Below, one piece after another: positions 1 to 64,000 of a DNA stretch of 64,000 bases (its first letter is position 1; each line of letters begins with the position of its first letter). This DNA comes from Gammaproteobacteria bacterium. GTDB lineage: Bacteria; Pseudomonadota; Gammaproteobacteria; Steroidobacterales; Rariloculaceae. A program made the translations under genes and the position numbers. The notes under the pieces are model-generated. The model was not told the origin of the DNA. It did no database searches and saw nothing but the letters and a program-made list of their open reading frames with translations. The DNA lies in contig JAJDVG010000037.1 in NCBI GenBank assembly GCA_022826245.1, forward strand, positions 7,470-71,469, in the 5' to 3' direction.

Positions 1-91
1 CTATCTCGAGTTCGATCCGGACGCGGACGCGGCGGCACTCGCGCGGCGCCGGGCGTGGCTCGGCGAATAGGGGCTCGCTAATATCGGGAAC

Positions 92-733
92 ATGCTCGAA
101 CTCGGACTCAAATTCACCGTGGCGTTCTGTCTGGGATCGATCCTGGGCAGCCTGCTTCTCGGGCATTTTCACAGCGGTGCGGACCTGCGCGATGTTGGCA
201 GCCGCAATCCCGGCGCGACGAACGCGTTGCGCACGCACGGCAAGGTGTTCGCGCTCGGCGTCATGATCGTCGATGTCGGCAAGGGCATCGCGGCCGTCCT
301 GATCATCCCCGGACTCGCGCTGCCGGGCATCGGAATCGATCCTGAAATCAACCGGGCATGGATCGTCTATTCGGTCGCGTTCGCCGCCATTCTCGGCCAC
401 GTGTTTCCGGTCTGGTACGACTTCCGCGGCGGCAAGGGCGGCGCAACCGCAGCCGGAATCATCTGCTGCCTCGCGCCGCTGATCGCGGGTCCCGTCATCG
501 GCTTGTGGGTGCTGCTCATCCTGCTGACCGGACTCGTCGGACTCGCGACGGTGCTTGCGACCATCGGCGCGGCCGCGCTGATCGGCGCGACGCGCTTGCC
601 CGCGGAGCCGGGCCTGTTCGTGTTCGCCTGCCTCGTCGCGGTACTCATCACCTACACGCACAGGAGCAATATCCGCCGCATGCTCGACGGCACCGAGGCG
701 ATCGTCGGCCGGCCGCTATTGCGCCGCAAGTAG
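92..733 (+). CDS. plsY: Glycerol-3-phosphate acyltransferase PlsY
   Basis: 213-aa polytopic membrane ORF with SRNPGATN and GKG motifs typical of PlsY. Confidence 0.9.
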   Translation: MLELGLKFTVAFCLGSILGSLLLGHFHSGADLRDVGSRNPGATNALRTHGKVFALGVMIVDVGKGIAAVLIIPGLALPGIGIDPEINRAWIVYSVAFAAILGHVFPVWYDFRGGKGGATAAGIICCLAPLIAGPVIGLWVLLILLTGLVGLATVLATIGAAALIGATRLPAEPGLFVFACLVAVLITYTHRSNIRRMLDGTEAIVGRPLLRRK

Positions 734-739
734 CCGCAC

Positions 740-1720
740 ATGGAAGCCCGTGCCCTGTTGCAGCGGCTCGCCGACGGACGCCCGCACTCCGGCGAGAACC
801 TCGCACGGCACTTCGGCGTTTCGCGCACCGCCGTCTGGAAGCAGATCGACAAGATCGAACAATGGGGGCTCGCCGTCGAGCGAGCGCCCGGTTCGGGATA
901 TCGGCTGAGCCAGGCTGTCGATCTGCTCGACCGGGCAGCCCTGAGCGAATACGCGAACACGCGCCCCGGCACGCGGCTCGAAGTGTTTACCGAACTTCAA
1001 TCGACCAACCGCCATCTGCTCGAGAGGCCGGCGCCCGCGCCGGGCGAACTCGCCGCCTGCATCGCCGAATACCAGAGCGCCGGACGCGGCCGGCGCGGCC
1101 GAAGCTGGCATGCGCCGTTCGGTATGGGACTCTGCCTCTCGGCGGCGTGGAGCTTTCGCGAGACGCCGCCCGAACTCGCGGCGCTGAGTCTCGCCGTCGG
1201 CGTGGCGGTGCGGCGCGTGCTCAGGCGCGAGGCGGGCATCGACATCGACCTGAAGTGGCCGAACGACCTCGTCCGGGACGACCGCAAACTCGGCGGGATT
1301 CTCGTCGAGTTCACGGCCGAGGCTCAGGGCCGCTGTCACGTGGTCGCCGGACTCGGCATCAACGTTGCGATGCCGCCGGAGCTCCTTCGGCACGTCAGCG
1401 ACTGGCCCGCGGGCGCTGTCGATCTCAGGCAGGCCACCAATGGCCGCGAGCCTAGGCGAACCGAGCTCGCAACCGCGCTCCTGGATGCCCTGAGAGCGCT
1501 CTTCGCCGACTACGAGCGGCACGGCTTCGAGCCGTATCGGGACGAATGGCGCAGCGCCGATTACCTCAATGGAAAGGCGGTTCGCGTCGACGAGGCGTCG
1601 GGGTCGGTGCACGGTACGGCCCGCGGGATCGATGCGGACGGCGCCCTGCTCATCGAGACCGGCGCAGACCGTTCAAGGCGTATCATTTCCGGCGACGTCA
1701 GCGTGCGGACGGCGAGATGA
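740..1720 (+). CDS. birA: Bifunctional biotin-[acetyl-CoA-carboxylase] ligase / biotin operon repressor BirA
   Basis: N-terminal HTH (LARHFGVSRTAVWKQI) plus biotin ligase motif GRGRRGRSW; stop overlaps the coaX start (ATGA at 1717-1720). Confidence 0.9.
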   Translation: MEARALLQRLADGRPHSGENLARHFGVSRTAVWKQIDKIEQWGLAVERAPGSGYRLSQAVDLLDRAALSEYANTRPGTRLEVFTELQSTNRHLLERPAPAPGELAACIAEYQSAGRGRRGRSWHAPFGMGLCLSAAWSFRETPPELAALSLAVGVAVRRVLRREAGIDIDLKWPNDLVRDDRKLGGILVEFTAEAQGRCHVVAGLGINVAMPPELLRHVSDWPAGAVDLRQATNGREPRRTELATALLDALRALFADYERHGFEPYRDEWRSADYLNGKAVRVDEASGSVHGTARGIDADGALLIETGADRSRRIISGDVSVRTAR

Positions 1721-2475
1721 CGTTCGTAATCGACATCGGCAACACGCGCATCAAGTGGGGCCGCGCGAAGTCCGGAGAGCTCGGCGCGACTGGCAGCGCG
1801 CTGCACATCGAATCGATGGACGGTGCGATGGACGCACTGTTTTCTTCATTGCCCGAGCGCGTCGACGAGGTGCTCGTGTCGAACGTCATGGGCGAAACCG
1901 CGGGTTCGCAGCTCAGCGCTCGGCTGCGTGAGCGGTGCGGCGTGCCACCGCGATTCGCAGCGACCGCGCCTGAACAGTTCGGCGTCCGCTGCGGTTACGC
2001 CGAACCGGCGCAGCTCGGCGTCGATCGCTGGGTGGCGATCATCGCGGCCAGGCGGGCCGCCGCCGGTGCGGTATGCGTCATCGACGCGGGCACGGCCGTG
2101 ACTTTCGACGCAATCGACGCCGCCGGCAATCACCTCGGCGGACTCATACTCGCCGGACCGCGAATCATCGCCAATGCGCTCGACCGAGGCACACAGCGGA
2201 TCGGCTCGACAGCGCCGGCGCGCTCGCGCCCACAAGGGCTCGACCTGCTCGGTACTGAGACCGACGACGCCGTGGGCCGCGGCGCGATGCTCGGTCTGGC
2301 GGCGGCGCTCGACGCAGCCGTTGCGTCCGTCGCGTCGGGACTCGGCGAGGCGCCGAAGGTCGTGTTAACGGGCGGGGATGCCGAACTTGTACGGGCGTGG
2401 CTCGAAACGGAAGTGGAACTCAGACCCAACCTCGTTCTCGAAGGCCTCGCATTCATGGCGAGCCACGGAGCCTAG
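1717..2475 (+). CDS. coaX: Type III pantothenate kinase CoaX
   Basis: Starts MTFVIDIGNTRIKWG (typical CoaX N-terminus). The ATG at 1717 overlaps the birA stop. The upstream part of track ORF 1546..2475 overlaps birA and is not used. Confidence 0.9.
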   Translation: MTFVIDIGNTRIKWGRAKSGELGATGSALHIESMDGAMDALFSSLPERVDEVLVSNVMGETAGSQLSARLRERCGVPPRFAATAPEQFGVRCGYAEPAQLGVDRWVAIIAARRAAAGAVCVIDAGTAVTFDAIDAAGNHLGGLILAGPRIIANALDRGTQRIGSTAPARSRPQGLDLLGTETDDAVGRGAMLGLAAALDAAVASVASGLGEAPKVVLTGGDAELVRAWLETEVELRPNLVLEGLAFMASHGA

Positions 2476-2481
2476 GGCGCC

Positions 2482-2904
2482 ATGCGCAATCTGTTTCTCG
2501 TGCTCGTGCTCGCGAATCTCGGCTTCGCCGCGTGGCACTTCTGGTTCGCCGACACCTCCGAACCGATCCGAGCTGCCGAACCCGACACTCCGACGATCAC
2601 GCTGCTCGAAGAACTTGAGGATTCCGGTGCGACCCCCGCGAGCGTGCAACGCTGCATCAGCGTTGGCCCGTTCGCCGAACTTGCGCTCGCAGACGCCGCC
2701 GCGGCGATCCTGCGCGCGGTCGGCCTCGACCCGGCGATTAAGGAGCCGGCGGACATCGACGAAGCCTACTGGATTGACGTCACCGTCGATGGTCCGGAGA
2801 CACCCGAGACACCCCAGTTGCGGGTCTCGGACGCCGATGCGTCAGAGTCGCCGACGACCGAATCGCTCCTCACGCAACGCCCTTGCGAAAGCGCTGCCGA
2901 TTAG
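2482..2904 (+). CDS. Membrane-anchored SPOR-like domain protein (hypothetical)
   Basis: N-terminal TM helix (LFLVLVLANLGFAAWHFW) followed by a SPOR-like segment (CISVGPFAELALADAAAAILRAVGL); lies after coaX as in other gammaproteobacteria. Confidence 0.5.
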   Translation: MRNLFLVLVLANLGFAAWHFWFADTSEPIRAAEPDTPTITLLEELEDSGATPASVQRCISVGPFAELALADAAAAILRAVGLDPAIKEPADIDEAYWIDVTVDGPETPETPQLRVSDADASESPTTESLLTQRPCESAAD

Positions 2905-2927
2905 GCGTCATCGCCTTACCCTGCCGA

Positions 2928-2950
2928 CTGCGGCGCGCCGATCGCCGCAG
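2928..2950 (+). terminator. GC-rich hairpin downstream of the coaX/SPOR operon (possible terminator, no U-tract)
   Basis: CTGCGGCG-cgccgat-CGCCGCAG, perfect 8-bp stem, 24 nt after the stop at 2904. Confidence 0.3.
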
Positions 2951-3337
2951 AAGCCCGACAGCCCGCTTTCGGAGTGCGCAGATTTCAGATGCCAAAAACG
3001 TGAAGTTCTCGGTTGCCATTGACAGACCGGCTCCGCGATGCCTTCGCCGCGGCGAAAAAGGCGAGGCGCCCGCATTGCGCAGGCGCCTCAAGGGATCGGC
3101 AAGTCATGCGTGCCGGGGGAAAGCACCTGCCACGAATTGCCGCGTCGAGAACCGGTCTGCAACCGGCTGCACACCACTCCGTTCATCAGGGGGATGACGG
3201 TCAGCGCCGCAGGGAATCCGACCTCCCCGATCCTGTCGAAAACCAGTGCGTTCGCGCCCGTCCATGGCTCGCATTGTCGCGCCCCAATCTGGCACGACGG
3301 TGGCGCAATTGCGGCAAATGATGGCAGAGCGCCCGGC

Positions 3338-3343
3338 TATAAT
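3338..3343 (+). promoter_or_regulatory. Perfect TATAAT -10 hexamer upstream of tRNA-Thr
   Basis: TATAAT lies 10 nt before the mature tRNA 5' end at 3354; no convincing -35 was found. Confidence 0.35.
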
Positions 3344-3353
3344 GGCCGCCAGT

Positions 3354-3426
3354 GCCGGTATAGCTCAGTTGGTAGAGCAGGGGTTTTGTAAACCTCAGGT
3401 CCGCGGTTCGAGTCCGTGTGCCGGCA
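3354..3426 (+). tRNA. tRNA-Thr (anticodon UGU)
   Basis: 73-nt cloverleaf: acceptor GCCGGTA/TGCCGGC, D-arm GCTC-AGTTGGTA-GAGC, anticodon loop TTTGTAA, T-arm CGCGG-TTCGAGT-CCGTG; CCA not encoded. Confidence 0.9.
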
Positions 3427-3474
3427 CCGTATCGTGCTCCGACACGTTCCGAGTCGGATACCCCCTTGGATGTC

Positions 3475-3600
3475 AGGCGAGCGACCCGCGTCGGGGTCGA
3501 CTTTGACGAACGTGTCTGGCAAATCCCGGGCGAGCGCAAAAAAGCCGGTACCGAGCATCGCGTACCACTTGGCGATGCGGCGACCGCGGTGCTGGACGAG
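3475..3600 (+). pseudogene. Fragment of a P4-type tyrosine integrase (internal about 42 codons only)
   Basis: Translation RRATRVGVDFDERVWQIPGERKKAGTEHRVPLGDAATAVLDE matches the conserved ARWSEIDL..WTIPAERMKxxxxHRVPLS..A..L region of tRNA-associated integrases. No N- or C-terminal parts remain. It lies immediately 3' of tRNA-Thr. Confidence 0.55.
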
Positions 3601-3620
3601 CCCCGCGCCGTAAATGTCCG

Positions 3621-5327
3621 CTACTGCGGACGCTGAGTCTCGCGCAAGGCCCGAAACTCGCTGGTTTCGCTCCAGGCGGGCCAGTCGTCACCGTCGGCCA
3701 GCGTCCTGCCCATCAGGTAGACAAACGCCAGGTCCTCCACCGCGCCGGTCATATCCCAGTCCGGCTTCACCTCGTCGCTGACCTTGTGGTAGTCGTTGGT
3801 GGTGTACTCGTTGCGCTTCTGCAGCCCGTATCCCTCCGGCTTGTCGATGTACTCCACGCCCGGGTCCGCATAGAACGCCGGAATGCCGGCCCTGGCGAAG
3901 GCGAAATGGTCAGAACGGTAGTAGAAGCCCTTTTCCGGTTCCGGATCGGGCGCGAGCGTGCGGCCAAGCTCCCGGGCTACCTCGGCGCCGATGTCGTCGA
4001 GTTCCGACTGACCGAGGCCGACGATGGTCAGGTCGCGAGTCCGTCCCCACTGGTTGAGCACGTCCATATTGAGCGCGGCTACGGTCTGGGCGGCCGGATA
4101 CAGCGGGTTGCGGGCGTAGTGAAGTGATCCGAGCAGCCCCTGCTCTTCCGCCGTGACGGCCAGGAACAGCACGGATCGGCGGGGTGGCTCAGGTGACAGG
4201 CTGTAGGCGCGCGCCAGTTCGATGAGTCCCGCGGTTCCGGTGGCGTTGTCGGCCGCGCCGTTGAAGATCTGGTCGCCCTCGAGACTTTCGTCGCGGCCGA
4301 GATGGTCCCAGTGGGCGACATGGATGACGACTTCGTCCGGCGCCTCGCTGCCTTCGACCTTGGCGACGACATTGCGCGAGTCGATACGGCGTATCTCGTT
4401 GCGGATTTCGATCGATCCCGTCAGGCCCAACGGGATCGGCTCGAAACCCCGGACCGCCGCCTGCTGTTTGGCGGCCTCGAAATCGAGCCCGGCCATCCCG
4501 AAGATCGTCTCGGCCGTGGCCCGCCGCACCCAACCCTCGAAGGCGGCCCGGCCCAGGTTGTCGTCCTGCGCAGCCAGGTCGAATGACTCGCCGAACGGCG
4601 TCGCGCCGATCACCTCCCACGGATAACCGGCCGGTCCGGTTTCGTGAATGACCAGCGCACCCGCGGCGCCCAGTTCCGCGGCGATCTCATGCTTGTACAC
4701 CCAGCGGCCGTAGTAGGTCATGGCCGGCCCGCCGAAGATGTCGTCGATCGGCGGATCGTTGACCAGGAACAAGAGAATCTTGCCGCTGAGATCCGCGTCG
4801 CCGAAATCATCCCAGTCGTATTCGGGCGCGCGGGCGCCGTATCCCACGAAAACGAACTCGGCGCCGTCGACGGTCACGGAATCGACCACGTGCTTGCTTA
4901 CAGCGACATAGTCCGCGGCGGGTTCCAGAGCGAGCGTCTCGGCGCCGTTGGAGACCACGAGATTCTGGGGTGGACGCGCGGTGATCCCCACCAGCGGCAC
5001 ATCCTGCACCCAGGTACCGTCCGGGTTGCCGGGTACCGCTCCAAGCGCGCTGAACCGCTCGATGAGGTAGCTCACGGTCAGTTCCTCACCCGCCGTCCCG
5101 GGCGCGCGGCCTTCGAATTCGTCCGATGACAGTATCAGAGTCTCGGCAAGCAGCGTCTCGGCGCCGATCCCTACCGCGGATACCGTCGCAGCCTCAGCCG
5201 CCGCCCCCGTGCTTGCGTTCGCCTCACCCGCATCGTCCGTCACGGATCCCGCCGTGTCATCCGGCGGGCTACCTCCGCCACACGCCACCACCAGCGTTAC
5301 ACCACCCGCCCATAACCATCGATACAT
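3621..5327 (-). CDS. M28-family metallo-aminopeptidase with PA domain, lipoprotein signal
   Basis: Motifs HWDHLG, NGAADNATGTAGLIELAR, AVTAEEQGLLGS and SDHFAFARAGIP. Start chosen at MYRWLWAGGVTLVVAC (lipobox), with GAGGA 6 nt upstream. Confidence 0.85.
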   Translation of the reverse strand: MYRWLWAGGVTLVVACGGGSPPDDTAGSVTDDAGEANASTGAAAEAATVSAVGIGAETLLAETLILSSDEFEGRAPGTAGEELTVSYLIERFSALGAVPGNPDGTWVQDVPLVGITARPPQNLVVSNGAETLALEPAADYVAVSKHVVDSVTVDGAEFVFVGYGARAPEYDWDDFGDADLSGKILLFLVNDPPIDDIFGGPAMTYYGRWVYKHEIAAELGAAGALVIHETGPAGYPWEVIGATPFGESFDLAAQDDNLGRAAFEGWVRRATAETIFGMAGLDFEAAKQQAAVRGFEPIPLGLTGSIEIRNEIRRIDSRNVVAKVEGSEAPDEVVIHVAHWDHLGRDESLEGDQIFNGAADNATGTAGLIELARAYSLSPEPPRRSVLFLAVTAEEQGLLGSLHYARNPLYPAAQTVAALNMDVLNQWGRTRDLTIVGLGQSELDDIGAEVARELGRTLAPDPEPEKGFYYRSDHFAFARAGIPAFYADPGVEYIDKPEGYGLQKRNEYTTNDYHKVSDEVKPDWDMTGAVEDLAFVYLMGRTLADGDDWPAWSETSEFRALRETQRPQ

Positions 5328-5540
5328 GATCACGTCCTCACTGACGCCTGGCGCACATCCGACCGGCGCAAAATCGACCTTGGTCAAACCGGCGACAGAG
5401 TAGCATTGCCTGGTTCGGCGACGCGACGCGCAGCGCCCCGGCCTGTGGCACGGCGCTGAGCGTTTGCTTGTCCATGGAAGTCCAACCCATCGAAGGCATG
5501 TTCAAGAATCACACACAGTCTGGTCATGTACAGGCCAATT

Positions 5541-5570
5541 GAAGTATGCTTTGCATCACTTCATATATGA
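5541..5570 (+). promoter_or_regulatory. Palindromes upstream of vapB-1 (candidate antitoxin operator / -10 region)
   Basis: GAAGTATGC-ttt-GCATCACTTC imperfect inverted repeat followed by the perfect palindrome TCATATATGA, in an AT-rich stretch just 5' of the likely start at 5579. Confidence 0.3.
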
Positions 5571-5578
5571 TGACCACG

Positions 5579-5818
5579 ATGCCTCGAACCACAATCTCGA
5601 TGCCGCAAGACTTGGCTGACATGGCACAACGCGAGGCGCATCGCCGTGGCGTGAGTCTGTCGGCGGTGGTTCGCCAGGCGCTGGAGCAACATCTCTATCG
5701 ACACCGGGGGCGCAAGCTGCCGTGGCAGGGTCTGGTGGATCGCGACGGCCCTGCTGCGCGGGACCTCGATGCCGAACTGAATCGCGACTGGCCGACCGAC
5801 ATTGCTCGCGATCGCTGA
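5579..5818 (+). CDS. vapB: Ribbon-helix-helix (CopG/VapB-type) antitoxin
   Basis: MPRTTISMPQDLADMAQREAHRRGVSLSAVVRQALEQHL is a typical RHH N-terminus; the 3' end overlaps the PIN gene by 17 nt. The start could be as early as 5546. Confidence 0.75.
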   Translation: MPRTTISMPQDLADMAQREAHRRGVSLSAVVRQALEQHLYRHRGRKLPWQGLVDRDGPAARDLDAELNRDWPTDIARDR

Positions 5819-6209
5819 CAGCGGCCCGTTGGTAGCGTCGGTCAACGTTGCAGACCCCGATCATGCAGCGTGCGTCAAGGCCTTGTCAGGTGGCGGAATC
5901 GACATCGTCATACCGGCATTGTGCGTGGCCGAAGTCGCCTGGTTTCTTGGCAAACGCCACGGCGCGGACATCGAAGCCGTTTTTCTGGAAGGGTTGACGG
6001 ATTTCCCGGTGATTGCGCCTGACCCGGATGACTGGATGCGCATTGCAGGCCTCGTTCGCCGGTACGCGGACTTGCCGCTGGGCACCGTGGACGCGTCCGT
6101 GGCCGTGTTGGCGATGAGGCTCGGCACCGACCATATCATCACGCTCGACCGCCGGCACTTCACCGTCCTTCGCAATGCACAGGGCAAGCAATTCCAGCTT
6201 TCCCCCTGA
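5802..6209 (+). CDS. vapC: PIN-domain ribonuclease toxin VapC
   Basis: 135 aa with the conserved acidic residues in the expected places (LAIADSG, CVAEVAWF, TVDASV, TLDRRHF). Confidence 0.85.
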   Translation: MLAIADSGPLVASVNVADPDHAACVKALSGGGIDIVIPALCVAEVAWFLGKRHGADIEAVFLEGLTDFPVIAPDPDDWMRIAGLVRRYADLPLGTVDASVAVLAMRLGTDHIITLDRRHFTVLRNAQGKQFQLSP

Positions 6210-6397
6210 CAGCCTCCAGGACTGTGCCCGGGCATGTGTTTCGTCCGCTAACACCGGAAACTGTATCGAGTGGCGGCAAGACCCGCACAAGGAGAGGGAC
6301 GGCAGCACCAGGACGACCTGGCCGAGCACAAATTGGTGTCGTGCAGATAATGCTCTATGCTAGCTTTAGAGATCAGGACGACACTACGGAGTCATCG

Positions 6398-6859
6398 ATG
6401 CACCGCTCGAAATCCTTCTTCAAGACGGTAGCCCTCCTCGGCCTCGCAGTACCGGGCATCGTCATGGCGCACCATACCTGGGTCGTTGAATATGACCGCG
6501 AAGATGTCATCATCCTCGAAGGGACGGTCACCGAGGTCCAGTTGACGGCCCCGCACAGCCGGATTTTCTTCGCGGTGGAAGGGGTTGACGGAACCGCCAT
6601 CTGGGCGGGCGAATCCTGGCCGCTTGGGGCACTGTATCGGCGCGGTTTGACGAACAGCAGCCTGTCGGTGGGCGATGTGGTCCGGGTTACCGGCGAACGC
6701 GCCCGGGGCGGCCGCCTGGGCTTGCACCTCAGAAGCATCTACCGGCCCGCCGATGAATGGAGGGTCTGGATAGGACTTCGCCAGGACACGGGCGAAAATT
6801 CGTCCGCCGGGATCGGCGAAGGGGTGAATCAGGTTCAGCTTGAAGACGAGTCGGTCTAG
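6398..6859 (+). CDS. Secreted small protein, DUF6152-like (module copy 1)
   Basis: Signal peptide ends VMA|HH. Shares HHxxxxxYD...GTVTxV...PH...GDxVxVxG with ORFs 11760..12179 and the N-terminal part of 43198..44211. ATG at 6398 has ACGGAG upstream. Confidence 0.7.
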   Translation: MHRSKSFFKTVALLGLAVPGIVMAHHTWVVEYDREDVIILEGTVTEVQLTAPHSRIFFAVEGVDGTAIWAGESWPLGALYRRGLTNSSLSVGDVVRVTGERARGGRLGLHLRSIYRPADEWRVWIGLRQDTGENSSAGIGEGVNQVQLEDESV

Positions 6860-7572
6860 TGTTTGGTCAAATGGAATTCAGTCGCGTCGGCGGGTCCCGG
6901 AGGCTGATTCGGATGTGTGGAAAATCGCTCGGCCTCGCGCTTGGCCTGCTTGTGCTTCTGCCCGCGTGGGGCCATGAACCGCGACCCGCCCGAGACCAGA
7001 TGACGGATGTCTGGGTCCGGGCCGTCGGCGGCGTCGATCTCCCCGACATTTCAAATGTCACGCCTGCAGGCCAGGCTGTCATGGACGCTTACGATCATCT
7101 CACGGACGACATTCAGCGTTGCCTCATGGACTGGGGTCGTGTGAACACCGTCGCCCGGTTTCCCATGGAACTCATCGTCGCGGAGAACCAGGTCACCATC
7201 CTCTACGAATACAACCATACGGTGCGCCGTGTTTACCTCGATCAGACCGAATTTCCCGACGATTACCCTCCAAGCCTGGTCGGGTACTCCATCGGTCGTT
7301 GGGACGGCGACACGCTGGTGGTGGAAACGCGCAATCTGCTGCCGGGCTGGATCAACATGGAGGGCGTTGCGCCCTATTCGGGCGCAGCGGTGGCGACGGA
7401 ACGGTTCACGCTGGATCCTGAACAGCAAGTGCTGACGGTCGAACGCACGGTGACAGACCCGGATTACTACTCGGGCCCGGTCACATGGACAACCGTGTAC
7501 ACGCCGTCCGAGTTTCCGATCTATCCGTACGATTGCACTGTCGGTTCCTACGGGTCCAATCCTGAAGGCTGA
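6859..7572 (+). CDS. Secreted partner protein of unknown function (module copy 1)
   Basis: Signal-like LGLALGLLVLLPAWG. Motifs RCLMDWG, GYSIGRWDGDTLVVETR, ERFTL, VTDPDYYSGP and DCT are shared with 12237..13112 and the C-terminal part of 43198..44211. The GTG at 6859 overlaps the upstream stop; ATG 6913 is an alternative start. Confidence 0.7.
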   Translation: MFGQMEFSRVGGSRRLIRMCGKSLGLALGLLVLLPAWGHEPRPARDQMTDVWVRAVGGVDLPDISNVTPAGQAVMDAYDHLTDDIQRCLMDWGRVNTVARFPMELIVAENQVTILYEYNHTVRRVYLDQTEFPDDYPPSLVGYSIGRWDGDTLVVETRNLLPGWINMEGVAPYSGAAVATERFTLDPEQQVLTVERTVTDPDYYSGPVTWTTVYTPSEFPIYPYDCTVGSYGSNPEG

Positions 7573-7573
7573 G

Positions 7574-8770
7574 GTGCCCACGAACCGTTCCGGCGCCAGG
7601 ATTGCCGGCCTCGCCACGGCCGTGTTCGCAGCTTGCGTCATGCTGTCCGTTGCTCGGGCAGCGGAGTACTCGTGGGAGGTGGCCGGCAGCCATGTCGACG
7701 GCGATTCCGGCAGCGCCGTGCAAACCAACCATTCGGCGCTGCACGCGACCTGGTACCCGTCCGCGGTCGATGACGCGGTCGGTCCTTTTGAACTCGCGCC
7801 GTTTCTTAACCGCAGCAGCTATGTGACGGTCGTGGCGGGGCGCACGAAACTGCGCGAACCTTTGCTCTGGTCCTCGTTTGCAAGCGATCCCTTTTCCCGG
7901 CCGGCGGATCTGGTCGGCATGGGCATACCCGCCGAGGACGTGTTTCCGGTCTTCGGTGCGCCGTTTCCCGCGGAATCCGGTGTCGATTCATCGGAGTACG
8001 CCGTGGCCGGGCGCTACGTATGGCCGGACACCGGCTGGTACGCCGGCGCCCAGGTCCAGCAGAGCGGCGGCGATCTGCTGCCGGGTTTCTGGCTCGCACG
8101 ATCCACACTCGACCAGGACAGCAGCGAAGTGTTCGCCGGCAGGTATTTCGGTTCGCGAACCACGCTGGAACTGGCTCTCGGCTCGGGAGACGTGGACCAG
8201 GAATCGCGGACGACGCTGTCGTTGGGCATCGATCCCTTACCCGATTTCTCGCCCTTTCCCCCCGCAGTCGAACCCCTGGACTTCCGCATCGGAACGCGCG
8301 TCGAGTCGGAGAGCGCGCGGCTGTCGGTTCGCCACGCAGGCGATTTCGGCGACTCGGCCTTTGCGGTGTCGGCAAGCGTACGTCACAGCCGGTCGGAAAC
8401 ACGACTGTTCGGACTCTCGCCATTCGAGGATTTTCCTCCGGCAATCTCCATGGACCCGCCGGACCGGTTCTTCGTCGGCTCCGGCGCGCCATTGACGGCG
8501 ATCGGGTTTTCACAGACCGAACGTGAGCGTGAATTGCGTCTGTCGGGTACGTTGTTCCCGACCGACGCCCTGGGGGTACGCTTGGCGTTCTCAAGCTCGG
8601 ACCACGATACGTACGGAACCGGCGACACGGTCGACTTGTCGGCAACATGGTTTTTCGTTCGAAACGCGGCCCTGGAAATCGGGCTGAGCCGCACGGATTC
8701 CAGCCGCCCGTACGGTTCCGATTCGCGCGACATGGATTCGATCGCCGTGCGCCTGCTCGGCCGGTTCTGA
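7574..8770 (+). CDS. Outer-membrane porin-like beta-barrel (putative general porin family)
   Basis: Signal peptide, alternating beta-strand pattern, C-terminal ...AVRLLGRF ending in Phe. The GTG start lies 1 nt after the upstream stop. Confidence 0.6.
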   Translation: MPTNRSGARIAGLATAVFAACVMLSVARAAEYSWEVAGSHVDGDSGSAVQTNHSALHATWYPSAVDDAVGPFELAPFLNRSSYVTVVAGRTKLREPLLWSSFASDPFSRPADLVGMGIPAEDVFPVFGAPFPAESGVDSSEYAVAGRYVWPDTGWYAGAQVQQSGGDLLPGFWLARSTLDQDSSEVFAGRYFGSRTTLELALGSGDVDQESRTTLSLGIDPLPDFSPFPPAVEPLDFRIGTRVESESARLSVRHAGDFGDSAFAVSASVRHSRSETRLFGLSPFEDFPPAISMDPPDRFFVGSGAPLTAIGFSQTERERELRLSGTLFPTDALGVRLAFSSSDHDTYGTGDTVDLSATWFFVRNAALEIGLSRTDSSRPYGSDSRDMDSIAVRLLGRF

Positions 8771-8795
8771 GGCAGGCTCTCGTCGGGTCTTCCCC

Positions 8796-8816
8796 CTGAC
8801 CGGACAGTTCGGTCAG
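8796..8816 (+). terminator. Hairpin after the porin gene
   Basis: CTGACCG-gacagtt-CGGTCAG, located between convergent genes. Confidence 0.35.
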
Positions 8817-8819
8817 CGA

Positions 8820-8838
8820 GAACACCGCCCCGGTGTTC
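8820..8838 (-). terminator. Hairpin after the aldolase-like gene
   Basis: GAACACCG-ccc-CGGTGTTC perfect 8-bp stem, located between convergent genes. Confidence 0.35.
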
Positions 8839-8844
8839 GTCGCT

Positions 8845-9783
8845 TCACGGCATCTCCCGCCCGGTGTACTCGCGCCCCACCCGCGAGCCTCCCGTGCAGA
8901 TCATGACCCCTTCGTCGATCATCTCGGCCACGTTGTCGTCGTTGCAACTGTTCAGGAAGTAGATATCCGCATCGCGGGTGGCGTTGAAGACGCGCTCGCG
9001 CGCGGCTGCCATCTCCGGCTCCGCTTGACTGTTGACGCCGGGTTCGGGAAGTCCGCGGAGCCAGAACTGCATGTCGGACGGCCCCCACTCGGCGAAACCG
9101 ATTCCCGGGACCTGGGCAGTCGCTTCGGCGTTCTCGAGCGCGTAGCTGTCCTCGATCTTGACGCCGAAGAACAGCTCGCCGTCCGGGTTGAGCGGCCAGG
9201 GATCGGCGCGCCGCAGGTATTCGGTCCCGCTTACGCCCCAGATGCGCGCGGCGAAACCCTGGCTGCCGGCGCCCCGGAACCCCTGATCGAGCTCGGCGGC
9301 CTCGGGCGCAAACGGGTAGCGGCTGGCCTCGATCATGACGCGGACGGCTTCCGGGTCGCGCGCGTGGCAGAGCAGGATTCCGTGGACGCCTGCCGCCAAC
9401 ACCTGCTGGACGAGCCAGGCGTTGGCGCGCATGCTGGCCTCGTCGAGCCCCGTCACGGGCAACGTCGCGATGACGGGCGGCGTCCGGTGCCCCGTCGGCG
9501 TCGGCCCGCCATCGACGAGCCCCTGCATGAAGGCACGAAGCTCGGTCATGTTGAATACGCCGTGCTCCATGTCGTAGGTGATGTAGTCGGCGTCGGTCTG
9601 CGAAAGCCGCATCCCCTCGTCGTAACCGCCGCCCGCGGTCTGGGTGTAGTAGATGGGCTGACCGTCCATGAGCAGCTCGATGGCGCGGTTGATGCGCGGC
9701 TCGGCGTCGGTCGCCGTCTGCGCCGCCGAACGCGATGAGATCATTGCCGCAGCCAACGCGGCGATCAGAAAGAGTCTGTACAT
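8845..9783 (-). CDS. HpcH/HpaI aldolase-family protein with N-terminal signal peptide
   Basis: DYITYDMEHG, AGVHGILLCHARDPEAVRVMIEASRYPF and GFRGAGSQ resemble HpcH/HpaI class II aldolases. The N-terminus MYRLFLIAALAAAMISSRSAAQ is signal-like. Confidence 0.65.
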   Translation of the reverse strand: MYRLFLIAALAAAMISSRSAAQTATDAEPRINRAIELLMDGQPIYYTQTAGGGYDEGMRLSQTDADYITYDMEHGVFNMTELRAFMQGLVDGGPTPTGHRTPPVIATLPVTGLDEASMRANAWLVQQVLAAGVHGILLCHARDPEAVRVMIEASRYPFAPEAAELDQGFRGAGSQGFAARIWGVSGTEYLRRADPWPLNPDGELFFGVKIEDSYALENAEATAQVPGIGFAEWGPSDMQFWLRGLPEPGVNSQAEPEMAAARERVFNATRDADIYFLNSCNDDNVAEMIDEGVMICTGGSRVGREYTGREMP

Positions 9784-9894
9784 TGCCCCGCCTCCCGGAA
9801 AACTCCTGCGCGTTTGCGTGTCTGCGCATTATGCATCGGTCGGCGGAGCCCGAAGCGTTGCGCTCGGCGCCACGCGGTGGGCGGAGATTGTGGA

Positions 9895-9917
9895 CGGAGG
9901 GGCGCACGGCCCCTCCG
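9895..9917 (-). terminator. GC hairpin downstream of the VOC gene
   Basis: CGGAGGGGC-gcacg-GCCCCTCCG, 9-bp stem, no U-tract. Confidence 0.3.
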
Positions 9918-9937
9918 GTGCAAGGACTTGAATTCAG

Positions 9938-10567
9938 TTAAGCGGCAGCCTTTGGCTGTTCCGCCGGCACCTGCCAGTCCTCCGGCATGCGCCTGAAATC
10001 GAAGAACGGTTCGGTATCGCCCTGGTCGATCGCTTCCTGAACCTGCCGGTAGAACTCGCCGCCGGCCTTCTTCGAGAAGGTGATCTCGACATCCTGCCGT
10101 TCATCGCCCGTGCGGGGACGTTGGCAGTATTCGGGAAACGTCGCTTCGCCGGCGTGCCCTGAGGCGTAGCCCTTGGCGAACATCTGGCGCAGTATTCCGA
10201 AACCGTCGTCCTGGACCAGCACTTCGCCGCGGGGATGTCCGCCCATCGATTTCATGTGATCGATAAAACGATCGAGGTCGTGGCAGTCGTAGGCAACGTG
10301 CTGGCAGGCATGATCGCCGTGTTTCTCGACGAAACTGGTCACCTGCGACGTCTCCGCCCTGTCGATGCCCTCGACGAGCGCGATTCCGAAGTCGCCGTAA
10401 TCGATGCACCAAATCTTCATGCTGCTGTTCGGATCATTGGGGCGTGCGTCGTCGATGCGCTTGATGAGCTTGCCGCCTTCCACTTCGATGTGAAACCAGG
10501 CCCACTTCTCGATGTTGCCGGCCGCGACCGCATAGGTCACATGGTCGATTTTTTTCAGGTATGACAT
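9938..10567 (-). CDS. VOC (glyoxalase/dioxygenase) superfamily protein, HPPD-like
   Basis: IDHVTYAV at the N-terminus, QHVAY, and a fold pattern like 4-hydroxyphenylpyruvate dioxygenase-related VOC proteins. Confidence 0.65.
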   Translation of the reverse strand: MSYLKKIDHVTYAVAAGNIEKWAWFHIEVEGGKLIKRIDDARPNDPNSSMKIWCIDYGDFGIALVEGIDRAETSQVTSFVEKHGDHACQHVAYDCHDLDRFIDHMKSMGGHPRGEVLVQDDGFGILRQMFAKGYASGHAGEATFPEYCQRPRTGDERQDVEITFSKKAGGEFYRQVQEAIDQGDTEPFFDFRRMPEDWQVPAEQPKAAA

Positions 10568-10707
10568 GTCGAATCTCCCGCGGAACTCGGCGATGGAACC
10601 AGTTTACTCCCGTGGGCTCGTCAAGAGTCTGCAAAATACTGCGTGCAATGCCTCATTCGCGCATGAACTGATACACTAAGCGCCAGTTATCGCAGGAATC
10701 GTGCAGC

Positions 10708-11142
10708 ATGGACAAATTCGACGCAGCAATTATCGATGCGCTTCAGGCGAACTCGCGCCAGAGCTGGGTGCGGCTAGGTGAACAGGTCAACCTCTCGCCC
10801 AGCGCCTGTCAACGACGCGTCGAGGCTCTGCAGAATGCCGGTGTGATCGAACGTTTCACATTGACCCTCAACGAGAAGGCGCTCGGACACAAGGTGAAGG
10901 CTTTCGTGGCGGTGACCGTCGATCGCCAGAACCCGAAGCTCGCCGAATCGTTCCGCCGTTGGGCGGTCGTTCATCGGCAGGTCAAGGCCTGCCATATGAT
11001 CTCCGGAATCAGCGACTATATGCTCGAAGTGGTGGCGACCGACCTGGAGGCCCTTGGCCACTTTCTCGAATCGGAACTCCTGGACCTCGAGTCGGTGAAA
11101 GACGCCTCTTCATCCATTGTGTTGGGGCGAATCAAATCATGA
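10708..11142 (+). CDS. Lrp/AsnC-family transcriptional regulator
   Basis: MDKFDAAIIDALQANSRQSWVRLGEQVNLSPSACQRRVEALQNAGVI plus a C-terminal RAM-like domain; divergent from the VOC gene. Confidence 0.9.
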   Translation: MDKFDAAIIDALQANSRQSWVRLGEQVNLSPSACQRRVEALQNAGVIERFTLTLNEKALGHKVKAFVAVTVDRQNPKLAESFRRWAVVHRQVKACHMISGISDYMLEVVATDLEALGHFLESELLDLESVKDASSSIVLGRIKS

Positions 11143-11166
11143 AAACCACGGCCGAAACGGCACCGG

Positions 11167-11196
11167 TTGAAAACGATTTTCCCGCGTGAATATAAT
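11167..11196 (+). promoter_or_regulatory. Near-consensus sigma70 promoter for the H-NS-like gene
   Basis: TTGAAA (11167-11172), 18-nt spacer, TATAAT (11191-11196); 43 nt upstream of the ATG at 11240. Confidence 0.5.
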
Positions 11197-11239
11197 TTGA
11201 ATCGCTCCTGAAAACCCCACGACGAGGAAATCCCCGATC

Positions 11240-11662
11240 ATGTCAGCTCTCCAGGAACTCGCGAGGTCGCGCACGAAGGCCAAGGCCGCTGCAAAAAAAC
11301 TTGATGTTGCAGCGCTCAAGAAACTCATCGAATCCTTGACTATCGCGTTGCAAGCAGAAGAAAAACGCCTGAAAGACAAGGCAGAGCGCGAAAAACAAAA
11401 CAAGATAAAGAAAATCAATCAATTGTTGGCCGAAAGCGGTCTTTCCGTCGCTGACCTGCAGAAAGCCCCTGCGGGCCGTGGGCGCCGCAAGACAAGGACG
11501 CGGCGACGCGTCACCAAGCGCCGCAAGGTGCCGCCGAAGTACCGCCTGGTCGTGGCCGGCGTGGAGCATCTCTGGAGCGGCCGCGGGCGCGCGCCAAGGG
11601 TATTTGCCGATCACTTCGCCGCGGGCAACAGCCGCGAGAGTGTCGAGATTCCCAAGGATTGA
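11240..11662 (+). CDS. H-NS-family nucleoid-associated protein
   Basis: Lys/Glu-rich coiled-coil N-terminus, basic linker, C-terminal KYRLVVAGVEHLWSGRGRAPRVF matching the H-NS TWxGxGRxP DNA-binding motif; the gene is AT-richer than its surroundings. Confidence 0.8.
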   Translation: MSALQELARSRTKAKAAAKKLDVAALKKLIESLTIALQAEEKRLKDKAEREKQNKIKKINQLLAESGLSVADLQKAPAGRGRRKTRTRRRVTKRRKVPPKYRLVVAGVEHLWSGRGRAPRVFADHFAAGNSRESVEIPKD

Positions 11663-11759
11663 TTCCCCGCACTCCAGAGCCCGGCATTAACGGCTGCACG
11701 GGCCGTCGGCTCTGAATTCAGGGCCAATGTGACGTAGCGATTCCCGCCACCGCGTGGCG

Positions 11760-12179
11760 CTATTGCCCTCTGCTCGACCCGGCAAGCATCCGCTGGCCCG
11801 TTGCGGTCATTATGATCGTCTCCGCGTTCGCGAGCGGGCTGCCGTCTCTCGCATGACTGCCCTCAACGGTAATCTCGTCTCCGGGTTGCAGGGAATCGCG
11901 TTTCCAGCCCAGGCGCAGCAATGAATTCGGACCCCCCATCTCGAGCGCCCAGTTCACGACTTCGCCGCTCTCTTCATCGGCCACGTCGATATAGATGAAG
12001 ATGTGCGGATTGGTCCACTCGACATCGGTGACCGTTCCCGTCAAGTGAACGGGTTTCGATTCATCGTATTGCGCCGGAAAGGAATGGTGAGCGGATGCCG
12101 GCAGCGCGGCCGCGAGCGTCGCAAGCGGCAACGCGATCGCGACGGCGCGGATGGTCGTGTTTGCTGTGAGCGTCTTCAT
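11760..12179 (-). CDS. Secreted small protein, DUF6152-like (module copy 2)
   Basis: Signal peptide ends ASA|HHSF; HHSFPAQYD...LTGTVTDVEWTNPHIFIYIDV...PGDEITVEG. Confidence 0.75.
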   Translation of the reverse strand: MKTLTANTTIRAVAIALPLATLAAALPASAHHSFPAQYDESKPVHLTGTVTDVEWTNPHIFIYIDVADEESGEVVNWALEMGGPNSLLRLGWKRDSLQPGDEITVEGSHARDGSPLANAETIIMTATGQRMLAGSSRGQ

Positions 12180-12236
12180 TTTTCGTCCTTTGGATTTGTT
12201 GCGCCGACGGTATCGATCGCACCGACAGCCGAAAAA

Positions 12237-13112
12237 CTAGAACGGAAGTTTCATTCGCTCGACGAACTGTTCGTTTTCCAGACAGATTTCATCGATCAGC
12301 TCTGCATCGATGACGATACGCTGCCGCAGCGTAACCGACCAGGGTTCGGTATAGGCTCTTGGATCATCAACGGTAATTCGAATATCAAGGTGGCCGAAGT
12401 CCGGACGGCTGATCTCTTCCCTGACCCTGGCCGCCTCGGTAACCACGCTGCCGTTCCAGTCGATCCAGGTGTCGTCGCGTATGCCGATCGTATCGATGAC
12501 GAGCGTATCGCCCGACCATTGCGCGGATGAAAACCCCTGCCACGAGGGCGTCGGCTCGTCCGGCAATTCGCGGCCGTCGACAAATACCTGCCGGTATCCG
12601 GCGTTCATCTCGTTCAAAACGACCAGCAGTTCCGGCGTGTGCACGAACTTCAACATGTGCGGAAGCCCGTAGGCGCGAACGAAATTGTCGGGCAGACAAC
12701 GAATGTGCGGATCCTCTATGGCCATGTTGGCGGTGCGTTCCGCGACGATCGGCAACTGCCACTCCTGGTAGGGCAAGCCGTCCGGCATGTCGGCGCCCAT
12801 ATCCGCCATGAAGCGGGAGGAACCGAGGTTGAAACCGTCGCTGGGCGACTCCTCGCCTTCGGGCGTGTTGTCGGATATCCAGATCCCGGAAAGATCGGGT
12901 CTGCCGTCGGGCATCCGCGGCGCCGGCGCCGTCATGTCGACCGAGCCGTCGGCCCTGCGCGGTACGTTCGCCGTCGGGTAGCCTATCCACTGGGCGGTGG
13001 AAGGTGTCGCGAGCAGCAACGTCCCGACCACGATCGCAGAAAGAGAAACGAACCGTGAACCATTTCGACTTCTGCAAAGCAGCACGGCTCGGAACGGGCG
13101 GGAGTAAAGCAT
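12237..13112 (-). CDS. Secreted partner protein of unknown function (module copy 2)
   Basis: Signal-like N-terminus; motifs IRCLPDNF, QGFSSAQWSGDTLVIDTIG, VDDPRAYTEPW and ICLE shared with the other two copies. Confidence 0.7.
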   Translation of the reverse strand: MLYSRPFRAVLLCRSRNGSRFVSLSAIVVGTLLLATPSTAQWIGYPTANVPRRADGSVDMTAPAPRMPDGRPDLSGIWISDNTPEGEESPSDGFNLGSSRFMADMGADMPDGLPYQEWQLPIVAERTANMAIEDPHIRCLPDNFVRAYGLPHMLKFVHTPELLVVLNEMNAGYRQVFVDGRELPDEPTPSWQGFSSAQWSGDTLVIDTIGIRDDTWIDWNGSVVTEAARVREEISRPDFGHLDIRITVDDPRAYTEPWSVTLRQRIVIDAELIDEICLENEQFVERMKLPF

Positions 13113-13274
13113 ATGCGCTCCCCTTTTCGGCTCGCCAGGGCGGTGAAAACGGCTAAAAGCGACTATCTACCGAGAGTAGATTGCCATCCTTGGGGGGTCA
13201 AGCGGAGTTCGGTCGGATCGGGCTGAGGCGCATCGGGCCGCTATGATATGAACCGGAAAGCGGAGGTATCTGCT

Positions 13275-14366
13275 ATGGATACGAGAACAAACCGGATCCT
13301 CCTGCCGTTGCTGACGGCCGTACTTGCGGCCTGGGCGGCCGCAGCCTTTGCACAGCACGGCAATGGCAATCCGGACATGGCGCCGACCAACGACCTGCCG
13401 AATCCCTTCTCCGACAGGGCGGTCATGCCGCTGCCCGACGGCCGAAGCTGGGGGTCGACCGCCGGCGTCGATGCCGCGAAGGGCCGGGACGACATCTGGG
13501 CCATCGACCGCTGCGGCAGCAACGGCTGCGTGGGATCGGACGCCGACCCCCTCATGCACTACGACGCGAACGGCAACCTCATCGGCCAGATGGGAGCGGA
13601 TCTCTTCGCCTTTCCGCACGGCATTCACGTCGACGCCGAGGACAACGTGTGGGTCACCGATCCGCTGCCGCCCGACGGCCGCGGCGCCGGCGGCGATGTC
13701 GGGCAACAGGTCACGAAGCTCAGTCCGGATGGCGAGATTCTGCTTCAGCTCGGTACGCTCAAGGTGACCGGCGACGGCCCCAACGAGTTCAGTTCCCCGT
13801 CCGATGTCGTCGTCGGCGACGATGGCGACATCTTCGTCGCCGACGGCCACGGCGAGGGCACCAACGAGCGCATCATGAAGTTCGACCGCAGCGGCAACTT
13901 CATCATGGCGTGGGGCCGGCCGGGCAACGGCCCGTGCGGAGCGGGCGAGTTCTCGAGCCTGCACGCGCTCGCGATCGATTCGCGGGGACGTCTCTTCATC
14001 GGCGATCGCGACAACAACCGGATCCAGATCTACGACCAGGACGGCAATTACCTCGATTGCTGGTACCAGTTCAGCCGCCCGAGCGGGATATACATCGACG
14101 CCGACGACAGGCTGTTCGTCGCCGATTCCGAGTCCCGAGACGGCGCCGACGACGGCATGGACCTTGCCCACCCCGGATGGCAGCGCGGAATCCGGATCGG
14201 CAGCGCCCGCGACGGCATCGTCAGGTATTTCATCCCCGATCCCGACCCGCGGGGCGGCAGCAGCGCGGCCGAGGGCGTCGCGGCCGTCCGGGGCGGCGCC
14301 GTCGTCTACGGCGCCGAAGTGGGACCGCGGGCCTTCGTCCGCTACGACCGGCGCCGATCGCCTTGA
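13275..14366 (+). CDS. Secreted NHL-repeat beta-propeller, peptidyl-alpha-hydroxyglycine alpha-amidating lyase (PAL)-like
   Basis: FAFPHGIHVDAEDNVWVTD, FSSPSDVVVGDDGDIFVADGHG..RIMKFDRSGNF and FSSLHALAIDSRGRLFIGDRDNNRIQIYD resemble PAL/NHL blades. Signal peptide present; GGAGG lies 8 nt before the ATG. Confidence 0.7.
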   Translation: MDTRTNRILLPLLTAVLAAWAAAAFAQHGNGNPDMAPTNDLPNPFSDRAVMPLPDGRSWGSTAGVDAAKGRDDIWAIDRCGSNGCVGSDADPLMHYDANGNLIGQMGADLFAFPHGIHVDAEDNVWVTDPLPPDGRGAGGDVGQQVTKLSPDGEILLQLGTLKVTGDGPNEFSSPSDVVVGDDGDIFVADGHGEGTNERIMKFDRSGNFIMAWGRPGNGPCGAGEFSSLHALAIDSRGRLFIGDRDNNRIQIYDQDGNYLDCWYQFSRPSGIYIDADDRLFVADSESRDGADDGMDLAHPGWQRGIRIGSARDGIVRYFIPDPDPRGGSSAAEGVAAVRGGAVVYGAEVGPRAFVRYDRRRSP

Positions 14367-14473
14367 CCAACAAGGCCGATACGCTTGCTCGGACCGCGAC
14401 GGCGCTTGCGCTCCGCGGCATCGGGCTTACGGTGTAGACTTGCGGCATGAATCTTCTTTCGGGAGAAACGAAC

Positions 14474-14989
14474 ATGAAACGGCTGGTACTCGGCCTCGTG
14501 ACCATGCTGCTCGCGGCGCAACTGCAGGCACAGGCGCTCGGACCCGGCGACACTCCACCGAACTGGACCGGCCGGGACTTTTCCGGGCAGATGCTCGAAT
14601 ATCCCGAGGTTCTCGACGGCAATCCGGCCGTCATGGTGTTCTGGGCGACCTGGTGCGGCTATTGCCGGGCCTTCATGCCCTACCTCAAGGACATTTCCGC
14701 CGACTATGCCGCGCAGGGCGTCAGCATCGTCGCGGTCAATGCCAAGGAGGACGGCTCGGGCGATCCCGTTGCCTACGTCCGCGGCCTCGGCTTCGATCCC
14801 GTCGCGGTCGCCGACGGCGATGCCATCGCCGACGCCTGGGGCATCCGCTTCATCCCGGGCCTGCTGATCGTGAACGGCGACGGGACGGTCGCCTGGCAGC
14901 GGGACTGGACCGACCTGCCGGCCGGCCGCACGGTCGCGGAGCTATGGGACGGCCAGGTGCGCGAGCAGCTCGATCGTCTATTGCTCTGA
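14474..14989 (+). CDS. TlpA-like periplasmic thioredoxin-fold protein
   Basis: Signal peptide plus the FWATWCGYCR active site. Confidence 0.8.
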   Translation: MKRLVLGLVTMLLAAQLQAQALGPGDTPPNWTGRDFSGQMLEYPEVLDGNPAVMVFWATWCGYCRAFMPYLKDISADYAAQGVSIVAVNAKEDGSGDPVAYVRGLGFDPVAVADGDAIADAWGIRFIPGLLIVNGDGTVAWQRDWTDLPAGRTVAELWDGQVREQLDRLLL

Positions 14990-15081
14990 GTTCAGGCCGC
15001 CGTGGAGCTTGGCGCGGCAAGCAACATGACGACGTTTACGCAGTCTGGTTTCGGGCGCACGCCCGCTTCAGGCGCATTCTG

Positions 15082-15840
15082 TCAGGGGCTGCGATAGGCC
15101 CGTTCTAACACGCGCCAGCCTTCGGCATCGAAGCGCCGGTCGCGCTCACGCGCGACTTTCCCGAGCGAGCGCTCGAGCCTTGCGAGGCCGTTCTCTGCCC
15201 AGGCGCCCACGGCTCTGAGCCTGGCCTTGTCGAAATCGACGAGAAACACACCGCCGGCGTCATCGAGCAGGATGTTGTGCGCATTGAGGTCCGGATGATC
15301 GACGCCCGCGTCGTGGAATTGCCGGACCGTCCTTCCGATAGCCGCCCAGTGCTCGGGATCTGCGTCGCCATGCTCCAGGTACGCGGCCAGCGAACGCGTG
15401 GCGGGAAGGTATTCGGTCACGATGTCCGCCCGATAGGCAGGCCCCAGGCGAACGGCTCGCGCGGCGACCGGGCGCGGCACGGGCAGACCGGCGCCGCGCA
15501 GGCGGGCGAGCAGGCGCCACTCGCGGATGGAACGTGTCCGCTCCCACCCGGTCCAGACATAGCGGTCGTCGACGAAGCGCGCGACGAAGCCGCCGCGGTG
15601 ATAGTGACGCAGGACCCAGCTTCCGTTCCCGCGATCGAGCCTGAGCACCGAGCCGCGCTCCTGCGAGCTGTCGAGCGGCGCGCCGTGCTGCTGCCAGTAG
15701 CCCCTGTCGAACCAGGTCGGATCGTAGCCTGTCCCGAGTCCGGCATCGTAGAGCGCGACCAGGCCCGGCGCCCGGTAGACCGCCGCGTCAACCATCGAGC
15801 GCAAGGGGCGGGCGGGCCTGGTCGCTTTCGCGGTCGGCAC
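15082..15840 (-). CDS. kdkA: 3-deoxy-D-manno-octulosonic acid kinase
   Basis: WVLRHYHRGG and HPDLNAHNILLD motifs; lies downstream of and overlaps waaF (alternative start at 15795). Confidence 0.85.
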   Translation of the reverse strand: MPTAKATRPARPLRSMVDAAVYRAPGLVALYDAGLGTGYDPTWFDRGYWQQHGAPLDSSQERGSVLRLDRGNGSWVLRHYHRGGFVARFVDDRYVWTGWERTRSIREWRLLARLRGAGLPVPRPVAARAVRLGPAYRADIVTEYLPATRSLAAYLEHGDADPEHWAAIGRTVRQFHDAGVDHPDLNAHNILLDDAGGVFLVDFDKARLRAVGAWAENGLARLERSLGKVARERDRRFDAEGWRVLERAYRSP

Positions 15841-16861
15841 GGGGTTGAAGCACGTTCATCGCCGCCTCGAACACGGCGTCGACCTCGATCCGGCGCAGGC
15901 AGTTCAGGTGTCCGAGCGGACAGTGCCGCTCGAAGCAGGGGCTGCACGAGAGATGCTCGTAGCAGATGGTCTTCGCATCGGTAAGCGGCGGCGTGAAATC
16001 GGGCGACGTGGATCCGTAGATCGCAACGACGTGCGCACCGACGGCTGCGGCGATGTGCATGAGTCCTGAGTCGTTGCTGACGGCAACGGTCGAGGCGGCG
16101 AGCAGATCGACCGCGTCGACGAGCGTTGTGGCGCCGCAGAGGTCGTGGACGTTCGGATCGGACGTCAACTCCCTTACGCGCTCCCCGAGCGGCTTTTCGG
16201 CGGCGGAGCCGAGCACCCATACCGCGGCGCCGGCGCCGGCAAGCCGTCCGGCGAGCGCGCTGAAATTCTCGATGGGCCATTGCTTGGCCGGGCCGTACTC
16301 GGCGCCAGGCAGCAGCGCGACGACAGGCCGCTCCGAGGCGAGCCCGAGGCGGTCTGCAAGCACGCCCCGGTCGTCCGGATCGCTTGCGAGTTGCGGCGGC
16401 AGCACCGATGGCCGTCGGTCCGGGTCGGTGGAGCCGAGCGCGACGTAACGCAATACCGTCCGGTCGAGCCGGTCCGGATCGAACTCCCTCATGTCGTTGA
16501 TGAGCCCGTAGCGCCACTCGCCGCGGAACCCCGTACGCAGCGGAATGCGGGCGAGGAACGGCACGAGCGCCGCCTTGAACGAGCGCGGCAGAACGATCGC
16601 CTGGTCGTAGCCTTCCGCGCGCAGGCGCAGGCCGAGCGCGCGCCGCTTCGCAAGGCCGAGTTCGCCGTGGGCGACATCGAGCTCGACGGCACGCGCCACT
16701 TCAGGCATGCGGCCGACCAGCGGCAGCGACCAGCCTGGAGCAAGGACGTGAATCTCGACGCCCGGGCGCTGTGCTGCCAGGCTCCGGTAGAGCGACTGCG
16801 CCATGACCATGTCGCCGACCCAGGCGGGGCCGACGACCAGGACCTTGCTTGCGGTGCTCAC
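15788..16861 (-). CDS. waaF: ADP-heptose--LPS heptosyltransferase II
   Basis: [23 protein letters not shown]...[33 protein letters not shown] is collinear with E. coli WaaF. The GTG start at 16861 overlaps the hldD stop (GTGA). The rest of the 681-aa track ORF is read-through of the hldD antisense frame. Confidence 0.85.
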
Positions 16862-17823
16862 GACCGGCCGTGGATGGCGCTCAGGTACGCGGCGACTCCG
16901 GCTTCGACATCGAGAAACGGTTCGCTGAAGCCTGCCGCGCGCAGCGCACCGATATCCGCCTCGGTGAAGCTCTGATAAGCGGACTCGAGTTCGTCGGGAA
17001 ACGGTATGTAACGAACGCTGCCCTGACCGTGCCACGCGATCACGGCCCGGGCCAGTTCGTTGAAGCTCGCACTCCGGCCCGTTCCGACATTGAAAACGCC
17101 GCTGATGTCGGGATGCTCGAGCAACCAGAGATTGACCTTGACGACATCCTCGACGTGGATGAAGTCGCGCCGCTGCTCGCCGGCCGCGTAGCCGCCGCTG
17201 CCCTCGAACAGGCGAACCTCGCCCGTTTCCCTGAGTTGCCGGTCCCAGTGCAGCGCAACGCTCGCCATCGGCCCCTTGTGCGCCTCGCCGGGACCGTAGA
17301 CGTTGAAGTAGCGCAATCCGGCGACCTGCGACTGTGCCTCCGACAGACGCCGGCGCACGTAGCGGTCGAACAGCAGCTTCGAATAACCGTAGACGTTGAG
17401 CGGCCGTTCGGCGCTCTCGCTCGTTTCCTCGAACACCGTACTCGCGCCGTAGACCGCGGCGGAGGAGGCATAGATGAGCGGCACGCGCGCGTCGAGGCAA
17501 TACTCGAGCAGGTCGACGGAGTACCGGTAGTTCGTCTCCATCATGAAGCGGCCGTCGCGTTCCGTCGTGACGGAGCATGCGCCCTGGTGGAACACGGCCG
17601 TCGGACGGGTCGGCAGGCCCTCGCGCAGGAGTTCGGCGAATCGCTCCTTGTCCCAGTAGTCGCCGATGCGGCAATCGACGAGGTTGCGGAACTTGCTCCC
17701 GTCGGTCAGGTCGTCCACGCACACGATGTCGTCGATGCCGGCGCGATTGAGGCCGCGAATCAGATTGCAGCCGATGAATCCGGCGCCCCCGGTTACGACG
17801 ATCACCGCTGCCCCCTCGCGCAA
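16858..17823 (-). CDS. hldD: ADP-L-glycero-D-manno-heptose 6-epimerase
   Basis: [20 protein letters not shown] Rossmann motif and overall collinearity with RfaD. Confidence 0.9.
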
Positions 17824-17944
17824 ACGGCGTCAAGCTCCGCGCGGACCGGAGTCGCTGTCGGCCGGGCGCGGATCGATTTCATTGTAGAGTTCAGGATGGC
17901 GCTCGGCCATGACGGCTCCGGTGTCGGCCGCCTCGGGCAGGCAT

Positions 17945-18169
17945 TCATTGAGAGTCGTCGTCGGCAACCAGTTCGTAGCTCGCGCTGCAGTAGGGACACT
18001 TGGCTTCGCCGCTGGCCTCGATGGGCAGGTAGACCTTCGGGTGCGAGTTCCACAGGTACATTTCCGGAGTCGGGCAGTGCAAGGGCAGATCGGCGCGCGT
18101 CACGCGATAGACACGCTCGGCGTTCGGCGAGTCGAGGTTTTCCCGCACTGTTCCCGAGCGTTCGCGCAC
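17945..18169 (-). CDS. Small zinc-finger (CHCC / NDUFS6-like) protein
   Basis: 74 aa containing HCP...CPYC. GTG start. A perfect TATAAT on the minus strand at 18208-18213. Confidence 0.55.
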   Translation of the reverse strand: MRERSGTVRENLDSPNAERVYRVTRADLPLHCPTPEMYLWNSHPKVYLPIEASGEAKCPYCSASYELVADDDSQ

Positions 18170-18231
18170 AGCCTTTGGTCTCCGTTCAGCCGGACTGGCC
18201 GGCGCCCATTATAGAGACAGCCGCAAGCCAT

Positions 18232-18320
18232 TGGCCGTCTTCGGTCAGCGTTTCGTCCATCGGCTGTCCTCGGCGAGGCGTTTCGCCGATCGGCCGTCTT
18301 CGGCCAGGCGTTTCGCCTCA
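18232..18320. repeat. Three tandem copies of a 30-bp unit (29+30+30 nt)
   Basis: Units tggccgtcttcggtcagcgtttcgtccat / cggctgtcctcggcgaggcgtttcgccgat / cggccgtcttcggccaggcgtttcgcctca. Units 2 and 3 carry the mini-palindrome GGCGTTTCGCC. The array abuts the glnE stop at 18321-18323. Confidence 0.85.
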
Positions 18321-21152
18321 TCAGCCTGCGAAAACTTCCTCCCAGATCGACACGATCCAGTCGCGCAACTCGCGAAACTCTGTGTCGGGTACGACCCGTC
18401 CCGCGTCATCGAGCGCGAGTTCGTGCGTGCGCTGCCTGAGCTCGAGATAGCCCGCCGTGAGCGCGCGGCAACGCGCGGCGTCTACGAGCCCGCTCTGTTC
18501 GAGCGCTTCGAGTTGGCGCACGTTGTCCGGATACTTCACGAGTTCCGGATACTCGCGCGAGTGCGACAGGACCCAGTAGTCGACGAGAAACTCGATGTCC
18601 GCGAGTCCGCCCGCATCCTGCTTGATATCGAACGTGCCGGCGCCGCTTCGCGAAAGCTCCTTGCGCATGCGCTTGCGCATCGCCTGGACCTCCTCCTTCA
18701 GACGCCGGCGATCCACGTGGTCGACAAGCACATCGAGGCGCTCACGCTCGAACGCTTCGCCCACCTCGGGAGTGCCCGCGACCGCGCGGCTACGCAAGAG
18801 TGCCTGGTGCTCCCAGGTCCAGGCATCCTTTCTCTGGTAGCGGCGGAAACTGTCGAGACTCGTCACGAGCAGCCCCGCGCCGCCGTCGGGCCTCAGGCGC
18901 ATATCGATCTCATACAGGCGCCCCGTACCTGTCTGCACCGACAGAACATGCACGAGGCGTTGCACGAGCCTCGCAAAAAACCTTGCATTGTCGAGCGGCC
19001 TGGGCCCGTTCGTTTCCTGGTTCGGCCCGCTGCAATCGTGAATGAACACCAGGTCGAGGTCCGAGCCGTAGCCCAGTTCCAGACCGCCGAGCTTGCCGTA
19101 ACCGACGATGCTCAAGCCCGAGGCGCGCGGCGGTGCACCGTGCATGGGCACGCCGTGCCGCGCCACGAGTTCGCGCCAGGCGGTATCGAGCGCGAAGTCG
19201 AGCAGGATTTCCGCCGTATCGGTCAGCCGGTCGCTGACCTTCATCAGCGGCAGGTGCCCGAAGCGGTCGGCGACCGCGATCCTGAACATCGCAGCACGCT
19301 GGAACTGGCGCATGGCTTCAAGCGCGGCTTCGATATCCTCGGTATCGAGCCTGCGGACCTGCTCGGCCATGAGCCCGTTCAGCTCCTGGCGCGTCGGCGG
19401 CGACTCGAACAGTCGCGCATCGAGCAACTCGTCCAGCAGCAAGGGGTATTCGGAGATCTGCCGGCTCAGCAGCGCGCTCGAACTTGCGAGATTCAGCAGT
19501 TGCTCCAGCGCAGCGGGATTCTCGTTGAGCAGCGCCAGATAGGCGCTGCGCCGGCAGACCGAGCGCAGGACCGGCAACAGCCTGGCAAGCGTTCTCGCAG
19601 GATGGGGATCCGCATCGAGCATCGGCACGAGGTCCGCAACGACATCGGCCAGGCGCTGCCTGCCGGGCTCGTCCATGCGCAGATACAGCCCGCTCGTTCG
19701 GAAATCGTGGAGCAGTCCGAGCACATCCGGATCGGCGCCGAGGGGCGTGTGTTCCAGCGAATCCGCGAGCGTGCCCGCTTCCCACGCGGCCTTGATGGCC
19801 GCCGAACCGGCACCTTCCGCAACCTCGCTGTCCGTGGTCCAGGTCAGGCGATCGAATTCCGCCTGAACATGCCCGCGGTGCCGTGCGACACGTTCTTCCA
19901 GGGCGGGCCAGTCAGGCTCGCCGAGGGCATACGCCAGGCGCTCGCGCAGCTCCGGCTGGGACGGCAACTCCTGGGTCTGACGGTCATCCATCGCCTGCAG
20001 CCGGTTCTCGACCGTGCGCAGGAACCGGTAATCCTCGCCGAGCGATCGCGTGACCGCCTCGTCGTAGCCGGCGTGGCTGGCAAGCAGCGGCAGGACGGTG
20101 AGCAAGGACCGCGCTCGGAGCAGGGGTTCCTGACCGCCTCTGAGGATCTGCATGGTCTGGGCGATGAATTCGATCTCCCGAATACCGCCCGGGCCGAGCT
20201 TGATGTTGTGCGCGATATCCTTGCGCTCGACGCGCGCACGAAATGCGCTCTTCATCTCCCTGAGCGCCTCGAGCACGCCGAAATCCATATAGCGCCGGTA
20301 CACGAACGGCGACAGCACCTGGTCGAACAACTCCGATCCGCCGTCACCGCCCGTAATCAGCCGCGCCTTGACGTAGGCGTAACGTTCCCAGTCCCGGCCG
20401 TGCCGCGCGAGATAGGACTCCAGCGCCGGCACGCTGACGGCGAGCGGGCCGCTCGACCCGAAGGGCCGAAGCCGCGTGTCCACCCGAAACACGAAGCCGT
20501 CCGCGGTGACCTGGTCGAGCAGCCGGATCAGGCACTGGACGATCCGCCGAAAGTAGTCCTCGACTTCGACAGCCCTGGACCCGGTGAGCGTGAGCCCGTC
20601 CGGATACACGAATACGAGGTCGATGTCGGAGGAAAAATTGAGTTCCCGTCCGCCGAGCTTGCCCATGCCGAGCACGAGCAGTTCGCCCGGCTTCCCGTCG
20701 CCGTCCACGGGCCTGCCGTAGCGCGGTTCGAGAGCCTTTACCGCATAGCGCACGGCCGCGTCGATCATCGCATCGGCGAGCGTCGACAGATCCCGGACAC
20801 AGTCCTCGAAGCTCTCCCAGCCGACGAGGTCCCGCCAGGCGAGCCGCGCGAGCTCGACGTTGCGGCGGCGCCTGAGCACGGCCATCGCCTCGGGCTCGGG
20901 CAGACCTTCGATGTCGATGGTGGCGAGCACGGCATCGCGCTCAAGAGCTGCGTCGTCTTCGAGTCTCTCAAGCAGTTCCGCGCAGTGCCTGACGAGAACT
21001 CCCAGCACGAAATCGCTGATGACGGCGACGCGCGCGGCGGTCGCGGCGACCCTGGCGTCCGGCGTGACATCGAGTCCCGCGAGGCGTTCGTCGACAAAGC
21101 GATATCGGTTCTCAAGAGCGGGAGGCAAACGCGGGGGCGGCGGCAACTTCAC
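18321..21152 (-). CDS. glnE: Bifunctional glutamine synthetase adenylyltransferase / adenylyl-removing enzyme
   Basis: 943 aa with two nucleotidyltransferase domains (GMGKLGGRELNFSSDIDLVFVY and GYGKLGGLELGYGSDLDLVFIH). Confidence 0.95.
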   Translation of the reverse strand: MKLPPPPRLPPALENRYRFVDERLAGLDVTPDARVAATAARVAVISDFVLGVLVRHCAELLERLEDDAALERDAVLATIDIEGLPEPEAMAVLRRRRNVELARLAWRDLVGWESFEDCVRDLSTLADAMIDAAVRYAVKALEPRYGRPVDGDGKPGELLVLGMGKLGGRELNFSSDIDLVFVYPDGLTLTGSRAVEVEDYFRRIVQCLIRLLDQVTADGFVFRVDTRLRPFGSSGPLAVSVPALESYLARHGRDWERYAYVKARLITGGDGGSELFDQVLSPFVYRRYMDFGVLEALREMKSAFRARVERKDIAHNIKLGPGGIREIEFIAQTMQILRGGQEPLLRARSLLTVLPLLASHAGYDEAVTRSLGEDYRFLRTVENRLQAMDDRQTQELPSQPELRERLAYALGEPDWPALEERVARHRGHVQAEFDRLTWTTDSEVAEGAGSAAIKAAWEAGTLADSLEHTPLGADPDVLGLLHDFRTSGLYLRMDEPGRQRLADVVADLVPMLDADPHPARTLARLLPVLRSVCRRSAYLALLNENPAALEQLLNLASSSALLSRQISEYPLLLDELLDARLFESPPTRQELNGLMAEQVRRLDTEDIEAALEAMRQFQRAAMFRIAVADRFGHLPLMKVSDRLTDTAEILLDFALDTAWRELVARHGVPMHGAPPRASGLSIVGYGKLGGLELGYGSDLDLVFIHDCSGPNQETNGPRPLDNARFFARLVQRLVHVLSVQTGTGRLYEIDMRLRPDGGAGLLVTSLDSFRRYQRKDAWTWEHQALLRSRAVAGTPEVGEAFERERLDVLVDHVDRRRLKEEVQAMRKRMRKELSRSGAGTFDIKQDAGGLADIEFLVDYWVLSHSREYPELVKYPDNVRQLEALEQSGLVDAARCRALTAGYLELRQRTHELALDDAGRVVPDTEFRELRDWIVSIWEEVFAG

Positions 21153-21220
21153 GGCGGGAACGGGTCCAATTCAAGCGCAGGAACGGGTCGTAACGATAAA
21201 CGCGGGTGCGCGGCCGAAGC

Positions 21221-21250
21221 AAAAAAAGGCCCCGCACGGGGCGGGGCCTT
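21221..21250 (-). terminator. Rho-independent terminator of groEL
   Basis: Minus strand AAGGCCCCGC-cccgt-GCGGGGCCTT (10-bp stem) followed by T7; 26 nt after the groEL stop. Confidence 0.85.
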
Positions 21251-21275
21251 GTGAGGTCGCGCGACGCGGGCGAAC

Positions 21276-22940
<1,665 letters not shown>

Positions 22941-22961
22941 TCAAACGGTGCGCGCGACGTG

Positions 22962-23252
22962 TCAGCCTTCGATCACGGCCATGATGTCGTCTTCGCGCAT
23001 GACCACCAGGTCCTCGCCCTCGACCTTGACTTCGGTCCCGGAGTATTTGCCGAACAGCACCTGGTCGCCGACCTTGAGGTCGAGCGCGCGGACCTCGCCG
23101 CTGTCGAGGATCTTGCCGTTGCCGACGGCGACCACTTCGCCGCGAATCGGTTTTTCGGCCGCCGTGTCGGGAATCACGATGCCGCCGGGGGACGTTCGCT
23201 CTTCCTCGGTGCGCCGGATTACGACGCGATCATGCAAAGGACGAATGTTCAT
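22962..23252 (-). CDS. groES: Co-chaperonin GroES
   Basis: [14 protein letters not shown]...[15 protein letters not shown]. Confidence 0.98.
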
Positions 23253-23316
23253 GGATGGGGCTCCCTTTCCAAACCTTTGATTTGACTAATACAATCGCTT
23301 CACGGTCGAAAAATTG

Positions 23317-23343
23317 TCAGCACTCGACCGGAGCGAGTGCTAA
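23317..23343 (-). promoter_or_regulatory. CIRCE element (HrcA operator)
   Basis: Minus strand TTAGCACTC-gctccggtc-GAGTGCTGA versus consensus TTAGCACTC-N9-GAGTGCTAA (one mismatch); 64 nt upstream of the groES ATG. Confidence 0.85.
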
Positions 23344-23373
23344 TGATAGGGCCGGCGTCGAGGATTTCAAGGG
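23343..23373 (-). promoter_or_regulatory. groESL promoter, sigma32-like (also readable as sigma70)
   Basis: Minus strand CCCTTGAA, 14 nt, CCCTATCAT (sigma32 consensus CCCTTGAA-N13-17-CCCCATNT). Alternatively TTGAAA, 16 nt, TATCAT. The -10 abuts the CIRCE element. Confidence 0.5.
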
Positions 23374-23486
23374 CCGGCAGCGTTTTGGCACAAGCCCGCG
23401 GCGCGCGGATATCGCGCCCGGCCATGACATGGGCGGCCCGCGGGCGGTATCCTATCGGTTTGGATCGGCCGAGGAGTGCGGGCAGC

Positions 23487-23810
23487 GTGAATCCTGAGCC
23501 GTTACTGGTGCTGACGACCTGCGAAAGCGAAGGCGATGCGCAGGAACTCGCCGACGCGCTCGTCGCGGCCCGGCTCGCGGCCTGTGTGAACACCGTGGAC
23601 AACGTTTCGTCCACTTACCGCTGGGCCGGCAAGGTCGAACGCGGCAGGGAGTTCCTGCTGCTGATCAAGACGACGGACGATCGACTCGACGCGATAGAGG
23701 AGCGGATCAGGACCCTCTCGGCTTATGAACTGCCCGAGGTCCTGGCGGTCAGAATCCAGACGGGGTCCAGCGACTACCTGGAGTGGCTCAACGCGTCCGT
23801 TCGGGAGTGA
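23487..23810 (+). CDS. cutA: Divalent-cation tolerance protein CutA
   Basis: LLVLTTCESEGDAQELADALVAARLAACVN...YRWAGKVE...LLIKT...YELPEV. GTG start with GAGGAG 10 nt upstream. Confidence 0.85.
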   Translation: MNPEPLLVLTTCESEGDAQELADALVAARLAACVNTVDNVSSTYRWAGKVERGREFLLLIKTTDDRLDAIEERIRTLSAYELPEVLAVRIQTGSSDYLEWLNASVRE

Positions 23811-23820
23811 GGAAATAGCA

Positions 23821-26040
23821 ATGCATCCGCGGTCATCGCCATTTGCGCTGCTTGTCGCCGTAATCGCCGGCGCATTTCCGCTTGCCCTGGCTGCCCAGGA
23901 TCAGGAGGTCCTGCATCCGCGCGACGCGTTCCCCTACACGGCCGAAGCCACCGCGGACCGCGTGCTGCTCAGCTTCGACGTTCCCGACGGCTATTACCTG
24001 TATCGCGAACGGTTCGGCTTCGAGAGCGCCACGAGCGTCGTGACGCTCGGCCCGGCCGAATTCCCGCCGGGCAAGATCTACGAGGACGAGTTCTTCGGCG
24101 TACAGGAAATCTACCGCGGCGAGTTCGAGGTCGCCGTGCCGTACTCGCGAAGCGGCGCCGTGCGGCAGATGGAACTCGAACTCAGGCTGCAGGGTTGCGC
24201 CGACATTGGGCTCTGCTATCCGCCGCAGCGCTGGACCAGCCTCGTGGAGCTCCCGCCGGGCGGACCCGCGGGCGGCGGAGTTTCAAGCCTGCTCCTCGGC
24301 GGGGCCGAAGACAACCTGCTGCCGGTCGACGAAGCCTTCGTCATGAACGCGCGCTTCGACGGCGCCAACGAACTCGTCGTGGCCTGGCAGATCGCGCCGG
24401 GCTATTACCTTTACAGCGACAAGCTCGGTTTCGAGGTCGACGGCGGGCTCGGACTGGGCGCGGCGCGCCTTCCCGAGGGCGAGCCTCACTACGACGAGAA
24501 CTTCGGCGACGTCGAAGTGTTCTACGACTACGTCGAGGCGACGATCCCGTTCTCGCGCTCGAGCCCCGAGGAGATGCCGGTCACGGTCCGCGGGCAGTTT
24601 CAGGGTTGCCGGGAAAACAGCATCTGCTATCCGCCCGGCGAACAGATCATGGCGCTCGTGTTGCCCCCGGCAAGCGAGTTCGCGCCGGCTGCCGGCGGCG
24701 GCGGCGGCGGCGGCGGCGAGATCATGGTCTCGGAACAGGATCGTCTGGCCGCCCTCGTGCTCAGCGATTCCTGGCTCATCGTGCTCGGCACCTTCTACGG
24801 CCTTGGCCTGCTGCTGGCTTTCACGCCGTGCGTGCTGCCCATGGTGCCGATCCTGTCGGGAATCATCGCCGGGCAGGAAAAGGTCACTGCCGGCCGCGGT
24901 TTCGCGCTCTCGTTCAGCTACGTGATGGGCATGGCGGTCACCTACACCGCCGCCGGCGCGCTCGCCGCACTCGCCGGCGAGCAGATCCAGGCGATTTTCC
25001 AGAAACCGTGGATCATCTCGCTGTTCGCCGGGCTCTTCGTCGTTTTGGCGCTCGGCATGTTCGGCCTGTATGAGCTGCAGGTCCCGGCCGCGATCCAGAC
25101 GCGCTTGAACAGGCTCGCGAGTCGCCAGAAGGCCGGCACCTTCGCCGGCACGGCAGTCATGGGAGCGCTGTCGGCGCTCATCGTCACGACCTGTGTCGCG
25201 CCGCCGCTCGTCGCGACGCTGGCGGTCATCGGCCAGAGCGGCGACGTCGTGCGCGGCGGCGCTGCGCTCTTCGCGCTCAGCCTCGGCATGGGCTCGCCGC
25301 TGCTGCTGGTCGGCGCATCCGCCGGCAAGCTGTTGCCGCACGCGGGCCCGTGGATGAACGTCGTCAAGTCCGCCTTCGGCGTCATGATGATCGGCCTTGC
25401 GATCTGGATGATGGAGCGAATCCTGCCGGGCAGCCTGACGCTGACGTTGTGGGCCCTGCTCGTATTCCTGACGGGCGTGTTCCTCGGCGCGTTCGAGCCG
25501 TTGCCGCAGGAACCCGCGGCGACGAGGCGTCTGGCCAAGGGGCTCGGCGTGCTCGCCTGTCTGTACGGCGCGCTCATGCTCATCGGCGCGACGCTCGGCG
25601 GCGAGAATCCGCTGCGGCCGCTGCCGCGCGGCGCCTTGCTGGCCATGAACGGACTCTCTGCCCCGACGGAGCAACTCGACTTCGAGGATGTCGAGACGGT
25701 CGCGCAGCTCGATGGCCTGCTCGCCGATGCCCGCGCCGCCGGCCGGCCCGTCATGGTCGATTTCACGGCCGAGTGGTGCGTCTCGTGCAAGGAGATGGAG
25801 GAGTACACCTTCCCGGATGCGAGCGTCGTCGCGGCGCTCGAGCCGTTCACGCTGCTGCGCGCGGATGTCACGGCGAACGACGATGACGATCAGGCACTGC
25901 TCGACCGCTTCAACAGTTTCGGGCCGCCGACCATCGCTTTCTTCGACCGGCAGGGGCTCGAGCGGGACCCGTACAAACTCGTCGGCTACGTGCCGGCCGA
26001 AGAGTTCTCGGCTCACGTCCAGCAACTCGCGGCGCTGTAG
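23821..26040 (+). CDS. dsbD: Thiol:disulfide interchange protein DsbD with two tandem N-terminal alpha domains
   Basis: Signal peptide, two nDsbD-like repeats (QGCADIGLCYPP and QGCRENSICYPP), a TM core with CVLPMVP, and a C-terminal thioredoxin domain (EWCVSCKEME). Confidence 0.9.
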   Translation: MHPRSSPFALLVAVIAGAFPLALAAQDQEVLHPRDAFPYTAEATADRVLLSFDVPDGYYLYRERFGFESATSVVTLGPAEFPPGKIYEDEFFGVQEIYRGEFEVAVPYSRSGAVRQMELELRLQGCADIGLCYPPQRWTSLVELPPGGPAGGGVSSLLLGGAEDNLLPVDEAFVMNARFDGANELVVAWQIAPGYYLYSDKLGFEVDGGLGLGAARLPEGEPHYDENFGDVEVFYDYVEATIPFSRSSPEEMPVTVRGQFQGCRENSICYPPGEQIMALVLPPASEFAPAAGGGGGGGGEIMVSEQDRLAALVLSDSWLIVLGTFYGLGLLLAFTPCVLPMVPILSGIIAGQEKVTAGRGFALSFSYVMGMAVTYTAAGALAALAGEQIQAIFQKPWIISLFAGLFVVLALGMFGLYELQVPAAIQTRLNRLASRQKAGTFAGTAVMGALSALIVTTCVAPPLVATLAVIGQSGDVVRGGAALFALSLGMGSPLLLVGASAGKLLPHAGPWMNVVKSAFGVMMIGLAIWMMERILPGSLTLTLWALLVFLTGVFLGAFEPLPQEPAATRRLAKGLGVLACLYGALMLIGATLGGENPLRPLPRGALLAMNGLSAPTEQLDFEDVETVAQLDGLLADARAAGRPVMVDFTAEWCVSCKEMEEYTFPDASVVAALEPFTLLRADVTANDDDDQALLDRFNSFGPPTIAFFDRQGLERDPYKLVGYVPAEEFSAHVQQLAAL
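24694..24717 (+). repeat. (GGC)8 trinucleotide run encoding Gly8 in the DsbD linker
   Basis: Direct reading of the sequence. Confidence 0.9.
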
Positions 26041-26068
26041 CGCGGCGCTTTGACGTAACGTTCCCGCG

Positions 26069-26680
26069 ATGGCCAGGCTTTCAGGACCGACCGGATTGAC
26101 GCTCGCGCTGAGCGTTGCGGCGTTGCTCGCCTATGCCGGTCTCAGGCTTTTCGCGACCGGATCCATGGAGCAGGCGCCCGCACAAACCGCGGCGGCCGGG
26201 GAAACACTCGCGGACCGCTTGCCCGAGTTTGCGCTTCCAGACCTGCACGGCGACAGGCGCTCGATCCGGAGCTGGCCCGGCAAACCGCTGCTCGTCAACT
26301 TCTGGGCGACCTGGTGCGCGCCATGCCGCAGGGAAATTCCGATGCTGAAGGAATTTCAGACCGGCAATGCGTCGCTTCAGGTGGTGGGTATCGCCATCGA
26401 TCGCCTGGAGCCCGTGCACGCGTTTGCCGACGAGATGCAATTCAACTATCCGGTGCTGATTGGCGAGGCCGAAGCGATGGCCGCCGCTTCGGCTTTCGGC
26501 GTGCAATTCCTCGCACTGCCGTTCACGGTTTTCACGGGCGCCGACGGCGCCGTGCTCGGCGTGCACACGGGCGAGGTTCACGCGGAGCATCTCGAGCGCT
26601 TCGTTGCCGTGCTGGACGAACTCGCGGCCGGCAGCATCGACAACGCCGCAGCGCGGACACGGCTCGCAGACGCGATCTAG
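26069..26680 (+). CDS. TlpA/ResA-family thiol-disulfide oxidoreductase
   Basis: N-terminal membrane anchor plus the FWATWCAPCRRE active site; lies immediately after dsbD. Confidence 0.8.
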   Translation: MARLSGPTGLTLALSVAALLAYAGLRLFATGSMEQAPAQTAAAGETLADRLPEFALPDLHGDRRSIRSWPGKPLLVNFWATWCAPCRREIPMLKEFQTGNASLQVVGIAIDRLEPVHAFADEMQFNYPVLIGEAEAMAAASAFGVQFLALPFTVFTGADGAVLGVHTGEVHAEHLERFVAVLDELAAGSIDNAAARTRLADAI

Positions 26681-26835
26681 CAGCCTGGCATGAGGCTCCG
26701 TGCCGCGTGCCGCCGGCGCGCCGGGACTCGAGCGCTTGCGCGTCCGCCATCCCTCAAGTATCCAAAATTCATGAACATGCTGCCTCGTGCAGCGAAATAC
26801 AGTAATCTTGCTACCAAATTCGGAAAACTTGCGCG

Positions 26836-27282
26836 ATGGCCAATCTCCTTCTACTCAACGGCCCGAACCTCGGCCTGCTCGGAAGGCGTGAACCGGAGGT
26901 CTACGGCACCACGACGCTTGCCGACATTGAAGCGCGGCTTCGGGAGCAGGCGGCGGAACTCGGTCACACGCTCGAAGCGTTTCAGAGCAACGCCGAGCAT
27001 GAGCTGATCGAACGCGTCCATGCCGCCCGCGGATCGGTCGATTACATACTCTTCAACCCGGCCGCATTCACGCATACGAGCGTGGCGCTGCGCGATGCGC
27101 TGCTGGCCGTCGAGATACCGTTCGTGGAAGTCCACCTGTCCAACGTCGCATCGCGTGAGGACTTTCGTCAGCGGTCGTTCTTCGCCGACATCGCCGTCGG
27201 CACGGTCTCCGGATTCGGCGTTGCGAGCTACGAACTCGCGCTGACGGCGGCCCACCGTTACCTGACCGGCGAGGCGCAATAG
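26836..27282 (+). CDS. aroQ: Type II 3-dehydroquinate dehydratase
   Basis: [35 protein letters not shown] and VEVHLSN. Confidence 0.95.
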
Positions 27283-27284
27283 CC

Positions 27285-27737
27285 ATGGACATTCGCAAGC
27301 TCAGAAAACTCATCGAACTCGTCGAGGCTTCGGGAATTGCCGAACTCGAGATTACCGAAGGCGAGGAGTCCGTCCGGATCAGCCGCCAGGCGTCCGTATC
27401 GGCTGCCGACGTCGAACCGGAACCGTCGGCGACGTCTGCCGAGTCCGAGCACAAAGCACCGCCAGAGGCTGCGCCAGAGCAACCGGAACCGCCGCCCCCC
27501 GGTCACGAAGTCACAGCGCCGATGGTCGGGATCTTCTACGCCGCACCGAGTCCGGGCGCCAAGCCGTTCGTGGAGATCGGCAGCACGGTCGCTCCGGGCG
27601 ACACGCTGTGCATCATCGAAGCGATGAAGATGATGAACCAGATCGAGTCCGACGCGGCCGGACGTGTCGTGCGCATCCTCGTCGAGAACGGCAGCCCGGT
27701 CGAATACGGGCAGACCTTGTTCGTCATTGAGGAATAG
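27285..27737 (+). CDS. accB: Biotin carboxyl carrier protein of acetyl-CoA carboxylase
   Basis: Pro/Ala-rich linker and the EAMKMMN biotinylation motif. Confidence 0.95.
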
Positions 27738-27743
27738 GCACCC

Positions 27744-29087
27744 GTGCTCGACAAGGTGCTGATCGCCAACCGCGGCGAGATTGCGCTGCGTGTTCTGCGT
27801 GCCTGCCGCGAACTCGGCATCAAGACCGTGGCCGCCTACTCCTCGGCCGATGCCAACCTCAAGCACGTATTGCTTGCCGACGAGACCGTGTGCATCGGTC
27901 CGGCGCCGTCTCAGGACAGCTACCTGAACATGCCGTCGATCATCGCGGCGGCCGAAGTAACCGATGCCGTCGCCATTCATCCGGGCTACGGCTTTCTTGC
28001 CGAAAGCGCCGACTTCGCCGAGCAGGTCGAGGAGAGCGGTTTCGTGTTCATCGGCCCGAAACCGGAAACCATCAGGCTCATGGGCGACAAGGTCTCGGCG
28101 ATCGGCGCCATGCGCGAGGCCGGCGTGCCTTGCGTTCCCGGTACGGGCGCCCTGAAGCTCGAGGACGCCGACCGGAACATGCGCATCGCGCGCGAACTCG
28201 GCTATCCCGTCATCATCAAGGCGGCCGGAGGGGGCGGCGGCCGCGGCATGCGCGTCGTGCACAGCGAAGCGACGCTGCTCAACGCCATCACGATCACGCA
28301 GAGCGAAGCGCTTGCGACCTTCGGCAACGACCAGGTCTACATGGAGAAATACCTGGAGCGGCCGCGGCATATCGAGTTCCAGGTCCTCGCCGACGGGCAT
28401 GGCAACGCGATCCATCTCGGGGAGCGCGATTGCTCGATGCAGCGGCGCCATCAGAAAGTCGTCGAGGAAGCGCCCGCGCCCGGCATCACGGCAGAACTTC
28501 GAGCGGAGATGGGCATGCGCTGCGTGGATGCCTGCCGGAAGATCGGCTACCGCGGCGCCGGCACGTTCGAGTTTCTCTACGAGGACGGCGCCTTCTTTTT
28601 CATCGAGATGAACACGCGCGTTCAGGTGGAGCACCCGGTGACGGAGATGGTCACCGGCATCGATATCGTCAAGGCACAGCTCGCGATCGCGGCCGGCGAC
28701 GCGCTGCCGTACACCCAGGAGGACATCGGGATGCACGGCCACGCGATCGAGTGCCGCATCAATGCGGAGCATCCGTCGACGTTCATGCCGTCGCCGGGCA
28801 CGGTGTCGCTCTGGCATCCGCCGGGCGGTCCCGGCATCCGGGTCGACAGCCATGTGTACAGCGGCTACGCGGTGCCGCCGCATTACGACTCGCTGCTGGC
28901 CAAGATCATCGCCCAGGGCGAGGATCGCCCGACAGCGATCGCGAGGATGACATCGGCACTCGGCGAGATCGTCGTCGACGGCATCCAGACCAACGTGCCC
29001 CTGCATCAGGAGATCTTCCACCATTCGGCTTTCAGGGCGGGCGGCACGGACATCCACTACCTCGAGAAGCGGCTCGGCCTGAAGTAG
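27744..29087 (+). CDS. accC: Acetyl-CoA carboxylase biotin carboxylase subunit
   Basis: 447 aa, [23 protein letters not shown]..., ATP-grasp fold, GTG start. Confidence 0.97.
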
Positions 29088-29092
29088 CGCGC

Positions 29093-29980
29093 GTGGCCCG
29101 GCAACGCTTCAGGTTCAGGCTCCGGGCCGCTGAAGTTCCCGCTGCCGAAGCACTGCTGGAACTCGCCGGCGCCGAGGCCCTGTCGCTGTGCGACGCCGGG
29201 GACACGCCGGTACTGGAACCTCCGGTCGGCGAAACACCGCTTTGGCCTGAAGTCGAACTCAGCGCCCTGTTTGCCGCCGACGCGGATCTTGAGCCCCTGG
29301 CGGCAACGCTTGGCGATATGATTGCCGGCGGCGCCGATATCGACATCGCCCGTCTCGAGGACGAGGACTGGCAGCGTGGGGGCTCGCAACGCATCGAGCC
29401 ACGCCGTTTCGGCCGCTTGTGGCTCACCTCGGCCGACGCAGCGGACCGCTCCCGCGGCACCCGCCAGCTCAGGCTGCACATGGGACTGGCCTTCGGGACG
29501 GGCCGGCATCCGACGACCGCGTTGTGCCTGCAATGGCTCGGCGAGAACCCGCCGCTCGACCGGCGCGTGCTCGATTACGGCTGCGGTTCGGGAGTCCTCG
29601 CGCTCGCGGCACACACCCTCGGCGCCGCCCATTGCTGGGCGGTCGACAACGATCCGCAGGCGCTGACGGCGACTGCCGAAAACGCACGGCTAAACGGCAT
29701 CGAGCAGGCGTTGTGGATCGGTCCGCCGGAGGCGTTGTTCGACATCGAGGTCGAGATCGTCATGGCCAACATCCTGGCGGGTCCGCTCGAACGACTGGCG
29801 AAGAGGTTCGCGGATTGTCTGGTTCCGGGAGGCACTGTGGTATTGAGCGGAATCCTCGCGGCGCAACGCGATCGGGTCGAGGCCGCCTATGCGCCCGGCT
29901 TCCGCGATTTCGACTGCGAAACGCTCGGGGACTGGATTCGCCTGGTGGGCACGCGGCGGGACCAGGAGCCTGCGCCGTAG
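29093..29980 (+). CDS. prmA: Ribosomal protein L11 methyltransferase
   Basis: GLAFGTGRHPTTALCLQWL and VLDYGCGSGVLALAA SAM motifs. Read from an in-frame GTG at 29093 inside the merged track ORF 27890..29980. Confidence 0.85.
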   Translation: MARQRFRFRLRAAEVPAAEALLELAGAEALSLCDAGDTPVLEPPVGETPLWPEVELSALFAADADLEPLAATLGDMIAGGADIDIARLEDEDWQRGGSQRIEPRRFGRLWLTSADAADRSRGTRQLRLHMGLAFGTGRHPTTALCLQWLGENPPLDRRVLDYGCGSGVLALAAHTLGAAHCWAVDNDPQALTATAENARLNGIEQALWIGPPEALFDIEVEIVMANILAGPLERLAKRFADCLVPGGTVVLSGILAAQRDRVEAAYAPGFRDFDCETLGDWIRLVGTRRDQEPAP

Positions 29981-30109
29981 CAATTCACGACAGCGAAAAT
30001 CCGATATCGCCGTCCCTTCGACCGATCGATTGAGGGGAATATCGAGTCATATTTGACGAAATCGATCGGTCGAAGGCGCGGATGAGAGAGGATTTGCAGC
30101 CGTGAATTG
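29981..30109. repeat. 129-nt imperfect long inverted repeat (extended hairpin; MITE-like or structured RNA)
   Basis: Outer arms CAATTCACG/CGTGAATTG. Middle arms GAAAATCC/GGATTTGC. Perfect 17-bp inner arms CCTTCGACCGATCGATT (30015-30031) and AATCGATCGGTCGAAGG (30060-30076), with a 28-nt AT-rich loop. Confidence 0.8.
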
Positions 30110-30164
30110 CTGCGGTGCAGGTTCCTTCCTCTACAATTGCGTTGCCCAGGGCTATCGAGACGCC

Positions 30165-30896
30165 ATGCTCTACACGCGCTGCCCGGCCTGCAGGACGACG
30201 TTTCGGATCACGGCCGACGCGCTTCGCGAGGCCGACGGAAACGTCCGTTGCGGCCGTTGTGAGACCGTCTTCAATGCCCATCGCGCCGAAGCCGGAAACG
30301 AAGCGGCCGGGCAGGACAACGACGCCGACAGCACAACGGCCGGGCTGAACTGGCCGGCAGAGCCGGGAGATCGATGGCGCAGCTTGTGGCCTTATGCGGC
30401 GCTGGCAGCGACGCTCGTACTCGCCGGGCAGGGCGTTCACCACTTCCGCGCGGAACTCGCCTCCCAGGATGCGATCGGTCCCGCGCTGGCGCGCGTCTAT
30501 GACTACATCGGCGCGCCGCTCACGCCGCGCTGGGACCTGACGCAATACGAAATTACCGACTGGTCCGCACGATCGGGGCCCGATACGGCGCCGCGCAACA
30601 GTCTCGTCATCGTGGCCGGCGTCCATAACGGCGGTCCGCGGGCGCAACCGTATCCGCATGTTCGTCTGCGGCTCAACGACCGTTGGGGTGCGAGCGTCGG
30701 CAGCCGCACGTTCCGGCCGGACGAATACCTGGCGGCGAACGTTGCGGTCGATACGCTCATGCCCGCCGGCGAGACGGCGCAATTGCAGCTCACGGTGGTC
30801 GATCCCGGACCCGAGACCTACGGCTTCGAACTTGATCTGTGTATCGAGCCCGAACCCGGGCAATCGAGCTGCCAGTCGGACATGATTTTCCGCTGA
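30165..30896 (+). CDS. Zinc-ribbon (MJ0042-type) plus DUF3426-like membrane protein
   Basis: MLYTRCPACRTTFRI...VRCGRCETVFNA zinc ribbon, one TM helix, C-terminal DUF3426-like beta-rich domain; same position after prmA as in Pseudomonas. Confidence 0.7.
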   Translation: MLYTRCPACRTTFRITADALREADGNVRCGRCETVFNAHRAEAGNEAAGQDNDADSTTAGLNWPAEPGDRWRSLWPYAALAATLVLAGQGVHHFRAELASQDAIGPALARVYDYIGAPLTPRWDLTQYEITDWSARSGPDTAPRNSLVIVAGVHNGGPRAQPYPHVRLRLNDRWGASVGSRTFRPDEYLAANVAVDTLMPAGETAQLQLTVVDPGPETYGFELDLCIEPEPGQSSCQSDMIFR

Positions 30897-30955
30897 GCGG
30901 CGCCCCCGGAGGCGCGCAGTGAACCCTCCCCCGCGTGCTATCATCCGCCGCCGAA

Positions 30956-32506
30956 ATGAGCGCCTCCCGCCGAGCCCTGTTGAGCGTATCCGACAAACGC
31001 GGCGTGGCGGATTTCGCCCGGCGGCTTTCCGAACTCTCGTTCGAGCTCGTATCGACCGGCGGCACCGCGCGGGTGCTGCGCGAGGCGGGGCTCCGCGTCA
31101 CCGGCATCTCCGAAATCACCGGTTTTCCGGAGGTCATGGACGGCCGCGTCAAGACCCTGCATCCGGCCGTCCACGGCGGTCTGCTCGCGCGCCGCGGCAT
31201 TGACGAGGAGACGCTCGACGAGCACGGCATCGGGATGATCGACGTGCTTGTCGTCAACCTGTATCCGTTCGAACAGGTCATCGCGAACCCCCAATCGAGC
31301 GTCGCCGACGCGATCGAGAACATCGACATCGGCGGACCGGCGATGTTGCGCGCCGCCGCCAAGAATCACGAGCGCGTCGCCGTGGTCGTCGATGCCGGCG
31401 ACTACGACGAAGTCATCGAGAGCTATCGCAATGGCCAGCCCGATGACGGACTCAGACGCCGCTTGGCCGTCAAGGCCTACGCCCACACCGCGCGCTACGA
31501 CACGGCGATCAGCGGCTATCTCGGCGGGCTTTCGGAACCCGCCGATAACGTGCCCGATCCGCTCATGTTGTCGCTCGCCAGAACTGCGGAACTGCGTTAC
31601 GGGGAAAATCCGCACCAGTTCGCGGCCCTGTACGTCGACCCGGCTGCGCCGACGGGAACCGTAGCGCAGGCGCGGCAGCGTCAAGGCAAACCCCTGTCGT
31701 TCAACAATCTCGCCGATGCCGACACGGCGCTCGAATGTGTGCTCGCGTTCGACGAGCCTGCCTGCGTGATCGTCAAGCATTCCAACCCATGCGGCGTCGC
31801 GACCGCAGACTCGCCGATGGCCGCATACGATCTGGCCTGGCAAGGCGATCCGACCTCGGCCTTCGGCGGTGTGATCGCCTTCAACAGGACTCTGCCTGCG
31901 GATGTCGCAAGCGCAATCATCGACCGGCAGTTCGCCGAGGTCATCGTCGCGCCCGAGGTCGAAGACGCGGCGTTGGGCGCACTTGCCGCGAAACCCAATA
32001 TACGCGTCCTTGCCTGCGGTGCGCCGTCGGCCGGGTCCGATACGCCGGACATCAGAACGATTGCCGGCGGAGTGCTTCTGCAGTCACGCGACCGCGGCGA
32101 CCCGGGCTCGACGGCGGCGAGAACCGTGACCGAGCGGCAACCCACCGATACGGAACTCGCGGACCTCATGTTCGCCTGGCGCGTCGCGCGATTCGTCAAG
32201 TCGAACGCGATCGTGTTCGCGCACGGCGGCAGGACCGTCGGCATCGGCGCGGGCCAGATGAGCCGCGTCGTCAGCACGCGAATCGCCGCATTCAAGGCCG
32301 AGGAAGAGGGGCTGCCCGTCGCAGGCGCGGTGATGGCGTCGGACGCCTACTTCCCCTTCCGCGACGGCATCGACGGCGCCGCGCAACACGGCATCCGCGC
32401 CGTGATCCAGCCGGGCGGTTCGATTCGGGATGACGAAGTCATCGCGGCGGCAAACGAGCACGATATCGCGATGGTATTCACCGGTGTGCGCCACTTCCGC
32501 CACTAG
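30956..32506 (+). CDS. purH: Bifunctional AICAR transformylase / IMP cyclohydrolase
   Basis: [13 protein letters not shown]..., full-length collinear PurH ending FTGVRHFRH. Confidence 0.95.
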
Positions 32507-32566
32507 CGGCCCGTGGCGAAAGTCGCGCGCGGAGGCTCGTCGCGAACGCATGCGCGGGGTGCGTCG

Positions 32567-33865
32567 ATGAACGTTCTTGTCGTCGGTGGCGGCGGGCGCG
32601 AACACGCGCTCGCATGGAAGGCGGCCCGCTCGCCGCTCGTCTCCGAAGTGCTGTGCGCGCCGGGCAACGCGGGCACCGCGCTCGAGCCGAACGTTCGCAA
32701 TGTCGGAGTCGGCGCCGGGGACATTGACGGGCTCGTCAGGCTCGCGAAGGACGAATCGGTCGAACTCAGCATCGTCGGACCCGAGCAACCGCTCGTGGAC
32801 GGTATTGCCGATCGCTTCGCAGCCGAGGGGCTCAAGTGTTTCGGACCCGGAGCCCGCGCGGCGATGCTCGAAGGATCGAAATCGTTCGCCAAGGATTTCT
32901 TCGCCCGCCACGCCATCCCGACAGCCGCCTACGAGACGTTTACGGACCTCGGCGCCGCGCGCCGCCATCTCGCCGGTCAAACGCTGCCCGCGGTCATCAA
33001 GGCGGACGGGCTCGCGGCCGGCAAGGGCGTCATCATCGCGCACACGGCGGAGGAAGCCGATCGGACGCTGGGCGGCATGCTCCAGCGGCACGAGTTTGGC
33101 GACGCCGGCAAGAAGGTCGTGATCGAGGAGTTCCTGCGCGGCGAGGAAGCGAGTTTCATCGCGCTCGTCGACGGCACGCGCATCCTGCCGCTGGCGAGTT
33201 CCCAGGATCACAAGGCCCGGGACGACGGCGACCGTGGCCCGAATACGGGCGGCATGGGCGCCTATTCGCCCGCGCCCGTGGTCAGCGGCGACGTCAACGA
33301 CAGGATCATGAACGAGGTGATGCGTCCCGCCGTCGAAGGGCTCGCCGCCGACGGCATCGACTACCGCGGTTTCCTGTATGCCGGCCTCATGATCGACGAA
33401 CACGGCGCACCGCGAGTGCTCGAGTTCAACTGCCGCTGCGGGGATCCCGAAACCCAGCCGATCCTGTTCAGGCTACGCTCCGATCTCGTCGCTGTCTGTC
33501 TCGAAGGCTGCGGCGGCGCGCTCGATGCCGTCGAACTTGACTGGGACCCGCGCGCCGCGGTCGGCATCGTCATGGCGGCGGGCGGATACCCGGGCAGTTA
33601 CGAGAAACAGAAGCCAATATCGGGCCTCGAGGGCCTCGACAGCGACACGGTCAAGGTGTTTCACGCCGGCACCGAGCTCCACGACGGCCGCGTCGTGACC
33701 AACGGCGGCCGCGTCCTTTGTGCGGTTGCGCTCGGCGAAAGCGTCAGTGAGGCGCGCGAGCGCGCCTACGAAGCCGTCGGCAGGATCGAGTGGGAGGGCG
33801 CGTTCAGTCGCAGCGATATCGGCTACCGCGCAGTCGCCCGGGAACGCGGCACGGGTCAGGGTTAA
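32567..33865 (+). CDS. purD: Phosphoribosylamine--glycine ligase
   Basis: MNVLVVGGGGREHALAWK..., ATP-grasp fold. Confidence 0.95.
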   Translation: MNVLVVGGGGREHALAWKAARSPLVSEVLCAPGNAGTALEPNVRNVGVGAGDIDGLVRLAKDESVELSIVGPEQPLVDGIADRFAAEGLKCFGPGARAAMLEGSKSFAKDFFARHAIPTAAYETFTDLGAARRHLAGQTLPAVIKADGLAAGKGVIIAHTAEEADRTLGGMLQRHEFGDAGKKVVIEEFLRGEEASFIALVDGTRILPLASSQDHKARDDGDRGPNTGGMGAYSPAPVVSGDVNDRIMNEVMRPAVEGLAADGIDYRGFLYAGLMIDEHGAPRVLEFNCRCGDPETQPILFRLRSDLVAVCLEGCGGALDAVELDWDPRAAVGIVMAAGGYPGSYEKQKPISGLEGLDSDTVKVFHAGTELHDGRVVTNGGRVLCAVALGESVSEARERAYEAVGRIEWEGAFSRSDIGYRAVARERGTGQG

Positions 33866-33893
33866 TGCTTGCCGGCGCTTTCCGAAACAGGCT

Positions 33894-35150
<1,257 letters not shown>

Positions 35151-35358
35151 CGCGTTCCTGCTGAGCTCGAGTTCGGCAGCCGGGATCACGTCAAAATTCT
35201 CGTCGTCCGGAAATTCTTCCCGGGCGGGCTTCTTGCGGCGCGGGCCGCGTTTGCCGTTTCCGTCCCGCCCCTGGCGTGAACCGCCCTTGGGACGGGTGCG
35301 TGCTGAATTACCCAAGTATCCCCTCACGAACGTTTACCGGGGTTGCCTGACATTAGGT

Positions 35359-35700
35359 TTAACTCCCTTGTGCACCGAGATGCGGCTCAAGGAACGACTC
35401 GAGCCGTGCCTTTGGAACCGCCCCGACGACCTGGTCCACGACCGAGCCGCCACGGAAGAGCAGAAGCATGGGAATGCTGCGCACGTTGTATTGCATCGGT
35501 GTGCGCGGATTCTCGTCGATGTTGAGCTTCACGACCCGGAGGCGGCCTTCCTGCTCGGCCGCGATCGTGTCCAGGATCGGCGCGATCATCCTGCATGGCC
35601 CGCACCATTCCGCCCAAAAGTCGAGCAGCACGGGCTGGTCCGACTGCAGGACGTCTGCCGCGAAATCGGCATCGGTCGTATGTACGATCTGATCACTCAC
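35359..35700 (-). CDS. trxA: Thioredoxin 1
   Basis: [13 protein letters not shown]...[18 protein letters not shown] start with GGAGGAAG upstream. Lies upstream of rho as in E. coli. Confidence 0.95.
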
Positions 35701-36102
35701 CGTTATGACTTCCTCCGGACCTTGCGTATTTCCCTTCGGGACGCCCTGCGCGCTCGCTTGCGTACGGTCAGCGTTGCTGGAAAGACGGAAAGTGACGGCC
35801 CCGGCCGGAAAGGCGCAATGTCGAAGCTGGTCGCTTTCTACGAGACTCGCGGGAGTATTGCTGGGTGTCTGAGAGAGCGAGAGCGCTCGCCTGCGGACTA
35901 TTGTGAACCGTGCACGAGACAATTTGCAAGTGGTTCCGGTACAGCGGCCGGAACGGAACAAGCGGAACCGTCCGGCCACGCCGCCGCCGCCCGAAGCCTC
36001 CCGACACGGGCTGTGCTAAGATCGGAGTACGCGCGAACACGATCCCTCACGACCTCGTGCCTCGCGCGAGAACGTAGACCAACAACAAACGGGGGAAGAC
36101 TT

Positions 36103-36417
36103 ATGAGCGCAGCGAAGATTGTGCGTATCGTCGGCCTGATCGTAGTTCTGATCGCCGCATTTGCACCGACCATCCCTTATATCGGCGTCGCCGTGGCGAT
36201 CGTCGGTCTGGCGGTCGGCTACTACGTCAGTACCGACAACCGCGGTACGCTGTTTCTGGTGGCCATCGCGTTGGCCACGGGCGTAGCCGAAGCGCTCGGG
36301 GGCATACCGGCTATCGGGATGTATCTGACGGCCATACTCAGCAGCGTTGGCGACCTTGTAGCCGCCGCGGCAGTGACGGCTGTCGTGATGATCTCGTACG
36401 AAAGACTGACGGAATAG
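36103..36417 (+). CDS. Small hydrophobic membrane protein (hypothetical, 104 aa)
   Basis: 3-4 predicted TM helices; GGGGGAAG Shine-Dalgarno 6 nt before the ATG. This is the only plausible part of track ORF 35131..36417. Confidence 0.5.
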   Translation: MSAAKIVRIVGLIVVLIAAFAPTIPYIGVAVAIVGLAVGYYVSTDNRGTLFLVAIALATGVAEALGGIPAIGMYLTAILSSVGDLVAAAAVTAVVMISYERLTE

Positions 36418-36502
36418 GTCTTTCCGTCAGCGAACCCGGTTACGCCGTTTCAGCAGAGTCCGATGAGCTGAACTCGCGGCGTCGACCGGGTTGGCACTTA
36501 CA

Positions 36503-36538
36503 GGGGGCTGGCCGCGCCGTTCGGCGCGGCACTCCCCC
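36503..36538. terminator. Bidirectional GC hairpin between convergent genes
   Basis: GCCGCGCC-gttc-GGCGCGGC, extended by GGGGG/CCCCC. Confidence 0.4.
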
Positions 36539-36601
36539 GCTCCCTTTCCTCCGACGCGCGCTCACGGACGCACGCGCCAGGAGTGAAGCCTCAAGCGCTC
36601 C

Positions 36602-39600
36602 TCAGAAGCTGAATCGCGCTCCAAGCGTGTAGCGCCGGCCGATCAGGTCGTGGAACGCGTTCGTCTGCGTCGCGTTGGCGCCGAAGTAGCCGAAGTTCGC
36701 CGAGATCGGCGGATCCTCGTCGAACAGGTTCTGCACATTGCCGTACAACTCCAGCGTCCCTTCTCCCACAGCGAGGTCATAGCGCAGGTTTGCGTCGACA
36801 TAACTCACCGACTCGATCGTGTTGTTGTCGATGTGTACGCCTTCGGTCTCGAGCACGTCACGCACGCCCCCGTCGATCCAGCGCGCCTGGATGAACGCCC
36901 GGAACGCCCCCCTGCGATAGTTGAACTGCGCCGTGATCTTTTCGGTCGGCAGGTCGAAGCCGCCGTATATCTGGCCCGCGCGATCGATCCTCGGCGAGTC
37001 GAAACCCTGGAACGAGTTTTCGGCGAGGTGAGTCGCGAGCAGGCGAATGCCCAGTTGCTCGCCGCCGCCGAACCAGTCGACGTCGGAGCGGTAGCTGACC
37101 TCGAAATCCGCGCCCTCGACGGTCGCGTTGGCGACATTGAGGAAGTTGGCCGAGACGACGTTGATGGCGCCGGGCGTGCCGTCGGGAAGGTCCGGCTGAC
37201 GGGTGATCAGCGGGCAAAGCGACACGTCGCCGATGTGACATTGGTCGACGATCTGCTGAGGCGTCAACTCCGCGATCGCATCGACGAGATCGACCTGGAA
37301 CCAGTCGATGGACACGGACAATCCGGGCGTCCCGGTCGGCTGAATCACGAACCCCATGGTGACCGTATCGGCTTCCTCGGGGCGAATGTTCGGGCTACCG
37401 CCGGTCGTGCGGAAGATCTGGAAGCGCTCGTTGTTTCTGGCCGGATCCTGCACCGAGGAAGCGCCGCCCGTCTGGTCGAAACGCTCCGAGAGCGTCCCGG
37501 CCCTGACGTCGCGCGAGCGCGTAGCCCTTAGACGCAGCGCATCGGTGAGCTGCGAATCGACGCCGGCCTTCCAGACCCACACGCCGCCCGAACCGGAGTA
37601 GTCCGCCCAGCGCGCGGCAACCGGGATATTGAGCCTGTTGTCGGCAAGCACGGGTACGAAAACCTCGCCGAACACCTCGGAAACATCCCTTGCGCCGGTG
37701 ACGTTCGGTACCTTCGAGTACTGGATGACGACCGAATTGTTCAAGTCGCCGCGAGGCATCCCCCGTATGCCGGCCGGGGCGTAGTTCATCGGCACCGGCC
37801 GCCCGGAATCGTGGTTGCCGTCGAGAATCCCCGCGCTCAACTGCGTGCCGTCGGGCGCGAAATACGGCCCGACCGGCGTGCGCGCGATCTGGTTCATCGA
37901 CTCTTCGCGCCAGCCGGCGCCGAACGCGACGCCGATCGCGCCAACCTCGCGGTCGTCGAAGAGCTCGCCGGTCATCGAGAACTCGATGACATCCTGTTCG
38001 ATCCACGAGCGGGTGATCCGGCCTTCTTCGGTGACGTAAGTGTCCGTCACGCCGAGATCGAAACCCTGCTGGGCGTAGTAGATGGGCGTCGTGACTGTCT
38101 GACCCGGGTCGAAACCCGTGACCCAGTCGATCGCGGCGTCGGACATGTTGCCCCGGCCGAAGGGATTCATCGGCACGCAGTCGGGGAACATTGCCCCCTG
38201 AGTCACGAGCGTGACGTTACAGACGATCTGGCCCGTCGCAGGATCGACCACGGCATCGTGAGCCAGGTGGATGCGGTCGAGGCGGATGCCGCCGAGTTGC
38301 CTGATCAGCGTCGTGGTTTCGCCCTGCTGAACGAAGGCGTCGACGCTCCAGCCGTCGAAGACGCCGCCACCGGACAGTTCCGCCTCAAGTCCAAGCGTCG
38401 TCGACTCGAACTCGACGTCGAGCGCGAGCGCAGCGCCGCCGCGCTTGAGGTCGGACGAATGGCCCATGCGATTGAGGTTGAAGCACGGTACCGCGTCCGG
38501 CGCAGCGGATGGCTGGCCGTTGATGCCGCAACGCCTGGAGTAGCCCGGGTCGTCCAGCACCGCCTGAATCTCCGGCGGCAGGAAGGCATTGCCGCTGTAG
38601 ATGACCATCGGCGAGAACGGCCCGTGGAACTGCCCGGCGATGTTCAGTTGCGTTCTGAACGACTCCCCGCGCAGTGCCTGCGCAAAGAGCGTGACATTGT
38701 CGCCCGCGTCGTAACTCAACCGCAGGAACTGGTTTTCCCGATCATAATCCGTCGTCAGATTCGGCAAATCCGCACCCATGTCATCGCCTTCGCCGACACC
38801 GCCGGCGATCGACTGCGACAGCCCCGGTTGTCCCGGAACGAGTCCGAACGGCGATACCGCCGTGCCCGCGGAATTGAAATTGTGATTGTGCAGCGGCGTG
38901 CCGGGCGCGAAGATGAGGCCGTCGAAGGTCGCCGTCCTCGATACGACATTGGGACGTACCAGTTCTCTCGGCCCGCTCGGGTCCGGATTGATGATGATGC
39001 CCCAGTTCTGGTACCAGTCCCGCCCTTCGTAAGTATGGATGCCGTCCTGAGTGTAGGTATCGACCGAAAAGAGCAGGTGCATGCGCTCGCCGATCGCGAA
39101 GCCGCCCGCAAATGAGGCTTCCCAGTTGTCGCCGTCGCCTTGGGCCGACTGGCCCGATTGGGCGTGGCCCCTGAGCCCCTCGAGATCCGTATCGAGGATG
39201 AAGTTCACGACGCCGGTGACGGCGTCCGTGCCGTAGGCGGCCGATGCTCCGCCCGTTACGGTCTCGACCGAGCGGAGCAATGCTTCCGGAAACGCGCTGA
39301 TGTCGGTGCCGCCGAATCGCGTCGAGGACACGACCCGCCGCCCGTCGAGCAGTACGAGCGTCCGCTTCGTACCGATGCCGCGCAGGTCCAGGTTTCCGGA
39401 ACCCGGGCTCGAGAAGAATCCGCCGGGATCGTTCGGCGTTCGATTGTTGTAGAACAGGGGCAACTGGCTAAGCGCTTCGATCACGTTGCCGGGCGCCATG
39501 AGATCGATATCCTCGCGGCCGACGACCGTCACCGGCGTGGGCGTATTCATGCCCGATGTCTGCTGGATGCGGGAGCCGGTTACCGTGACTTCCTCAAGCT

Positions 39601-39736
39601 GCGCGTCCTGGGCCATGCCGGTCGTGTGGCCGAGCCCGAGCGCAGTAAGGCAGGCAAATGCCAGCGGTTTGAGAACTGGTGTGGGCCGAGTCATTGAAAT
39701 ACTGCCAATAGGCAAACGTCGCATCGTATGCGTCAT
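36602..39736 (-). CDS. TonB-dependent outer-membrane receptor (large, about 1040 aa)
   Basis: Signal peptide, EEVTVTGSRI plug start, long beta-barrel ending ...YTLGARFSF. The start is uncertain (39736, 39724 or 39694). Confidence 0.85.
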   Translation of the reverse strand: MTHTMRRLPIGSISMTRPTPVLKPLAFACLTALGLGHTTGMAQDAQLEEVTVTGSRIQQTSGMNTPTPVTVVGREDIDLMAPGNVIEALSQLPLFYNNRTPNDPGGFFSSPGSGNLDLRGIGTKRTLVLLDGRRVVSSTRFGGTDISAFPEALLRSVETVTGGASAAYGTDAVTGVVNFILDTDLEGLRGHAQSGQSAQGDGDNWEASFAGGFAIGERMHLLFSVDTYTQDGIHTYEGRDWYQNWGIIINPDPSGPRELVRPNVVSRTATFDGLIFAPGTPLHNHNFNSAGTAVSPFGLVPGQPGLSQSIAGGVGEGDDMGADLPNLTTDYDRENQFLRLSYDAGDNVTLFAQALRGESFRTQLNIAGQFHGPFSPMVIYSGNAFLPPEIQAVLDDPGYSRRCGINGQPSAAPDAVPCFNLNRMGHSSDLKRGGAALALDVEFESTTLGLEAELSGGGVFDGWSVDAFVQQGETTTLIRQLGGIRLDRIHLAHDAVVDPATGQIVCNVTLVTQGAMFPDCVPMNPFGRGNMSDAAIDWVTGFDPGQTVTTPIYYAQQGFDLGVTDTYVTEEGRITRSWIEQDVIEFSMTGELFDDREVGAIGVAFGAGWREESMNQIARTPVGPYFAPDGTQLSAGILDGNHDSGRPVPMNYAPAGIRGMPRGDLNNSVVIQYSKVPNVTGARDVSEVFGEVFVPVLADNRLNIPVAARWADYSGSGGVWVWKAGVDSQLTDALRLRATRSRDVRAGTLSERFDQTGGASSVQDPARNNERFQIFRTTGGSPNIRPEEADTVTMGFVIQPTGTPGLSVSIDWFQVDLVDAIAELTPQQIVDQCHIGDVSLCPLITRQPDLPDGTPGAINVVSANFLNVANATVEGADFEVSYRSDVDWFGGGEQLGIRLLATHLAENSFQGFDSPRIDRAGQIYGGFDLPTEKITAQFNYRRGAFRAFIQARWIDGGVRDVLETEGVHIDNNTIESVSYVDANLRYDLAVGEGTLELYGNVQNLFDEDPPISANFGYFGANATQTNAFHDLIGRRYTLGARFSF

Positions 39737-40109
39737 TATCTGTTCCCCCCGAGGTGTTGCGGCTTCGATGCAGCGCCCCTCCATGCCGCCCGAAGCTTCG
39801 TTGTAATCCTGCGCTGTAGCGCGGTTCATGTTGTTGTATCGAGCATACGCTCTTGCCCACGCCAGTCAAGTTAGCGGCCGGCCTGCCACCTGCGGGGTGT
39901 CGATAGCCATGTTCCGGAGCCTGCCGATGAGTACAATCTGCGAATCCCCGAACGAACTGCCGTTACGAAGAAACACCAACTGAAGTGCGTTCGCGGCCTG
40001 GGACTGCGTTCTGACTTCGGCGCGCGGGGGAGCGCGGCGATGGCGCCGCGTACCAGGCAACATTTGTAAACCGCGAACCGGCTCACATGCCGGTTTGCAG
40101 GAGATGCCG

Positions 40110-41465
40110 ATGACCCGACTCGCAACCGCCTTCGCAAGCGCTTTGCTGTGCCTTGCGGCCTTGCAGGGATCGACCTCGCCGTCTGTCTATCCGACCGGTA
40201 CGACAATCTACGATCCGGAGCGTGCCTGGAACGGCTACACCGTGCTCTCGCCGCTTTCGGCCGGGGCCGCCGTCGTCATCGACATGAACGGCAACGTCGT
40301 CAAGCGCTGGGACGATTACAACAACGCGGCCGGGGGGCCTGCGCGGGTACTGCCGGGAGGCGGGATCGTCGCAGCCTCAGGCGCACGACCGCCGCACCAG
40401 GAAGCGCTCGAACTCGTGCAACGCGATTTCTACGGCGAGACGGTCTGGAGTTTCGGCCGGAACGAGCAGGTCGAAACACACGACGGCGAGACGGTCTGGT
40501 CGTCACGCCAGCACCATGACTGGCAGCGCGCCGACTTTCCGGCCGGCTACTACTCGCCCGAAGCCGAACCTGCAACGACGGGCGCCAACACACTCCTGCT
40601 GACCCACACCAACCGCGTCGAGCCCAACGTGTCCGACGTGCTGCTCGAGGACGACCGCATCATCGAGGTGTCGCCCGACGGCGAGATCGTCTGGGAATGG
40701 ATCGCGAGCGAACACATCGACGAACTGGGTTTCGACGCGGCGGCGCGTGCCACGATCGCCACGGCACCGGGCTTCAGCGCGGCGCGCGGCTCCTTCGACT
40801 GGCTGCACATCAACTCCGTGACCTACGTCGGACCCAACCGCTGGTTCGATGCGGGCGATCAACGGTTCGCGCCCGACAACGTGATCGTCAGCGGCCGTGA
40901 GGGCAACCTGATCGCCGTGATCGCGCGCGACGGATCGATCGTCTGGCGCCTCGGCCCTGAATTCGACGAATCCGAGGAACTGCTCGCCATCGGCCAGATC
41001 ATCGGCCAGCACAAGCCCCATATCATCCCGAAGGGTCTGCCCGGGGCCGGCAATGTGCTCGTCTTCGACAACGGCGGTGCGGCGGGCTACGGCGTTGCGA
41101 GCCCGGTTGCTCCGGACGGCGACAACATCTATGCACGGACGTCGTCGCGCGTGCTCGAAATCGATCCGCTGACGCTCGAACTCGTCTGGTCCTACGCGTC
41201 AGCCAGCTTCCTGAGTTGGAACATCAGCAGCGCGCAGCGGCTCGCCAACGGCAATACGCTCATCACCGAAGGCGCGAGCGGACGCCTCTTTGAGGTGACG
41301 AGCGACGGAGACATCGTATGGGAGTACATGTATCCGCACGATGAAGGGGGGCGCAACGACGTCTATCGGGGCTACCGCCTGCCCTACGGGTGGATCCCGC
41401 AACTCGACCGGCCGGAAGAACTCTCCGTGACGCCACCGCCGCCCGGTGAGTTCCGGGTACCGTAG
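40110..41465 (+). CDS. Secreted arylsulfotransferase (ASST)-family beta-propeller protein
   Basis: Signal peptide; FDWLHINSV, NVLVFDNG and repeated IVWEW/IVWEY blades typical of aryl-sulfate sulfotransferase-like proteins. CAGGAG lies before the ATG at 40110. Confidence 0.65.
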   Translation: MTRLATAFASALLCLAALQGSTSPSVYPTGTTIYDPERAWNGYTVLSPLSAGAAVVIDMNGNVVKRWDDYNNAAGGPARVLPGGGIVAASGARPPHQEALELVQRDFYGETVWSFGRNEQVETHDGETVWSSRQHHDWQRADFPAGYYSPEAEPATTGANTLLLTHTNRVEPNVSDVLLEDDRIIEVSPDGEIVWEWIASEHIDELGFDAAARATIATAPGFSAARGSFDWLHINSVTYVGPNRWFDAGDQRFAPDNVIVSGREGNLIAVIARDGSIVWRLGPEFDESEELLAIGQIIGQHKPHIIPKGLPGAGNVLVFDNGGAAGYGVASPVAPDGDNIYARTSSRVLEIDPLTLELVWSYASASFLSWNISSAQRLANGNTLITEGASGRLFEVTSDGDIVWEYMYPHDEGGRNDVYRGYRLPYGWIPQLDRPEELSVTPPPPGEFRVP

Positions 41466-41550
41466 CTTGCCGTTCGTTTGCGCTCGGGGGCGGGTGAACG
41501 ATGGTAGCGGAAACGAGGTCCGACCGCCTGTTCGTTAGTATTGGAGTGAC

Positions 41551-43164
41551 GTGAACTACGATCTCAGGACTTTCCGGGGCGATCTCTTCGGCGGTCTCAC
41601 CTCAACCGTCGTCGCGCTGCCCGTGGCACTGGCGTTCGGAATCGCGTCGGGCCTCGGGGCAGCCGCGGGCCTGTACGGCGCGATCGCTGTCGGCTTCTTC
41701 GCCTCGGCCTTCGGCGGCACCCGCTCGCAGATATCAGGTCCCACACCATCGATGACCGTCGCCATGGCGGTCATCGTCACGTCCCACGCGACGACGTTGA
41801 CCGAAGCCCTGACGGTGGTCGTCATGGGCGGCTTGCTCCAGGTGCTGCTCGGTCTCTTCAGGTTCGGCCGCTACATCGTCTATACGCCCCATGTCGTCAT
41901 CTCCGGGTTCATGTCGGGCATCGGCATCATCATCATGCTCATCCAGGTGTTGCCGTTCATCGGGGCGCCTACGTCTCCCGAGGGGCCCATGGGCGCAGTT
42001 CGCGACCTGCCGGCGGCGCTCGGCAACATCAACGCGAGCGCCGTGGCGATCGCCCTCGTGACGCTCGGGATCGGTATCGTCTGGCCGGCCCGGTTGTCGC
42101 GCCTGCTGCCGGCGCCGATCGTAGGCCTGATCGCGGGCACGCTGCTCGGCGTGCTGTGGCTCACCGATGCGCCGGTCATCGGCCAGATCCCGGCCGGACT
42201 GCCCGCGCTCCGGTTCGAGTTGCCCTCGTTCGCCTTCCTGATCGCCGCGATCCATCCTGCGATCATTCTTGCCCTGCTCGGCTCCGTCGACAGTCTGCTG
42301 ACTTCGCTGATCGCCGATTCGCTGACCGGAACGCGCCACAATCCGGACCGGGAACTCGTCGGGCAGGGGCTCGGCAACATGGTCGCGGGACTGTTCGGAG
42401 GGCTGCCCGGCGCGGGCGCCACGATGGGCACGGTGACCAATATCCGGGCCGGCGGCCGGACCCAGGTATCGGGGATCCTCAGGGCCGTCCTGCTGCTCGC
42501 CCTGCTGCTCGGACTCGGCCGGCTCGTCGAACCGATTCCCCATGCCGCACTTGCGGGGATCCTCATGAAAATCGGCTGGGACGTCATCGACTGGCGGATG
42601 CTCCGCCGCACGCACCGAATTCAGGCGCACTACATGTTCATCATGGTGACGACGCTGTCTCTGACCGTGTTCGTGGATCTCGTCACGGCCGTTGCCATCG
42701 GGCTCATCGCCGCGGGACTTGCCCATGCGCGGCAACTCGAGGGTCTGGAACTCGACAGCGTGGTCTCGGTACCGATGCTCGATCAGACGTTCTTTGCCGG
42801 CATGGAGCGGATGGCGAACGACGACCCGCTCGCGGCGCGAGTGGGCCTGGTGGCGCTGCGCGGAACCTTCACCGTGGCGTCGTCACACAAACTGGTCACG
42901 GTCATGAGCGTGGACATTCGCGATCACGATGTCGTCATCTTCGATTTCTCGGGAGCAACCCACCTGGACGACAGCGCGGCCATGGTCATAGAGCAACTCA
43001 TCGACGTAGCGCGCAGGGCGGACACCGAGATCATCATCATCGGGCTGTCGGGCACCGTGGGCCATACGCTCGAAACGCTCAACGTCCTGCGCAAGGTGCC
43101 GACGGAACGCATCGTCGACACGCTCGATGAGGCGCGGGAGATCGCCGCGGATCTGCTTGATTGA
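41551..43164 (+). CDS. SulP-family anion (sulfate/bicarbonate) transporter with C-terminal STAS domain
   Basis: DLFGGLTSTVVALPVALAFG, multiple TM helices, and a STAS-like C-terminus (VVIFDFSGATHLDDSA). Confidence 0.9.
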   Translation: MNYDLRTFRGDLFGGLTSTVVALPVALAFGIASGLGAAAGLYGAIAVGFFASAFGGTRSQISGPTPSMTVAMAVIVTSHATTLTEALTVVVMGGLLQVLLGLFRFGRYIVYTPHVVISGFMSGIGIIIMLIQVLPFIGAPTSPEGPMGAVRDLPAALGNINASAVAIALVTLGIGIVWPARLSRLLPAPIVGLIAGTLLGVLWLTDAPVIGQIPAGLPALRFELPSFAFLIAAIHPAIILALLGSVDSLLTSLIADSLTGTRHNPDRELVGQGLGNMVAGLFGGLPGAGATMGTVTNIRAGGRTQVSGILRAVLLLALLLGLGRLVEPIPHAALAGILMKIGWDVIDWRMLRRTHRIQAHYMFIMVTTLSLTVFVDLVTAVAIGLIAAGLAHARQLEGLELDSVVSVPMLDQTFFAGMERMANDDPLAARVGLVALRGTFTVASSHKLVTVMSVDIRDHDVVIFDFSGATHLDDSAAMVIEQLIDVARRADTEIIIIGLSGTVGHTLETLNVLRKVPTERIVDTLDEAREIAADLLD

Positions 43165-43197
43165 GCCGCACCCTGACCTGTCCAACGGCCGGGGCCG

Positions 43198-44211
43198 CTA
43201 TTGCCTGTCGGCGGGAAGCTCGCAGTTGAACGGCATGACCTGCTGGCCGGGAATCCAGGTCCAACGGACTTCCATGGGTACGGGTTCGGTGAAGTTCACC
43301 GGATCGACTACTTCTCCCTCCCAGACAAGATCCGTACCGTCCTCGCTCAGGATGAACCGTTCGTTGATGACCACATCCTCGCTTTGCGGCGTGCCGATGT
43401 CGTCGACGTAGCGCCAATCGATGTCCCGGGTTTCCACGACAAGCGTATTGCCCTCCCAACGACCGACGGAGCGCCCCATCCGCGGCTGCGACGGCTCCCC
43501 GTCGCCATCGAGATGGATCACCCGTTCGCCGTCCCACTCCTCCAGCCGCATGAGGATGGCCCCGCCCCGGTCTTCGAAGGACACGGGATACGGGTTGGCC
43601 ATGACGGTCGGCATCCCCGGCGGAATGCACTCGAGCGCCGGGTCCTCCTCCGGATCCCACAGGGCCTGAACGGCCCGCCCGGCCTCGGTCAGCGGATAGC
43701 CGGAACCGCCGTCCATGGACAGGGCATTCCTGAACGTAACCGGCACCCAGACCCGGAAGATGTCCGCACGCAAGGACGCGTCGGCAGTGTCGGCCTCGCG
43801 CTGCGCGTTCTCCGTGATGTTGTAGCGGCGGTCGGTCTCCGCCTGCAGGGCCACTTCCCGACCGTCGGGCAGGACGATCCCGGTCGCGAACATGGCCGTC
43901 AGTCCGTTGCGTCCCATGCTCCCGGAAACGGACACGCGGTCGCCTACAGCCAACAGATCCCTGGAGACGCCGAGGCGCACGACCGTATTGACCGAACCGA
44001 ACTCGATCTCCCACTCCTCGTCTTGCCCGCCTTCGCCGCTGCGGCTCAAGAGCAGGCGCACGTGGGGATTTCGCCAGAAGACGTCGGTGATCTCGCCCTC
44101 TATCGTCCCCTGGTCGTTGGGATCGTAGCGCCCGATCTCCGCGTGATGCGCCGTTGCAGCGATGGCCGCCAGGGAAGCCGCCAGAAGCAAGCCGATTTGA
44201 AGGCCGCGCAT
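43198..44211 (-). CDS. Secreted fusion protein: DUF6152-like N-domain plus partner-family C-domain (module copy 3)
   Basis: Signal peptide ATA|HH. N-terminal part: HHAEIGRYD...IEGEITDVFWRNPHVRLLL...VGDRVSVSG. C-terminal part: LECIPPGM, GRSVGRWEGNTLVVETRD, NERFIL, VVDPVNFTEP and NCE. Confidence 0.7.
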   Translation of the reverse strand: MRGLQIGLLLAASLAAIAATAHHAEIGRYDPNDQGTIEGEITDVFWRNPHVRLLLSRSGEGGQDEEWEIEFGSVNTVVRLGVSRDLLAVGDRVSVSGSMGRNGLTAMFATGIVLPDGREVALQAETDRRYNITENAQREADTADASLRADIFRVWVPVTFRNALSMDGGSGYPLTEAGRAVQALWDPEEDPALECIPPGMPTVMANPYPVSFEDRGGAILMRLEEWDGERVIHLDGDGEPSQPRMGRSVGRWEGNTLVVETRDIDWRYVDDIGTPQSEDVVINERFILSEDGTDLVWEGEVVDPVNFTEPVPMEVRWTWIPGQQVMPFNCELPADRQ

Positions 44212-44223
44212 GTTCGCTCCCGG

Positions 44224-44640
44224 CTACAGGCGAACGATCCGGCGGGAATTCATCGGCGCCAGAACGAACGATTCGAGCGAATCCGCGGTCAGTGGCAGAA
44301 AATCGCGTTGAGCGGCGAAGTAGAGCACGTTCTCGCCGAACATCCTGAGTTCGTACGCCCGCTGCCGGTCGATGAGGCCCGCAACGGGAGGCCGGACATC
44401 GGCGGTGCAAATGCCTTTCAATGACCGGTACCACAACGCGTCGGTACGCCCGCTGAACTCCACGACCGTTGCTCCCCGGACCCCGAGTTTCCCGGCAAAG
44501 GCCATGGATTCGGAGTGTTTGGGGTCCGCGAGTACGACCCAGCCGTTCAGGTCGTTCGTGCGCGCAGCCAATGTAGCCGGCACGGCGCCGAATGCCACCG
44601 AAAGGCCCGCGGATTTAATCAGGTCACGCCGAGTGAGCAT
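44224..44640 (-). CDS. Small Tat-signal protein of unknown function
   Basis: MLTRRDLIKSAGLSVAFGAVPATLAA twin-arginine motif; ends 12 nt upstream of the fusion gene. Confidence 0.55.
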   Translation of the reverse strand: MLTRRDLIKSAGLSVAFGAVPATLAARTNDLNGWVVLADPKHSESMAFAGKLGVRGATVVEFSGRTDALWYRSLKGICTADVRPPVAGLIDRQRAYELRMFGENVLYFAAQRDFLPLTADSLESFVLAPMNSRRIVRL

Positions 44641-44801
44641 GCGGTCACCTCAAGTTGTGTCCGCAGATCATACACGAAGGCCAGCTACGGATACGCCAGC
44701 GCGCGAACGATCTTGCAGTGCGGATTCCCGCCTGCGACACTCGGCCCCTGCCGGCGCGTGCGCCGTGCAGATTGGACGAATTCACTCGAAGGACGATTCC
44801 A

Positions 44802-46424
44802 ATGGCTCTACCACCCGGCTTGACCGAATCCCGGTTTTCCGAAGCGCTCGAGCAATTCGCCTCGGCCGTCGGCTCCGACTGGGTATTCAGCTCCGACGAA
44901 GATGTTGCGCTCTACCGGGACTCGTATTCGGTCTACTGGGGCGAAGAAGAAGAACGCGTCGCTTCTGCGGCCGTAGCGCCGGCCAACGTCGAACAAGTGC
45001 AACAGGTCGTGCGGATAGCCAATCGCTACGGGATACCGCTGTACCCGATCTCGACCGGCCGCAATCTGACCTACGGCGGTTCGGCGCCGACGCTGAGCGG
45101 AAGCGTCGTTGTCGATCTCAAGAGGATGAATCGCATCCTCAAGGTCGACGACGAACGCAATTTTGCCCTTGTGGAACCGGGCGTCTCGTACTACGACCTC
45201 TACAACTACATCCGGGACAACGATCTGAGGGTCATGCTCGACGTGCCCGACCCGGGCTGGGGCAGCCCCATCGGCAACAGCCTCGACCACGGCTGCGGGT
45301 ACACGCTGTCGCCGTTTCGGGATCACTTCGGATCGCACTGCGGCATGGAGGTGGTGACGCCCGAAGGCGATGTCGTTCGTACCGGCGCGGGCGCGGTGCC
45401 CGGCTCCGACGCCTGGCAGGACTTTCACTACGGCGCCGGCCCCACCATAAACGGCCTGTTCGCCCAGTCCAATTTCGGCATCGTCACGAAGATGGGTTTC
45501 TGGCTGATGCCGTTGCCGGAGGCTTTCCTGATCGGTACCGTGACCGTACCGCGCTACCGCGATTTCGCCGCGCTGATACGGGAAGCCAGCTATCTCGAGG
45601 ATTTGTACCTGATCGGCATGCCGTGGTACACGAGCCCGGCCAGTGGCGGCGCCTTCATCGGGACGCCGCCGGAGCTTGCCGCGCTCATGCAGGACGGCTG
45701 GCCGTCGACCGGTCAACTCGAGGAGTTCGTTCGCGCGAAGGGCGTTCCGGCCTGGTCGCTCGATCTGCGATTCTACGGACCCGAGGAAACGGTCCGCGCG
45801 AACTGGGCGGCGGCCCGACGGCGTCTCGCGGCCGCGATACCCGATGCCGCGTTCGAGGATCATGACCTGGTCGAATTGCCGATACCGCGTGACGAGGAAA
45901 CGAGCTTTTCACACAAACCGGAAGTGGGCATCCCGGCGCTCGACGCCTTCATGCTCGTTGCGCGGAACCCCGGGACGACAGACGACCCTCCGGACGGGCA
46001 TGCCGACTTCTTCGCCATGCTGCCGAGAACCGCCGACGCCGTTCACTCCGCGGCCCGGGTCTTTGCCGAAACGTACGCGGAAGTCGGGTTCCCGCCGTTG
46101 CACCATCCGTTCTCGATACCGGTCAGCTACTATTCCCGCTGCTTCATCATGGGCACGGTGGTGCCGACATGGCGAGATGCGGAGAGGAACGCGCGCTCGC
46201 GGACCCTCTACGAACGTCTCGTTGCGCGGTGCGGCGAGAACGGCTGGGGCTGCTACCGTACCGCGCCGGCGTTTCAGGACCTGGTAGTCAGCCAGTACTC
46301 CTTCAACGACAACGCACTGTTGAAGTTCCAGGAGAAGCTGAAGGACGGGATCGATCCCAACGGGATCATTTCTCCGGGCCGTTACGGCATCTGGCCTGCC
46401 AGCATGAGGAACAACCGCGCATGA
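44802..46424 (+). CDS. FAD-linked oxidase of the VAO/PCMH family (4-cresol dehydrogenase / eugenol hydroxylase-like flavoprotein subunit)
   Basis: PCMH-type FAD-binding domain (IPLYPISTGRNLTYGG, VVDLKRMNRIL, EPGVSYYDLY) and C-terminal DPNGIISPGRYGIW. No signal peptide. Confidence 0.8.
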   Translation: MALPPGLTESRFSEALEQFASAVGSDWVFSSDEDVALYRDSYSVYWGEEEERVASAAVAPANVEQVQQVVRIANRYGIPLYPISTGRNLTYGGSAPTLSGSVVVDLKRMNRILKVDDERNFALVEPGVSYYDLYNYIRDNDLRVMLDVPDPGWGSPIGNSLDHGCGYTLSPFRDHFGSHCGMEVVTPEGDVVRTGAGAVPGSDAWQDFHYGAGPTINGLFAQSNFGIVTKMGFWLMPLPEAFLIGTVTVPRYRDFAALIREASYLEDLYLIGMPWYTSPASGGAFIGTPPELAALMQDGWPSTGQLEEFVRAKGVPAWSLDLRFYGPEETVRANWAAARRRLAAAIPDAAFEDHDLVELPIPRDEETSFSHKPEVGIPALDAFMLVARNPGTTDDPPDGHADFFAMLPRTADAVHSAARVFAETYAEVGFPPLHHPFSIPVSYYSRCFIMGTVVPTWRDAERNARSRTLYERLVARCGENGWGCYRTAPAFQDLVVSQYSFNDNALLKFQEKLKDGIDPNGIISPGRYGIWPASMRNNRA

Positions 46425-46786
46425 AACGGAGCCTTCTACTGCTTGTCCTTCTCGCCGCCTCCCAGGGTGCGCTTGCGCAGACCACGCCTTCGGCCGAGAA
46501 CGGCAGGACCGTATTCGCGAAGTGGTGTACACCCTGTCATGGCGCCGACATCGTCACGGGAGAACTCTGGGGGCGCGCCCCGGCTCCGGGCACCGCGGCG
46601 CTGCAGCTCAAGTACAGGGGCGAGCTGCCGGCAGTACTCGAGGAACGAACCGACCTCACTGGGGAGTTCATCGAGACCGTTGTTCGGGGCGGCCTGTTCG
46701 GAATGCCGATCACCAGGAAGACCGAAATCAGCGACTCCGAACTGGAAGACATCATCGCCTATCTGACGAAGGGCGACGCGGGCTGA
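46421..46786 (+). CDS. Class I c-type cytochrome (flavocytochrome c small subunit-like)
   Basis: Sec signal peptide, CTPCH heme motif, distal Met (GLFGMP). The ATG overlaps the flavoprotein stop (ATGA). Confidence 0.8.
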   Translation: MKRSLLLLVLLAASQGALAQTTPSAENGRTVFAKWCTPCHGADIVTGELWGRAPAPGTAALQLKYRGELPAVLEERTDLTGEFIETVVRGGLFGMPITRKTEISDSELEDIIAYLTKGDAG

Positions 46787-46856
46787 GCGGGTTGGGCGGC
46801 TGCAACCGCAGGGGCGGCTCCGCAGGCTGGTAAGCTGCTGCGCGCTGAATACCTCG

Positions 46857-47825
46857 TTACTGCAGGTTTTCCGCCAGCGTGACGTGACGGTCGAGCGCTT
46901 CGGCTTCGAGCAGGTCTGCCTGCCTGGCGATCCAGAGACCGACATTGCGGTGGGGTAACAGGCCGGTCTGATCGGCCCGATAGTCCAGATCGCCCAGCAC
47001 GCGGCCGTACGGACCGAATCCCTGAACGCGGTACGGGATCACGATCGGAGTCAGCCCTTGCGAATTCGCCTGAGCGACGTAGTCGCGAATTTCCTGCTCC
47101 GCCGCGTTCCTGCGGTCCGGCCAATCCTCCCGCAAGGTGAAAACGCGGATATCCCTCGGGCCCAGAGCTTCACGTGCGTCACCCGTCCGCTCGGTGATCT
47201 TTGCGATCCAGCGCTCGTTCTCGGCGTCATCGCCCGGACCATGAGCGATCACGGCAACGACTTCGTTCGCCGGATCTGAACTGAGTGCGCGAATGCGAGC
47301 GGTCACCACTTCGTCCATTTCAACGGCATCGGCCAGACCGTCACCGCTGACATGGAACGCCAAATCCGTATCGACTTTCCAGAACCCCATGGGCATCGGC
47401 ATGTTGGCGGCTTCCGCAGACGAGTGGTCGTGCTCGCCCCTGGGCGGGGCGCCATCCTGAACGCCGAGAATCTGCAGCGTCCGGTCGTACCAGCTCTCGC
47501 CGGAGATGAACACGCGCACGACACCGACGTGACTGACGCCTCGGGATTCGAGCCTGCGAACGGCCGCTTCCATGGAACCGGCATCTGCCATCCCCAACGC
47601 CACTTCCACGGGAACGCTCTCCTGCAGCGGTTCTACCGCCTCCACCAGGTGCGCGTTCCATTCATCGCTGCCGCCATGCGCCATGACCATCACGCCGAAG
47701 TTGAATTCTTCGCCGGAGTTCCGGCTTTCCAGGACGGCAGTCGACGCGCATGCCGAAAGGGCCAGGCCAATCGCGCAAGTCGAAATCAAACGGGTCGACC
47801 GAGTCGCATATTCATGAATTCTCAT
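46857..47825 (-). CDS. CbiX/SirB-like double-domain protein with lipoprotein signal
   Basis: Lipobox LALSAC. Two chelatase-like halves: GVMVMAHGGSDEWN and VVAVIAHGPGDDAE. Confidence 0.6.
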   Translation of the reverse strand: MRIHEYATRSTRLISTCAIGLALSACASTAVLESRNSGEEFNFGVMVMAHGGSDEWNAHLVEAVEPLQESVPVEVALGMADAGSMEAAVRRLESRGVSHVGVVRVFISGESWYDRTLQILGVQDGAPPRGEHDHSSAEAANMPMPMGFWKVDTDLAFHVSGDGLADAVEMDEVVTARIRALSSDPANEVVAVIAHGPGDDAENERWIAKITERTGDAREALGPRDIRVFTLREDWPDRRNAAEQEIRDYVAQANSQGLTPIVIPYRVQGFGPYGRVLGDLDYRADQTGLLPHRNVGLWIARQADLLEAEALDRHVTLAENLQ

Positions 47826-47850
47826 CGTTATTTCCCGTATGCGGATCGAG

Positions 47851-50139
47851 TCAGATGTCGATGTGGAAACTGACGCGGAAGTTGGTTCCGGGTTGCTGCG
47901 CGTTTGCGATCGCGGACGTCGCCTCGGCGTTCATGCTGCTGATATTGATCCAGCGCGCGTAGAGTTCGTCAAAGACATTGAACACGCCGAAGCGCAGGCG
48001 TGCGGACTCGGAAAAATTGTAGTTACCGACGAGGTCAACCACGTTGTAACTGCCGGCCGTCACGTGCTCCGGTGTCGAAACGCGATCCTTCCTGCCGACC
48101 GCCGTAAGCAGTGCTTCACCGCCCCAGCGGCCCGAAGCCGCGTCGAACCTGAGACCCGCCACCAGGGTGAGCGGATCGACCGAATCGAGCGGCGTTGACG
48201 CGCTCAGGTTGTCCCCGCGAGCGTAGGCAAGCGCAGTGCGTGCCTGCCAACGATCGTTGAGAAAGAACCAGGCGTTGAACTCGGCGCCTTCGATCTCCAC
48301 CTTGCCGACGTTTCGATTCTGAAACAGGCTGATCGGCCCCCTGACTCCGGCGAACGCGTTCTCGATGAAGTTCGTGTAGCGGTTGTGGTAGGCGGCGATG
48401 CTCAGAAAAGCGTTCGGGAAACTTGCCCTCAGTCCAAGCTCCAGGCCTTCGCTGTTTTCGGCCCCGAGTTCCGGATTGGGTACCGTTGCGTACTGAAAGC
48501 CGAGGTTCACGAACGACTGGTTCGCTTCGGCGAAATTCGGCGGGCGATAGCCTTGGGCGTATTGGCCGAACACGGACCAGACATCGTTGACGTCGTAAAC
48601 CAGCCCCATGCTCAGCGAAGTCGCGCTTTCGTCGATCGACTCCACAGCGAAACCGTAGCCGCTGACTTGCCCGGTGCCATCGAGCGACGGATCCGGTATG
48701 GCGTTCATCCGGTAGCGGTCGTAACGCGCTCCCGGTATCAGGCTGAGCCCGCTCTCACCGAAGGCGATCTCGTCCTGCAGGTACAAGCCGGAGCGTTCGG
48801 TGGACGTGTCCGGAATGGTCTTGTTCGGAAACACTTCCGGCGGTGCAAACGGATACTCTGAAATCCGGCAGGTAACATCGCCGCCGGCGAGGTTCTCTTC
48901 GCAGCGATTCCGGGGCCTTTGCGTATCGGTTTCCTCGACACTCGCGCCGTAGGCCAGCGAATGGGTCACCGAGCCGGCGGCGACCGTCTTGCGCAGGTTC
49001 AGATTCAGGGCCTGCGTCTGCTGATCGAAGCCCAGGGTGGATTGCCTGAGTGCGCTCGTGCCGCGATACGTGCGGGGGTCGCGAGGATTGATGAACGAAT
49101 AGCTCGTGCGCGTCTGCTCCGTATATTGCGAGGAGTCGATCGTCTGATCGTTCAGGTCGATTTCAAGTTCGTCGAACAGGGCGAGTTCGGCGTCCCACAG
49201 GTAGCGCAGCCCGAAGCGCAGCCGTTCGGTCTCGTCGAGACCCATGGAGCCTGAAACCGTCCGGCCGATCTCGGAGTCCAGTTGCGTCGCAACTTCCTCG
49301 ACGAAACTGTCCACGCTGAATCGCAGTTGGTGGCCGGGAGACGCGTCCCAGAACAACTGCAGAAACAGGCTGTCGGAGTCGCCGTCCTGCGGATTCAAGG
49401 TGCCCGGGCCGTTCACGTCCTGTTCCGCGAACTCCCTGTGGGTGTACTGGGCCAAAAAGCCCACATCGCCGCCCTCGAACGCGGCCGTGAATCCGCCGCG
49501 ATACTGGTCGTCCGCATCGGCGGCGGACGCGCGCACGTTGAAGGCGAGCCGATCCCCTCGAAGGTAATCGCCCGGTTCCTTGCTGGTTACGATGACCGCC
49601 CCGCCGATGGCGTCGGCGCCGTAGAGAACCGACGCCGGACCGCGAATCAGTTCGACGGCCTTGATGTTGTCCGTGTCGAAATTGTCCCTGCCATAAGAAG
49701 ACGGGCCGGCGTTGTAGATGTCGTTGCTGCGAATGCCGTCGACGACCGTGAGCACGCGGTTGCCGCCGATTCCACGAATGGCGAAACCCTCGTTGCCGCC
49801 GCGGCTGGCGGTGGCCATCGATACACCCGGTTGGAAGCGGACCAGGTCGTCGAGGTCCTCGGCCAGTTCCCTTTCGATGTCCTCGGCGGTAACGAGTGAG
49901 ACGGTGCCGGCGATGTCTACGATAGTGCGCGGGAGCCGGGTTGCGTTAACGATGAGTTCTTCGATCCGGTCGTTGGCTTCCTGCGCCGCCGCGGGTCCAA
50001 CCGGAACGACGGCCGCGCTTACCGCCAACAGCGATGTCAAAGCTACCCGCAACCTGCCGTACTGAGATACCGGCGCGTCCGGTCTTGCTCCGCTCATGAC
50101 TTGCTTCATCCAGATCAGTTGGCGTACCGAACCCGTCAC
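47851..50139 (-). CDS. TonB-dependent receptor (heme/hemoglobin-transferrin-type family resemblance)
   Basis: Plug (GFAIRGIGGNRVLTVVDG), barrel, YRPPNFAE...VPNPELGAENSEG resembling the FRAP/NPNL region. The start is uncertain (50139 GTG, 50109 or 50097). Confidence 0.85.
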   Translation of the reverse strand: MTGSVRQLIWMKQVMSGARPDAPVSQYGRLRVALTSLLAVSAAVVPVGPAAAQEANDRIEELIVNATRLPRTIVDIAGTVSLVTAEDIERELAEDLDDLVRFQPGVSMATASRGGNEGFAIRGIGGNRVLTVVDGIRSNDIYNAGPSSYGRDNFDTDNIKAVELIRGPASVLYGADAIGGAVIVTSKEPGDYLRGDRLAFNVRASAADADDQYRGGFTAAFEGGDVGFLAQYTHREFAEQDVNGPGTLNPQDGDSDSLFLQLFWDASPGHQLRFSVDSFVEEVATQLDSEIGRTVSGSMGLDETERLRFGLRYLWDAELALFDELEIDLNDQTIDSSQYTEQTRTSYSFINPRDPRTYRGTSALRQSTLGFDQQTQALNLNLRKTVAAGSVTHSLAYGASVEETDTQRPRNRCEENLAGGDVTCRISEYPFAPPEVFPNKTIPDTSTERSGLYLQDEIAFGESGLSLIPGARYDRYRMNAIPDPSLDGTGQVSGYGFAVESIDESATSLSMGLVYDVNDVWSVFGQYAQGYRPPNFAEANQSFVNLGFQYATVPNPELGAENSEGLELGLRASFPNAFLSIAAYHNRYTNFIENAFAGVRGPISLFQNRNVGKVEIEGAEFNAWFFLNDRWQARTALAYARGDNLSASTPLDSVDPLTLVAGLRFDAASGRWGGEALLTAVGRKDRVSTPEHVTAGSYNVVDLVGNYNFSESARLRFGVFNVFDELYARWINISSMNAEATSAIANAQQPGTNFRVSFHIDI

Positions 50140-50444
50140 AAGCCGCCTTGTCCATATCGGAAACGCGATGTCGGGCGACCGGTTGGTCTTTCAGTCGGGG
50201 AGCGAGCATATAGGAATGATTTTTGTTTGTAAACGCGAATCGTTCGTATTTGCATTTGAAGCAATCGAGGCGGCGCAGCTTCCGGGCCCAGAGCTTGCGC
50301 GTGCGTTACGGATATCCGGGTGGAGCCGGGCGAGCGCCGCGGAGTGCAGCGCCGATGATCGGACACAGTGTCGGAGCGTACCGGCACTATCTGTCGGGGC
50401 TACCAAAGTTTGATTTACGGCACCATAAAAAATACCATTCTGGC

Positions 50445-50711
50445 ATGAACACTACCATTGACGGCGCCGGACGACTCGTCATACCGAAAAAGCTCCGCGA
50501 CCGGTTCAACCTGACCCAGGGCTGCGCGGTCGAGATCAGCGCCGGCGCGAACGGCATAACGATTCGCAAGGCCGGCCAGGAACCGGCGCTGATCCGCAAA
50601 CACGGCATCCTCGTGCACCATGGCATGGAGCGCACCGGGCTTGACATCGGCGAATTCGTCCGCGCCGAACGCAATGCCCGGCACGCCCGTTTCGGGGTGG
50701 ACGCCGGCTAA
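50445..50711 (+). CDS. vapB: AbrB/SpoVT-fold antitoxin
   Basis: MNTTIDGAGRLVIPKKLRDRFNL is the swapped-hairpin AbrB motif; lies upstream of a PIN gene. Confidence 0.75.
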   Translation: MNTTIDGAGRLVIPKKLRDRFNLTQGCAVEISAGANGITIRKAGQEPALIRKHGILVHHGMERTGLDIGEFVRAERNARHARFGVDAG

Positions 50712-50791
50712 GCCCGAATCGACCCCCGCTCGTGAACGGTTTCGTTGCAAACGCCACGCGGCGTCCCCGTCCACGGTCGATTTCCGGATAG

Positions 50792-51223
50792 ATGCGCACG
50801 CTGTTCGACACGTCCGTCATCGTGGCCGCACTGGTGGATCAACTGGGCAGTCACCGGCCGGCCTTCAACGCATTCCGGCAATTCACGGAAGGAGACCACG
50901 TCGGCTGGTGCTCGACGCACGCGCTCGCCGAGTGCTACGCGACGTTGACCGCTCTGCCTTTGGCGCAGCGCATCACGCCGGAGCAAGCCCGTCTCCTCAT
51001 CGAGGACACGGTCCTCGGCAGGCTCACCGTCATACCGCTGACTGCGGCCGACTACCGGGCGGTGCTCCGCGAAGTCGCGACCATCGGGCTCGGCAGCGGC
51101 GCCGTCTACGATGCGCTGCATGTCCGTTGCGCGCGCAAGAAGCGCGTCGACCGAATCCTGACCTACAACGTGTCGGATTTCGAGCGGTTCGACCTCGGCG
51201 AAGTGCTTCTCGCGACGCCTTGA
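50792..51223 (+). CDS. vapC: PIN-domain toxin VapC
   Basis: MRTLFDTSVIVAAL, LAECYATL, VYDALHV and YNVSDFERF acidic-residue pattern. Confidence 0.85.
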   Translation: MRTLFDTSVIVAALVDQLGSHRPAFNAFRQFTEGDHVGWCSTHALAECYATLTALPLAQRITPEQARLLIEDTVLGRLTVIPLTAADYRAVLREVATIGLGSGAVYDALHVRCARKKRVDRILTYNVSDFERFDLGEVLLATP

Positions 51224-51409
51224 CGCCTACGGATCGAACTTCGAGTCAGGGACCCGTCGCCTGCGTCATCGAGCGGGCTCAGGTCCGATCGGGACGCTTA
51301 CGTCACCTGCGGGTTCACTCGCTCGCCGATCGCTACAGGCGGGTCCAGTCGGCGTGGACCGTGCAGGCATCCGAGAACGTGTCGAGCTTCGCCTTGAGTT
51401 GGTCAAGCG

Positions 51410-52333
51410 TCACTTGCCGAGTATCCGGCGTTCAATGAGATCGGAGAATGCAGGGTTGAGCTCGATGCCCACCCACCGCCTCCGCAGACACTCGGCAGCG
51501 AGCAAAGTCGTGCCCGAGCCCGCGTACGGATCCAGAACGACGTCATCAGGAGCGCTGGTTATCGAAACACAGCGTCGCGCAAGCGTGAGAGGCATCATGG
51601 CCGGATGGTCGTCAACCTCGCCGTTTTTGCGCTTGACGGGCTCCGTGGGTATCTACCAGACGGTACGCAGCCTCCTGTTGTTGGGGCCGACAACCGCACT
51701 CGTGTCGTAGTAATAGTCCTGTTCCTTCGAGAGCAGGAACACTGTTTCGTGAGCCTTGGTGGGCCGATCCCGCACCGATTCGGGATGGGCGTTGGGTTTG
51801 TGCCAGACAACTTCGCTACGGATCCACCAGCCGGCATCCTGGAGCGCAAGTGCCAGGCGCCACGGAACGCCAATGAGGTCCTTGGGCTTCAGTCCGTCCG
51901 GCGTACGCGGTCGAACGCCCATGGCTCGCACACGGTTCTTGCGGTCCGGCGCGCGATAGCGCCTGTTGCCGGACGTATAGGAATCGCCGACGTTGAGCCA
52001 CACCGTCCCGTCTCGCCGAAGCACGCGACGCAACTCGTCGAAGGCTTCGACGATGCTGTCGATGTAGGAGCGCAAGGTGTCGTCACGCCCGATCTGATCA
52101 TCGACCTGGTAGTCCCTGAGGGACCAGTACGGCGGCGAGGTCACGACAGTTTGCACGGACTCCGTCGGCAGCAGGCTCAGCGCGCTCCGGGCATCGCCAC
52201 AGATCAACAGGGATTCCGAGATTTCAGTCAGTTGGCGGGAACTGTCCGTAAGGCGCCGGTAGGGACCTGGAGCGAACAGCGCGGGCGTCGGCAATGCGCT
52301 GTCGACGTCCGGCTTGGTGGGTGCGTCGCTCAT
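51410..52333 (-). pseudogene. Beta-class DNA methyltransferase (SPPY motif IV, N4-cytosine-like) interrupted by one in-frame TAG
   Basis: Track ORFs 51653..52333 and 51410..51598 are in the same frame. Across the TAG at 51653-51655 the translation reads ...RRLRTVW*IPTEPVKRKNGEVDDHPAMMPLTLARRC...VLDPYAGSGTT. Motif IV (TSPPYW) precedes motif I. Confidence 0.8.
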
Positions 52334-52528
52334 CCGAAGAGTGTCGTGCGCTTCGTGGTCGAATCATACTTGAACTGGACGCGCCTCGGCGAAGCGACGA
52401 AACGGCGCATATTTCACGGTTTCGCGCGCCCGAGGTGCGTAAAATCGTTCGCACTACGGACGCGATTGAAAGCCTGCGCAGCCAAGCCCGCAGTGCGATT
52501 CGCAACTTGGGGCTCTTCCGGATGGGGC

Positions 52529-52619
52529 TGGCGGAGAGGGAGGGATTCGAACCCTCGAAGGGCTATCAACCCTTACTCCCTTAGCAGGGGAGCGCTTTCA
52601 GCCACTCAGCCACCTCTCC
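52529..52619 (-). tRNA. tRNA-Ser (anticodon GCU)
   Basis: 91 nt, acceptor GGAGAGG/CCTCTCC, anticodon loop CTGCTAA, long variable arm, T-loop GGTTCGAATCC, CCA encoded. Confidence 0.9.
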
Positions 52620-52631
52620 GTTCGGTCTCGC

Positions 52632-52689
52632 GCCAACGGCACTTCGTCGGCAGCGTGATTCTAGCCGCTGCGGACGCAAATGGGGACCG
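52632..52689 (-). repeat. Upstream (promoter-like) segment of tRNA-Ser, copy A
   Basis: 49 of 58 positions identical to 53400..53457. Contains a minus-strand TAGAAT at 52658-52663 and the inverted repeat GCAGCG-N10-CGCTGC. Confidence 0.8.
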
Positions 52690-52694
52690 CGAAC

Positions 52695-53297
52695 TCATCG
52701 GCCGCACTCGGCCTCGACGCCCGCTGCAAACCGATCGACTTCACGAGCCGAGCTTAGCGTAACGAAGCGTATGTGCGCCCAGCGCGGGTCTTTCGTCGCG
52801 GCGCGCATCGACTTCCGCCAGCGGCGCTGGTTGATGAGGATCCAGTAGACGAGCGAGTCTTCCTTGCGCCAGAAAGCGAGTTGCGGCCAGAACCGTTCGA
52901 CGTTGGTGCCCCACAGCAGTTCCCTGGTGCGCGCGCGCTGCCACGAACGTCGCAGCGCCCGCCAGATGAGCTGCGGCAGCGGCAAGTCCAGCCAGATTAC
53001 CGTGTCAATGCGCGGCCAGAACGCTTGTTGCGTGAAGCGCTTGTAGTTGCCGGCGACAACCCATGCGTCGCCGTACGTCGCCTGCTCGATGCGGCGCAGC
53101 AACTCGTCCGGGTTCGTCTCATTGAGACCCACCCAATCGGGCAGCCAGTTGAGCGCGTCGAGTTCGACGAACTCCGCATCGAGCGCCTTGGCCAGTCGCC
53201 TGGCGAGCGTGCTCTTGCCGGTGTTGCTGTTTCCCATCACCTGGATGCGACGGCCGATCGGCGCTCTCGACGGACACTTGATGGACGTGGATTTCAT
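52695..53297 (-). CDS. P-loop NTPase / adenylate-kinase-like (topology modulation FlaR-like) protein
   Basis: Walker A GNSNTGKSTLARRLA; about 200 aa, a typical small kinase-fold size. Confidence 0.65.
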   Translation of the reverse strand: MKSTSIKCPSRAPIGRRIQVMGNSNTGKSTLARRLAKALDAEFVELDALNWLPDWVGLNETNPDELLRRIEQATYGDAWVVAGNYKRFTQQAFWPRIDTVIWLDLPLPQLIWRALRRSWQRARTRELLWGTNVERFWPQLAFWRKEDSLVYWILINQRRWRKSMRAATKDPRWAHIRFVTLSSAREVDRFAAGVEAECGR

Positions 53298-53387
53298 GCG
53301 CTGGAGATCGGGGCGAACCGTCGCAAGGCCATGGACCTTTATTGCATTGGCAGGAGGGGCGCTTTCGAGAACTCGGTCACGTTACCG
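53298..53387 (-). pseudogene. Decayed copy of tRNA-Ser (pseudo-tRNA)
   Basis: Aligns along its whole length with the tRNA-Ser at 52529..52619, for example GTGACCGAG/GTGGCTGAG, CGAAAGCGC/TGAAAGCGC, CCTGCCAA/CCTGCTAA and GGTTCG. The acceptor and anticodon stems no longer pair. It ends directly at the kinase ATG. Confidence 0.55.
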
Positions 53388-53399
53388 GCCGGGGTGTTT

Positions 53400-53457
53400 G
53401 CCAATAGCAACTCGCCGGCAGCGTGATTCCAGCCGCTGCGGAAACAAACGGGGACCG
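53400..53457 (-). repeat. Upstream (promoter-like) segment, copy B
   Basis: 49 of 58 positions identical to 52632..52689; TGGAAT replaces TAGAAT. Confidence 0.8.
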
Positions 53458-53474
53458 GCAGCCCCCATGTGACG

Positions 53475-53690
53475 CTATTGAGCCGTTCCGCCGACGAGCT
53501 TCGGACGTTCGGATTCCTTCTCCGCCTGTTCGCGTTTGATTCGCTCGTAGATCTCTTCGCGGTGCACCGCCACGTCGCGCGGCGCGTTGATGCCGAGACT
53601 CACCTGATTGCCCTTCACGCCGAGCACGGTCACGGTGACGTCATCGCCGATGATCACCGTCTCTCCAACCCTGCGGGTCAAGATCAGCAT
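53475..53690 (-). CDS. csrA: Carbon storage regulator CsrA
   Basis: [48 protein letters not shown]. Confidence 0.95.
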
Positions 53691-54010
53691 AGCCAAACTC
53701 CTTCTCGGTCTCCGCCGCCCGTCCCTTCTTCGCGCATCCGAGCGCGACACGCCCATAGGGGGGGTCGGGCGACCACCTTTCAGACCCGGAATCATCACAG
53801 GCATGCGCAGTCGGAACACGCCGGACTCCGGGATGTCCTTGGCAAGGCCGGCCGCTGTTTTCATTGTTATAAATCGCAGCCGGTCCCCCTGTGAAGCGCC
53901 CTTCCGAGAGCGCACTTCACTTCAGGCTATGGTAATGCTTTTCGGCACGCAGTGACCGGATTTGCGTGTTGATCGTTGCGTCGACCCGGATTCGGGCCGT
54001 GACGGAAGGT

Positions 54011-56689
54011 TCAGATCAGCGTCCGAACGAGCGCGAGTGCCTCGTCGAGCTTGTCGGGCAGCGTACCGCCGGCCTGCGCGAAGTCGGGCCGGCCGCCGCC
54101 GTTACCGCCCACGCACTCGGCAACGGGCTTGATGAGCTTGCCGGCGTGGAGCCGGTCGGTCAGGTCCTTTGTGACGCCGGCCACGAGATAGACCTTGTCC
54201 GCCTCGACGCTGCCGAGCACGACGACCCCGGAACGGAGCTTGTCCTTGAAACGGTCGGCGGCACTACGCAGTGCCTTGACGTCGGCGCCGTCAAGCCGTG
54301 CGACTAGCAGTTGCACGCCGTTGACCTCCTCGGTCTCGTCGAGCAGATCCCGGCTTCCACCGGTCGCGAGGCTGCTCTTGAGCTTCGCGACCTCGCGTTC
54401 GAGATTCCTTGCGCGCTCGATGAGCTGGACGACCTTGTCGCTGACATCGTCGCGGCTGCCCTTGACGAGTCCGGCCACTTCCCTGAGCACGGTTTCGCCG
54501 GCGTTGACCCAGGCGAGCGCTCCGCGTCCGGTCACGGCTTCGATACGGCGTTGACCCGCGGCGATGCCCGACTCCGACGTGATCTTGAAGAGCCCAATAT
54601 CGCCGGCGCGGCTGACGTGCGTGCCGCCGCAGAGTTCCGTCGAGAACTCGCCGAGGGTCAGCACTCTAACGTCGTCGCCGTACTTGTCGCCGAAGAACGC
54701 GATCGCACCGGCAGCAATCGCTTCGTCGAAGGGCAGCACGCGGGTTTCGGCCGCCGTATTCAGGCGGATCTGCTCGTTGACGAGCGCCTCGATCTCTGCG
54801 AGTTCGTCGTTGGCGACGGGCTCGTAATGCGAAAAGTCGAAGCGCAACCGGTCTGGAGCAACGAGCGAGCCCTTCTGCTGCACATGCGAGCCCAGGACCT
54901 CGCGCAGCGCGGCATGCAGGAGATGCGTAGCGGAATGGTTCAGGACGGTGGCCGCGCGGCGCTTAGCATCGACCGACGCGGTAATCTTGGCGCCGACCAC
55001 AAGCTCGCCCAAGGTAAGCGAACCGAAGTGTCCGTGTGCCGCGTCGAGCTTTCGCGTGTCGGTGACGCGAAACTCGGCCGCCGCGCCGAACAGCTCGTGG
55101 GGGGTGTCCGACAAGCGGCCAGTGTAGCCCGACATGCGTGTCATGTCGTCAGCGAAACGGCCAGGCTCGGCCAACAAACGACCTGTATCACCGACCTGCC
55201 CGCCGCTCTCGGCATAAAACGGCGTACGATCGAGCACGACGATCCCGGTATCCCCCTCCCCGAGCCGCTCGACCGGATTCGCCTCGGCATCGAAGAGCGC
55301 CACAATCTCGCCATCGGCTTCAAGGCACTCGTACCCCAAAAACTCCGTCTCTTCACTCAGCGACGGCAAATCATGCGCCAGCGCCTCAAAGCGGCTCGCC
55401 TGCCTCGACCGCGTCCGCTGCCCCTTCATCGCCCGCTCAAACCCATCGCGGTCCACGCTGAGCCCCCGCTCCCTCGCGATGTCGGCGGTCAGATCCTCAG
55501 GGAATCCATAGGTATCGTAGAGTTTGAACACCGTCTCGCCCGGCAACGCCGCCCCACTCGGCAGATCGGCAATGGCGCCCTCAAGCAGCCGCATGCCCTT
55601 GTCGAGGGTCTCCGCGAACCGCTCTTCCTCTTGCAGCAGCACGCGCTCGACGTGCTCGCGATGTTCCGTGAGTTCGGGATACGCCTGCCCCATCTCGGCA
55701 TTGAGGCTCGCCACGAGTGAATGGAAGAATGGCTCCTCGACGCCGAGCTTGTAGCCGTGCCGCAGGGCGCGGCGGATGATCCGGCGCAGCACGTAGCCGC
55801 GGCCCTCATTGCCGGGTAGAACGCCGTCGACGATCAGGAACGAGCAGGCGCGGATGTGATCGACGATGACTCTGAGAGAATTGCTGCTGAGATCCTGAGC
55901 CCCGGTCGCCGCGGCCGCCGCTCCGATGAGACTCCGGAAGAGATCCGTATCGTAGACCGAATGCACGCCCTGCATGACAGCCGAAAGCCGCTCGAGCCCC
56001 ATGCCCGTGTCGACCGACGGCTTCGGCAGCGGCACGAGTTCGCCTTCGGCATTGCGGTCGAACTGCATGAACACGAGGTTCCAGACCTCGACATAGCGGT
56101 CGCCGTCGTCGTCACCCGAGCCCGGCGGCCCGCCGGCAACGCCGTCGCCGTGGTCGTAGAATATTTCCGAACAGGGGCCGCACGGCCCCGTGTCGCCCAT
56201 CGACCAGAAGTTGTCGTCCTCGCCCAGTCGGGCGAAGCGGCGCTTGTCGAGGCCGATGTCGTCGAGCCAGATGGACGCGGCTTCGTCGTCGTCGAGATAG
56301 ACGGTGCCCCAGAGGCGCTCGGCCGGCAGACCGAGCACGTCGGTCATGAACTCCCAGGCGTAGCGGATCGCGTCGCGCTTGAAGTAGTCGCCGAAACTGA
56401 AGTTGCCGAGCATCTCGAAGAAGGTGAGATGCCGGTCCGTGTAGCCGACGTTTTCCAGGTCGTTGTGTTTGCCCCCGGCCCGCATGACGCGCTGTGCCGT
56501 CACCGCCCGCCTTGAGGCGCGCGACTCGCGACCGAGGAAAACGTCCTTGAACTGCACCATCCCGGCATTGGTAAACAGCAGGGTCGGATCGTTGGCCGGG
56601 ACGAGCGGCGAACTCGGCACGATTTCGTGATCGCGCGCGGCGAAGTATTCGAGAAAAGCCTTGCGCAGTTCGTTGCTTGAGTGATTCAT
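54011..56689 (-). CDS. alaS: Alanine--tRNA ligase
   Basis: 892 aa, full-length AlaRS ([19 protein letters not shown] editing motif). Confidence 0.97.
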
Positions 56690-56719
56690 GTCGACAACGC
56701 AATCGGAGTGTGGGGCACG

Positions 56720-57178
56720 CTAATCGGAATCGGCGCCAATATCCAGTGCCGCGTCGATCTGGCCCATGTCGAAACCGCGGTACTGCAGGAACCGCGCCTG
56801 CCTGGCGCGTTCGGCATAGTTCGCCGGGGCGCCGGCGCCGAAGCGTTTGACCCGCGCCCGCCGTGCGATCGCGTTCCAGTCGATCGTGCCGTCGTGCAGC
56901 AGGTCGTCGAAGACCCCGGAATTCACGCCGCGGCGCGTCAGTTCCGATCGAATGCGCACCGGACCCTGCCCCTTGGCGGCCCGCGTGCTCACGAAGCTCT
57001 CGGCGAAGCGCCGCGCGGACAGCGCACCGGACTCTTCGAGCTCATCGAGGATTTCGTCGATCAGGCCGCCGCTGAACGCACGCCTGGCGAGCTTGCGCTC
57101 GAGTTCGGGGCGACTGTGCTCGCGGCGCGCGAGCAGGTCAAGAGCGGTTTTTCTGCACGCGGGCCGATCCAGTGCCAT
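56720..57178 (-). CDS. recX: Recombination regulator RecX
   Basis: 152 aa helical-repeat protein starting 1 nt after the recA stop; LLARREHSRPELERKL. Confidence 0.9.
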   Translation of the reverse strand: MALDRPACRKTALDLLARREHSRPELERKLARRAFSGGLIDEILDELEESGALSARRFAESFVSTRAAKGQGPVRIRSELTRRGVNSGVFDDLLHDGTIDWNAIARRARVKRFGAGAPANYAERARQARFLQYRGFDMGQIDAALDIGADSD

Positions 57179-57179
57179 C

Positions 57180-58226
57180 TCAGGCTTGCTTGCGCGCGGC
57201 TCCCCCTTCGGTGCTCGGGACAGCGGTCGGTTTTCTACCGGGCAGCAGCCTGTCCCTGATCTGCGTCTCGATGTCGGCGGCGATGTCGCGATGCTCGATC
57301 AGAAACTCGCGCGCATTCTCCTTGCCCTGGCCCACGCGATCGCCGTTGTAGCTGTACCAGGAACCTGACTTCTCGACGATGCCGAGCTCGACGCCGCGGT
57401 CGATGATCTCGCCCTCGCGGGAGATACCGTGGCCGTACAGAATCTCGAACTCGGCCTTTCTGAACGGCGGCGCCATCTTGTTCTTGACGACCTTGACCCG
57501 CGTGTCGTTGCCCAGAATCTCATCGCCCTTCTTGATGGCGCCGATGCGGCGGATATCGAGCCTGACGGACGAGTAGAACTTGAGCGCGTTGCCGCCGGTC
57601 GTGGTTTCGGGATTGCCGAACATCACGCCGATCTTCATTCGAATCTGGTTGATGAAGACCACGAGGCAATTCGAGCGCTTGATGTTCGCCGTGAGCTTGC
57701 GCAACGCCTGCGACATCAATCGCGCCTGCAGACCCACGTGCGTATCGCCCATTTCACCCTCGATCTCGGCCTTGGGCGTCAGCGCCGCGACCGAATCGAT
57801 GACGACGACCTCAACGGCCCCGGACCTGACGAGCATGTCGGTGATCTCGAGCGCCTGTTCCCCCGTATCGGGCTGGGAGATCAGCAGATCGTCGACATTG
57901 ACGCCGACCTTTTCGGCATAGACCGGGTCGAGCGCGTGCTCGGCGTCGACGAACGCCGCGGTACCGCCGCCGCGCTGGACTTCGGCAACCGCATGCAGCG
58001 CCAGTGTCGTCTTGCCGGAGGACTCCGGCCCGTACACTTCGACGACCCGTCCGCGCGGCAAACCGCCGATCCCGAGCGCGACATCGAGGCCCAGCGAGCC
58101 GGTAGAGACGACATCGAACTCGCGCGTCGCGATCGAGTCGCCGAGTCGCATTACGGACCCCTTGCCGAACTGTTTTTCGATCTGGCCAAGGGCGGCGGAG
58201 AGCGCCCGTTTGCGGTTTTCGTCCAT
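57180..58226 (-). CDS. recA: Recombinase RecA
   Basis: [10 protein letters not shown] Walker A; full collinearity with RecA. Confidence 0.98.
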
Positions 58227-58386
58227 AGTTTGTTGTCCGGTTCGTGTCGCCGGCGGGTCGCAGCGAAAGCACTCAGATTATTTCACAGAACTGCCGCCCA
58301 ATCAGCCGGAAATTTGTCGCCAAACGTACCAGTTTCGCGGCCGAAAAAGTCGGGCCGGAAGGACAGCCGAAGCCGTACCCGCTCGT

Positions 58387-58944
58387 TCACAGCGGCCAGT
58401 CGCCAATGGGTTCGTAACGAACGCCCCGGTCGACGGGCACCGACTCGAGAAGCGTCAGTCGCTCGGCCGCCCAGCGCACCGGTTTCACCGTCGCGTTGAC
58501 TGCGCGGGCGCGCCGGCTGAGCGTCACATGCGGCATGAAAACCTTCCGTTCGCGTTCGAATCCCTGCGCTGCGAGCCCGTCCCACAACGCGCGTTCAAGC
58601 TCACCGAGCGCATCGGGTTGTCCGGACGGCGACAGCCAGAGAATTCGCGGCCGAGCCCAGTACCCAAGCGTATCGAGCGTCAGCTCGAACGGACCCGTCC
58701 GGATCGGCGGGACATCGCGGGCGCGGTCGAGTTCGTCCGGTTCAAGCCCGCCGAGGAACGCGATGGTGATGTGCAGGTTTTCGCGAGGCGTCGGCCGACC
58801 GCCGGCGGCATGCACGGCGCGCCGCGTGGTTTTGACGAGCGCGGCGCGTGTCGATTCGTCCGGCCACAGGCCAAAGAACACCCGGCGCCGGCGCGGGCCT
58901 TCCGGCCGCGGCCTGTTTCGGGGCGCATCGCGCGCACTACTCAC
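58387..58944 (-). CDS. thpR: RNA 2',3'-cyclic phosphodiesterase (2H family, ThpR/LigT)
   Basis: Two HxT motifs (HITIAF and HVTLSR). Confidence 0.8.
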   Translation of the reverse strand: MSSARDAPRNRPRPEGPRRRRVFFGLWPDESTRAALVKTTRRAVHAAGGRPTPRENLHITIAFLGGLEPDELDRARDVPPIRTGPFELTLDTLGYWARPRILWLSPSGQPDALGELERALWDGLAAQGFERERKVFMPHVTLSRRARAVNATVKPVRWAAERLTLLESVPVDRGVRYEPIGDWPL

Positions 58945-59009
58945 GGCATGTCCCGGCGATGACGCGCCTTGCCATGCAGAACGCAGCGCACGATCGCGAG
59001 GGCGGCATG

Positions 59010-59510
59010 CTACTGTCCCGCTACCGCGTCATTCAGGAGCCCCTCGAGCGCGCATTCCACCGAAAGCCTGCGAATCCGCTCGCGGTTGCCTTCAAAGAAT
59101 CGCTGCGCGGTGCGCACACGATCCGCAGCGGCCCAGGCAAACCAGACCGTGCCGACGGGTTTTTCGACCGTGCCGCCGCCGGGCCCGGCAACGCCGCTGA
59201 CCGCAACGGCGAATTCGGCGCCGGTGCGCGACTGCGCCGCGTTCGCCATAGCGATGACGACCGGCTCGCTTACCGCGCCGTGTGCCTCGAGCAGCGTGTC
59301 CGGCACGTCGAGCAGGCCCGCCTTGGCTTCGTTCGCGTACGTCACGAACCCGGCCGCGAACCAGCGGCTGCTGCCGGGCACGTCGGTCATGACCTTGGCG
59401 ACCCAGCCGCCCGTACAGGACTCAGCCGTGCACGCGGTCCGGTTGCAAGCGAGCAGCGCCTCCCCGAGCCGGGCTGCGAGCGCCTCAAGTTCCCGATCGG
59501 AAGGTTGCAT
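59010..59510 (-). CDS. pncC: Nicotinamide-nucleotide amidohydrolase (CinA C-terminal domain)
   Basis: TAESCTGGWVA, GFVTYANEAK and AVAVSGVAGPGGG. Confidence 0.85.
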   Translation of the reverse strand: MQPSDRELEALAARLGEALLACNRTACTAESCTGGWVAKVMTDVPGSSRWFAAGFVTYANEAKAGLLDVPDTLLEAHGAVSEPVVIAMANAAQSRTGAEFAVAVSGVAGPGGGTVEKPVGTVWFAWAAADRVRTAQRFFEGNRERIRRLSVECALEGLLNDAVAGQ

Positions 59511-59597
59511 GTGCGTCCTTGACGAGATCGCGCCTCGGCGGATGACAGCGAGACCGATGTAACCGTTCCATTTTCACCGGCGAAGGATTGGCCGCGG

Positions 59598-60779
59598 TCA
59601 CGGAAGAGCTTCCACGCCTTGCCGGGTTGTCTGCAAGCCCACGAGGATTTCACGATAGAGCCCGAGATAGCGTTCGGCCATGAGTTCCACGGATAAGTCC
59701 CGCCGCACTCGCACCCTGCCGGCCATGCCCATGTGCTTGCGCAGACAGGTATCGCCGATGAGCCGTTCGAGCGCGGCGCCAAGTTCGGCGGGATTGTCGG
59801 GCGGAACGAGCAAGCCCTCGACGCCCGACTCCACAACGTCGACGATGCCACCGACGGCCGAGGCGACGATCGGCACACTCGAACTCATGGCCTCGAGCAA
59901 TGCGACGCCGAGCCCCTCGCGCCGCGCCGGATGCACGAGCACGTCGACGCCGGGCAGAAGCGCGGGGAGGTCGCGGCGGAAACCCGTGAACAGCACATGA
60001 CGCCCAAGCCCGAGCGCGGCAGTTCTGCGCCGCAGATGCCGCTTCAGCGGCCCGTCACCGAAACACACGACCCTGAGTTCCGGATGGCGTTGTACGAGCT
60101 CCGGCAGACAGGCCAGCAGCACATCGTGTCCCTTGCGCCTGATGAGTTGCGCCGAGACCGCGGCGACGAACGCGTCTTCCGGTAACGCGAACTCCGCGAG
60201 CAGCCGCGCGCGTGCGGTTCGGTCCGGAAGGAATTCATGCGCATTCACGGCGCTTGGAATCCTCCTGATGCGCGCCTGGTCGAGTCCGGCGCTGCCGGTC
60301 AGCTCCACCTCGACGGCGCGCGAGATCGCAACGATAGCGCGGTAGGGCCGGTACTTGAACCGCGCCCAGAACGCGGGCTCGGGATTGTCGACCCGGCGCG
60401 TCAGGACCGCCGGCAAGCCCTCGGCAAGACAGGCGCGACCGGCGAAGAGATCGGCGCCGCGCCGCGAATGCACGTGCACGATATCGGGTCTGACGCTTCT
60501 GAATACGGCGCGAAGCCGCCGCGCGAGCCCGAAGTCGAGGTCGCCGCCCATCGGCAATACGATCGTCCCATCTCCGGCAGGCCATACCCACGCGGTTTCA
60601 TCCTGACCGGCGAATCCGGCCGTGAAACGCAACCCGTGAATCCGCGCCCCCGCGATATCCCCCGGCGGACACACGAGCACATTGGCCACGCCTCTACCGC
60701 GCAGTCCCTGTACCAGACTGCGGACCTGATTTGCGCCGCCCAACATGCGCCGGCCCGCTTCGACATGAAGGATTTTCAC
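59598..60779 (-). CDS. Glycosyltransferase family 4 (GT-B, group 1)
   Basis: C-terminal EGLGVALLEAMSSSVPIVAS...E motif; 393 aa. Confidence 0.8.
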   Translation of the reverse strand: MKILHVEAGRRMLGGANQVRSLVQGLRGRGVANVLVCPPGDIAGARIHGLRFTAGFAGQDETAWVWPAGDGTIVLPMGGDLDFGLARRLRAVFRSVRPDIVHVHSRRGADLFAGRACLAEGLPAVLTRRVDNPEPAFWARFKYRPYRAIVAISRAVEVELTGSAGLDQARIRRIPSAVNAHEFLPDRTARARLLAEFALPEDAFVAAVSAQLIRRKGHDVLLACLPELVQRHPELRVVCFGDGPLKRHLRRRTAALGLGRHVLFTGFRRDLPALLPGVDVLVHPARREGLGVALLEAMSSSVPIVASAVGGIVDVVESGVEGLLVPPDNPAELGAALERLIGDTCLRKHMGMAGRVRVRRDLSVELMAERYLGLYREILVGLQTTRQGVEALP

Positions 60780-60849
60780 GCGGCAATCATAGCGTTCGAC
60801 GAAACGCTTATGCGTCTAGAATGGTCACCGCCCGGACGCAGCACATCTA

Positions 60850-63429
60850 ATGACCCGATCCCACACCCCCGTAATGCAGCAGTACCTGGCCATCAAGGCC
60901 GAGCATCCCGATGCGCTGCTCTTCTTCCGCATGGGCGACTTTTACGAGCTCTTCTACGAGGACGCGCGCCGCGCTGCGGCGCTCATCGACATCGTGCTGA
61001 CCAAACGCGGGCAATCGGCCGGCGAACCGATCCCGATGGCGGGCGTGCCGTATCACGCCGTCGACACCTACCTCGCGAGGCTCGTCAAGCTCGGCGAATC
61101 GGTCGCGATCTGCGAGCAGATCGGCGATCCGGCGAAGAGCAAGGGCCCGGTGGAACGGCGTGTCGTCAGGATCGTCACGCCCGGAACGCTGACCGACGAA
61201 GCCTTGCTCGAGGCCGGCGAGACGCGCCACGTCGCGGCGCTCGAGCCCGGCTCGCCGGGCTCCGGGGGCTCCCCCGGCGCTCCGGCCGGACTCGCGTGGC
61301 TCGATCTCGCGGGCGGACGGCTGGCCGTGGCCGAAACCGCCGACGACGAGGCGCTCGCCGGCGAACTCGAGCGTCTCGCTCCGGCGGAGATCCTGCTGCC
61401 CGAGGACGCCGCGGCCTCGAACGGGCTCGCGAGCCACGCGCAGGTTCGCCACCGGCCGCCATGGCACTTCGACGTCGAGACCGGCAAGCGGCTGCTTTGC
61501 GCCCAGTTCAACACCATCGACCTCAAGGGATTCGATGCCGAGGACCTGTCATCGGCCATCGGCGCTGCGGGCTGTCTGATCCAGTACGTCAAGGAAACGC
61601 AACGTTCGGAATTGCCGCACGTGCGCACCCTCACGCGCGAACGCCACGACGACGCGCTGATTCTCGACGCGCAGACCCGCCGCAACCTCGAGATCGAGTC
61701 GAGCCTCGGTTCGACGCGGGAATTCACGCTCGCCGGAATCATGGACCGCTGCGCGACGCCAATGGGCAGCCGGCTCATCCGGGCCTGGCTCGGTCGACCG
61801 ATCCGGGCGCGCGAGCCGCTCAAGAAACGCCAGCAGGCAATCGAGACGCTCTGCGAGCGCGGACTTGCCGGCGCCCTCGCCTGGGCGCTGAAAGAGATCG
61901 GCGATCTCGAACGCATCCTGACTCGTGTCGCCTTGCGCTCCGCCCGGCCTCGCGATCTCGCGCAACTCAGGGACGGCCTCGCAATGATCCCGGGGATCAA
62001 GACGCAGCTCGACGGGATCGACTCGCCGCGGCTCGAAGAACTCGACCGATCCTGCTCCGAGCACACCGAGGAGCGCAGCCTGCTCGAGCGCGCACTCGTC
62101 GAGACGCCGCCGGCGCTCGTGCGCGACGGCGGCGTCATCGCCGACGGCTACGACGCCGGACTCGACGAGCTGCGCGCCGCAAGCACCAACGCGAGCGAGT
62201 TTCTCGACCGATACGAGGCGGCGCAACGCGAGCGCACGGGCCTGCCGAAACTCAAGGTCGGCTACAACAGGGTGCATGGCTTCTACATCGAGATCAGCAA
62301 GGCCCAGGCCGCCTCGGCGCCGCCGGACTACATACGCCGGCAGACGCTCAAGGGCGCCGAGCGCTTCATCACGCCCGAACTCAAGGAATTCGAAGACAGG
62401 GTTCTCGGAGCGCGGGAACGCGCCCTCGCGCGCGAGCGCACGCTATACGACGAACTGCTCGATCGCCTCGCCGAACGGCTGGCGGACCTGCAGCTCACGG
62501 CCTCGGGCATCGCGGAAATCGATGCGCTGACAAATCTCGCCGAGCGCGCCTCGACACTCGGTTTCTCGCGGCCCGAACTCGTCGACGAACCACGGATCGA
62601 GTACCGTGCCGGGCGGCATGTCGGGGTCGAGCAATCGTCGCCCGAACCGTTCGTGCCGAACGATCTCACGCTCGACGAACACCGCCGAATGCTCATCATC
62701 ACGGGCCCGAACATGGGCGGCAAATCGACTTACATGCGCCAGACAGCGCTGATCGTCATCCTGGCGCATATCGGCAGCTTCGTGCCGGCTGAGGCCGCGA
62801 TCATCGGTCCGGTGGATCGCATATTCACGCGCATCGGCGCCGCCGACGACCTGACGGGCGGACACTCGACGTTCATGGTCGAGATGACCGAAACTGCCAG
62901 GATCCTGAACAATGCAACGCGCTCGAGCCTCGTGCTCATGGACGAGGTCGGGCGCGGCACGAGCACGTTCGACGGGCTGTCTCTCGCCTGGGCCGCGGCT
63001 CGCCACATCGGCCGCGAACTCGACGCGTTGACGCTCTTCGCGACCCACTACTTCGAACTCACGAGCCTGCCCGACGACCTGCCCGGCTGCGCGAACGTCC
63101 ACCTCGACGCGACCGAACACGGCCGCGAACTCATTTTCCTGCACAGCGTGAAGGCCGGTCCCGCGAATCAGAGCTACGGCCTGAACGTCGCGGAACTCGC
63201 CGGAGTGCCGCACCGCGTCATCGACGACGCGAGGAGCTATCTCAGCTTGCTCGAGCGCGAGCAGCAGGCGCTCGCCGAACCGAACCGGCAACAGTCTCTC
63301 GGCTTCGAGACGGCGCCGGCCAAACCCGACCGGCTGCGGCGCCGACTCGAGTCGCTCGATGCCGACAGCCTGTCGCCGCGCGAGGCGCTTGAACTGCTTT
63401 ACGAACTCGTGCAACTCACCAGAGACTGA
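60850..63429 (+). CDS. mutS: DNA mismatch repair protein MutS
   Basis: [30 protein letters not shown] and [13 protein letters not shown]. Confidence 0.97.
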
Positions 63430-63503
63430 CGCGCGATCGGCTTGAGCCCGGCCTTGCCCATGGGGGCAACCCGCCTGGCGCGTGAACCGGAACCGGGAGC
63501 CGC

Positions 63504-63971
63504 TCAGCCGGGCGTTGCCGCGAGGCGCTCGAGGCCTTCGCGGTTCGTCCAGGACCGCACGCGTTCGATTGCTTCGGCAACGGGCAACCAGCAGTAGCGG
63601 CGATGCTCGAGAACGTTGAGTTCGATCTCGACGGCGTCCGGGATCTCGAGGTACCAGAGGTGCTCCACGTTCTCGCTGACCCCAGGGGCGAACTTCGCGC
63701 GCCACTCGGGCAGGATCGGGAAGGTTCGCCGCACGCCGGCGTCGCGCAGTCCCGCAGGGTCCAGGCCTGTCTCTTCGCGAACCTCGCGGGCGGCGGCCGC
63801 GGCGGCGGATTCGCCCCATTCGAGGCTGCCCGTGACCGATTGCCAGAATCCCGGCGGGCTCACGCGCTCCAGCAGCAGACACTCCAGCGCGGGCGTATGG
63901 ACCACGACGAGGACTGACTCCGGGCGCTTGAACGCGCGCTCGGCGGGAGTGTCGCCCGGAGCTACGGTCAC
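63504..63971 (-). CDS. nudB: Dihydroneopterin triphosphate diphosphatase (NUDIX)
   Basis: FKRPESVLVVV..., FWQSVTGSLEWGESAAAAAAREVREETG Nudix box; collinear with E. coli NudB including APGVSEN and the SWTNR tail. GTG start. Confidence 0.8.
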   Translation of the reverse strand: MTVAPGDTPAERAFKRPESVLVVVHTPALECLLLERVSPPGFWQSVTGSLEWGESAAAAAAREVREETGLDPAGLRDAGVRRTFPILPEWRAKFAPGVSENVEHLWYLEIPDAVEIELNVLEHRRYCWLPVAEAIERVRSWTNREGLERLAATPG

Positions 63972-64000
63972 CCGCCTAGCCTCGCGAGCGACCCGTCGGC

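Follow-up and report, generated by a model that had tools for sequence, protein, structure and literature searches.

Known Insertions into tRNA Genes and the csrA-tRNA-Ser Locus

In classical tRNA islands, the 3′ part of the tRNA gene is duplicated and the promoter-proximal gene stays intact. In the tRNA-targeting elements of reverse orientation, as they have been described, it is the 5′ part of the tRNA gene that is repeated, up to a point within one of the tRNA loops. The upstream flank of the original gene stays with the truncated copy, a working gene is reconstituted at the opposite junction with 5′ DNA that came in with the insertion, promoter included, and the empty site is visible in relatives. 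In the tRNA-dependent lysogeny of mycobacteriophages, the tRNA of the host is inactivated by the insertion and its loss is made good by another tRNA of that isotype, encoded separately and in full by the phage, which shares with attB a core of only ~10 bp (PMC10865867).

The csrA-tRNA-Ser(GCU) locus examined here, located in a 64-kb window (i.e., the whole stretch of DNA that was analysed), shares all the above features of the reverse-orientation elements. It differs from them, within the scope of that description, in having one cargo ORF, no integrase or other element gene and unrecognisable att arms, and in that the incoming copy at the respective locus of a sister species (G001, see below) looks lineage-native. 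It encodes no recombinase and is at best a relic of a recombinase-encoding element. As in tRNA-dependent lysogeny, the host tRNA has been left non-functional next to a same-isotype replacement, but here the resident 3′ end has been completed by a 140-nt copy of a promoter and 5′ part of host type, and the locus has no phage or integrase genes. With the classical 3′-end islands it has in common the tRNA gene as a hot spot (a 2.27-kb insert lies directly 3′ of the working tRNA in the source genome, G000), but the arrangement is reversed and the 3′ part of the tRNA is not repeated. Scars of this type are uncommon and have already been described.

Judging from sequence comparison, we give a probability of about 0.5 to the reading that an insertion into the T-loop of the tRNA-Ser(GCU) gene linked to csrA, with this 5′-restoring (or "reverse-orientation") geometry, has left the locus behind as an eroded relic. 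The features of the locus, from csrA onward, are the following:

53475..53690, minus strand: csrA, 71 aa (Pfam CsrA, E=1e-25), the conserved upstream neighbour of tRNA-Ser(GCU)
53441..53468, minus strand: intrinsic-terminator-like hairpin of csrA with its T tract (terminator scan)
53417..53444, minus strand: remnant of the promoter core of tRNA-Ser, with 25/28 positions as in the working copy
53387..53416, minus strand: decayed tRNA leader, 17/30 identical to the working leader
53314..53386, minus strand: pseudo-tRNA-Ser, homologous to tRNA nt 1-72, stems broken, 51/73 identical (z=14.8)
53298..53313, minus strand: junction of 16 nt, of uncertain origin, CCCCGATCTCCAGCGC
52695..53297, minus strand: ORF of 200 aa, P-loop NTPase/kinase-like, with Walker A motif GNSNTGKST; the only cargo enclosed by the repeats
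52620..52689, minus strand: working terminator arm, promoter and tRNA-Ser leader, with the -10 TAGAAT at 52663..52658
52529..52619, minus strand: functional tRNA-Ser(GCU) (ARAGORN; Rfam tRNA, 61.4 bits)
50258..52528, no strand assigned: later insert of 2.27 kb, specific to G000, directly 3′ of the working tRNA
52548..52689 and 53314..53457: direct repeat, homologous as far as GGTTCG in the T-loop

The Duplicated Block

The 5′ block is present twice in the source genome, with the copies 768 nt apart and a single 200-codon P-loop ORF between them. It comprises the csrA terminator arm, the promoter, the leader and nt 1-72 of tRNA-Ser(GCU); its initial 13 nt are the 3′ arm of the terminator (GGTCCCC) and the T tract. 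A BLASTN alignment of 144 nt links both blocks (73% identity, E=2e-15 to 2e-16). Upstream of the tRNA, the repeat search returned 84% identity between 52632-52689 and 53400-53457, which is the 49/58 given in the original prediction. Similarity in the tRNA part is above chance, with a local score of 27 versus 7.8 ± 1.3 in dinucleotide shuffles (n=5000; z=14.8; 0/5000), and the same score was reached by none of 5000 random windows from the same genome. The duplication of a tRNA-Ser unit into one intact and one decayed copy, as originally predicted, is thus confirmed by ARAGORN, Rfam, BLASTN and the shuffles. The same arrangement is common to two close relatives (L082 and L083). An assembly artefact is ruled out, as the two copies differ by 27% and two independent assemblies show this arrangement again.

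The tRNA homology, which had been thought to span the whole length of the gene, is significant for nt 7-72 and does not extend beyond GGTTCG. Since it stops in the T-loop, the repeated portion is the promoter plus the 5′ part. The last 25 nt of the tRNA were found once in the 64-kb window with up to 3 mismatches allowed, so that there is no second 3′ end, and the classical 3′-end integration point proposed earlier is not supported, the break lying in the T-loop behind the 5′ 72 nt. A simple tandem duplication of the tRNA was also rejected, because a 603-nt ORF whose similarities depart from the species relationships lies between the copies and homology stops at nt 72.

The working tRNA-Ser(GCU) showed 96-100% identity across the order, among the matches listed in a search of 300 genomes. 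The hexamer of the working copy is kept upstream of tRNA-Ser(GCU) in many genera, and only 4 differences in 166 nt (2.4% divergence) separate G000 from L083. The 2.27-kb insert on its 3′ side is outside the duplication; it contains a DNA methylase with an interrupting stop codon and a MazE/PIN pair (Pfam), its counterpart in L083 is 61 nt, and synteny restarts at window position 50257.

Concerning the csrA-proximal copy, neither ARAGORN nor Rfam reported a tRNA in 53298..53400, also with the threshold relaxed to E<=10. Along the alignment, pairing is lost in the acceptor, D and anticodon stems, and the anticodon has changed from GCT to GCC. It is a dead pseudogene with destroyed stems, as had been stated from the sequence. 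A structured RNA in the relic was rejected, with an ordinary folding energy (z=+0.5) and small hairpins at z ~0.

The Junction with the Kinase-Like ORF

The decayed tRNA had been described as ending at the ATG at 53297. This ATG does abut the relic, but the final 16 nt (53313..53298) are not demonstrably a tRNA 3′ end. They start with CCCGA, as does the junction of G001. The 16 nt that follow GGTTCG in G000 could also be a decayed tRNA 3′ end, with which they share TCTCC; this would speak against a T-loop break, and the break would then lie at the 3′ end.

These observations bear on the model of the original prediction, in which the kinase and a fresh complete tRNA integrated at the 3′ end, the resident tRNA died, its promoter was selected for the kinase and the dead tRNA became a 5′ UTR. 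The contact between ATG and relic agrees with such an event, as does the distance from GACGG to the ATG, which is the exact length of the T-arm plus the acceptor strand. It is, nevertheless, rather unlikely, given that significant homology stops at nt 72 and that L083 has lost most of the dead tRNA together with the kinase start while retaining the ORF. The remaining evidence on it comes from the promoter region.

The Ancestral Site

In 27/29 loci of relatives, a single tRNA-Ser(GCU) is found at <=1.5 kb from csrA, and the decayed copy is therefore in the ancestral position. The kinase and the second copy are both missing from the same-genus G002 and G003 and from L110, where the site is unoccupied and a single tRNA-Ser is linked to csrA; in this respect, the earlier view that both were inserted holds. 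Further loci combining a pseudo-tRNA with the kinase were not found among 22 metagenome-contig matches to the relic core GGCTGGAATCACGCTGCCG and 29 genome-contig matches. For the genome contigs, GGCTGGAATCACGCTGCCG carried R at the variable base. Among all these matches, csrA was present only in G001, G003 and L110 (single or already known loci).

The Kinase-Like ORF

Pfam and NCBIfam scans suggest a place for the ORF in the AAA_18/shikimate-kinase-like/"adenylate kinase family"/FlaR-like group. In detail, with 27.4 and 22.2 bits, respectively, Pfam AAA and SKI narrowly exceed their cut-offs and AAA_18 is under its own, NCBIfam PRK08118 and PRK07261 reach 65 bits against cut-offs of 215-224, and the PDB matches are at the P-loop level only. 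There are 876 homologues at E<1e-40; "adenylate kinase" is a name given to homologues by their sources. No start codon of the ORF precedes the ATG at 53297, which is very likely the native one, because the homologues of L052 and L053 have similar N-termini.

The ORF is under purifying selection, with a dN/dS of 0.37 versus L083 (p=6e-4). When decay was simulated at the rate of the pseudo-tRNA, the ORF stayed free of stops in 1.8% and of indels in at most 3% of cases. The dead tRNA serves as a neutral clock, and it is this clock that reveals the maintenance of the kinase by selection.

The kinase is 70-75% identical to that of genomes whose alaS is only ~54-62% identical. In G007, on the contrary, the kinase shows 64% and alaS 71% identity, and homologues from other phyla are found at 60-66%. 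G000 has a single copy, and the gene is absent from G001-G003 and most of the family. As its similarities do not track alaS, the kinase was probably acquired horizontally.

Kinase homologues are also located 0.9-25 kb downstream of csrA-tRNA-Ser in L056, L078, G007 and G020, which could mean an old neighbourhood and would argue against import. Under an old adjacency of tRNA and kinase, a second promoter-tRNA unit would have arisen later downstream (e.g., by tandem duplication with loss of the second kinase) and the first tRNA would have decayed. Such a history fits the synteny in L056 and L078 and the more distant linkage in G007 and G020. It seems very unlikely, because it requires an exact second deletion, conflicts with the lack of the kinase in G001-G003 and most of the family and with similarities that do not follow alaS, and leaves G001 and G039 (see below) unexplained.

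The Promoter Relic

The original prediction had a -10-like hexamer preserved upstream of the decayed copy. It is not intact, since the TAGAAT of the working copy reads TGGAAT in the relic (53431..53426), where it is followed by a GC-rich discriminator. TGGAAT is common to G000, L082 and L083, and functional copies with the hexamer read TAGAAT, TAAAAT or TATAAT, always keeping the A at position 2. No sigma-70 site was found by the promoter scan, and the relic, with TGGAAT, lacks the combination of a -10 hexamer having A as its second and T as its sixth base with a -35 hexamer at 16-18 nt. Reading TGGAAT..GC as a sigma-54 site was rejected by eye, the spacing being short by one base.

The only part better kept than expected is the 19-mer at 53435..53417 (GGCTGGAATCACGCTGCCG; post-hoc p ~0.01-0.03), with 18/19 positions identical to the paralogue and 0/19 changes between the orthologues of G000 and L083. 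The csrA terminator shows no changes in 29 nt between the same genomes, and the T tract of L083 is improved. The relic block as a whole has diverged by 12% between G000 and L083, close to the synonymous rate (18%) and far from the 2.4% of the working copy; apart from the csrA terminator and the 19-nt core, its evolution is about neutral. The A-to-G change in this core creates a GGA just downstream of csrA; a CsrA-binding GGA hairpin may exist in the relic, but it finds no support in the fold.

The inverted repeat GCAGCG-N10-CGCTGC, which had been counted among the retained elements, was rejected as a functional element: its left arm is altered in L083, it is replaced in the working copy of G001, and it is absent from most genera.

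A promoter retained to drive the kinase would therefore draw on the 19-nt core and has against it TGGAAT, the 12% divergence and the broken inverted repeat; such a preserved promoter is weakly supported at best. The conservation of the core (18/19 with the paralogue, 19/19 between G000 and L083) speaks for the 3′-end integration model, and so does the fact that a selected kinase behind a good csrA terminator needs some promoter. Opposed to these are a -10 that has lost the A of functional hexamers, a divergence near the synonymous one and a repeat lost in L083 and missing from most genera.

The kinase seems to have no promoter of its own. It would most likely be transcribed at a low level from upstream, whether by transcripts running past the csrA terminator, by initiation at the impaired relic promoter with TGGAAT, or by both, and the dead tRNA would then be its 5′ UTR. 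No terminator was found 3′ of the kinase, and so the transcript may extend into the working tRNA-Ser gene.

The Same Geometry at Other Loci

In G001, a sister species of the same genus, csrA is followed by the complete promoter and by tRNA nt 1-73 at 100% identity; after an insert of 180 nt come the -10, the leader, the full tRNA and a flank that is also present in G002 and G003. The truncated gene is promoter-proximal and the intact gene distal. The sequence 3′ of the working tRNA is alike in G001, G002 and G003, which shows that the replacement retains the resident 3′ end and flank. Both copies of G001 are near-identical and carry the same lineage-specific 14-nt leader insertion, found also in G003, so that the second copy originated in this genome or in one very close to it. 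Part of the 180-nt filler matches, at 93% identity, a sequence of G002 that lies 19 kb downstream of the tRNA-Ser there; no homology to the kinase region was found, and a high-copy repeat was rejected, with only 1-2 weak extra matches.

At the tRNA-Ser(UGA) of G039, a 130-nt repeat ends in GGTTCG and a 73-nt insert lies between the copies. A solo 5′ fragment of tRNA-Ser in G002 borders a block with Fic, HsdM and a toxin-antitoxin-like gene. The T-loop break shared by three separate loci suggests a site-specific process.

No tyrosine integrase (PF00589) was found on the contig of G000 or near the locus in G001, G002, G003 and G007, and Pfam scans of the neighbouring ORFs gave no recombinase domains. 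Against an insertion, the cargo is exactly one ORF and att-arm sequence is not recognisable; moreover, the near-native second copy of G001 also fits homologous or replicative mechanisms. A local rearrangement free of recombinases could have proceeded either by a Campbell-type homologous crossover with circular or taken-up DNA carrying promoter-tRNA, or by template switching at the T-arm hairpin. The 5′ block would be duplicated and filler from the neighbourhood inserted, namely the kinase in G000 and the hairpin-rich 180 nt in G001. This accords with the missing integrase, with the near-identical copies of G001 and the 14-nt insertion they share with G003, with the G002-like part of the filler and with the kinase homologues 0.9-25 kb downstream in the four genomes named above. 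We regard it as unlikely, since the T-loop break is the same at three separate loci, G000 has only one kinase copy, the kinase similarities indicate a foreign origin and the boundaries of the insert are the ends of the ORF.

For the T-loop insertion that we prefer, the structure of the locus suggests incoming DNA that brought its own tRNA promoter, leader and first ~72 nt. The original promoter and tRNA nt 1-72 were stranded beside csrA as a truncated gene, which has since decayed by ~30%, and on the distal side the new 5′ part and the resident 3′ end make up a complete gene. All that survives of the inserted DNA is one ORF, P-loop kinase-like and cut back to the span from start to stop codon.

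A broader and quite doubtful extension is that integrase-less insertion into the T-loop of tRNA-Ser genes, with replacement of promoter and 5′ part, recurs in this gammaproteobacterial order (genus Candidatus Rariloculus), and that the relic's 19-nt core has been re-used as a regulatory element of the captured gene. The loci that fit this reading are the kinase ORF (G000/L082/L083), the GC-hairpin cluster of G001 and that of G039 at tRNA-Ser(UGA).

Implications

The locus offers a clean, datable case in which an insertion has divided a tRNA gene and made good its 5′ end and promoter instead of its 3′ end. Such 5′-restoring scars would probably escape standard island finders, whose search is for 3′ tRNA repeats beside an integrase. 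A caution follows for readings from sequence only, as a "preserved promoter" can mask a change at its most important base. The dead tRNA provides an internal neutral clock for the insertion event. A lone cargo gene has here outlived its vehicle and is now reliant on borrowed upstream signals and, if the recurrent insertion is true, small cassettes could be lodged within an essential tRNA gene that stays functional.

Organization of the csrA–tRNA-Ser Locus

The contig (C17) is part of a 3.6-Mb assembly of 62 contigs, and the genus is represented by the gammaproteobacterium Candidatus Rariloculus versatilis (G003). A block ending in tRNA-Ser(GCU) occurs twice after csrA, in a decayed (proximal) and a working (distal) copy. 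The features are located as follows, in minus-strand order:

56689..54011, minus, alaS
53690..53475, minus, csrA
53468..53448, minus, terminator-like hairpin
53457..53298, minus, block copy 2 (proximal, dead)
53297..52695, minus, 200-codon kinase-like ORF between the block copies
52689..52529, minus, block copy 1 (distal, working), ending in tRNA-Ser(GCU)
52619..52529, minus, tRNA-Ser(GCU) (ARAGORN, Rfam)
after block copy 1, DNA methylase ORF and MazE/PIN pair

The 320-nt alaS–csrA spacer (53691-54010), which is the csrA leader, differs by 2.8% between this genome (G000) and the close relative L083, against 27.7% at the four-fold sites of alaS; this non-coding stretch is thus strongly constrained.

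Homology and Decay of the Two Copies

The duplication of the original prediction is borne out. A repeat search recovered the 58-nt upstream pair (84% identity), and BLASTN joined both blocks over 144 nt (73% identity, E ~2e-16). For the tRNA body alone, the local alignment score was 27 against 7.8 ± 1.3 in shuffles (z = 14.8), and it was equalled by 0/5000 shuffles and 0/5000 random windows of the genome. ARAGORN and Rfam (61.4 bits) both recognize the distal copy as a normal tRNA; the proximal one is matched by neither, even at E ≤ 10.

Identity between the proximal and distal copies, by segment
Terminator arm and T tract: 12/13
Promoter core: 25/28
19-mer, GGCT(A/G)GAAT to CGCTGCCG: 18/19
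Leader: 17/30
tRNA nt 1-72: 51/73

Homology of the tRNA part, described before as running along its whole length, extends up to GGTTCG in the T-loop and is undetectable beyond it. The 16 nt preceding the kinase ATG have no origin assignable from the alignment.

The assembly carries 61 tRNA genes, with several anticodons duplicated. A dense tRNA array on contig C7 (47600-48120) contains a second tRNA-Ser(UGA) and also another tRNA-Ser(GCU), which has diverged to about 70% identity with the csrA-linked gene; the latter may therefore not be the sole GCU decoder.

Ancestral Site and Age of the Insertion

A single tRNA-Ser(GCU) lies within 1.5 kb of csrA in 27 of the 29 loci from related genomes; 90 nt separate the two in the same-genus genome G002. 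The duplicated block starts with the csrA terminator's 3′ arm (GGTCCCC and a T tract), which in the distal copy has no pairing partner. Both facts place the proximal copy in the ancestral position, as was originally proposed, and the inserted part runs from ~53313 to 52548.

Protein search found kinases 96% and 88% identical in L082 and L083, respectively, and on both contigs csrA is followed by relic, kinase, promoter, and tRNA-Ser. This common arrangement indicates an event older than the split of the three lineages. L082 is near-identical to the window, with a single substitution and a single 1-nt indel in the dead tRNA. The gene order of L083 is recA, recX, alaS, csrA, relic, kinase, tRNA-Ser, and a TonB-dependent receptor. 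Here (6001-6130), a deletion between direct repeats TCGA(A/G)AGCGCC took out the larger part of the dead tRNA together with the first ~10 codons of the kinase, including its ATG, with the frame still open. This frame is open from an ATG 7 nt past the csrA stop, continues through the terminator and the relic promoter into the kinase, and is called as a 227-aa protein.

Only G000 has a 2.27-kb insert (52528..50258) directly 3′ of the working tRNA, where L083 has 61 nt. It contains the MazE/PIN pair and an N6/N4 DNA methylase that an in-frame stop splits into ORFs 51653..52333 and 51410..51598 of the same frame. Synteny with the TonB-dependent receptor of L083 resumes at 50257.

Identity, Origin, and Selection of the Kinase

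The ORF encodes a P-loop protein (GNSNTGKST) with weak matches to the AAA, AAA_18, and shikimate-kinase models, scores far below the cut-offs of FlaR-type NCBIfam models, and PDB matches at the P-loop level only. Its 876 homologues at E < 1e-40 are annotated at the source as adenylate kinase family, and those at 60-66% identity occur in MAGs of Bacillota, Chloroflexota, Gemmatimonadota, and Acidobacteriota. The N-terminal extension is native, since homologues in two other loci (L052 and L053) have a similar N-terminus; consequently, the insert spans the native ATG to 6 nt beyond the native stop.

Identity to G000 of the kinase and of alaS
G304 (L070): kinase 75%, alaS about 54-59%
G303 (L053): kinase 70%, alaS about 56-60%
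G007 (same family): kinase 64%, alaS 71%

The kinase identities are out of step with those of alaS, which argues for a horizontal acquisition of the kinase. Its GC and GC3 match the host. Alternatively, though less probably, the csrA-tRNA-Ser/kinase neighborhood may be old: two other gammaproteobacterial MAGs (L056, 1678-3552; L078, 261-3546) have csrA, tRNA-Arg(ACG), tRNA-Ser(GCU), and then a kinase homologue of 65-66% identity 0.9-2.3 kb past tRNA-Ser, and in G007 and G020 a homologue is found 24-25 kb downstream of the tRNA. The region after the csrA-linked tRNA is a general hot spot.

The dN/dS of the kinase is 0.37 against L083 (26 synonymous and 33 non-synonymous changes; binomial p = 6e-4) and 0.36 against L082. 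With the dead tRNA as neutral clock (27% differences and at least one indel in 73 nt), a 600-nt ORF stayed stop-free in 1.8% and indel-free in at most 3% of the simulated decays. Judged from these ratios and survival odds, selection has preserved the kinase, which must accordingly be expressed.

The Relic Promoter

The source of kinase transcripts was initially sought in the relic promoter. The 19-mer GGCTGGAATCACGCTGCCG is identical to the working copy at 18/19 positions, against 66% in leader and tRNA (Fisher p ~0.012). Between G000 and L083 it shows no change, while the remaining relic differs at 14/67 sites, with a chance probability of ~0.02, calculated post hoc. The csrA terminator upstream is also well kept (0 changes in 29 nt; the T run is longer in L083), so that a start site beyond it would be of use.

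The -10 hexamer, however, is not preserved intact as had been stated: the working copy has TAGAAT, and at the second base the dead one has G instead of A (TGGAAT). TGGAAT is common to L083 and the window. In sigma-70 promoters, the A at position 2 of the -10 element is the most critical base. Among TAGAAT-type hexamers upstream of tRNA-Ser(GCU) in many genera, this position is always A, and G is found only in the three relic copies. A consensus promoter scan found no promoter, the inverted repeat showed no conservation across the relatives compared (its left arm, GCAGCG, is CCTGCG in L083), and folding analysis gave no unusual fold for the relic RNA. Overall, the relic diverges by 12% between G000 and L083 and the working copy by 2.4%; synonymous divergence is 18% in the kinase and ~10% in csrA. 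On sequence grounds, the relic element would be a weak promoter at best, and read-through from csrA would be an equally good transcript source. Its retention to drive the kinase is unproven.

Geometry of the Insertion and Similar Loci

An insertion had been read correctly; its classical 3′-end geometry is refuted. The repeated part is the promoter and the 5′ part of the tRNA, not its 3′ end, and the last 25 nt of the tRNA are present only once in the window.

Loci of the same geometry were found elsewhere. In G001, a sister species of the same genus (L011, C6 1140-1626), the promoter and leader after csrA are complete, and tRNA nt 1-73 follow at 100% identity up to an abrupt break in the T-loop (GGTTCGA|CCCGAGCC); next comes a 180-nt insert rich in short GC hairpins. 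The second copy extends from the -10 through the full tRNA, and the flank after it resembles those in G002 and G003. Positions 41-101 of this insert match, at 93% identity, an intergenic stretch of G002 (L084, ~4087-4146) that lies 19 kb downstream of tRNA-Ser. In G039, from another family, two copies of a 130-nt unit (60 nt upstream plus tRNA-Ser(UGA) up to GGTTCG) flank a 73-nt GC-hairpin insert (L086, C41 2836-3181). Each unit opens with a mimic of the tRNA's own 3′ end (GAATCTCATCCCTCCCTCTCCGCA). In G002, a decayed 5′ piece of tRNA-Ser (nt 1-66, 85% identity; L085, C1 5846-5916) stands alone at the boundary between a Fic/DOC, HsdM, and toxin-antitoxin-like block and ordinary metabolic genes. 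After GGTTCG, the junction reads CCCCGA in G000 and ACCCGA in G001, which is weak evidence that the two may be related.

PMC6563490, citing Zhao & Williams (2002), presents such insertion geometry as known but infrequent. The contig yielded no tyrosine integrase, nor did the surroundings of the locus in G000, G001, G002, G003, and G007, and the locus is therefore at best a relic. Homologous (Campbell-type) recombination or template switching may also have produced it. Both G001 copies carry a 14-nt leader insertion that is present in G003 too, and the second copy there is therefore of local origin.

A scar resembling the classical att type, opposite in geometry to the tRNA-Ser locus, exists on contig C30 of G000 (98672-101943), where the 3′ part of tRNA-Pro(CGG) recurs 3.1 kb away as a 45-nt stretch of 98% identity.

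Overall, the locus fits best as a degraded case of a kind of tRNA-gene insertion that is rare but has been described, carrying a single domesticated cargo gene. The T-loop break, repeated in three loci without a recombinase, is the one feature that could signal something less ordinary.
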